From a virus (lineage: Duplodnaviria; Heunggongvirae; Uroviricota; Caudoviricetes): 31,608 nucleotides of DNA. Each line of letters opens with the position of its first letter. Within the stretch, counting starts at the first letter, position 1. The notes under the pieces were generated by a model that saw nothing but the letters and a program-made list of their open reading frames with translations, ran no database searches and was not told the DNA's origin. The DNA is taken from positions 347,305-378,912 of IMG/VR virus record IMGVR_UViG_3300031949_000001. One strand, given 5' to 3'. Shown here in pieces: positions 1-31,608 of this stretch. The translations under genes and the position numbers were made by a program.

Positions 1-87
1 ATAGGTGGTGCTGAATGGTTAGCTTCGAAAGCAGCCTGGGATTACGCACTTATCTCATCAGTGTCTTTACTTCAACGGATGAAGTAA
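1..87 (+). CDS. 3' end of an upstream gene (partial)
   Basis: Frame 1 is open from base 1 to TAA at 85-87 (IGGAEWLASKAAWDYALISSVSLLQRMK). Confidence 0.5.
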   Translation: MGGAEWLASKAAWDYALISSVSLLQRMK

Positions 88-106
88 ATTAAATACGGAT
101 AAAATA

Positions 107-586
107 ATGTCAGTCAGTATTGGTCGCGTTGGAAAACAAAAAAGCATGTACGGTGTGATTATTTGCACCGATCAGTATGCAGGTAATTTTGAGCGTCAGA
201 TGACCGCTTACTGCACTGGTCGCGTTGGAAATTGTGATGTTGGTGATGAATTGATTCCGTTGTTTATGGAAGACTTCAAGTTGGAAGAACAAGACAACGA
301 GCAAGATCCATTTTGGGATTGCCTTCGATATGTTTCCGATGACGGTGGTTGCTCACGTCCGACCTCCATATATGATAACAATGATCGTTACAACAGTTTG
401 ATCATTTTCTTTGACACTCCTCCTACCAAAGAACAGATTGATATCATAAAACAACGGGCGAAGGCTTACAGTTCCGACGAACGAATCGAAATGCCTTCAT
501 ATGTAAAGGAACGCACTGTCATTCAAATCAAGAAAGTATTCGCTATTGAAATTAAAACGGCAGTCAGTAAGTATAAGCCCATCTAA
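107..586 (+). CDS. hypothetical phage protein
   Basis: 159-aa ORF with phage-like composition; no recognised motif. Confidence 0.75.
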   Translation: MSVSIGRVGKQKSMYGVIICTDQYAGNFERQMTAYCTGRVGNCDVGDELIPLFMEDFKLEEQDNEQDPFWDCLRYVSDDGGCSRPTSIYDNNDRYNSLIIFFDTPPTKEQIDIIKQRAKAYSSDERIEMPSYVKERTVIQIKKVFAIEIKTAVSKYKPI

Positions 587-612
587 CTGCTAGCGCTTCT
601 TGAATTGTTTCC

Positions 613-867
613 TTAACTTCTTCCGTGTGAACTACTTTTATTTTTGTCACAACCCTTTTTACCACACCAAAATTCTGGATGGTTCTTTTCGAAATTCTCT
701 TCGGTGCTAGAGCACCAACTAATGATGCCGTCCCAGGCTTTCAGAAGATTCTTTTCTGTAGCCTGGAGCAGACCAATGGCGCCGTGATCATCAACGTAAA
801 CTTTCCCCTTCTCGTATGCTGTCCAGCAAGTGGCGACTAGAAGAATGATGATGACCCATCTTACCAT
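613..867 (-). CDS. small membrane-anchored/secreted protein
   Basis: N-terminal hydrophobic segment; AAGGTG SD-like sequence upstream. Confidence 0.65.
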   Translation of the reverse strand: MVRWVIIILLVATCWTAYEKGKVYVDDHGAIGLLQATEKNLLKAWDGIISWCSSTEENFEKNHPEFWCGKKGCDKNKSSSHGRS

Positions 868-876
868 GATGACACC

Positions 877-1089
877 TTATTTGGCAACGTCTGCCTTATT
901 TACGATTTTAACCTTCAAACCGTTTTCGGTGACGATGATAGCGGAAATCATCTCGTCTTTTCGAAGACGAAATAATTGTCCAAGGGCTGCACGCATATCA
1001 GCACCACGCCAGGATTGCTCCGAAAAAGCACCGGAAGTTTCAGGATGTGTATCCTGATCGTTAAAACTAGCAACAAGAACATTTTTCAT
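877..1089 (-). CDS. hypothetical protein
   Basis: GGAGG upstream of ATG 1089; ATGA overlap with the preceding gene. Confidence 0.65.
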   Translation of the reverse strand: MKNVLVASFNDQDTHPETSGAFSEQSWRGADMRAALGQLFRLRKDEMISAIIVTENGLKVKIVNKADVAK

Positions 1090-1283
1090 ATTGACCATCC
1101 TCTCCAGCAAATTGATTTAGCTACGTTGAATTCTACCTCATCTTCGTAGGCAAGTACAGTCCACGCAAATTCGGTCTTGAAAAACTCCAACTTACCCATG
1201 ACACGACCATCTTCGAACTTAATTTCAACACCAGGGCGTGATTTAGCTAGTGACAGCAGTATCTGTTCTTGAGTAGGTTTCAT
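1086..1283 (-). CDS. hypothetical protein
   Basis: ORF in a tightly packed minus-strand run. Confidence 0.6.
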   Translation of the reverse strand: MKPTQEQILLSLAKSRPGVEIKFEDGRVMGKLEFFKTEFAWTVLAYEDEVEFNVAKSICWRGWSI

Positions 1284-1286
1284 TTT

Positions 1287-1316
1287 AAGAAAAGAGCCAA
1301 CCGGTGGGTTGGCTCT
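1287..1316 (-). terminator. intrinsic terminator
   Basis: 10-bp stem AGAGCCAACC/GGTTGGCTCT followed by TTTCTT on the minus strand, downstream of 1346-1648. Confidence 0.75.
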
Positions 1317-1345
1317 CGATTTTATAATTTATAAATAAGCCTTGA

Positions 1346-1648
1346 TTAGCCTTCGACCGGAGTCTCAGCAGAAGCAGCAACCTGGACTTCGGCAGTAGCG
1401 TCAGAGCCATTGGTTGATACAGTCGCGAGGGCGGAAACGAGTTCACGCTTGCGGTTCTGGAAATACGTGTTGGCGCACTCCGGAGTCATATCGAGTTCGT
1501 TCTGAAAACGAGTGGTGGTATCCTTACGAACAACCTTAAGCGAAAGCTCAAGATCAGCAGCAGGATTTGTTTCTTGATAAGCGGTCAGAATTTCACCGAG
1601 AATGGTGCGTGACCGTGCGGTTTTGGTTGGGTATACTCTTTTAGCCAT
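1346..1648 (-). CDS. putative helical DNA-binding protein
   Basis: Strong AAGGAG SD. The F..ELDMT..CANTYFQN pattern resembles small helical domains of T4-like/jumbo phages and the C-terminus of 14646-15146. Confidence 0.6.
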   Translation of the reverse strand: MAKRVYPTKTARSRTILGEILTAYQETNPAADLELSLKVVRKDTTTRFQNELDMTPECANTYFQNRKRELVSALATVSTNGSDATAEVQVAASAETPVEG

Positions 1649-1762
1649 GATTTAAATCTCCTTTTCAATTGGTTATGTCTATTTCTCGTCAAGAACTGCT
1701 AAAAAGTCTTAGCGGTAGGTTACAAGCCTAACTTACTTTATTCTGTTTGTCAAGAACTATTT

Positions 1763-1993
1763 TCACTCGGCAGTGTATTGCTTTACAAAACTCAGATGAT
1801 AGTTATAGGCTTCTTCTGTTGCATGAAGTAGCAGCATTCTAAGACGATCAGCCTCAAAGCAGGAGAGTTTTACACGGACTTGATGCTCTCCATCGTCCAG
1901 TTGAATAAGAACGTCACCTTGACCATTGTGAGCCGTTGCGAAGTGTGCTGAACTGTTCAACGCATTAACGTTTTGAATATAGTTGTGGAACAT
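1763..1993 (-). CDS. hypothetical protein
   Basis: ATG 1993 directly follows the stop of 1995-2348. Confidence 0.65.
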   Translation of the reverse strand: MFHNYIQNVNALNSSAHFATAHNGQGDVLIQLDDGEHQVRVKLSCFEADRLRMLLLHATEEAYNYHLSFVKQYTAE

Positions 1994-1994
1994 A

Positions 1995-2348
1995 TTAAGG
2001 TCGTTGGAGATTGAGAGTAAAAAACATCCGTCCAGTTTCAATTATACCAGCGTAGATTCGAATTTTAGTTACTTCATCAAGCGTTTCCCAATCTTCTCGA
2101 ATAGGTATTTGCCACAGTTGAGCGGAGAACTCCTCCACCGGAACGTCTTCCGCAAATCCACTATCACCTTCGTTGTTTGGAGAAACAACGAAAACTTCTG
2201 AATTCTTACGATAGAAATTCAGTAGACGAGCGGGTTTGGCTGGATTCATTTTATCAGTCCAACCCCATGGCTCGCACGAAATATGCAACCCCTTGACGTG
2301 AAGGTTGCTTTTCGTTGCGGTAATGTGTGATTTTTGGTCTAGTTTCAT
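1995..2348 (-). CDS. hypothetical protein
   Basis: 117-aa ORF in the operon. Confidence 0.7.
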   Translation of the reverse strand: MKLDQKSHITATKSNLHVKGLHISCEPWGWTDKMNPAKPARLLNFYRKNSEVFVVSPNNEGDSGFAEDVPVEEFSAQLWQIPIREDWETLDEVTKIRIYAGIIETGRMFFTLNLQRP

Positions 2349-2356
2349 GTTGTTAT

Positions 2357-2539
2357 TTAGTCGCGGTTTACCAACGTAGATTTAATATAATCAATTACTT
2401 TTGGTGAAATCCCATAAAAATTACCGTTGAGGATATCATCCATTGAAATTTCGGTGGTATGTCGTATCAGATATCGTGTTACGCCATATGGCTTGTCTAT
2501 GCCGCGATTAACAATCTCAATTTGAGGGCGCATCTCCAT
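2357..2539 (-). CDS. hypothetical protein
   Basis: 60-aa ORF that fills the operon gap. Confidence 0.55.
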   Translation of the reverse strand: MEMRPQIEIVNRGIDKPYGVTRYLIRHTTEISMDDILNGNFYGISPKVIDYIKSTLVNRD

Positions 2540-2546
2540 AGAGTTG

Positions 2547-2678
2547 TTAATCTAAAAATTCACCTAAGGTTATATTCCAAGCGCTTTTGTCTAGTTTTTT
2601 GGCAAGATAATTGCAGCGAACCACGCCAATTAACCCTAAGGTTATCCCTACTATCTGAATTATAATAACTATGTTCAT
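2547..2678 (-). CDS. small membrane protein (43 aa), paralog of 2687-2824
   Basis: MNIVIIIQIVGITLGLIGVVRCNYLAKKLDKSAWNITLGEFLD; below the ORF-track cutoff. Confidence 0.65.
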   Translation of the reverse strand: MNIVIIIQIVGITLGLIGVVRCNYLAKKLDKSAWNITLGEFLD

Positions 2679-2686
2679 AGATTTAT

Positions 2687-2824
2687 TTATCTGATGCCGA
2701 ATAACTCATTCAAGGTGACGCTCCAAATTCCTTCCAGTTTATTTTTCTTTTCCGCAACGATGACGAGGCGTAAAAGAATAAGAAGGGAAACAATTACAAG
2801 TGTCAAACCAATAGTTTGTATCAT
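2687..2824 (-). CDS. small membrane protein (45 aa)
   Basis: MIQTIGLTLVIVSLLILLRLVIVAEKKNKLEGIWSVTLNELFGIR; ATGA overlap with 2821-3006. Confidence 0.65.
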   Translation of the reverse strand: MIQTIGLTLVIVSLLILLRLVIVAEKKNKLEGIWSVTLNELFGIR

Positions 2825-3006
2825 GGCAAGTACCAAACCGGACCGCTATACGCGGTATCGAATTCATGAACAGTCATACCTTGTTTTTCGTCAACTACTT
2901 GGGACAACTCAGCGAACAAGCCGAGAGCCTCCTCGGCTTGTTCTTTAGTAATCCCCTTTCGGAAGACCAATATGACACCTGTTCGAATGTCTTTCGCATG
3001 AGCCAT
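2821..3006 (-). CDS. hypothetical protein
   Basis: 61-aa ORF translationally coupled to its neighbours. Confidence 0.7.
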   Translation of the reverse strand: MAHAKDIRTGVILVFRKGITKEQAEEALGLFAELSQVVDEKQGMTVHEFDTAYSGPVWYLP

Positions 3007-3007
3007 C

Positions 3008-3445
3008 TTAATGCGCCACCGCGAGATTCAAGAGAACTACCAGCAGGATGGTCATAGCGATACAACCAACCTTCCAGAAGTTGGTCTTTTCGGCAACGTC
3101 GGTGCCACGAAGGGCAATCGACAACATAGTTGCGCGATACAAACCAGCCAGAGTCTTGGAAACGTGATGATCACGCAAACCGTCCTGGGTGATCTGAACA
3201 CCCAAATGTTTTTCCACCTTGTTCATTTCGTGGCAGATTTGGAGCGCAGTGCGAACCTGATCCTGGTTGAATTCCTTTACGGAAAGCATGTTCGGAATCA
3301 CGTTGGATTGCTTATTGCACTTATACATCGCTTGATAGATTGCGAGCACGTCAGTCGGAGTGACCGGCTGAGTCATAATGTCTTCGAATTCAGGATCGAA
3401 TTCGGGGGATTCCGGGAACTGATCGGGGGAAATCGCTGCACTCAT
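3008..3445 (-). CDS. hypothetical protein with C-terminal transmembrane helix
   Basis: AGGAG SD, upstream promoter, hydrophobic C-terminus. Confidence 0.8.
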   Translation of the reverse strand: MSAAISPDQFPESPEFDPEFEDIMTQPVTPTDVLAIYQAMYKCNKQSNVIPNMLSVKEFNQDQVRTALQICHEMNKVEKHLGVQITQDGLRDHHVSKTLAGLYRATMLSIALRGTDVAEKTNFWKVGCIAMTILLVVLLNLAVAH

Positions 3446-3481
3446 TTTGCTTCTCCTGGTTAAATTACTAGTAGATGAAGT

Positions 3482-3510
3482 ATTGTACCATGAACTTTGT
3501 TCAGATACAA
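3482..3510 (-). promoter_or_regulatory. sigma70-type promoter with operator-like palindrome
   Basis: TTGTAT-17-TACAAT; spacer contains TGAAC-AAA-GTTCA. Confidence 0.75.
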
Positions 3511-3516
3511 GCTTTA

Positions 3517-3945
3517 TTATACTTGTTCGTACTGTGCTTTCAACCGCGCAAGTTCTGCTCGGTCACGTTCTTCCTGTTGCTTGCTGAACTCGGTGAACTG
3601 CTTCTTTGCCTTCGCGAGTTCCTTCTTTTCGTGTTCTTCTTTCTTCTGTTTACAAACTAATTCGGCTTTACTAAAGATATTGTTATGGGTATTATCAATA
3701 TCTGCCCAATTCTCATCACCACAGTCATAAGGTTCTAGCCCATCAATAAAAAGAGTAAATTCCCATTCTGGTGCGCGAATGTGTTGCGTGTTTTCGAACA
3801 TCTTTTCTCCAAGGATTTCTGCAATACGCGTAGCATCATTGTCATTTCCTTTGAAGATTTCAAAATCCGAAGACCAACTCTCCATTAAACAGCCCCTACA
3901 GGTATCTTCTCCACTAGGCTTGTAACAAACGAGAATGTATTTCAT
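3517..3945 (-). CDS. hypothetical protein with C-terminal coiled coil
   Basis: GGAG SD before ATG 3945; K/E-rich tail. Confidence 0.75.
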   Translation of the reverse strand: MKYILVCYKPSGEDTCRGCLMESWSSDFEIFKGNDNDATRIAEILGEKMFENTQHIRAPEWEFTLFIDGLEPYDCGDENWADIDNTHNNIFSKAELVCKQKKEEHEKKELAKAKKQFTEFSKQQEERDRAELARLKAQYEQV

Positions 3946-4175
3946 AAAACGTCTCCATACTTTTCCCGTAAGGCATCTGCCTTGCCGAGTTCGATTGCTC
4001 TTTCCTCTAGTGACATCTTTTCCCAAAGGTCTTTGATCCAGCCCCGGATTTCGACTTCATCCTCGGATGCCAGAGTTCCAGCCGTCTTCATTTCCAGCAA
4101 ATCAACAACCAGGAGATAATGCTCCTCTGCCGGTGGTAAAGCCTTCTCTTGATAAACGTCAATTTTTGATTTCAT
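3942..4175 (-). CDS. hypothetical protein
   Basis: AAGGTG SD; overlaps its neighbours. Confidence 0.65.
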   Translation of the reverse strand: MKSKIDVYQEKALPPAEEHYLLVVDLLEMKTAGTLASEDEVEIRGWIKDLWEKMSLEERAIELGKADALREKYGDVL

Positions 4176-4524
4176 TTTTTTCACCTTCCAAAAGGCGTGT
4201 CGCGGCACGCGCTATTCTGCGCGCTCTCTTTTCTATATTTCGTAATTCCCGGCGTTTGTTCAATTCTTTTTGTTCTTTTTTGAATTTAATTTCATTAGCA
4301 ATCGCTTCTTTGGCTCTAACCAGGGCATGAAATTTGTTTTCAATAACGTCTAACAAATCTTGTGCCTTCTTAACGGCATCGTATGCATCAAGATATTCTT
4401 TATACAGGTCTTCGCTTACTTCAATGGTTTTGGTTAAGTCTTCATAGAATTCAGACTCACCTTCAAGAGAAGGATAGTAGTATGGGACTTCTAACATCCA
4501 GTCCTTGTTCCAGATAAATCTCAC
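4159..4524 (-). CDS. hypothetical coiled-coil protein
   Basis: 121-aa ORF with GTGA overlap. Confidence 0.7.
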   Translation of the reverse strand: MRFIWNKDWMLEVPYYYPSLEGESEFYEDLTKTIEVSEDLYKEYLDAYDAVKKAQDLLDVIENKFHALVRAKEAIANEIKFKKEQKELNKRRELRNIEKRARRIARAATRLLEGEKNEIKN

Positions 4525-4859
4525 GATATCCTCAACATTGGATCACAGACATCAGCATGATCGCGCATCGCTTCGATGGCTTCGTAGATATCATCCTGAA
4601 GCACAGAATTCAATCCTACCATATTGGTTGTGTTATGTATTGCTCCATTAGCGAAATTTACCAACACTCGCAACGCTTCTTTCTTGGACAGCGGCTTTAG
4701 CACCAAATCATCATCGCATCGATCCGCAAAGGTTTGAAGCAAATTTGATGCGAAGTACACATCATTAACATCGCTTCTATCCATAAAATCACAAAGACAG
4801 TCGGGACCGAGTTCGCCGAGCGCCGCTAAAACTACATTCAGTGCTTGTTTCTTACTCAT
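4521..4859 (-). CDS. hypothetical protein
   Basis: AAGGA SD; coupled ORF. Confidence 0.75.
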   Translation of the reverse strand: MSKKQALNVVLAALGELGPDCLCDFMDRSDVNDVYFASNLLQTFADRCDDDLVLKPLSKKEALRVLVNFANGAIHNTTNMVGLNSVLQDDIYEAIEAMRDHADVCDPMLRIS

Positions 4860-5086
4860 TTCGTTTCCTTTGCGCAGGGTATCGTACTATATTTGTCCAA
4901 AATAATCCACACTTCATTCAAAAGGGTCCAGACGCTCTCTGCGTCCGCAATCTTCACAGCATTAGCCTCAGCATCACAATCAACAGCGTATTCTTTAAAT
5001 TGTGAAACATCGTCTATCAAATTATCCGTCTTTCGACGTAAAGCCAAAAGCCAAAAGTCGATAAGCTCGATGTGATTCTTATTCAT
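4856..5086 (-). CDS. hypothetical protein
   Basis: GGAG SD; ATGA overlaps. Confidence 0.7.
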   Translation of the reverse strand: MNKNHIELIDFWLLALRRKTDNLIDDVSQFKEYAVDCDAEANAVKIADAESVWTLLNEVWIILDKYSTIPCAKETK

Positions 5087-5289
5087 ACTAATTCTCCACG
5101 ATAAGCAGAATAATCATCTATGTCTTTTTGAAACTTGATGGCAGTATTCTGATCCATACGTTGACCAGCCCAACCACCGAGAATAGTCTCGGGGGCGATC
5201 CAATGTTTACCTTCCTCATACCAACCATTGGCATAAAGATATTCTCTTTCGGCGCGTTTAAAATTAGTAAACGCAAGCAAATTAGCCAT
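5083..5289 (-). CDS. hypothetical protein
   Basis: 68-aa coupled ORF. Confidence 0.7.
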   Translation of the reverse strand: MANLLAFTNFKRAEREYLYANGWYEEGKHWIAPETILGGWAGQRMDQNTAIKFQKDIDDYSAYRGELV

Positions 5290-5304
5290 TTCTCTTTATC
5301 CTAA

Positions 5305-5338
5305 GAGGAGAGAGGCTACTACTAGTAGCCTCTTTCTC
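5305..5338. terminator. strong hairpin / probable terminator
   Basis: GAGAGAGGCTAC-TACTA-GTAGCCTCTTTC inverted repeat just after the stop of 5347-6483. Confidence 0.6.
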
Positions 5339-5346
5339 GGTTTAGA

Positions 5347-6483
5347 TTACTTCGGCTTCGGGGTGTTAACCTCAGTCATCTCCCCGACGAAAGCGGCGGC
5401 GGGATCATTGAACGGCGAACCCAGGACGGTACGCTTCAAGCCTTCCAACAGTGCAGTACCCTTGTTCTTGACGGTGAACAGCATGTTGTTCGCGAACAAC
5501 TGCAAGGCACGACCAGTCGAGGAATCCACTTCCGGCGTATGTGTATACATTTCGGTAGCCGCATTAAACGCAGTCAGCTTCGACAGGTGACTCGGCATCT
5601 GAGCCGCAACGTCACGGTTCTTGAAGACGTTTTCCTTGTAGAACTTGGTCAGGTGAAACACGGGCGTAACAGCCTTGTAGATACGCTCAAGCACACCATG
5701 CTCTTGCTCGTCCAGCGTTTCACTCTGCAAGCGGGTCAACGCATGCCCCGAAAGTTGCTGGCACTCGGCAACCGATGCGCGCTCTTCGTCCATCGTTTCC
5801 AGACGATGTTGCACACGGGCACCAATTCGATTTTGAATCTGCTTCGCAGCGATATCCAAGTTCTCTTCCCAACCACCAATCAACGGGACGCGAGTGTTCA
5901 TTTCGTCGCATACTCCAACCATTCCATTGGCGCAAATCTGGCGAACCAGTTCAAAAACACCCTTGATTTCCTCGTGGTACGGGTTCCAGTTGTACATCAG
6001 GTTGGCTTTGAAGTCGCCGCCAGCAAGGTACTTCGGGACAACGATTTCCTGCGAGTCGTAGACACCCGACAGAGCAACGTTACCGAAAGTCTTGATTCCG
6101 AGAGCACGCTTGTCCTGAGGGCGCATAGTACGCACGCCAATCAGTTCAATCATCTTTTCGATGGACGCGTGGGACTGGAAAAAGCCGCCACTCTGCTCAT
6201 ACTGCGCATCGCGGAAGTCAACCAGTTGACCGTTGATGAAGAAAAAGCTACCACCATTGAGACGGGCAGCAAGGGCTTCCGGTTCCATGGTCAGCAAAGC
6301 CTGAGAAACCCGCGAACGAGCAGAAAACTCATGGGCATACTTGTCGTTTACGACGATTGAGGCAGTCACAATCGGCTTTGCGGTGCCAGCGGGAACGATC
6401 ACATTCCTACGAACTTCCACCTTGGCTTGGCGAACCAAGTCGAAGGCTTCTACATTGATGGGTTGAATAACATTACGCATCAT
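5347..6483 (-). CDS. DUF932-like domain protein
   Basis: RQICANGMV motif and late AFNAATEMYTH helix typical of DUF932-type proteins; AAGGAG SD before ATG 6483. Confidence 0.65.
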   Translation of the reverse strand: MMRNVIQPINVEAFDLVRQAKVEVRRNVIVPAGTAKPIVTASIVVNDKYAHEFSARSRVSQALLTMEPEALAARLNGGSFFFINGQLVDFRDAQYEQSGGFFQSHASIEKMIELIGVRTMRPQDKRALGIKTFGNVALSGVYDSQEIVVPKYLAGGDFKANLMYNWNPYHEEIKGVFELVRQICANGMVGVCDEMNTRVPLIGGWEENLDIAAKQIQNRIGARVQHRLETMDEERASVAECQQLSGHALTRLQSETLDEQEHGVLERIYKAVTPVFHLTKFYKENVFKNRDVAAQMPSHLSKLTAFNAATEMYTHTPEVDSSTGRALQLFANNMLFTVKNKGTALLEGLKRTVLGSPFNDPAAAFVGEMTEVNTPKPK

Positions 6484-6489
6484 AATACT

Positions 6490-6650
6490 CCTTTTAATAA
6501 TTGTTTCGTGCCAAATGGCAGTCAACGAAAGACGGGTTTATGTCGGTTTCACCACCCATTTAGGATTCCTAACAGAATCCAGGTTTTAACTGCACCGACC
6601 CTTCAATCAGTCATTACTAAGATAACTCGTCAGACTGATAATTGAGAGTT
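6490..6650 (-). ncRNA. structured leader / candidate ncRNA
   Basis: Stems ATCAGTC/GACTGAT, GTCGGT/ACCGAC enclosing GGATTC/GAATCC, and TTTCG/CGAAA enclosing TGCC/GGCA. Confidence 0.45.
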
Positions 6651-6675
6651 AAATTTATTCACAACAGAAACTATT

Positions 6676-6882
6676 CTACAGACTTTTGTCTGCCTTGTCA
6701 ATACTTAGTTCATCTCTTTTCTGGTGAACAGCAATCACAGCAGACAAAACTGTTTCCCTTTCTTCAATAAGCATTTGACCATTATACCAAAGAAATGCGA
6801 TATAGTTACCACATTCATAATCAACTTCACAATGCGAGGTTAAGACAGCAGCTTGATCGGGTGTTAGGTTATCGTAGTTCAT
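6676..6882 (-). CDS. hypothetical protein
   Basis: AGGA SD; 68 aa. Confidence 0.65.
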   Translation of the reverse strand: MNYDNLTPDQAAVLTSHCEVDYECGNYIAFLWYNGQMLIEERETVLSAVIAVHQKRDELSIDKADKSL

Positions 6883-6898
6883 TTATTTATCCTATAAT

Positions 6899-8149
6899 TT
6901 AAGCAGAAATCACATCCTCATCATTCAGCCCCAGGAGTTCCGTAGCGCTTCGCGAACCTTTACCACGGGTCAACACACCAATCGCTTCTTTCCACTCGGC
7001 TGTAGGCATCGTATCGATGTTCAGGAGGGCATCATCGAAAGAAAACAAAGGCGGCAATTCAACACCCTTCGACTCTTCCTTGCGAATATTTTCCGTTTCC
7101 AGCGATGCCTTGCGGTAAACACCCTTCGAAGTCAAATACTTCAGCATACGACGAATCGCATTCATTTGCTTAATGTTGTCGGCACGATACAGCAAGCCAA
7201 GCAACCACGCAAGACCATGAGTAAACTGCATACCAATATCATGCGTCGCCTTCACTTCCTTGACCACGTTCGGCAGGTTCACAGTCTTCAACTGAATCAT
7301 CAACTTAGGATACTGAAGCGGGGCGATTGCAGCGTAGCCGAAAGCCTCAGCAATTTCCTTACCAGCCGCCAAAGCAAACTGAAGGTTGACGAAAAGCTGA
7401 TTGTCCATCGAAGACAATGATGCGGTTGTGTCAAATACACCACCTTCGGATTCGTCAATGTCCTTACCATCAGTTTTCCGGGAATGTAACCCTTGGAGTT
7501 CCTTCCAAATAGGCGGTGAGATCACGAATTTATCATCGAAAACAAAACCTAGGCAAGAGCGCTCTTCGATTGCGAGCATGTCATCGATACTCTTTTGCTT
7601 ATGCTTCTCAGACAGCGCTTCTCCACCAGCAGACAACTTAGTCAGGTTGAAAGCTTGGCAACGCACGTCACGAAAGCGACCATCGCTCGAAAGCAGAGGC
7701 GCATCCTTGACAACTTGCACCAAATCGGTGTTGTTGAAGGCATAAGCATAAACACCATCAAAGTACCAACTACCGTTATCCATTTCGGGCAAGCGCTTCG
7801 TGCGGAAATTGGCTTCGGATTGTGTAAGCCATTCACGCATTTCACCATTTAAACCCATCGTCATGCGTTCGTTCTTGAACGTGCGGGAAGCAAGCTCCAG
7901 AGCAACGACACGACCATCATAAAAGGTAATACAACCTTCAGTCGGGCGCATGAACTGACCGCTACCTTGCTTTGCAGTAAAGGCGCGGGCAACAGCAACC
8001 GGACAATCATGTTTGTGGAAGGTTTCCTTGCCAGTTTTTGCGAAGTCGTCTTCGTCCAGAACGGAAACGTAGCCACCAAGAGCGGCAGTAATCCGCTTAA
8101 ACTTCACTTTCTGAAAAGTAATTTTGGACGGGTCGAAAGTAATCAACAT
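6899..8149 (-). CDS. hypothetical phage protein (416 aa)
   Basis: Long ORF with its own promoter; no motif recognised. Confidence 0.85.
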   Translation of the reverse strand: MLITFDPSKITFQKVKFKRITAALGGYVSVLDEDDFAKTGKETFHKHDCPVAVARAFTAKQGSGQFMRPTEGCITFYDGRVVALELASRTFKNERMTMGLNGEMREWLTQSEANFRTKRLPEMDNGSWYFDGVYAYAFNNTDLVQVVKDAPLLSSDGRFRDVRCQAFNLTKLSAGGEALSEKHKQKSIDDMLAIEERSCLGFVFDDKFVISPPIWKELQGLHSRKTDGKDIDESEGGVFDTTASLSSMDNQLFVNLQFALAAGKEIAEAFGYAAIAPLQYPKLMIQLKTVNLPNVVKEVKATHDIGMQFTHGLAWLLGLLYRADNIKQMNAIRRMLKYLTSKGVYRKASLETENIRKEESKGVELPPLFSFDDALLNIDTMPTAEWKEAIGVLTRGKGSRSATELLGLNDEDVISA

Positions 8150-8181
8150 TTTTATTTGCTCGGTGGTTTAAAGGATGACGT

Positions 8182-8210
8182 ATATTACCCCAAAACAAAG
8201 TTCATGTCAA
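8182..8210 (-). promoter_or_regulatory. sigma70-type promoter
   Basis: TTGACA-17-TAATAT; spacer contains AACTTTGTT. Confidence 0.7.
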
Positions 8211-8213
8211 TTA

Positions 8214-8519
8214 TTAGTAACCATCACAATCATATCCACCACATGATCGACCGGAGCCCATACTGGAACAATTACCATCACTAACACAAGCTTTACGATA
8301 ACCACCCTTGCGAGCACCATAACCATTGAATTTATTTGCATCATAAACACCACCTTGCTTACGCGGTGTAGACTTGGGTGCTTTATTCACCAACGCACGG
8401 GCTTGGTCTGCTTTGTCATCTGGCACCATCCAAGCTTTTTGTTCAGGATTCCAGCGACCACCAAGCGCTTTAAGTTCATCTTTAACTGAAAAAGTATTGC
8501 CAGTAATTGCGACACTCAT
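8214..8519 (-). CDS. DUF5710-like domain protein with Cys/Gly-rich tail
   Basis: GNTFSVKDELKALGGRWNPEQKAW motif; AGGAG SD. Confidence 0.7.
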   Translation of the reverse strand: MSVAITGNTFSVKDELKALGGRWNPEQKAWMVPDDKADQARALVNKAPKSTPRKQGGVYDANKFNGYGARKGGYRKACVSDGNCSSMGSGRSCGGYDCDGY

Positions 8520-8551
8520 TTGAGTCTCCTAATTAATTAAGCACGATTCGT

Positions 8552-8580
8552 ATTATACCCGTGAACTTTGTTTAGGTCAA
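8552..8580 (-). promoter_or_regulatory. sigma70-type promoter
   Basis: TTGACC-17-TATAAT; spacer contains AACAAAGTTCA. Confidence 0.85.
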
Positions 8581-8583
8581 ATT

Positions 8584-9024
8584 TTAGATATCGTAGTTAC
8601 GAATCTTGTAAATAGGAAATTTTTCTTTTTTATAGGAGAACATTCGCTCGGTATGAGCGGTGTCATAAAGCAAAATTCCTGCACACTCAAGAGCATCATC
8701 ATATTTGTTTATATTTTTTATAATCGAACGGATCGTAGAACCTGACTCAATAAAATCATCAACAATTAGATATTTGTGAATTATGATTCTCTTTTTGTAA
8801 CCCATTTCAATTTTATCACCGTGAGAAGATTCTCCCGATTTTCTCACTGCTATAACGGGAAGTTTACATTCATAAGCAATCGGAAACGCAACGGCAAACC
8901 CACTAACACCAGTGCAGGCAATAGCCTGAAAGCTCAGTATAGATTTCAATTTTTCAACCTTAACTACCATCCGTTGAATAATTTTTTGATGATCCTCCAC
9001 GCAGAAGACACTTTCCATATACAT
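8584..9024 (-). CDS. type I phosphoribosyltransferase
   Basis: PRPP-binding loop LIVDDFIESGST, plus VRK and SG motifs. Confidence 0.85.
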   Translation of the reverse strand: MYMESVFCVEDHQKIIQRMVVKVEKLKSILSFQAIACTGVSGFAVAFPIAYECKLPVIAVRKSGESSHGDKIEMGYKKRIIIHKYLIVDDFIESGSTIRSIIKNINKYDDALECAGILLYDTAHTERMFSYKKEKFPIYKIRNYDI

Positions 9025-9054
9025 TTGTTGCTCCGTTGTTTGATTTCAGAACGG

Positions 9055-9083
9055 ATTATACAGATGAACTTTGTTTTAGTCAA
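9055..9083 (-). promoter_or_regulatory. sigma70-type promoter
   Basis: TTGACT-17-TATAAT; spacer contains AACAAAGTTCA. Confidence 0.85.
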
Positions 9084-9391
9084 GTTATAGTATATTCAAT
9101 TTTTTTGATTTTGGTATGTGAAATTGCCTCTCGACAAATTTCACACGGCTTTGCCAGACGAGGCTCGCCACCAGCACCGAACCTAAAAATTATGATTTTA
9201 TGTGCTTTATCAAGTTCCTTACAGCGCACAATAGCATGAACTTCGGCATGAAGAAATATTTTGTGATTGTATCCAACTTTGTTTGCGTAATGAGCCTGCA
9301 AAGGATGAGTCTTAACATAAGAATTACGCCCAATGCTCAGCACGCGACCTTTTTTATCGTAGATGATAGCAGTAATCGCTTGCTGACTCAC
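9080..9391 (-). CDS. zinc-dependent cytidine/deoxycytidylate deaminase-family protein
   Basis: HAE and PCxxC motifs; AGGAG SD. Confidence 0.85.
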   Translation of the reverse strand: MSQQAITAIIYDKKGRVLSIGRNSYVKTHPLQAHYANKVGYNHKIFLHAEVHAIVRCKELDKAHKIIIFRFGAGGEPRLAKPCEICREAISHTKIKKIEYTIT

Positions 9392-9419
9392 TTGAATGTG
9401 CTCCTAAATTAGAGAGCAC

Positions 9420-9448
9420 AGTATACCTATGAACTTTGTTCAAGTCAA
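9420..9448 (-). promoter_or_regulatory. sigma70-type promoter
   Basis: TTGACT-17-TATACT; spacer contains TGAAC-AAA-GTTCA. Confidence 0.85.
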
Positions 9449-9654
9449 TCGACTTGGAGCGTTTTCTCAACTAAATTTAGATCATCCTGATAAGCCAAAT
9501 ATTTCAACCACTTGCCGTTCTTCCAAGAACCTTTTTGTATCTCAGAATTCGGCACAGGAGAGGCGCCAGAAACCCAACCATTTTCGACATGGTTGTGCTC
9601 ATAGCAACCTTTTTCCAACTTTGACCAAATTGTAACTTTCTGGTTTTTATTCAT
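9445..9654 (-). CDS. hypothetical protein
   Basis: 69-aa ORF in the operon. Confidence 0.6.
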   Translation of the reverse strand: MNKNQKVTIWSKLEKGCYEHNHVENGWVSGASPVPNSEIQKGSWKNGKWLKYLAYQDDLNLVEKTLQVD

Positions 9655-9666
9655 GATTGTTCTTCT

Positions 9667-9795
9667 TTATGCCTTCTTTACTTTTTCATGAGACCATTTC
9701 CACTTATGATTACCATAACCTTTTACCCAGCAGCCGCCTCTGCCCTTTGCTTCTGCTTTGGACAATCCACAAAACTTGCATCTATTATTTTTCAT
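9667..9795 (-). CDS. small basic Cys/His protein (42 aa)
   Basis: MKNNRCKFCGLSKAEAKGRGGCWVKGYGNHKWKWSHEKVKKA fills the operon gap. Confidence 0.55.
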   Translation of the reverse strand: MKNNRCKFCGLSKAEAKGRGGCWVKGYGNHKWKWSHEKVKKA

Positions 9796-9796
9796 T

Positions 9797-10003
9797 TCAA
9801 TGTCCATATGCAGCAATGAGCGCAGCACGACAATCTTTACAAGTCACAGTGAGGGGTGATACTGGAATTTTTGTATCCCATGCCATCTTTTTACCACACA
9901 AGGATAATGTATCCGCTCCACCACCCAAAAACAAGCCGCGCTCGGATAGTTCACGAACGTGTGTAACGATAGCAGCAGTTGATTCACAAATACTATAAGT
10001 CAT
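9797..10003 (-). CDS. small putative zinc-binding protein
   Basis: H...LCG...VTCKDC pattern; AGGAAG SD. Confidence 0.65.
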   Translation of the reverse strand: MTYSICESTAAIVTHVRELSERGLFLGGGADTLSLCGKKMAWDTKIPVSPLTVTCKDCRAALIAAYGH

Positions 10004-10019
10004 GATATCTTCCTAAGTT

Positions 10020-10277
10020 TTAAAATCCAAATTCGCGCCAGCCGAGTTTAGCATTCCACTGTTTGTAAATCGTGTCAACAACCAAAGCTTTATCGTCCGT
10101 GTATCGACCATTGAGGCAGTCTTCGATTGACAAATCTACGTCATACAGTGCTTTACGCTGTATTTCGATCAACAGGTGAGCCTTGATAGCGGCGATTAGG
10201 TAAATTTCATCTGAATAGCCACAACAAGCCTCTTCCCAAGATTTTTTCGTCCAGCGGTTGTCAATGATATTCATCAA
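10020..10277 (-). CDS. hypothetical protein
   Basis: GAGGAG SD; overlaps the helicase stop. Confidence 0.7.
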   Translation of the reverse strand: MMNIIDNRWTKKSWEEACCGYSDEIYLIAAIKAHLLIEIQRKALYDVDLSIEDCLNGRYTDDKALVVDTIYKQWNAKLGWREFGF

Positions 10278-11464
10278 ACTGCTCCTCTACGGCGCATGAA
10301 AGAACTGCGTTGCTCAGAACGATTTTGTTCGTCAATGGTGTTTTCGGTTGGATTCCATTCGTTTTGGTAATCAAAATTCTCACCAACCCAATGACCATTG
10401 ACACGGTAAAACAATTTATGAACCTTCGGCTCACCCACAACCACGGTCGTATCGAGGTTGCGACCAGACAGCGGATTGATAAGCTCGTACACTCGGCACG
10501 GGCTATCAGGACGGGCGCCCCTCCCAATTACCTGATTCAACATAGGATAAGAGCCAAACGTGCGCCCCAAGACCAAATCGGAGCAACCAATCACGTCAAC
10601 CCCTTCACTGATTCTGTTACAGTTCACAATAAATTGAACTTCACCACCACTGAAACGGTCGAGCAGCGCATCCAATTCACGGTCACTTTGCTTAATAACG
10701 CAAGCGGCAATCTTTCCGAGACTACGCAAGTATTCGGTAATGATAAACGCTTCCTTTTTTGTGCTCACAAACACCATCGTTTGTTGCATCTGTTCAACGT
10801 GAGCGGCAAAAATGTCTTTCAAAACGTCAACTTTATCACGTTCCGGTGCATCCACGTAAGAATAAAGTTCGGTTTCCGCAAGGTAGCCTTCCGCAACAGC
10901 CTGTTCGCGAGAAATCGGCTCTACGATGCGAGAGAATTTAATTAAAAGCCCATCGGCTCTTTCGTTTGTTGCGGTTAATCCGATGATCGGATGTATCGTG
11001 AGCTTATCTAGTTGATATTGAATGGTTAAGCAAGACTCATGGTGCGCCTCATCAAGAACGGCGACATGCCATCCTTGACGTACCATTTCATCCGAAATTG
11101 GAGTAAAAACAGATTGAAGAATGAGTTCAATATTATCCGCCTTGGCATATTCTCGTTCTGCCTGAGTGAGCAAACGATGCTTGTGCGCGCAGAATAAAAT
11201 TCGAAGTTTTTCACCTTCCTGAAGTCCAAGATGTTTTCGAAGTTTTGAACAAGAGAAAATAAGACCTGATGTAAATGTTTTCCCGGCACCAGTAGGCTGC
11301 TTTACTAATATACGCATTTCGCCATTAATGATAGCATCAACCGTTTCATTTTTTGCGGCAATTTGATACCAACGAGCTTGCCGTTCTCCGAACATCTCTT
11401 CATCAGAAATAGATTCCTGAGACATTTCTTCATTTTCGATTGTTTGTGTTTCCTGGGAAATCAT
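10274..11464 (-). CDS. superfamily 2 DEAH-box helicase (UvsW/ResIII-like)
   Basis: Motifs QPTGAGKT (I), DEAH (II), TAT (III), SEGVD (V) and QVIGRGAR (VI). Confidence 0.92.
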   Translation of the reverse strand: MISQETQTIENEEMSQESISDEEMFGERQARWYQIAAKNETVDAIINGEMRILVKQPTGAGKTFTSGLIFSCSKLRKHLGLQEGEKLRILFCAHKHRLLTQAEREYAKADNIELILQSVFTPISDEMVRQGWHVAVLDEAHHESCLTIQYQLDKLTIHPIIGLTATNERADGLLIKFSRIVEPISREQAVAEGYLAETELYSYVDAPERDKVDVLKDIFAAHVEQMQQTMVFVSTKKEAFIITEYLRSLGKIAACVIKQSDRELDALLDRFSGGEVQFIVNCNRISEGVDVIGCSDLVLGRTFGSYPMLNQVIGRGARPDSPCRVYELINPLSGRNLDTTVVVGEPKVHKLFYRVNGHWVGENFDYQNEWNPTENTIDEQNRSEQRSSFMRRRGAV

Positions 11465-11491
11465 TTTTGTATCTCCATTTGATGAGACTGA

Positions 11492-11539
11492 ATTATACCT
11501 TGATTTGGGCTTGAAGTAAAGTGGTGCTGATGGTATTCT
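11492..11539. promoter_or_regulatory. overlapping divergent sigma70 promoters
   Basis: Minus strand TTTACT-17-TATAAT (11492-11520); plus strand TTGAAG-17-TATTCT (11511-11539). Confidence 0.6.
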
Positions 11540-11564
11540 AATAGATACTTGAAAGGAGATTTCT

Positions 11565-12518
11565 ATGCATGGTAATCATTATACACAAGAACAGTATATT
11601 TTGGAGGCTCGTCAAATCCATGGAAATAGATATGATTATTCATTATTAATTTATGAAAATAGCCGAACAAAAGTAAAAATAATTTGTCATCAACATGGAA
11701 TCTTCGAACAGCAGGCGGCTTCACATCTTTTTGGGTGCGGATGTCCTAACTGTGGGATTTTAAAAATTACCGAAAAGAACCGTTCGAAATACAAAGCAAA
11801 TGATTTTATTAAAAAAGCACAAGACTTTCATGGAGATAGATATAATTATGATAAAGTGATATATGTTAACGCAAAGATACCAGTCGAAATAATCTGTTCT
11901 GTTCATGGTTCATTTTTTCAAACTCCAGACACACATTTAAGAAAATGTAAAAAAGGTGGAGGATGTCAAAAATGCATGAATACAGCAAGAATAGTTTATA
12001 AAACAAAAACTCTTGACGATTTCATTTTAGATTCTAGAAAGGTTCATGGATTAAAATATGACTATTCACAGGCAAAGTATATTAATACTCACAAAAAAGT
12101 TAAAATAATTTGTAAACGCCATGGGATATTTGAAATGAGACCACACGATCATATAGACGCCGCAGCAGGATGTCCAGCATGTAAAAAGAAGCATTCTAAA
12201 GATGCTATACGATGGTTTAAATCTATTATGAACCAAGAGAATATTAAAATCCAACACGCTGAAAATGGAGGGGAATATCGAATACCAACCACTCGATTAC
12301 TAGTAGACGGCTTCTGTCATGAAAGTAATACTGTTTATGAATTCTACGGTTCTCGATATCACGGCGATCCACGACGATTTAAACCCGAAGAATTTTGTCA
12401 TCCTTATCAAAAGAACAAGACCGCAAAAGAATTATATGAAAACACCATTCAAAGAGAACGAACAATTATGTCTCTAGGCTATCATCTCATAACCAAATGG
12501 GAACCTCTCCATGATTAA
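11565..12518 (+). CDS. free-standing homing-type endonuclease, 3x DUF723-like Zn repeats plus PD-(D/E)xK/Vsr-like domain
   Basis: Three HGxxYxY...IICxxHGxF...H...GCxxC repeats; C-terminal VDGF...VYEFYGSRYHG; AT-rich and opposite in strand to its neighbours. Confidence 0.85.
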   Translation: MHGNHYTQEQYILEARQIHGNRYDYSLLIYENSRTKVKIICHQHGIFEQQAASHLFGCGCPNCGILKITEKNRSKYKANDFIKKAQDFHGDRYNYDKVIYVNAKIPVEIICSVHGSFFQTPDTHLRKCKKGGGCQKCMNTARIVYKTKTLDDFILDSRKVHGLKYDYSQAKYINTHKKVKIICKRHGIFEMRPHDHIDAAAGCPACKKKHSKDAIRWFKSIMNQENIKIQHAENGGEYRIPTTRLLVDGFCHESNTVYEFYGSRYHGDPRRFKPEEFCHPYQKNKTAKELYENTIQRERTIMSLGYHLITKWEPLHD

Positions 12519-12527
12519 TTTAAAGTC

Positions 12528-12950
12528 TTACTGATATACTTCCTGGAATCCAATAGTGTCAACAAACAGAATTTCCACCCCAATCGGGTTTTCGTCGCTT
12601 TCACCAACTTCAATCATCATTACGTCACCAACCGAAGTCGAACGACAGTCAGTCACGGTAGACCACTTAACCTCGGGATTTTCTTTCCAATTGTGGTCGA
12701 TATGATTGGTCGCTTCAAAAGCACCTTCAGCCGCGAGCATCATGTCATCGGTAGCAATCTCCACTTCGGCGACTTTAAAATACGAAAACATACTCCTCGG
12801 ACCAAAACCACGAGTACCGTTGATCCAGCAATCACGAATGGTTATATTATCGGCTGAATGCGTGATTTTATGATAGATTTCAAGCGCTTCCTGGTTCGAA
12901 TTAAGTTCATCCCAATCGCTTACATCCAGGTGAAAAACGTGAACTTTCAT
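12528..12950 (-). CDS. hypothetical protein with YodL-like motif
   Basis: AFEATN...RSTSVGDV motif; ATG 12950 follows the upstream stop. Confidence 0.6.
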   Translation of the reverse strand: MKVHVFHLDVSDWDELNSNQEALEIYHKITHSADNITIRDCWINGTRGFGPRSMFSYFKVAEVEIATDDMMLAAEGAFEATNHIDHNWKENPEVKWSTVTDCRSTSVGDVMMIEVGESDENPIGVEILFVDTIGFQEVYQ

Positions 12951-12951
12951 G

Positions 12952-13191
12952 TTAGTATGCCCAAGTTGACGACGGTCGGATATCTCCATCTGAGCCTTCC
13001 TCGGGATGGGTAAACTGTACGGCACGCTCCCTACCTTTTTCAACAGGCGTGAAAGAATCTCCCATATAGCCTATTTTGATGCGACCATTGATGATTTCAA
13101 AATCTTCAACGATAGCTCCATTGATTATAAGTACGGCACCACGAGGCGCAGTCTTTAGAATCAGTTCAGCAATTTCATGTGCGGTTTTCAT
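12952..13191 (-). CDS. hypothetical protein
   Basis: AAGGA SD; ATGA overlap. Confidence 0.7.
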   Translation of the reverse strand: MKTAHEIAELILKTAPRGAVLIINGAIVEDFEIINGRIKIGYMGDSFTPVEKGRERAVQFTHPEEGSDGDIRPSSTWAY

Positions 13192-13325
13192 ATCAGTTTC
13201 CTTGCCTTCGCGAAATCATAAAAATCAAGATAAATCCGATTCGCCTCTTTGAATGCCAGAAGGAATGGATCACCCGAAATGTTCAATAGTTTGGCTAAAG
13301 CGTCGTAATCTGCTGCGTAACTCAT
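13188..13325 (-). CDS. hypothetical protein (45 aa)
   Basis: AGGAG SD before ATG 13325; promoter at 13351-13379. Confidence 0.65.
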   Translation of the reverse strand: MSYAADYDALAKLLNISGDPFLLAFKEANRIYLDFYDFAKARKLI

Positions 13326-13350
13326 TTGAATCGCTCCTATTGATGGAGCT

Positions 13351-13379
13351 ATTATCCTCCAAACTTTGTTCAGAGTCAA
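13351..13379 (-). promoter_or_regulatory. sigma70-type promoter
   Basis: TTGACT-17-GATAAT; spacer contains GAACAAAGTT. Confidence 0.7.
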
Positions 13380-13448
13380 GAGGAGATTTCGGTAATATAA
13401 TGAATCGATACCTCTTCACTCGGGGCGTCCGCCTTCGATCTGAGTAGT

Positions 13449-13477
13449 ATTATACATGAAGTTTGTTTGTTGGTCAA
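13449..13477 (-). promoter_or_regulatory. sigma70-type promoter
   Basis: TTGACC-17-TATAAT; spacer contains AACAAACTTCA. Confidence 0.8.
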
Positions 13478-13478
13478 G

Positions 13479-13663
13479 TGGCGCGCTGCAAAGGATTTTC
13501 GCCTCTAATGATACACAAGCCTCTCATCCGTTCGGATTCCTGAACTGTACCTAATTAACTAGATTAGGATTTTCGCTTATCCGGTAGTCATCCGGTATCA
13601 GCTACCGCCCTTATTCTCCGTATGGTTTGCTTGCACCAGTTTTAAAAGTTAAACTAGCAGCGC
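13479..13663 (-). ncRNA. tRNA-like RNA with a large structured domain replacing the anticodon loop
   Basis: Perfect 7-bp acceptor GCGCTGC/GCAGCGC plus G-CCA; U8A9; D stem GTTT/AAAC; T arm AGAGG-CGAAAAT-CCTTT. Confidence 0.8.
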
Positions 13664-13688
13664 AGGGTGGATATTACGCGTAGATTGC

Positions 13689-13889
13689 TTACTTGTCAAT
13701 AGCCTCCAGCCAATATTCAAACCCACCAACACCAAAACCGGATTGTGATACCCGAAAACCTTGAACGTTGGCAACTTGAAAAGCAATCTTTTGTTTTTCC
13801 AGCATGTGTGCCAAAGATAATATTGCTTTAGAATCACCAACGAGAGTTTGGTTGCCAGTACGCCAATCGGTGTAAGAAATCGAATACAT
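13689..13889 (-). CDS. hypothetical protein
   Basis: GGAG SD before ATG 13889. Confidence 0.7.
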   Translation of the reverse strand: MYSISYTDWRTGNQTLVGDSKAILSLAHMLEKQKIAFQVANVQGFRVSQSGFGVGGFEYWLEAIDK

Positions 13890-13936
13890 TTTAATCTCCG
13901 AAAAGAACAACTTTCTGTGAATTACTCAATTTATTG

Positions 13937-13965
13937 ATTTTACACGAAATTAGTTTGAAAGTCAA
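13937..13965 (-). promoter_or_regulatory. sigma70-type promoter
   Basis: TTGACT-17-TAAAAT. Confidence 0.75.
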
Positions 13966-14402
13966 GCGACCAAGACCTCGATAGTACCAGCTTCGAATTT
14001 GTACGAAACTCTGAGAACAGTCATATCCACGTCAGGAAGAAGACTAAGATAAACAAACTCTCCCACACGAGGAATTGGATTATTGGAATTATGCCAATAT
14101 TGTGCCATGACGGTTTGAGTGCCGGCTTGGATAATCTGCACGCACAGACAAGTCTTTCGATCCAATTTTAGCGGTACACTCATTTTTTCAGCATCTTCAA
14201 AAGTTGATGGAGCATCGATCTCGGCGTCATCAAGATACAAATCACCCGATTCCAACATCGATATCGCTTCAGACAAATAGCAATCCTGTTCGTCTTGGGG
14301 TAGATCGTCCCAAATGAAACGCGAAGGGTAGAGTCCTACCCTTCGGTCCCATTCAAAGTTCTTATGCGCGTTCAAGAGCGCCTGTTCGTTTAATGTACTC
14401 AT
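13962..14402 (-). CDS. hypothetical protein
   Basis: 146-aa coupled ORF. Confidence 0.75.
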   Translation of the reverse strand: MSTLNEQALLNAHKNFEWDRRVGLYPSRFIWDDLPQDEQDCYLSEAISMLESGDLYLDDAEIDAPSTFEDAEKMSVPLKLDRKTCLCVQIIQAGTQTVMAQYWHNSNNPIPRVGEFVYLSLLPDVDMTVLRVSYKFEAGTIEVLVA

Positions 14403-14644
14403 TCTCCTGGGTCTCCTCGATACGGATTCTTTACCATAACGTCTAGGTTACCGTAAACATTTGCGTCAATCACGTGCAACTCGACCATTGCCAGAACAAC
14501 GTCTAGCTCATGCTGACGCTCTTCGGCAGTGTATGCACGCTTACCGTAATGGTCGAATAAAAGAGTGTTGACTGCCTCGACAACAGCGTTAGTAGCGTCG
14601 TCAATAGTGTCATTAAATTGCGCATCCGACATTGTGATATTCAT
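14399..14644 (-). CDS. hypothetical protein
   Basis: 81-aa coupled ORF. Confidence 0.7.
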   Translation of the reverse strand: MNITMSDAQFNDTIDDATNAVVEAVNTLLFDHYGKRAYTAEERQHELDVVLAMVELHVIDANVYGNLDVMVKNPYRGDPGE

Positions 14645-14645
14645 T

Positions 14646-15146
14646 TTACTGCTTCCATTTGTTTTGAACTAAAGATGCGTATACTACAGCACTTGCGCGT
14701 TTCATATCAAGTTTTTCGGTAAAAAGCTTAATCAAGGCAGGATTATCCGCCTTTGGATTGTCTTTGTAAATCTGAATCGCTCGTTCTTTCAAAGAAACTT
14801 TGTTGCCATCTTCGTCCATCGAAGGAGGGATGCTTTTCGGGATACCTAGCATCACCATCATTTGATCTGTTTTGCCTCGGGCGATTCTAACACATTGGTC
14901 AAAATCTACAGTGTTGCCATCTACAATATAAGAGGCAACCGCCGACAAGAAGTAGCGAACAAGTAACTCACCTTCTTTACGAGTATCGAAATCAACATTC
15001 AATCCAAGTTCATGAAAGAACATCGCAAAATCGTAGACGCCATACTTGGCTTCATTTTTTAAATAATCTGAACTGGTATAGGCAGCAAGTTTTGACGAGA
15101 TATCAATCCCGTACTGGTCTAGGAGGTCGATTGGTTGTGAATTCAT
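14646..15146 (-). CDS. hypothetical protein with putative C-terminal helical DNA-binding domain
   Basis: KERAIQIY...IKLFTEKLDMKRASAVVY resembles 1346-1648. Confidence 0.7.
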   Translation of the reverse strand: MNSQPIDLLDQYGIDISSKLAAYTSSDYLKNEAKYGVYDFAMFFHELGLNVDFDTRKEGELLVRYFLSAVASYIVDGNTVDFDQCVRIARGKTDQMMVMLGIPKSIPPSMDEDGNKVSLKERAIQIYKDNPKADNPALIKLFTEKLDMKRASAVVYASLVQNKWKQ

Positions 15147-15258
15147 TAGCGGTTTCGCTCGTTAAGGTTACAATTAGGAAACCGACAACACCAATTAGTA
15201 CCATGATGCGACCAATCGCACCGATAAAGAAGAAAAGTGGTGTGCTAAATAGTTTCAT
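15103..15258 (-). CDS. small membrane protein (51 aa)
   Basis: MKLFSTPLFFFIGAIGRIMVLIGVVGFLIVTL...; ATG lies 6 nt after a -10 box. Confidence 0.55.
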   Translation of the reverse strand: MKLFSTPLFFFIGAIGRIMVLIGVVGFLIVTLTSETANEFTTNRPPRPVRD

Positions 15259-15264
15259 ATCGTC

Positions 15265-15346
15265 ATAATACCGGATTTAAAAGGTGCTGTCAACTTCGTC
15301 TATATGCCGAATTATCCTTGATTTTGCTCGTAACTAAGCGTATAAT
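15265..15346. promoter_or_regulatory. divergent sigma70 promoters
   Basis: Minus strand TTGACA-17-TATTAT (15265-15293); plus strand TTGATT-17-TATAAT (15318-15346). Confidence 0.7.
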
Positions 15347-15356
15347 AGAAATTATT

Positions 15357-15824
15357 ATGGAAATAAAATTCTTTTTCGATCTGGAAGAAACGCTAATCAC
15401 CGATTGGCACGACCCTCTGTTGTGTAATGTTCAGAAGGTCAAGAAGTGGATAGCCGACAATGGCGTGAAGCAAGCGGGCATCTTCTCTTGGGCTGTTTGG
15501 AATCAAGCCGACGTTGACGTATTCAACAAAACCTTGAAGACATGGCTTGAAGGCGTCTTTGAAATCGAATTCATTGAAGTTATTACAAAGAACGATGCTG
15601 TTAGGGCAGTCTGCTTCACTAAGAGTCTTCGGTGTGTTGACATGACTGATGTTATAGATATTGCTAGCATCTTCGGTAAGCATGGCATCTTTACCGAATG
15701 GTGTCTTGCTACCAAAAGAGATTGTATCTGCGTCCTTTTGGATGATGTGGTTCCTGATCGCATCATAACAGATAAAGTAACTGGTGTCACTGTCAAGCTA
15801 GTAAACGTCGATAGACTAAGTTGA
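15357..15824 (+). CDS. HAD-superfamily-like hydrolase/phosphatase
   Basis: FFFDLEETL (DxDxT variant), IFS motif II and LLDD motif IV. Confidence 0.6.
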   Translation: MEIKFFFDLEETLITDWHDPLLCNVQKVKKWIADNGVKQAGIFSWAVWNQADVDVFNKTLKTWLEGVFEIEFIEVITKNDAVRAVCFTKSLRCVDMTDVIDIASIFGKHGIFTEWCLATKRDCICVLLDDVVPDRIITDKVTGVTVKLVNVDRLS

Positions 15825-15849
15825 CAACCGAACAATGTTGCTATATACT
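15821..15849 (+). promoter_or_regulatory. sigma70-type promoter for ncRNA
   Basis: TTGACA-17-TATACT; spacer contains GAACAATGTT. Confidence 0.85.
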
Positions 15850-15870
15850 ATGTTGCATAGTCTGTATCGG

Positions 15871-16022
15871 GGAGCGCTAGCTTAAGTGTTGAACTGATAC
15901 CATCACCCTCTGATGAATCACGTGAGAACATTGGTGGTGGGTAGTAGCATATTCAACCGTAAAGCACCGGCAACCCGGTTATGCTGGCGGATTAGCTACC
16001 GGGAATCCAGCACGCTTCGCCA
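15871..16022 (+). ncRNA. tRNA-like RNA with D-loop and T-loop insertions and a 4-nt anticodon loop
   Basis: Acceptor GGAGCG/CGCTTC plus G-CCA; TAGCTTAA start; D stem GCTT/AAGC; ACCGG-CAAC-CCGGT; T stem GCTGG/CCAGC. Confidence 0.8.
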
Positions 16023-16061
16023 ATACAGATTGTACGTTTAATTTTTATAAGGAATTTTTAA

Positions 16062-16391
16062 GTGAGCGAACCTATCTCTGGTATCGAAAAATATCATGCA
16101 TGGCTCAATACTCTTGAGCCGCGCATCTCTGAAATCCTGGTCGCACTGGACGATGAATATTGTACCGGGCGCATCGGAAGCAACCAACGCTTCGTTGGTG
16201 ACCTAGAATTTCGTCTTTTGGCTGTCGCCAAAGATGGAAAAGACTTCATAGAAATAATGAAGATCGTCCAACCTGACCGTGATGCTTTTGAAGCAGAAGA
16301 GCACGCAAGGGTCATTTGGAATGTTGCTATCAACTATAGTAACATGAAAAACCGCGAGTTACTAACCATGATTACAACAAGGAGCAAGTGA
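16062..16391 (+). CDS. hypothetical protein
   Basis: TAAGGA SD; GTG start. Confidence 0.75.
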   Translation: MSEPISGIEKYHAWLNTLEPRISEILVALDDEYCTGRIGSNQRFVGDLEFRLLAVAKDGKDFIEIMKIVQPDRDAFEAEEHARVIWNVAINYSNMKNRELLTMITTRSK

Positions 16392-16397
16392 TTTATC

Positions 16398-16715
16398 ATG
16401 TCATACAAAGACACGAAGATTTTCAGGAAAGATTTTGGTGATGGTGGACGGGAAGCACGGCTGGAACTCCAGAGAATTGCCGACCGTAAAGAACGAAGGT
16501 TTAACCGTGGGGACACTGTTGACACAACTGTTGATTCTCCGACGAACGTTGACACAGATGTAATGGAATGCAAAGGCTGTGGCTACATTGGCTATAAGGA
16601 TGAAGATTTTCTTCCTGCATCTGTGATGGGTGACGATGGTCACTACGATACAGGACATGAGTGCCCGGTGTGCAACAGCAATAATTGCGTTCCATATATT
16701 GAAGAGGATTTTTAA
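16398..16715 (+). CDS. zinc-ribbon protein
   Basis: CKGC...CPVC; AAGGAG SD. Confidence 0.7.
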   Translation: MSYKDTKIFRKDFGDGGREARLELQRIADRKERRFNRGDTVDTTVDSPTNVDTDVMECKGCGYIGYKDEDFLPASVMGDDGHYDTGHECPVCNSNNCVPYIEEDF

Positions 16716-16716
16716 C

Positions 16717-16884
16717 ATGGGTAGGCTAGTCCCGTTACCGCCTTGGGCTACCAAGGAACAAATTGAAGAACGAATACGTTACTATCGTAATCTCAGTTAT
16801 ATCATACTCGGCAGCGTAATTGGTAGTTGTATTTTCTTAATTACCGTTGCTATCATGGTGTTCAAACCATTGATTTTCCACTGA
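16717..16884 (+). CDS. small membrane protein
   Basis: GAGGA SD; C-terminal transmembrane segment. Confidence 0.65.
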   Translation: MGRLVPLPPWATKEQIEERIRYYRNLSYIILGSVIGSCIFLITVAIMVFKPLIFH

Positions 16885-16984
16885 TCTATTTTAGCAGAAT
16901 CGGGGAACTTTCGCAAGTTAAAGTTGGTCAAACCAATGTCGGTGGGAATTTATAAACCCTCATAATATTTATAATATACACACC

Positions 16985-17013
16985 TTGACAGTCAGTGATT
17001 TTTTTGGCATAAT
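16985..17013 (+). promoter_or_regulatory. sigma70-type promoter
   Basis: TTGACA-17-CATAAT. Confidence 0.75.
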
Positions 17014-17048
17014 AGGGCTTGTTCAACTTCAATTCGAGATTAAAGCTC

Positions 17049-17405
17049 ATGGCTACGAACGTAATTGTTGGATACTCCAGCATTTCTCTCAAGGTTTTTC
17101 GCGATTTCGTCGGAGATACTACAGGAGCGACACAAATCCTGACTGTCGAGGAATCTCGTAGCCTCGCAGGACAACTTCTTGACGCTGCTACTCAACTCGA
17201 AATTGAATCAATGAGTCGAGAAGGTGGCAATAAAGATATTTGGATTCCCGCCAGTGGTGGTAAAGAAACTCCATTTTTTTCGCGCTCAGGGCATCGTCTG
17301 CTTTATTGTTGGAACCCATCGAAAGGTAAACATGCGTATTTGGATTTGGGTAAGGACATGATCCTGACAGATGAAGAAGCGAATCAATGCCTGGGGTTTA
17401 TCTGA
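17049..17405 (+). CDS. hypothetical protein
   Basis: ORF downstream of the promoter; C-terminal GGKETPF...LLYCWNP...YLDL segment. Confidence 0.75.
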   Translation: MATNVIVGYSSISLKVFRDFVGDTTGATQILTVEESRSLAGQLLDAATQLEIESMSREGGNKDIWIPASGGKETPFFSRSGHRLLYCWNPSKGKHAYLDLGKDMILTDEEANQCLGFI

Positions 17406-17638
17406 TGTATCTCGGACAACGAATAGAGCGCTATGTAAGGCGCTATTTCGAAAAACACAATACGATAGATTACTATCCCTTTCCGACTGTGAAACAAGTT
17501 GCACGCGGTTTGAAGGTATCGATCACCAAATGTGTTGATGAGATTGAGGCTTGTGGTGAACTGCCGTTGATGTTGACATCATATTTTACATATGTTCCGG
17601 AGCCGATGTCTGCTCATTTCGTGGAGATTTGTGAATGA
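17405..17638 (+). CDS. small putative HTH protein
   Basis: FPTVKQVARGLKVS; TGATG coupling. Confidence 0.6.
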   Translation: MYLGQRIERYVRRYFEKHNTIDYYPFPTVKQVARGLKVSITKCVDEIEACGELPLMLTSYFTYVPEPMSAHFVEICE

Positions 17639-17799
17639 AAAGGTTAACATTCGAAGAATGGCTTGATGAACTTGAAAAAGTCGCCGATGACGCTGGCTAT
17701 ATTCTACCTCCAGGTGGTTTGTTACCCTGGGAAATTGCTTTATGGCGAGAAATGTATGACAAAGGGTTGACACCCCGAAAAGCTTGGAACCAAGCATAA
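17635..17799 (+). CDS. small hypothetical protein (54 aa)
   Basis: MKRLTFEEW...WREMYDKGLTPRKAW; GGAG SD; ATGA overlap. Confidence 0.65.
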   Translation: MKRLTFEEWLDELEKVADDAGYILPPGGLLPWEIALWREMYDKGLTPRKAWNQA

Positions 17800-17823
17800 A
17801 ATATAACTATAAGAAGAATAAAA

Positions 17824-18285
17824 ATGAAACACAATATTCAGTCCCTCAGTTGGACTCAAGTCCGCTCGCTCATCAATCACTACGAACCATCTGAACAAAA
17901 GATTTCCGAGGTCTTCGGAATTACTCCAAAACAAATCAAACATCTTGATATTTTCAAGCCTGATCCAGTGTTTGATGTTACGCCTTATTATCCTATTTTC
18001 GAAGACAATTCCATAAGCATTGCAAATCCTTCTGGCGTCGGTCGGGTTGACTCGTATCTCAGCAAAGCCAAAAAACCTCGGGGTCGTCCTGGTAACAAAA
18101 TTATAACGGCTTTCAGGAATATACCGAATGAGGCTATCGATGTCAAGGCTTTTGCAGCAAAATGGTCAGTCTCTGTCTCGGTGCTCCGACAATCATTAAG
18201 ATTCGACAAAACCGGGTTGACGGGGAAAGTTCATGTTCGTTTATCAAAAGACGGAATACTCGTTATTTGGAGAGATAATAAATAA
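17824..18285 (+). CDS. putative DNA-binding protein
   Basis: AT-hook-like KKPRGRPG between two HTH-like segments. Confidence 0.6.
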   Translation: MKHNIQSLSWTQVRSLINHYEPSEQKISEVFGITPKQIKHLDIFKPDPVFDVTPYYPIFEDNSISIANPSGVGRVDSYLSKAKKPRGRPGNKIITAFRNIPNEAIDVKAFAAKWSVSVSVLRQSLRFDKTGLTGKVHVRLSKDGILVIWRDNK

Positions 18286-18303
18286 GTAAAAGGAGGACTC
18301 ATC

Positions 18304-18621
18304 TTGAGAAATAATCTTCGTGCCGATGAGATAGTTGACTCGCTTTATAGAGCATGGATTGAGCATAACTTACAGAAACTAGCAGTAGATTTCAAAGACC
18401 GCTTCGGAGCACCGAAGGACGGAAGAACGGTTTATACTCAAAAAGAATTTCATGACTTTTGTATTGCTCAAGCGCTCACTGGATTCAAAGTGCTTGATCC
18501 AGAACTATTCCGAGCCATCCTCGTTGACCATCTAATCAACACCCATTACAGCCTGAACCGTGTCAAGGTAAGCCTGGAAGAGTGCGGATTGGGTGCATTC
18601 AAGAAGGATGAATCAAACTAA
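18304..18621 (+). CDS. hypothetical protein
   Basis: AAGGAGG SD; TTG start. Confidence 0.75.
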   Translation: MRNNLRADEIVDSLYRAWIEHNLQKLAVDFKDRFGAPKDGRTVYTQKEFHDFCIAQALTGFKVLDPELFRAILVDHLINTHYSLNRVKVSLEECGLGAFKKDESN

Positions 18622-18945
18622 TTCTTTTCTCTTTTGTTCCCAATATATTTTAGCCTTTACTCTACGCATGAACTGACTTATACGAGCGCGATCTCGATTA
18701 CATTCATGGCATGCTAAAACGTTATAATATATCTCTCCGCTTGAGCGTTTGTAGTTGATACGCCTTGGGTCTTTCTTTTCATAAAGATGGTCCAGCGTCG
18801 CCGCATCTAGTGAAAGTTTTGAGCCGGGTTTATATTCTGGATACATTTTCCCTTCTGCTGAGGGAAGTGTTGTCAGGACACCACACCAATGGCAATGCGG
18901 CTCGCGACGCCAAAGTAGCCATCTGGCTTGAGGAATGTTTTTCAT
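18613..18945 (-). CDS. HNH endonuclease
   Basis: CHWC...TLDHL...NVLACHECN. Confidence 0.85.
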   Translation of the reverse strand: MKNIPQARWLLWRREPHCHWCGVLTTLPSAEGKMYPEYKPGSKLSLDAATLDHLYEKKDPRRINYKRSSGEIYYNVLACHECNRDRARISQFMRRVKAKIYWEQKRKELV

Positions 18946-18975
18946 GATAAATACAATCAACAAAAGGAATCAGTT

Positions 18976-19272
18976 ATGAAGCTTATAGAGTTTTGGGATA
19001 ATCCCACCAACATGGCAGACGATACCCCCGAAGCGAGTTTGTATAATGGTCTAGGAAGCCTTGAGGCACGTGAGGCGTTCAAGTCTGGCATGGAGAGCCA
19101 GCAGGACGGCACACCCAAGGATAGAAATCCTTATTCACATGGCGAACGTGCGACCGCATGGCTTCAAGGCTGGAAGACCTCCTATTTTAAGAAGTATGGT
19201 AAAAAAGATGTATCTTCTCCAACATTTCAAACACAGCATCCATCCTCGGATTCAGCCAGTTCCAACGGCTAA
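18976..19272 (+). CDS. ribosome modulation factor (Rmf)-like fold protein
   Basis: AFKSG...G...NPY...RATAWLQGW matches the RMF pattern; AAGGA SD; GATAAATA upstream. Confidence 0.6.
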   Translation: MKLIEFWDNPTNMADDTPEASLYNGLGSLEAREAFKSGMESQQDGTPKDRNPYSHGERATAWLQGWKTSYFKKYGKKDVSSPTFQTQHPSSDSASSNG

Positions 19273-19458
19273 TATCGACACTATCCAGTTCTATCTAGCG
19301 AAAGGTCTAGCACTATTCCCTTTACTCAAAAATTCCTATCACGAACAGTTATACAATCTTCAACGGAAAGGATTAATTTCTCTAACCCCCTCTTTTTTAC
19401 TTGAATGTTACAGTCTTCGGGTCCAGACTAAAACCATCGAGAGACTTAAAAAAGCTGC

Positions 19459-19797
19459 TTAATCGTTTTGATGACTACGAAGCCATTTCACAATTTGAGG
19501 CGTTGTCCATCCGTATTCATGAGACAATTCGTTAAGGAATGTGAATAGATCAGTTTCTTCACCAGCTTCATCTAGGACGAGTTGTTTGAAAGCTAAGAAG
19601 GCGGCGAACCTAACATCGACACTCAATGAAAACATAGCATCTCCGTATTGACCCAAAAAAGCATGTCCTTTAGCGCAGCATGCCTCAGGAGAAGAGCGCC
19701 GTTTACCTCGAAAATATCCCCATCCATCCACCATCTTAGGACACATTTTCCAACCTTTCTCCATCGCATCAGCGAGTAACTTAACATCTTTTCTCAT
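19459..19797 (-). CDS. hypothetical protein, paralog of 30261-30644
   Basis: Shared KG..CP, CC...HA.LG and NELS..Y.W...Q...WL.SH.ND motifs. Confidence 0.8.
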   Translation of the reverse strand: MRKDVKLLADAMEKGWKMCPKMVDGWGYFRGKRRSSPEACCAKGHAFLGQYGDAMFSLSVDVRFAAFLAFKQLVLDEAGEETDLFTFLNELSHEYGWTTPQIVKWLRSHQND

Positions 19798-19808
19798 TTT
19801 ACACTCCT

Positions 19809-20102
19809 TTAATAATCATAATCGCGTATGAATTGCGATTCATTAATATAAAAACGCAAAATTTCATCCTCGGTCGCCGCTTCATAATCAGCGTCAGTTG
19901 ATTTAATAAGATGAACCCATTTTCTAGCTTCTTCTAAAAACCTTTCTACGTCATCCAGGAAAGGGGTTACTGCATCGTATACCACAACATGGTGCCAGCC
20001 GCTTTTGTAATCCTTAAAGACTTGATTTTTTATTTCAATACGCATTTTAATCGTATCGTCTTCAATACTAGTAATATCTACATAACTGTTATATCGTGGC
20101 AT
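19809..20102 (-). CDS. hypothetical protein
   Basis: AAGGAAG SD before ATG 20102. Confidence 0.7.
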   Translation of the reverse strand: MPRYNSYVDITSIEDDTIKMRIEIKNQVFKDYKSGWHHVVVYDAVTPFLDDVERFLEEARKWVHLIKSTDADYEAATEDEILRFYINESQFIRDYDY

Positions 20103-20113
20103 TTTCTTCTTCC

Positions 20114-20302
20114 TTAATAATGTGCCCAACAACCTGAACTTGAATTCCAATGACAGCCTAACTCGTCCAACTTGGTAGCGAGTTCCCCTTCTCTTTCAAA
20201 GCACGGAATAAAAATAATATCATGATCAGAATCGAAATATTCATTTTCCATTCCTGCTTCGACTAAAAGAGCACAAACCTTAACCATATCTTTAATTTGC
20301 AT
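20114..20302 (-). CDS. hypothetical protein
   Basis: SD present; in operon. Confidence 0.7.
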   Translation of the reverse strand: MQIKDMVKVCALLVEAGMENEYFDSDHDIIFIPCFEREGELATKLDELGCHWNSSSGCWAHY

Positions 20303-20313
20303 TTTTCTTCTTC

Positions 20314-20580
20314 CTATCTAAATTCGGGACGACGATCACCATCATACCGCATAATCCAACAAGTAGCATCATTATATTTTTTAGGAAGTCTCTCGGCAAT
20401 ACCTGTCTGCCGGTCGAATATCAAAGTGCATTGACGCATATCTTCAATATCATCCCATTTCGCAATTATTTCATCATTAGTAACAGCTTCGACAGCGACA
20501 GTGATATCGATAATTGTGTAAATTGAAAAGGCGAGCTTAATATACAACGTATCGCCTTTCAGAACACCCATAAAGTTCAT
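20314..20580 (-). CDS. hypothetical protein
   Basis: ATGA overlap. Confidence 0.7.
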   Translation of the reverse strand: MNFMGVLKGDTLYIKLAFSIYTIIDITVAVEAVTNDEIIAKWDDIEDMRQCTLIFDRQTGIAERLPKKYNDATCWIMRYDGDRRPEFR

Positions 20581-21044
20581 GATTGTGCATCTTTACTCAG
20601 CGGCAACACATTAGGATCAGGCTTTCCGAATTCAATGAAAGGGGTTTCATCCGCGTTTTTTTCAAACAATTTTGAATTCATAACCGCAACCACGGACAAA
20701 GCTTCAACAATCGTGTTGATGATTGTGTATTCCACCTTTTGCGGCTCGTAGAGGCGAGACAGAATGCCTTCAGGATTTTGACGTTGCCAAATTCTTTCTA
20801 GAATTTTGCGATAGTTTGCTTCGTGGACCTTACAATACCGGGTCGCTTCGTCAAATGTATGCATCCACAGATTAAAACAATCACTTAGATTAATGTGTTG
20901 GGGGTTTCCACCACAGTAATTAGCGACCAGCTTTTTCGTGTCTTCGATCAGATCACCACGCTTATACCAACACTTAGCGTAAAGCCAGAAGTGTGGGTAC
21001 TTACTTGAATGTGTTGCCATTTTCGTAAATCTCCGAGTTGACAT
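20577..21044 (-). CDS. hypothetical protein
   Basis: ORF in operon; the true start may be 21020 (GGAG SD). Confidence 0.75.
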   Translation of the reverse strand: MSTRRFTKMATHSSKYPHFWLYAKCWYKRGDLIEDTKKLVANYCGGNPQHINLSDCFNLWMHTFDEATRYCKVHEANYRKILERIWQRQNPEGILSRLYEPQKVEYTIINTIVEALSVVAVMNSKLFEKNADETPFIEFGKPDPNVLPLSKDAQS

Positions 21045-21294
21045 TTGTTAGAACTTCTTTCCATTGTTCCTGTGGCACTTCTTCGCCTTTCAGGTATACA
21101 TGGAGGAGTGTGAATCGACAGCCTTCATTGTACTGACGTTCCCATACATAGTCAACACAAACACTACCATGGACTTGAATACGTTCAGGTAAATCATAGC
21201 CAGTAGCATGGACAACACGGATTGCTCTCCTCTCAAATTCAGAGGCAACTCGGGCAGAAACCCGTTGGCTGTATAGTTGTTCATCAAGAGTCAT
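21001..21294 (-). CDS. hypothetical protein
   Basis: Coupled ORF. Confidence 0.65.
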   Translation of the reverse strand: MTLDEQLYSQRVSARVASEFERRAIRVVHATGYDLPERIQVHGSVCVDYVWERQYNEGCRFTLLHVYLKGEEVPQEQWKEVLTNVNSEIYENGNTFK

Positions 21295-21499
21295 TTTTAT
21301 CACTTTCCCAATAACCACGGGTTGATGGTGTAACTCCATTGAGTGCTAACATTACATCATTGATTGCGGCTCGGTAGCCACCAGCATATCCTTCACCCGC
21401 TAATCCCCTCGCATACATCCCACCAATGGAATTGAGGGCAATTTCGGTGTTAACTTTTCTTAACACTTTAGATAATTTTCTTTTGATACCATGAGCCAT
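21284..21499 (-). CDS. hypothetical protein
   Basis: AAGGA SD. Confidence 0.7.
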   Translation of the reverse strand: MAHGIKRKLSKVLRKVNTEIALNSIGGMYARGLAGEGYAGGYRAAINDVMLALNGVTPSTRGYWESDKNDS

Positions 21500-21660
21500 T
21501 ATATTTCCTTGATTTCACATCCTATGTGCGGTGTTTTGTCCGCTTTGATGCCTGTAGCAGTTTCAAACAATTTATCAGCATCAAGAATCCCCTCAGCTTC
21601 ACATTCAAAAATCAATGTGTCGCCGTTTTTGTGGTTCCAGTAAAAAAACTTGAGATTCAT
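21499..21660 (-). CDS. small hypothetical protein (53 aa)
   Basis: TAAGGA SD; MNLKFFYWNHKNGDTLIFECEAEG...; TAATG coupling. Confidence 0.65.
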   Translation of the reverse strand: MNLKFFYWNHKNGDTLIFECEAEGILDADKLFETATGIKADKTPHIGCEIKEI

Positions 21661-21675
21661 GTTGTTTCCTTAAAT

Positions 21676-21844
21676 TGGGAAGTCGGTGCAAGGGGTTGAA
21701 CCTGCAACATCATTTTTGAGAGGGCGTCCTATTTCATACGTGTGCATCAAAAATGTTGGGATAGTCTGATCCTATTACTCCGTTCACTTATGCATCGGTT
21801 TCCCAACCAATGCACTCACTACAAGTTTCATATATCAACCGACT
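21676..21844 (-). ncRNA. tRNA-like RNA with an expanded interior
   Basis: Perfect acceptor AGTCGGT/ACCGACT followed by TCCCA; T arm GCAGG-TTCAACC-CCTTGC; own promoter. Confidence 0.7.
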
Positions 21845-21851
21845 AAAACGA

Positions 21852-21912
21852 ATTCTACACGTATCAATAGAACAAAGCAAGCCTTGACATGAAGTTTGTT
21901 TGAGCGTATAGT
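21852..21912. promoter_or_regulatory. back-to-back sigma70 promoters driving two ncRNAs
   Basis: Minus strand TTGCTT-17-TAGAAT; plus strand TTGACA-17-TATAGT; both followed by TCGTTTT. Confidence 0.8.
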
Positions 21913-21918
21913 TCGTTT

Positions 21919-22018
21919 TGTCAGGTTAGCAAATCGAAGTTAGATTAAAGAAAGCGCCCGCTTAACGAGACACTGCCGGGATGAAGCGCAAGGCAGGGTA
22001 GTAAACATCCTCCTGACA
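21919..22018 (+). ncRNA. candidate tRNA-like RNA (no encoded CCA)
   Basis: TGTCAGG/CCTGACA closing stem, TAGC start, CCCG/CGGG stem, AGGGT-7nt-ATCCT arm, then a T-run. Confidence 0.5.
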
Positions 22019-22084
22019 ACTTTTTTGATGCCTGTATTGGGCGTTAGTGAATATCCCCTACCCCATCATCGAAAGATGACCGTC

Positions 22085-22119
22085 AGGCTTAATTGAGTAC
22101 TCGAAGCTCAGCCTTTTTT
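22085..22119 (+). terminator. terminator-like hairpin / possible attenuator
   Basis: AGGCT...TGAGT/GCTCA...AGCCT followed by a T-run. Confidence 0.5.
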
Positions 22120-22136
22120 ATTTTTGGAGAAATAAA

Positions 22137-22415
22137 ATGTATTTCGTGAATTTATTTGCCCGCGCTGCTAATGTTCATCGTGAACCTCAAGATAGCTATA
22201 AAACATTTTGTTGTTTCACTTTTGCGGTTGAAGCAAAAAGTGAAGGCGAAGCCGTAAATATGGTTCGTGAACATTCCGAATCTGAGATGTATCGTTCCGG
22301 CTGGAGAGATTTTCTCTATAATACACCACAAGCCCGCGACACTAAACTTGTTTTTATTGGTGCCACGCATATGACAGAACATCAAGTAAATCAACATTTT
22401 TCATACACAAAATAA
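22137..22415 (+). CDS. hypothetical protein
   Basis: GGAG SD. Confidence 0.75.
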   Translation: MYFVNLFARAANVHREPQDSYKTFCCFTFAVEAKSEGEAVNMVREHSESEMYRSGWRDFLYNTPQARDTKLVFIGATHMTEHQVNQHFSYTK

Positions 22416-22427
22416 AGGAAAAAACGA

Positions 22428-22754
22428 ATGAAACTCAAAACTTTTAAAGAAATTGTAGATGAAGCCGGGTATGAACTGGAATCGTATAGTGGTCGTGGTA
22501 TGTTCGGCGATTTGTGCGCGTCGATCCGACTGGACAAAGACCAATCAGTATTTGAAGTTCTGTCAAATATTACCGAAGCTGCTCATGTTCGTCATAATGT
22601 CGATGGTCCAGGAGAAGTTGATGTTGATGACTTCGATATTGGTGAATGGATTGAACTTATGGGTAAAACCAAAACAGACAACCTCGGTCTAGGTATGGTC
22701 CTCTACTGGAAACGTATGGCTTGGGATGAAAGCGACGATCTTAGCGAGGATTAA
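22428..22754 (+). CDS. hypothetical phage protein
   Basis: AAGGA SD; YSGRGMFG...D.LG....YW pattern. Confidence 0.8.
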   Translation: MKLKTFKEIVDEAGYELESYSGRGMFGDLCASIRLDKDQSVFEVLSNITEAAHVRHNVDGPGEVDVDDFDIGEWIELMGKTKTDNLGLGMVLYWKRMAWDESDDLSED

Positions 22755-22769
22755 GTCTAGAAAGCAAGA

Positions 22770-22777
22770 TATAAATA
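22770..22777 (+). promoter_or_regulatory. T4-type late promoter
   Basis: TATAAATA about 20 nt before ATG 22797. Confidence 0.55.
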
Positions 22778-22796
22778 TAGGTAATTGGAGCGAACT

Positions 22797-23375
22797 ATGG
22801 CACAATCACCTGTAGCACTAAAACTACCTAACTTACCGAGCATACCGGCTACCCCGAATCTACCGGGCATCCCGACGATTCCGGGTATTCCCGTTCCAGC
22901 TATTAATGCGGCTGAAGCAACATCTGTTACAAAAGCTTTGGCTTTGAATACCGCCGCAATTGGATCAGCAAATGGTAGAATCAGTACACTTACGACTTCA
23001 CTCGCAGAACAAAAAGCCAACGTGGCGACGCTACAGGCATCCGCCAGCGGAATAACCGCACAGGCATCTCGATTACAAGCACTTTCAAAAAGCTTTTCAC
23101 CGAGTGCGTTGGCGGCTAGCGCTAAGGCTACTGGACTTTCTCAAGGAAAAGCACTCGCTGCCGGTGTCGAGCGTCAGAACGTTCTTACATCCAAGCTTCA
23201 AGCAACCAAACAAAGTCTAAGCACACTGACAAACACTCAAAAAGCCTTACAGGCACGTCTTACTGAGGTTCAGGCTAAGATCGCGGCTGTACAAGGTAAA
23301 ATTAAATCTACTCCAATGGCTTTACAGTCTCAATTGACGGCATCGGTTCAGTTGGGAACGCCGCGCACCACATAA
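22797..23375 (+). CDS. Pro-repeat/Ala-rich coiled-coil protein, possibly virion-associated
   Basis: N-terminal (L/I)Px repeats, long heptad pattern, GGAG SD. Confidence 0.7.
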   Translation: MAQSPVALKLPNLPSIPATPNLPGIPTIPGIPVPAINAAEATSVTKALALNTAAIGSANGRISTLTTSLAEQKANVATLQASASGITAQASRLQALSKSFSPSALAASAKATGLSQGKALAAGVERQNVLTSKLQATKQSLSTLTNTQKALQARLTEVQAKIAAVQGKIKSTPMALQSQLTASVQLGTPRTT

Positions 23376-23598
23376 CAGATAATTGAACTAATTCATCGCG
23401 GGCGTATTCTTGTCGAGTAAGAATGTTGTAAACATCCTCATAATAGGTGATAAATTCACCTTCTCTATTTGGGTTTGCTACTGTATTTTTTGTCGGTAAA
23501 ACCCATTTCTTCCACCATTCCCGATAGGCGTCCATAAGTGCGTAGTGTTTTTTACATTCCACGATTTGCCATTCGGTCCATGGCGCCAACTCGATCAT
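23308..23598 (-). CDS. hypothetical protein
   Basis: ATGA overlap with 23595-23879. Confidence 0.6.
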   Translation of the reverse strand: MIELAPWTEWQIVECKKHYALMDAYREWWKKWVLPTKNTVANPNREGEFITYYEDVYNILTRQEYARDELVQLSVMWCAAFPTEPMPSIETVKPLE

Positions 23599-23879
23599 TC
23601 TTTTACTTCATCCAGATGGATGATGAAACTTTGTAATTCGTGTGCCAATTGAAGCATTTCATCAGCAAGAGTCGTGTTTATCGAAAAGCGTGCTTCGTTG
23701 CCAGCAATCGAGGCAAGCGTCCTGAACATCTTCGCCTTCGACTTTACGATTTCGATACAGGTTTGAACCGCAGAGTTGGCTGCGGTATTTGGCGAGTAAG
23801 AATCACGAAAAGCCTGAATGTCTTTATAAAGAGTTTCAAGCCGCTCAAGTGTTTCAAATTCCTTAGTAGTGACTGTCAT
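23595..23879 (-). CDS. hypothetical protein
   Basis: GGAG SD. Confidence 0.75.
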   Translation of the reverse strand: MTVTTKEFETLERLETLYKDIQAFRDSYSPNTAANSAVQTCIEIVKSKAKMFRTLASIAGNEARFSINTTLADEMLQLAHELQSFIIHLDEVKE

Positions 23880-23891
23880 TTGTTTCTCCGT

Positions 23892-24110
23892 TCAACCTGT
23901 TCTAAAACATTTTTTACAAAAAATATTAGAATGCATCCCATCCGTTCCGTCTTGATGGAAACCACCCTTCGGGCAGCAATAAGTCCTCGGACAATCATCA
24001 GCACCTAACCAACGAATCCACTCAAAATATTCATCAACACCATCACGACCGCAATTGATGCAGACCGCGTTGTCGTCCCAAACATGCAAAATTCGTTTAG
24101 ATTTTTCCAT
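23892..24110 (-). CDS. small Cys/His-rich (zinc-finger-like) protein
   Basis: H.W...CINC and H...FCKKC; ATG lies 7 nt after a -10 box. Confidence 0.65.
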   Translation of the reverse strand: MEKSKRILHVWDDNAVCINCGRDGVDEYFEWIRWLGADDCPRTYCCPKGGFHQDGTDGMHSNIFCKKCFRTG

Positions 24111-24117
24111 AACGTGT

Positions 24118-24178
24118 ATTCTATCAGAACTTTGTTTGATACGCAACACTTGCTTCAAACATTGTTCTGTTGTATGAT
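24118..24178. promoter_or_regulatory. back-to-back sigma70 promoters
   Basis: Minus strand TTGCGT-17-TAGAAT; plus strand TTGCTT-17-TATGAT; both spacers contain AAC-N3-GTT. Confidence 0.75.
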
Positions 24179-24201
24179 GCTACATCTCATAGGAGTAAAC
24201 C

Positions 24202-24420
24202 ATGTCATTTAGTAAACAGATTTATGAAGATCTCGCCCGCGCTATAAATGCCGAACGAATTGACGCATTAGAGAATTTTTCGGCTGTTGAGGGACTTGCC
24301 GCAGACGCTACGGTATTCAATACGACTCGTGCTATTGCCAACGTGCTCGCGGAGCACAATCCTCGTTTTAACCACGCTCGATTCATGAAGGCTTGCGGAT
24401 ACCCTGAGGACCGAGTATAA
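24202..24420 (+). CDS. hypothetical phage protein
   Basis: AGGAG SD; ends in NPRF...RF..ACG. Confidence 0.8.
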   Translation: MSFSKQIYEDLARAINAERIDALENFSAVEGLAADATVFNTTRAIANVLAEHNPRFNHARFMKACGYPEDRV

Positions 24421-24430
24421 TCGATTCATC

Positions 24431-24607
24431 ATGACTAATCCAGATAAAGCACAAAAACTGGTAGCGAATTTCGTTCGTTCAATAGATAACGAAAGGGCAG
24501 AAGTTACTCAGGATATTTCAAAAAATTATCTTCTGCTAGATGATCCAAACGAAGAACCATTTTTTATGGTAATGGATATCGATTGGTCGAAATACGGAAG
24601 AGTGTAA
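24431..24607 (+). CDS. small hypothetical protein (58 aa)
   Basis: Fills the gap; TAATG coupling to the next gene. Confidence 0.6.
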   Translation: MTNPDKAQKLVANFVRSIDNERAEVTQDISKNYLLLDDPNEEPFFMVMDIDWSKYGRV

Positions 24608-24789
24608 TGAAACTAAAAGAAAAAGCATATGATTTGATTTATTCAATGCTCCAGCACCGAGGTTATACCAGTATCGGAAGCATTCAACACGCGCTTAAGT
24701 TAAATGGTCTGGTTGTAGAGGATGTCGTTGAAATCTGTATACAATTAGGCTTTCACTACGATGTAATTCACGATGACATAACATTATGA
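24607..24789 (+). CDS. hypothetical protein
   Basis: Coupled ORF. Confidence 0.65.
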   Translation: MKLKEKAYDLIYSMLQHRGYTSIGSIQHALKLNGLVVEDVVEICIQLGFHYDVIHDDITL

Positions 24790-24989
24790 AACCCGGTATG
24801 AATGTTAAAGCACTAAAAAATCACAATCGAGTCGAAGTCGGTACGATTGGAGTGACTGTTGACGGTCCAAAAGGTTCAATCAGTCGCCCTGAGGAATGGG
24901 TTTGGGTTCAGTTCAGTAAATTTTATGGTCCAAAGCTGATGAAACCCTCTGAACTTGAGGTTATCAAAAACGACATGTTTTACGGCTAA
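24786..24989 (+). CDS. small SH3/KOW-like protein
   Basis: KPG..V......G.IG.....VWVQF......ELE pattern. Confidence 0.6.
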   Translation: MKPGMNVKALKNHNRVEVGTIGVTVDGPKGSISRPEEWVWVQFSKFYGPKLMKPSELEVIKNDMFYG

Positions 24990-25043
24990 CCAGATGAAAA
25001 TCGCTTACGATACTGAACAACACGCTGTTTTGGAAGACTGACA

Positions 25044-25352
25044 ATGTCATATATTCGCTCAATATCGAATCCAGAAGGTCTTTATATTTGGGGTGGCACG
25101 CAAGGCATCGAAATTTCGGTCGGTTCCGATCCGCTTCTAACTATACCGCGCCATATTTTTCGTGGTGTTCTTAAACGATGGTATCGATATGGAGAAAACG
25201 TGTCATATCGAGGCGCTCGTATGTCTCAAACTCCTGATTTTAAATACCAACTAGAATATAAGGATTGGGAAGGTCGTAGCGTCAAAGCTTATGATGTTAC
25301 CTGGACGTACATCGTAACACAGAACCATATTGACATCAACAAAGTTCGCTGA
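25044..25352 (+). CDS. hypothetical protein
   Basis: 102-aa ORF; GGAAG SD. Confidence 0.75.
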   Translation: MSYIRSISNPEGLYIWGGTQGIEISVGSDPLLTIPRHIFRGVLKRWYRYGENVSYRGARMSQTPDFKYQLEYKDWEGRSVKAYDVTWTYIVTQNHIDINKVR

Positions 25353-25358
25353 TATACT
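25330..25358 (+). promoter_or_regulatory. sigma70-type promoter
   Basis: TTGACA-17-TATACT; spacer contains AACAAAGTTC. Confidence 0.85.
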
Positions 25359-25384
25359 ATTTCGAACTTAATTAGGAGTCACGC

Positions 25385-25606
25385 ATGACCGCAATTCTGA
25401 AAAAAGTCCTCGAAACACGAGTCCTTGAAGATACTTCCCCCGAAGCTCTTAATTTAAAGCTTCGACATTTACAGGAGAACAACCTGAGCGCGCACGTGGC
25501 TCTTTGGGAACCTCATGGTGATATCGTAGTTTTTCAGACTCCCAGCTACACTACCCATTATATCCTGGTTGTCAACCGTTATAGTGTGTCAGTCTACGGA
25601 GATTAG
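25385..25606 (+). CDS. hypothetical protein
   Basis: AGGAG SD. Confidence 0.75.
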   Translation: MTAILKKVLETRVLEDTSPEALNLKLRHLQENNLSAHVALWEPHGDIVVFQTPSYTTHYILVVNRYSVSVYGD

Positions 25607-25608
25607 TC

Positions 25609-26067
25609 ATGAAAATTGCTCTTCTTACTGGTGTTGTCCTTACAGCCGTTGCATTCAATTCACTCGCAAATGAATTTGTTGTCGAGGGTGGTACAGGTAT
25701 TGACACATCCAGCCCCGCTACTCGCTTAAGCATTCGAATTCCCACCAAATGGGAATGGCTCACTGTCGAGACTGGCGCTCTTATGACCAATGGGGGTGGT
25801 ATCATGGATGTGACACCTATGGCTCGTCTTATCTCCATCAGCAAGAACGCTTCGATTGAAGCTGGTATCGGTCTTGGTGGAAACTTCATCAATAACTCCG
25901 GTCAATCTCAAGGATTAATTTTCCGTGATGTTATTCGCTTCAACTACAAACAATACTTTGTCGAAGGTGCCCATTACAGTAATGGTGGTAAATTCAATCC
26001 TGTATTCGGTACAAGCGACAATGGCGGCTACTCGTATCTGATGGGTGGCGTAAGGTTCAAATTCTAA
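25609..26067 (+). CDS. pagL: PagL-like lipid A 3-O-deacylase (outer-membrane beta-barrel)
   Basis: Signal peptide, amphipathic strands, FxD...HYSNGG...NxG motif and C-terminal Phe. Confidence 0.7.
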   Translation: MKIALLTGVVLTAVAFNSLANEFVVEGGTGIDTSSPATRLSIRIPTKWEWLTVETGALMTNGGGIMDVTPMARLISISKNASIEAGIGLGGNFINNSGQSQGLIFRDVIRFNYKQYFVEGAHYSNGGKFNPVFGTSDNGGYSYLMGGVRFKF

Positions 26068-26096
26068 CAGACTGAGATTACTAGTAAGGAATAAAA

Positions 26097-26366
26097 ATGA
26101 TTAAATATATTAGAATCTTACTATTCGATCTCTATATCTTTCTCGGTTGGAGTTTTTGGATTGTCGCAATCGGTTTGTCGATCTATTTTGAATCAAAATT
26201 CACCATTTACGCGTTGACAGGAACGTTTGTTGTGCTTATGTTAAATGTCGTTGATGGCGTTTGGCAGAGTGGTGATTACACTCGCTTTTGGTCGATTGAT
26301 TCTAAAGCTCCTCGAAAGCAAAGGATGAAGGAAATACGGCAAATCTTCATCAAAGGACTTGACTAA
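26097..26366 (+). CDS. inner-membrane protein (2 TM)
   Basis: TAAGGA SD; two hydrophobic segments. Confidence 0.75.
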   Translation: MIKYIRILLFDLYIFLGWSFWIVAIGLSIYFESKFTIYALTGTFVVLMLNVVDGVWQSGDYTRFWSIDSKAPRKQRMKEIRQIFIKGLD

Positions 26367-26544
26367 TTATCGTTTGTTCGCTCGGTTCCAGGTCTTCCCA
26401 AGAAACTCCGTAATACGTTAAACCCAATTCCTTAGCAGCATCGATTCCTTTGTTGGCAATCTCTTCCAAGGAAGGTTGAATCTCACCAGCCGGTAACAGA
26501 AGGCGGATGAAATACATAGTCGCTTTTTTATTCGGTGGAATCAT
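26350..26544 (-). CDS. hypothetical protein
   Basis: ATGA overlap. Confidence 0.65.
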   Translation of the reverse strand: MIPPNKKATMYFIRLLLPAGEIQPSLEEIANKGIDAAKELGLTYYGVSWEDLEPSEQTIISQVL

Positions 26545-26870
26545 TTCAGTGTAAACCTCTCATTTTGAAGTTTATTCCAATGTTCTCGCCATACTCGACG
26601 CAATTCTTCGACTAATTCTTTCGGCGGTACAGGCGTCCATCTAAAATTTGGATCATCCATCTTACCTGATCCATGACAACGCCAGCAAAGTCTTGTTTCG
26701 TCATAATCATCAACCCCACCATGAAAGCCAGGACGATGCCCACTACTTGGTTCGGTGCAAGGTACTTGAGGAACATTCGGACCATGAGACGGACGCAATT
26801 CTAACGTCCATTCAAATCGATGTCCTTCATGGATATCATTAATTATGTATCTTTTTACTTCTTCACTCAT
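26541..26870 (-). CDS. hypothetical protein with DnaJ-type Zn-finger half repeat
   Basis: CWRCHGSG motif. Confidence 0.7.
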   Translation of the reverse strand: MSEEVKRYIINDIHEGHRFEWTLELRPSHGPNVPQVPCTEPSSGHRPGFHGGVDDYDETRLCWRCHGSGKMDDPNFRWTPVPPKELVEELRRVWREHWNKLQNERFTLK

Positions 26871-27076
26871 GACAGTTTATACCTTGAGTGTTCACGTAAC
26901 CAGGATTTGACATCCTCGATTGCTTCTTGTTCGGTTAAAAACCAACCCGTCATATGTAACGTTTCGGGCTCCTCTTCCACGGGCTTATCTTCAACGATTT
27001 CAGCAACCCATTGCCGACCATCATCGTCGCCTTCGTGGCTTCTGTCTTTCCAGGTATGGATGCAAACTTTACTCAT
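26867..27076 (-). CDS. hypothetical protein
   Basis: ATG lies 6 nt after a -10 box. Confidence 0.7.
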   Translation of the reverse strand: MSKVCIHTWKDRSHEGDDDGRQWVAEIVEDKPVEEEPETLHMTGWFLTEQEAIEDVKSWLREHSRYKLS

Positions 27077-27082
27077 GAACGC

Positions 27083-27143
27083 AGTATATCGGACTTTGTT
27101 TGAAAATACAAGCCTTGACACCAACTTTGTTTACTGCTAGAAT
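27083..27143. promoter_or_regulatory. back-to-back sigma70 promoters
   Basis: Minus strand TTGTAT-17-TATACT; plus strand TTGACA-17-TAGAAT. Confidence 0.8.
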
Positions 27144-27169
27144 GCGTACATATTCACATGGAGAACGTC

Positions 27170-27385
27170 ATGACAAAAGCTAGATTCGTTGTTAAAGACC
27201 TCACTGGTGATTTCACCTATGGTCAATCATTTGATGTTGCGGGTGCGGCGCTCGAAGAAGAGATTGCGCTGGTTAAAGACTTCGGAAAATACGACAAGTT
27301 CTCCTTTATTGATGAAAATGGACACACCGTTGGGTTCAACCCGACGGCTTGTATCTACGCAAAACTCGAAATCGACCAAGAATGA
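27170..27385 (+). CDS. hypothetical protein
   Basis: GGAG SD before ATG 27170. Confidence 0.75.
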   Translation: MTKARFVVKDLTGDFTYGQSFDVAGAALEEEIALVKDFGKYDKFSFIDENGHTVGFNPTACIYAKLEIDQE

Positions 27386-27455
27386 AAACCAAACTCCAAA
27401 TCCTTTGTTACCGTGTAACAGCAAAGCGTATCCAATATAACTATTAAGGAATCTT

Positions 27456-27995
27456 ATGTCTTTGTATCACACTTATAAAATCGGTGCTAAATTCCTAGTC
27501 ATAGACAGTCTGTCTATTTTCCGTGTCTGTAAGCCCGAAGATGCCCTTGTCAATGAAATTACAATTGTCGAAGAACGAATTGTCAAGGGCGACTATTCCG
27601 GAGATGAATTCTACGGATATCGCGCCGTCGATGCCGCTGGTGTTGTGTACTGGTGCCAATGGGAACACTTTGACGAACTCGCAACACAGCCTTATCAGAA
27701 TTGGTTTCGTTTAGAAAATGGAGAGTTTACTGAATTGTGTTGGGAACTGACACACGTCCATCATTATCTTGGGTCAGCCTCTCGCAACATTTGGTCTGAA
27801 ACCATTGGTCATATTCCTTTTTTGGAATCCATTCTTGCCGACTTGAACAAACGTTTCCCGACAACTAAGATCAAATGGTGTCGTGAAATACAAAAATTAG
27901 TCAACGGAAAGCCAAACACCGATAAAAGCGTGGTTCATAATGTTTGGTATTATGAAGTGGACGACAAATGCTTTTATTGCGCAAATGGTCTATAA
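27456..27995 (+). CDS. hypothetical protein
   Basis: 179 aa; TAAGGGA SD. Confidence 0.8.
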   Translation: MSLYHTYKIGAKFLVIDSLSIFRVCKPEDALVNEITIVEERIVKGDYSGDEFYGYRAVDAAGVVYWCQWEHFDELATQPYQNWFRLENGEFTELCWELTHVHHYLGSASRNIWSETIGHIPFLESILADLNKRFPTTKIKWCREIQKLVNGKPNTDKSVVHNVWYYEVDDKCFYCANGL

Positions 27996-28004
27996 AGGAA
28001 TTAA

Positions 28005-28406
28005 GTGAATAATTATGCCGGTCGAGACGACATTGATGAAGAATTAACAATCGAGCTAACGACTGCCGGTATCCCGACTGTTTTGCTGCATGAGATACTA
28101 CGTAAATCACGAGGCGAAGTCAAATCTATTGTTGTTGGTGATCTTTATGGTTGGGAATTTACTCGTGCTTGGTACTATTGGGTTGCTACTGGTCCTGGTA
28201 TCCCTCCCGTTGAAGCAGAAGCCTTACACGCGACCCACGGTCAACAGGTTCGTGTTGGATGCCCATCGCCTCTGGAGTGGTATAAAGGCTTTGCTGTGCC
28301 TATGTACCATGTTGACACCCAGGAAGGTTTAAATGCTCTTGCAGCCGTCATTCGAACCATCGGAGAGAACGCAAAGAAAATTACCGCTCAGGCATCTAAG
28401 GATTGA
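28005..28406 (+). CDS. hypothetical phage protein
   Basis: AAGGA SD; W.F.RAWYYW...YHVDT.EGL pattern. Confidence 0.8.
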   Translation: MNNYAGRDDIDEELTIELTTAGIPTVLLHEILRKSRGEVKSIVVGDLYGWEFTRAWYYWVATGPGIPPVEAEALHATHGQQVRVGCPSPLEWYKGFAVPMYHVDTQEGLNALAAVIRTIGENAKKITAQASKD

Positions 28407-28440
28407 CATCCTAACTTAGTTCAGGCACAATAGCAACATC
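28403..28440 (+). repeat. 38-bp promoter repeat, copy 1
   Basis: TTGACATCCTAACTTAGTTCAGGCACAATAGCAACATC. Confidence 0.9.
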
Positions 28441-28456
28441 AACTAGGAGAAGCCCC

Positions 28457-28690
28457 ATGAAGGTCGTCGTTACTATTGAAGGTGGAGTTGTAACCCATAT
28501 CCTGACGGATACCCCAGGTATTCAAGTTGCTGTTGTGGATTACGACACCGAAGGCACCGAGAAGACCGACCCGAATTTGAAAACTATTGTTTGGACAAAC
28601 GGTGGAAAGACCGAGGCTTTCGCTCGCGTCGAAGATGCCGATCTTGATATGGATACTGTTGATGATATCTGGAAGGTCGCCGAACTGTAA
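28457..28690 (+). CDS. hypothetical protein
   Basis: AGGAG SD; V.IEGGVV...VVDYD pattern. Confidence 0.8.
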   Translation: MKVVVTIEGGVVTHILTDTPGIQVAVVDYDTEGTEKTDPNLKTIVWTNGGKTEAFARVEDADLDMDTVDDIWKVAEL

Positions 28691-28775
28691 TGTCAGCCAC
28701 GAAAGCCCATTGGATTATCCAGCACTCGCGCAAATTCATTATGGAATTATGCGCCTAACAGAAACTGGTGTTAAT

Positions 28776-29093
28776 ATGAAAACTAAACTCGGAAAGCTTA
28801 CTGTCGCACACCTTCGATTGGTTAAGGCGTGCCGTCCCCAAATTGAACTCTTTAAAACGGCATTCCCTAATGGATTTACACCAAGTTACGAGAACTTCAT
28901 GCGCGCTGCCGATGTAGGGCTCGATGTTGCTTGGGCACTCAACGAGTTTATATCAATCCGAATCAAAAATGAAATATTCAATCGAGCGTACCGCCGTCGT
29001 TGGGGTACCCCGTACACAAACAAGACCGAAAGCTATTCACATACTGTTGCTCTTTGTTGGTGGGAAGCCATCAAAAGGGAAATAGGCGAATAA
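28776..29093 (+). CDS. hypothetical protein
   Basis: L...AC..Q...F...FP.G pattern; GGTG SD. Confidence 0.7.
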   Translation: MKTKLGKLTVAHLRLVKACRPQIELFKTAFPNGFTPSYENFMRAADVGLDVAWALNEFISIRIKNEIFNRAYRRRWGTPYTNKTESYSHTVALCWWEAIKREIGE

Positions 29094-29491
29094 TGGACAT
29101 TTCCCATCTACCTAAAACTCGTTTTCCGGTCGCCCCGCCTTGGATTCTAATCCGAGACGGTCTGAACCTGCCTGCCATCGATCAGCCCATCCAGTTTATT
29201 CATGATATTCGTGGCACCCATGAAGAATCATTCCTTAGGTCCGTTGGTGACAAGTCGGCTGAATACAAGCCTGAAGTCCGAATTGGCTATGTTAATGAAA
29301 TTGGCTACAGTCCAGAGTTTAAGGAATTTTGGATAACAGTCAGAGCCAATCGCATGTGGGTGCAAAGTCTTAATGGTAATGCTGAACATGTTCATTATTG
29401 GGCGCCGCTTGCTGCGCTACCGGAAGACAATTATGTCGAGTCTGCGTATAGCTTTTATGAAATCTTTCGCATGGTGCAAGCTGATGAATAA
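29093..29491 (+). CDS. hypothetical protein
   Basis: TAATG coupling. Confidence 0.75.
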   Translation: MDISHLPKTRFPVAPPWILIRDGLNLPAIDQPIQFIHDIRGTHEESFLRSVGDKSAEYKPEVRIGYVNEIGYSPEFKEFWITVRANRMWVQSLNGNAEHVHYWAPLAALPEDNYVESAYSFYEIFRMVQADE

Positions 29492-29663
29492 TCCTTTTCC
29501 TATTTACATGACTCCTTGTGAGCGTTATGTCCTTCGCAACGCTCCCATTAATGAGCATCCAACTTTGCCTTGTCCTAAAACTTTCAACCATCAACATCAA
29601 TTCGCTGGTGACAGTGGTAAGTGCTGGCTTTGTAATTATGATAAATGGAATCCAACCTGTTGA
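29484..29663 (+). CDS. small Cys/His protein
   Basis: CP....HQF.....CWLC pattern. Confidence 0.6.
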   Translation: MNNPFPIYMTPCERYVLRNAPINEHPTLPCPKTFNHQHQFAGDSGKCWLCNYDKWNPTC

Positions 29664-29697
29664 CATTCTAACTTAGTTCAGGCACAATAGCAATATC
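29660..29697 (+). repeat. 38-bp promoter repeat, copy 2
   Basis: Two mismatches to copy 1. Confidence 0.9.
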
Positions 29698-29717
29698 AAC
29701 CTCATTAGGAAAACATC

Positions 29718-29963
29718 ATGAGCAAACACAAACCTCACCAGATCACAACCGAGCAAATTGAAGCGATGCTTCGGCAGCCGACTCGCCTTCTTCTTGCTTC
29801 CTGCGTTGGATTCAAGTCCGACAAACATTTCTATGTTGTCTTCGACGCAAACCAACCGAATCCAGCCACGTTTGAAGTCGAAACCGTCTTGAATGACACC
29901 AAAATGAAATGGTATTCCAACGAACTTGAAAACATGGTCAAACGTTATAACGAGTTGCCATAA
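29718..29963 (+). CDS. hypothetical protein
   Basis: AGGA SD after the promoter. Confidence 0.75.
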   Translation: MSKHKPHQITTEQIEAMLRQPTRLLLASCVGFKSDKHFYVVFDANQPNPATFEVETVLNDTKMKWYSNELENMVKRYNELP

Positions 29964-30268
29964 TGGACAGCATATTTGTCTCGCATGGTCTACATATTGG
30001 ACGGATGATTTCCGCATCCAAGAAAGCACCTGAAGGACACTTTTGTGTCTGGAATGCAAACGTTATCACTAAGACTCATGGAAAAGTTTGGTTTGGTGAT
30101 CTTAATATAACAAAGGATGCGCCAGTTCTTGAAAAGATAGCTCTTGCTATCGGAGAGCCGATTTACATCCTCCGTGAGAGTGATTGCCGGTTTAACACCG
30201 CTAATGACTCTATTGAAATATTGATTAAAAAAGCCATCTGGCGCACTCAAGGAAACAACAATGCATAA
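29963..30268 (+). CDS. hypothetical protein
   Basis: TAATG coupling; GRMIS.SK...NAN...W.GDL pattern. Confidence 0.75.
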   Translation: MDSIFVSHGLHIGRMISASKKAPEGHFCVWNANVITKTHGKVWFGDLNITKDAPVLEKIALAIGEPIYILRESDCRFNTANDSIEILIKKAIWRTQGNNNA

Positions 30269-30644
30269 AACAGAACTTAGATCATACATCAACTGCATGC
30301 GCAAGGGTTTGCGCATTTGTCCGACCAGCATCAAGCTTCATATGTTCCATAGTCGGGATATTTTTGGTAATCTCCTGTCCTGCTGCCCTCGGGCACATGC
30401 TGTGCTTGGTTTTTTCGGTAAAGATATTAGACCCGATGGTAATGTATTTGAACGAGTTGAACCTACCTTCCTGCATACGCAGAAGGTTTTACGTTTCGGA
30501 TACAATGTGTCCGCAGATGGAAATGATCCTCTTTTCAGCCATCAAGAATTTACACTCGCTGAAGCCATCAATGAACTGAGTGGACGTTACAAGTGGATGA
30601 CCGAACAGGTTATTGAATGGTTGGAATCTCACTTGAACGATTGA
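30261..30644 (+). CDS. hypothetical protein, paralog of 19459-19797
   Basis: Shared motifs; AAGGA SD. Confidence 0.8.
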   Translation: MHKTELRSYINCMRKGLRICPTSIKLHMFHSRDIFGNLLSCCPRAHAVLGFFGKDIRPDGNVFERVEPTFLHTQKVLRFGYNVSADGNDPLFSHQEFTLAEAINELSGRYKWMTEQVIEWLESHLND

Positions 30645-30678
30645 CATCCTAACTTAGTTCAGGCACAATAGCAACATC
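30641..30678 (+). repeat. 38-bp promoter repeat, copy 3
   Basis: Identical to copy 1. Confidence 0.9.
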
Positions 30679-30707
30679 GAATTAAACATCATCCTTATGG
30701 ATTCTAA

Positions 30708-31055
30708 ATGAACAATCGCATCTACATGGTCAAAGTTCGCTTCATCGAAGACGAAAAGTCTGGCGGCACAGAAGACGTTCTTGACTTTGATTTCGCTTTC
30801 CAGCTACATCCAACCAAAGAGGATGTCCTTGCTGCCATTGAAAAGAAGATGGAAGACACGGAACATGAACGTGGCAAAGACAGTGGCACCGGATACATGG
30901 ATATGCTCTTACTCATGGCTTGGGATGTTGTTAACGATCATGTCGGTACTTGGTTTCTCGTTGGTGTTTGTGGTGGTCGTCCTTCGACATACCATAGAGG
31001 ATACATCCAGCTTGAAGATCAAGTAGTTTTCGACAACAATGTTGCTATAGGATAA
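30708..31055 (+). CDS. hypothetical protein
   Basis: 115-aa ORF after the promoter. Confidence 0.75.
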   Translation: MNNRIYMVKVRFIEDEKSGGTEDVLDFDFAFQLHPTKEDVLAAIEKKMEDTEHERGKDSGTGYMDMLLLMAWDVVNDHVGTWFLVGVCGGRPSTYHRGYIQLEDQVVFDNNVAIG

Positions 31056-31064
31056 CGGGCAATC

Positions 31065-31295
31065 ATGATTGAAACCTCTTGCACTCTGATGTTCAGTTGT
31101 GACCATACTGAGCACCAATATGCCGAACATGGTCTACCTCAACCGTATTACGGACCAAACTCTGCTGTCTGTATGGATCAAGCGTTGTGGGCTGGTTGGC
31201 GTGATTGGACTGGTAACAGCTTGCGCCTCAGTGCATCCCACAGCGAAACCTATTGCCCTGTCCATCGTCCGAAAACTAACACAGAAACCCTTTAA
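31065..31295 (+). CDS. small Zn-binding-like protein
   Basis: SCD...C...A...GW...YCP.H pattern. Confidence 0.7.
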   Translation: MIETSCTLMFSCDHTEHQYAEHGLPQPYYGPNSAVCMDQALWAGWRDWTGNSLRLSASHSETYCPVHRPKTNTETL

Positions 31296-31297
31296 TC

Positions 31298-31423
31298 ATG
31301 AAATACCTTTGGATAATCCTCATCCTCGCAGGGTGCGCCTCGACTGGAGATGAATATTGTTTTCCAGGACGGGAAATTGATCCCAGCAAAGAAGGATTGG
31401 TTTGTCGGAATATTCCAACTTGA
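31298..31423 (+). CDS. small lipoprotein (41 aa)
   Basis: MKYLWIILILAGC lipobox. Confidence 0.7.
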   Translation: MKYLWIILILAGCASTGDEYCFPGREIDPSKEGLVCRNIPT

Positions 31424-31428
31424 TGCCA

Positions 31429-31464
31429 TTGACATCCTAACTTAGTTCTGGCATAATAGCAACA
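31429..31464 (+). repeat. promoter repeat, copy 4
   Basis: TTGACATCCTAACTTAGTTCTGGCATAATAGCAACA. Confidence 0.9.
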
Positions 31465-31486
31465 ACCTAATTAAAGGAATACCCAC

Positions 31487-31608
31487 ATGAAGATCAACAC
31501 CAAACGCCTTGCGTTGCTTGCGTATTACCTCCCCTCTGTGCCACCCGAAGAATTCAACATCGTTTCGTGGCGTAAATGCGCAATCGGATGGGCAACGAAG
31601 GTTCCAGA
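31487..31608 (+). CDS. hypothetical protein (5' partial)
   Basis: AAGGA SD; open to the end of the window. Confidence 0.7.
   Translation, partial: MKINTKRLALLAYYLPSVPPEEFNIVSWRKCAIGWATKVP

Follow-up and report, generated by a model that had tools for sequence, protein, structure and literature searches.

Phage T4 makes RnaC and RnaD (species 1 and 2), stable, non-decoding RNAs of unknown function with tRNA-like processing, and large lytic phages also carry structured leaders on early mRNAs (T7 RNase III sites) and, in T4-type phages, PeSL cassettes. PrrC, RloC and AriB are anticodon nucleases and cut in the anticodon loop. Mimicry of tRNA is established for bacterial Y RNAs (Chen et al. 2014, PMC4201824), which are encoded on the same strand as Ro60 at a distance of up to about 4 kb, and the YrlA of M. 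smegmatis is cleaved by RNase P and has CCA added (PMC4201824). In the case of the defence toxin FaRel2, a synthetic acceptor/T minihelix that ends in CCA is a sufficient substrate (bioRxiv 10.1101/2024.07.05.602228).

We compared these systems with the last 31.6 kb (the window, 31,608 nucleotides) of the 378,912-bp genome of an uncultured jumbo phage, where an earlier note had described four long intergenic elements, E1 to E4 (genome 360783-369323), amid small genes of unknown function and away from tRNA clusters. That setting was borne out: ARAGORN found 0 tRNA genes in the window and 56 in the rest of the genome (at least 56 in total; 53 of the 56 have an encoded CCA end), and the nearest tRNA genes lie 34 kb upstream or past the window's end. 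Two further claims held, namely that two of the elements (E1 and E2) encode G-CCA and that all four lack a 7-nt anticodon loop (∼115 nt stand there in E1 and a CAAC tetraloop in E2; the arm itself is missing from E3 and E4). A promoter directly upstream had been claimed for three; it is present in those, and the count needed correcting, as a sigma70-like promoter precedes all four. The terminal stem begins 7 nt past the -10 box in E1, E3, and E4. Compared by description, the T4 RNAs lie inside a tRNA cluster and are co-processed, whereas each of E1 to E4 stands alone, has its own promoter, and heads a protein-coding unit; a promoter directly upstream is also found at some solitary tRNAs of the phage, at least one of which (tRNA-Pro at 312890) closely follows a strong promoter.

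E1 is flanked by its own promoter and by the next one:

13671..13699, minus strand: E1 promoter, TTGACA-17-TAATAT
13479..13663, minus strand: E1, a 185-nt tRNA-shaped element (cloverleaf geometry from sequence, fold, and descriptor)
13449..13477, minus strand: next promoter after E1, TTGACC-17-TATAAT, which drives genes from 13379 downwards

A 7-nt spacer (ccaccct) after the E1 promoter puts +1 at the first acceptor base. The element then consists of a 7-bp acceptor (GCGCUGC/GCAGCGC, 13663-13657 paired to 13489-13483), U8A9, a D-like arm (GUUU-8 nt-AAAC, 4 bp), an anticodon-position stem (GGUGCA/UGUAUC, 6 bp) enclosing ∼115 nt, a T-position arm abutting the acceptor (AGAGG-CGAAAAU-CCUUU, 13506-13490; 5 bp, 7-nt loop), G73 at 13482, and an in-register CCA at 13481-13479. 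Its stems of 7, 4, 6, and 5 bp give 22 pairs with zero mismatches. The acceptor, U8-A9, D stem, T arm, G73, and CCA are thus as in tRNA (RF00005); unlike tRNA, E1 has ∼115 nt for the anticodon loop, no G18G19, no T54-Psi55-C56, and no model score, and neither loop shows the elbow consensus (the D loop, AACUUUUA, is without GG and the T loop, CGAAAAU, without UUC). E2, E3, and E4 depart from tRNA further, and E2 and E4 show neither a UUCRANY T loop nor a D-loop GG. Intact stems with diverged loops suggest selection on the shape of E1. The cloverleaf lies 2.6 to 3.9 kcal/mol above the best fold, which pairs the T region otherwise and is unexceptional (z about -1). Like tmRNA (RF00023), E1 forms an acceptor and T arm from the two ends of a longer CCA-ended RNA, and its insert, as read from the sequence, holds a short frame (GCA-AAC-...-UGA); unlike tmRNA, it carries G3-C70 where alanine charging requires G3-U70, and it has no GGUUCGA T loop, no pseudoknots, and only 185 nt, and the ARAGORN tmRNA search and Rfam (RF00023) were negative over the window.

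The ARAGORN and Infernal/Rfam checks suggested in the earlier note placed E1 to E4 in no known tRNA, tmRNA, or other Rfam family. Over the window, Rfam matched no element either at the gathering threshold (29 bits for RF00005) or at E≤5, and E1 to E4 were also unmatched in a search restricted to RF00005 (E≤10 per genome) and in an unfiltered search with a covariance model of 29 tRNAs from the phage itself. Hit-length limits penalize inserts >100 nt in such models; a remodelled tRNA of the phage with a 62-nt insert (T0, described below) still scored 41.8 bits. Blastn of the element regions against GenBank phages found nothing, searches for relatives found no homologues of E1, E3, or E4, and no sequence or motif common to the four was found. 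A full cloverleaf descriptor with in-register NCCA, composed after E1 was already seen, had 2 matches in the real genome versus 0 in 20 simulated genomes; one of the two falls within a 582-aa ORF, so real DNA can yield such geometry by chance. The combination of a 7-bp stem at promoter +1 and a directly adjoining 5-bp hairpin, which is common to E1 and E4 (and to E3 only if an 8-nt loop is allowed), occurred at 17 of 1034 promoter-like sites versus 11.75 at displaced control offsets and was not enriched. Only E2 folds much better than shuffled sequence (z-score of -3.1, with -1.0 for E1, -1.0 for E3, and -0.6 for E4).

Two loci elsewhere in the same genome bear on E1:

genome 7818-7953, minus strand: T0, a tRNA body without an anticodon loop (RF00005, 41.8 bits)
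genome 319563-321185 (L012:5564-7186), minus strand: TROVE (Ro60) gene, a homologue of Ro60 encoding a 540-aa protein

T0 is promoter-driven, and 69 nt take the place of its 7-nt anticodon loop. It resembles the elements in having its own early promoter, +1 at the acceptor, an insert for the anticodon loop, and, as in E3, a gene directly after it, preceded by a ribosome-binding site; unlike E1 to E4, which have geometry at most, it carries the full tRNA sequence consensus. Other remodelled tRNAs besides T0 were found in the genome. T0 and the encoded Ro60 homologue raise the prior for reading E1 as tRNA-framed. Bacterial and phage Y RNAs (YrlA/YrlB), to which Ro60/Rsr binds, likewise mimic tRNA without decoding; they have a T arm and in some cases a 7-bp acceptor that RNase P processes and that receives CCA (PMC4201824). 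Unlike E1 to E4, YrlA ends at the anticodon side, lies <4 kb from Ro60, and has the GNCGAAN0-1G motif in its Ro-binding stem (PMC4201824).

We tentatively favor, at somewhat below even probability, the reading that the four elements do not form a single family and are promoter-proximal structured RNAs heading early-gene cassettes in a fast-changing region, with E1 being tRNA-framed. E1 would be an RNA built on a tRNA frame, with a sigma70-type promoter of its own that places +1 at the first acceptor base. Same-strand gene blocks flank it, so read-through transcripts could be cut at its 5' side by host RNase P, and its 3' end may be trimmed to the encoded G73-CCA by the host tRNA 3'-end pathway. 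It would be unable to decode because a branched ∼115-nt insert replaces the anticodon loop and, without the GG/UUC elbow bases, it would present a coaxial acceptor/T-position helix with a CCA end. If E1 is real, its likeliest role, one we put forward at less than even confidence, would be to engage proteins that read only the acceptor/T half of tRNA, and candidate partners would be processing enzymes and toxins directed at the acceptor end (for instance the toxSAS, GNAT, MenT, and HEPN types). E1 may also work in cis, as tRNA-like punctuation or as a stability element for the flanking mRNAs. PrrC, RloC, and AriB require the anticodon loop that is absent here, so only acceptor-end-acting enzymes would fit a decoy or antitoxin role.

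E2 is the best-folded element and has counterparts in position, as the related contigs show:

15821..15849, plus strand: E2 promoter, TTGACA-17-TATACT
15857..16031, plus strand: E2, a four-way-junction RNA by predicted fold, leader of gene 16062-16391

Its closing helix (15860-15878 with 16013-16030; 8+2+6 bp, bulged) encloses three arms, GCUU..AAGC (with a 70-nt hairpin), ACCGG-CAAC-CCGGU, and UGCUGG..CCAGCA. The acceptor-like stem has 6 of 7 pairs with one C/A mismatch, the T-like arm has 6 bp and a 19-nt loop, and the G-CCA (16019-16022) sits within the closing helix with its CC paired to the 5' leader; we regard this CCA as probably coincidental. The E2 promoter is kept at the same position in contigs L008, L009, and L010. 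In L009 and L010 the place is taken by an unrelated 185-nt RNA with a 19-bp closure (z = -6.05) plus a 71-aa gene, and in L009 this RNA and gene are an insertion bordered by a duplicated ATGTTGACA promoter/start; L008, a syntenic relative in which neither E1 nor E2 is present, has a 56-aa gene only. E2 may be a well-folded leader or ncRNA of a variable cassette, whose long closing helix would sequester the 5' end. The T7 RNase III sites and PeSL cassettes likewise combine an early promoter with a stable helix, ahead of small accessory genes and within a hyperplastic region, but they are simple hairpins, whereas E1, E2, and the RNA of L009 measure 170 to 185 nt and are multi-branched. Against the near-continuous duplex of ∼20 bp or more of an RNase III-type leader, E2 has 16 bp with two interruptions, its L009 counterpart 19 perfect bp, and E1, E3, and E4 7 bp each.

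E3 and E4 diverge from neighboring promoters:

21849..21877, minus strand: E3 promoter, TTGCTT-17-TAGAAT with a weak -35, then tcgtttt
21676..21844, minus strand: E3, leader of gene 21660-21499 (minus strand), from sequence and fold
21884..21912, plus strand: E4 promoter, TTGACA-17-TATAGT, then tcgtttt
21919..22019, plus strand: E4, a stem-closed leader domain (UGUCAGG/CCUGACA stem, 7 of 7 pairs)
22017..22031, plus strand: motif CAACUUUUUUGAUGC on the E4 side, shared with E3
21744..21758, minus strand: E3 copy of the shared motif, CAACAUUUUUGAUGC
22026..22125, plus strand: E5, a second leader domain before gene 22137, with a terminator-like AGGCU..AGCCU stem and a U run at its end

The terminal stem of E3 is a perfect 7 bp (AGUCGGU/ACCGACU, 21844-21838 paired to 21687-21681), and an arm (GCAGG-UUCAACCC-CUUGC, 21705-21688) carries GGUUCAA in a T-like loop of 8 nt. 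This arm is absent from the best fold, there is no D arm, and the tail is U-CCCA, with CCA one base out of register, followed by AUUUAAGGAAACAAC-AUG. E4 has a hairpin (AGGGU-AGUAAAC-AUCCU), no CCA, and a U6 run after it, and its tRNA geometry is at chance level only. By alignment E3 and E4 are paralogous, and the T arm assigned to E4 aligns with an internal E3 hairpin; their shared motif lies about equally far from each transcription start. E3 may be a degenerate form of the E1 design or, equally well, the long leader of the 21660 (minus strand) operon, and E4/E5, which carries terminator-like U runs, would be paralogous to the E3 leader and is most simply read as an attenuating one. The claim that the four elements keep acceptor-stem and T-arm geometry stands in full for E1 only, and falls short for E2 (mismatch, 19-nt loop), E3 (8-nt loop, off-register tail), and E4 (no CCA). 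We conclude that tRNA shape goes beyond chance in E1 alone, that E3 is borderline, and that E2 and E4 look like ordinary folded early-gene leaders, which leaves the original observation partly confirmed.

All four elements could instead be ordinary structured 5' leaders of early mRNAs (5'-end-sequestering stabilizers, RNase processing sites, or attenuators), with every tRNA likeness, including that of E1, a chance resemblance picked out by an expectant reader, and we give this a sizeable minority chance. A same-strand gene follows each element, E2, E3, and E5 lead straight into ribosome-binding sites, no tRNA model scores any of the four, their common geometry is at chance level (17/1034 versus 11.75), and the E1-type descriptor matches a coding region too; the terminator-like U runs of E4/E5 and the equidistant E3/E4 motif are also what regulatory or attenuating leaders would show. 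This reading has difficulty with E1, which satisfies seven geometric constraints plus an in-register CCA (0 matches in 20 simulated genomes) and is not required as the leader of the operon below it, since another promoter begins one base past its CCA, and with T0, which shows that this phage places a tRNA-frame RNA at an early-promoter +1 ahead of genes.

The earlier note's own model, a single dispersed system of anticodon-less tRNA mimics whose scaffold provides processing and stability while carrying cargo, or serves to decoy defences that target tRNA, now seems improbable. It could draw on the promoter-then-terminal-stem layout of all four, the G-CCA of E1 and E2, the four-way junction of the best E2 fold with its UA linker after the acceptor-like stem, and T0 and the other remodelled tRNAs. 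Against a coherent four-member system stand the lack of any common motif or tRNA model match, the paralogy of E3 and E4 (with the E4 T arm aligned to an internal E3 hairpin and no CCA in E4), the off-register CCA and 8-nt loop of E3, the helical CCA of E2 and the unrelated content at its position in relatives, and the absence from all four of the anticodon loops that PrrC, RloC, and AriB target. Its interpretation is thus partly supported: non-decoding RNAs on a tRNA frame are supported for E1, more plausibly so through T0, and not as a set of four.

It is similarly doubtful that E1 and E3 are decaying tRNA pseudogenes, formerly solitary tRNAs broken by insertions and carried passively and without function in leaders. 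Their loops without tRNA consensus (no D-loop GG, no UUC in the E1 T loop), the failure of tRNA models on both, the overlong T-like loop and displaced CCA of E3, and the absence of E1 from L008 would all suit decay; neutral decay would not leave 22 mismatch-free pairs in E1 beside changed loops, both elements keep their own promoter with +1 at the stem, and ∼190 nt of dead sequence is seldom retained in a tightly packed phage genome. Least probable of all is a Y-RNA-like role for E1 to E4, as partners or substrates of the Ro60 that the phage encodes, since the encoded 540-aa TROVE protein, the paired ends and tRNA-like domains of Y RNAs with the RNase P-cut, CCA-tailed M. smegmatis YrlA (PMC4201824), and the long closing helices of E2 and the L009 RNA are set against a distance of 39 to 48 kb from the TROVE gene (about 4 kb for known Y RNAs; PMC4201824), the lack in E1 to E4 of a complete GNCGAAN0-1G motif (E1 has GGCGAAAA without the final G), no 8-mers in common between E1 and the RNAs adjoining the TROVE gene, and a better candidate directly upstream of that gene, an RNA with a GGUUCAAAUCC T arm and with repeated motifs that are absent from E1 to E4.

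The four intergenic structured RNAs of the window (E1 to E4) were placed from the sequence and a promoter scan:

13479-13663, minus strand: E1
about 15857-16031, plus strand: E2
about 21676-21844, minus strand: E3
21919-22019, plus strand: E4, followed by a second leader domain (E5) up to 22125

The earlier note had put three of these elements behind sigma70 promoters; a sigma70-type promoter in fact precedes all four. In E1, E3, and E4, the -10 box is exactly 7 nt from the terminal stem, so the primary transcript would begin at the stem. Same-strand ribosome-binding sites lie directly 3' of E2, E3, and E5, and another promoter begins one base past the CCA of E1. Promoters, stems, CCA, and the lack of an anticodon loop are established directly, as is the heterogeneity of the set. 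Acceptor-stem and T-arm geometry, which the earlier note had assigned to all four, holds in full only for E1; the other three proposed mimics fall short in geometry, in register, or in homology.

By the following searches, none of the four qualifies as a tRNA. In the 378,912-bp IMG/VR phage record (CheckV completeness 94%), of which the window is bases 347,305-378,912, ARAGORN found 56 tRNAs outside the window and none within it, and a descriptor scan combined with an end check identified an encoded N73-CCA end in 53 of the 56. The ARAGORN and Rfam searches for which the earlier note had called matched no known tRNA or Rfam family in the window: Rfam returned nothing there at the gathering threshold or at E ≤ 5, and the Rfam tRNA model RF00005, used by itself on the complete genome (E ≤ 10), gave 62 matches, none in the window. 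We also built a covariance model from 29 tRNAs of this phage, CCA included, and ran it with filters off; it recovered a control tRNA at 48.7 bits and left E1-E4 unmatched, which is a weak test because its hit-length limits disfavor RNAs of 170-185 nt.

Elsewhere in the genome, several tRNA-like genes were missed by ARAGORN. One is a class-II tRNA-like gene at genome 321755-321843, minus strand (L012:7756-7844, L012 being another stretch of this genome), with the end GCCUUCC-G-CCA, an anticodon loop UUUGAAA, and a tRNA-Sec score of 32.4 bits, below the model cut-off. The others, 83-103 nt long with CCA ends, lie in tRNA clusters at genome 60373-60469 (plus) and 253241-253343, 300379-300462, and 300808-300890 (all minus), and score 23-39 bits with RF00005.

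E1 reads, on the minus strand, GCGCUGC-UA-GUUU(AACUUUUA)AAAC-U-GGUGCA...(about 115 nt)...UGUAUC-AUU-AGAGG(CGAAAAU)CCUUU-GCAGCGC-G-CCA, a complete cloverleaf geometry with all stems perfectly paired. We wrote this geometry as a descriptor: a 7-bp acceptor (at most one G-U), a linker of 2 nt, a D stem of 4 bp whose loop has 7-11 nt, a stem of 5 bp or more at the anticodon position enclosing any insert, a variable region of 3-6 nt, and a T stem of 5 bp that carries a 7-8-nt loop and lies flush with the acceptor, followed by NCCA, the whole being 95-300 nt long. The real genome gave two matches, E1 and one within a 582-aa ORF that is presumably a chance match, and 20 first-order Markov genomes gave none. 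In the best fold the T region has other pairing partners, and the cloverleaf is 2.6-3.9 kcal/mol less stable; fold energy relative to shuffles (z) is only about -1, and the D and T loops carry no tRNA elbow bases. We read E1 as tRNA-shaped beyond chance, yet its sequence is not tRNA-like, and the combination of perfect stems with diverged loops suggests selection on shape rather than decay. We rejected a tmRNA, as E1 has neither G3-U70 nor the T-loop consensus, and an intron-containing tRNA, since group I introns are longer than these inserts and there is no way to restore a 7-nt loop.

The sequence GCGAAAAUCCU occurs twice in E1, in the T-position arm (13490-13506, minus) and in an insert hairpin (13600-13625, minus).

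E3 is a doubtful tRNA-shaped element. It has a perfect stem AGUCGGU/ACCGACU, a U8, and an arm GCAGG-UUCAACCC-CUUGC adjoining the stem; its T-like loop is 8 nt, and its tail, U-CCCA, places the CCA one base off register, so it fails a strict T-loop-plus-NCCA descriptor. At 95-300 nt, that descriptor matched, in the real genome, only one 103-nt tRNA and T0 (a tRNA body without an anticodon loop elsewhere in the same genome), against 0.025 matches per simulated genome. If CCA were no longer required, we would expect, by estimate rather than simulation, about 1-2 chance matches in each genome. The best fold of E3 (z = -1.0) lacks the T arm.

The E4 geometry is at chance level: among 1034 promoter-like sites, 17 show a 7-bp stem at +1 and, directly against it, a 5-bp hairpin, compared with 11.75 at displaced control offsets. 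Such chance occurrence behind promoters is a reason not to take "7-bp stem plus hairpin plus CCA" as a sign of tRNA mimicry here. The fold of E4 is unremarkable (z = -0.6). The E3 and E4 leaders, which are divergently oriented, are paralogs that have in common TTCGTTTT after the -10 box and CAAC(A/U)UUUUUGAUGC at about equal distance from each start; the "T arm" of E4 aligns with an internal hairpin of E3, and U runs follow E4 and E5. Given these U runs, an attenuating leader is the simpler reading. Paralogy among E1-E4 was rejected for all but the E3/E4 pair.

For E2, the four-way junction described in the earlier note appears in both the best fold and the centroid (z = -3.1). Its "acceptor" consists of 6 bp and a C/A mismatch and continues, via a bulge, into 10 further pairs with the 5' leader, an extension that leaves two bases of the "CCA" paired. 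A protein search found ten relatives of the 155-aa gene upstream of E2, with identities of 83-53% for P0002 to P0010. In two related metagenome contigs (L009 and L010), the slot of E2, behind a conserved promoter, holds an unrelated 185-nt RNA and then a 71-aa gene; this RNA (L009:466-650, plus, identical in L010) has four hairpins, 19 perfect closing bp, and z = -6.05, with no CCA. In L009, the RNA and the 71-aa gene together form an insertion with a copy of ATGTTGACA on either side. A third contig, L008, has only a 56-aa gene in this slot, and the same gene lies further along in L009. This unlike content in relatives indicates that E2 sits in a variable cassette slot, whose recurring feature is the long closing helix and not a tRNA end.

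L008 is also a syntenic relative at E1, where it has no room for the element. A metagenome scan yielded four short contigs, which do not extend over E1, E3, or E4. Among GenBank phages there was no DNA-level relative (Megablast, blastn); IMG/VR scans guided by proteins (three single queries and two alignments) gave nothing useful, a GTDB genome scan for relatives gave nothing, and two further IMG/VR scans with exact patterns of E1 and E3 gave no match. Pfam and PHROGs assigned no function to any gene neighboring E1-E4.

Two features elsewhere in the genome bear on the set:

genome 7818-7953 (L011:7818-7953), minus strand: T0, found in the genome scan, RF00005 41.8 bits
genome 319563-321185 (L012:5564-7186), minus strand: a Ro60/TROVE-domain protein of 540 aa

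T0 is a true tRNA body with 69 nt where the 7-nt anticodon loop belongs. Transcription from its own promoter (TTGCAA-17-TATACT) would start at the acceptor, and directly 3' of it come a ribosome-binding site and a 68-aa gene; its CCA is one base off register in the standard alignment. T0 and the Ro60/TROVE protein in the same genome raise the prior for E1. Bacterial and phage Y RNAs are tRNA mimics whose genes lie beside Ro60 (PMC4201824). Directly upstream of the TROVE gene is a promoter-driven RNA of ∼130 nt (L012 about 7583-7452, minus) with paired ends and a T arm GAUGGGUUCAAAUCCCAUC (GGUUCAAAUCC), and a second module has the motifs AGGAAGUGGU, GUUACUUC, and UCUUACGAA in common with it; these RNAs are likely phage Y RNAs. 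E1-E4 lie 39-48 kb from the TROVE gene and have no motif in common with the TROVE-adjacent RNA, and on position and motifs we rejected a Y RNA identity for them.

Non-decoding tRNA-shaped RNAs are a known kind, and the candidate here, which is partly supported, rests on E1 (good) and E3 (doubtful). The observation in the earlier note is partly confirmed and its interpretation partly supported. Host tRNA end-processing would release E1, which would then display a helix of acceptor and T-position stems ending in CCA. We infer that its target cannot be anticodon nucleases; possible targets are proteins that recognize the acceptor end. The toxSAS FaRel2 accepts a synthetic minihelix as a good substrate (10.1101/2024.07.05.602228), but E1 has only two of the four FaRel2 determinants. 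E1 may just as well act in cis, as tRNA-like punctuation separating two gene blocks on one strand.

We consider it improbable, on present evidence, that the phage deploys a promoter-driven family of non-decoding tRNA-frame RNAs (E1, T0, perhaps E3, and others in tRNA regions) as an RNA-based counter-defense, in which the acceptor/T-position helix and CCA would titrate or divert host proteins that recognize only the acceptor end of tRNA, with stability or a second binding partner contributed by the variable inserts. Targets may include toxSAS pyrophosphokinases (CapRel, FaRel2), GNAT or MenT toxins, and HEPN nucleases that clip 3' ends. Phage tRNAs rescue infection from tRNA-cutting defenses such as PARIS and retron effectors (PMC11464382, PMC11555353). 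If true, such an RNA-based counter-defense would differ from the nuclease-resistant decoding tRNAs that phages are known to supply. A non-decoding tRNA-shaped RNA would indicate another use of the tRNA fold, for example as decoy, processing signal, or scaffold, and E1 together with the better-founded T0 offers a concrete, cheap test case.

Three further observations concern promoters and structure. A conserved leader of ∼40 nt (CAGAUCGAAGGCG-loop-CGCCCCGAG..GAGAGGUAU) directly follows two early promoters, at window 13408-13442 (minus) and L011:5671-5707 (minus); the hairpin loop is GA in one copy and CAAG in the other, and the genome has no further copy. The spacers of two promoters contain the same 16-mer, ACATGAAGTTTGTTTG, at window 13454-13469 and 21887-21902 (plus); the promoters point opposite ways relative to it, and window shuffles gave zero matches. 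The intergenic gap at window 30060-30260 is the sole other strongly structured gap of the window (z = -2.8 and -2.5 on the two strands).
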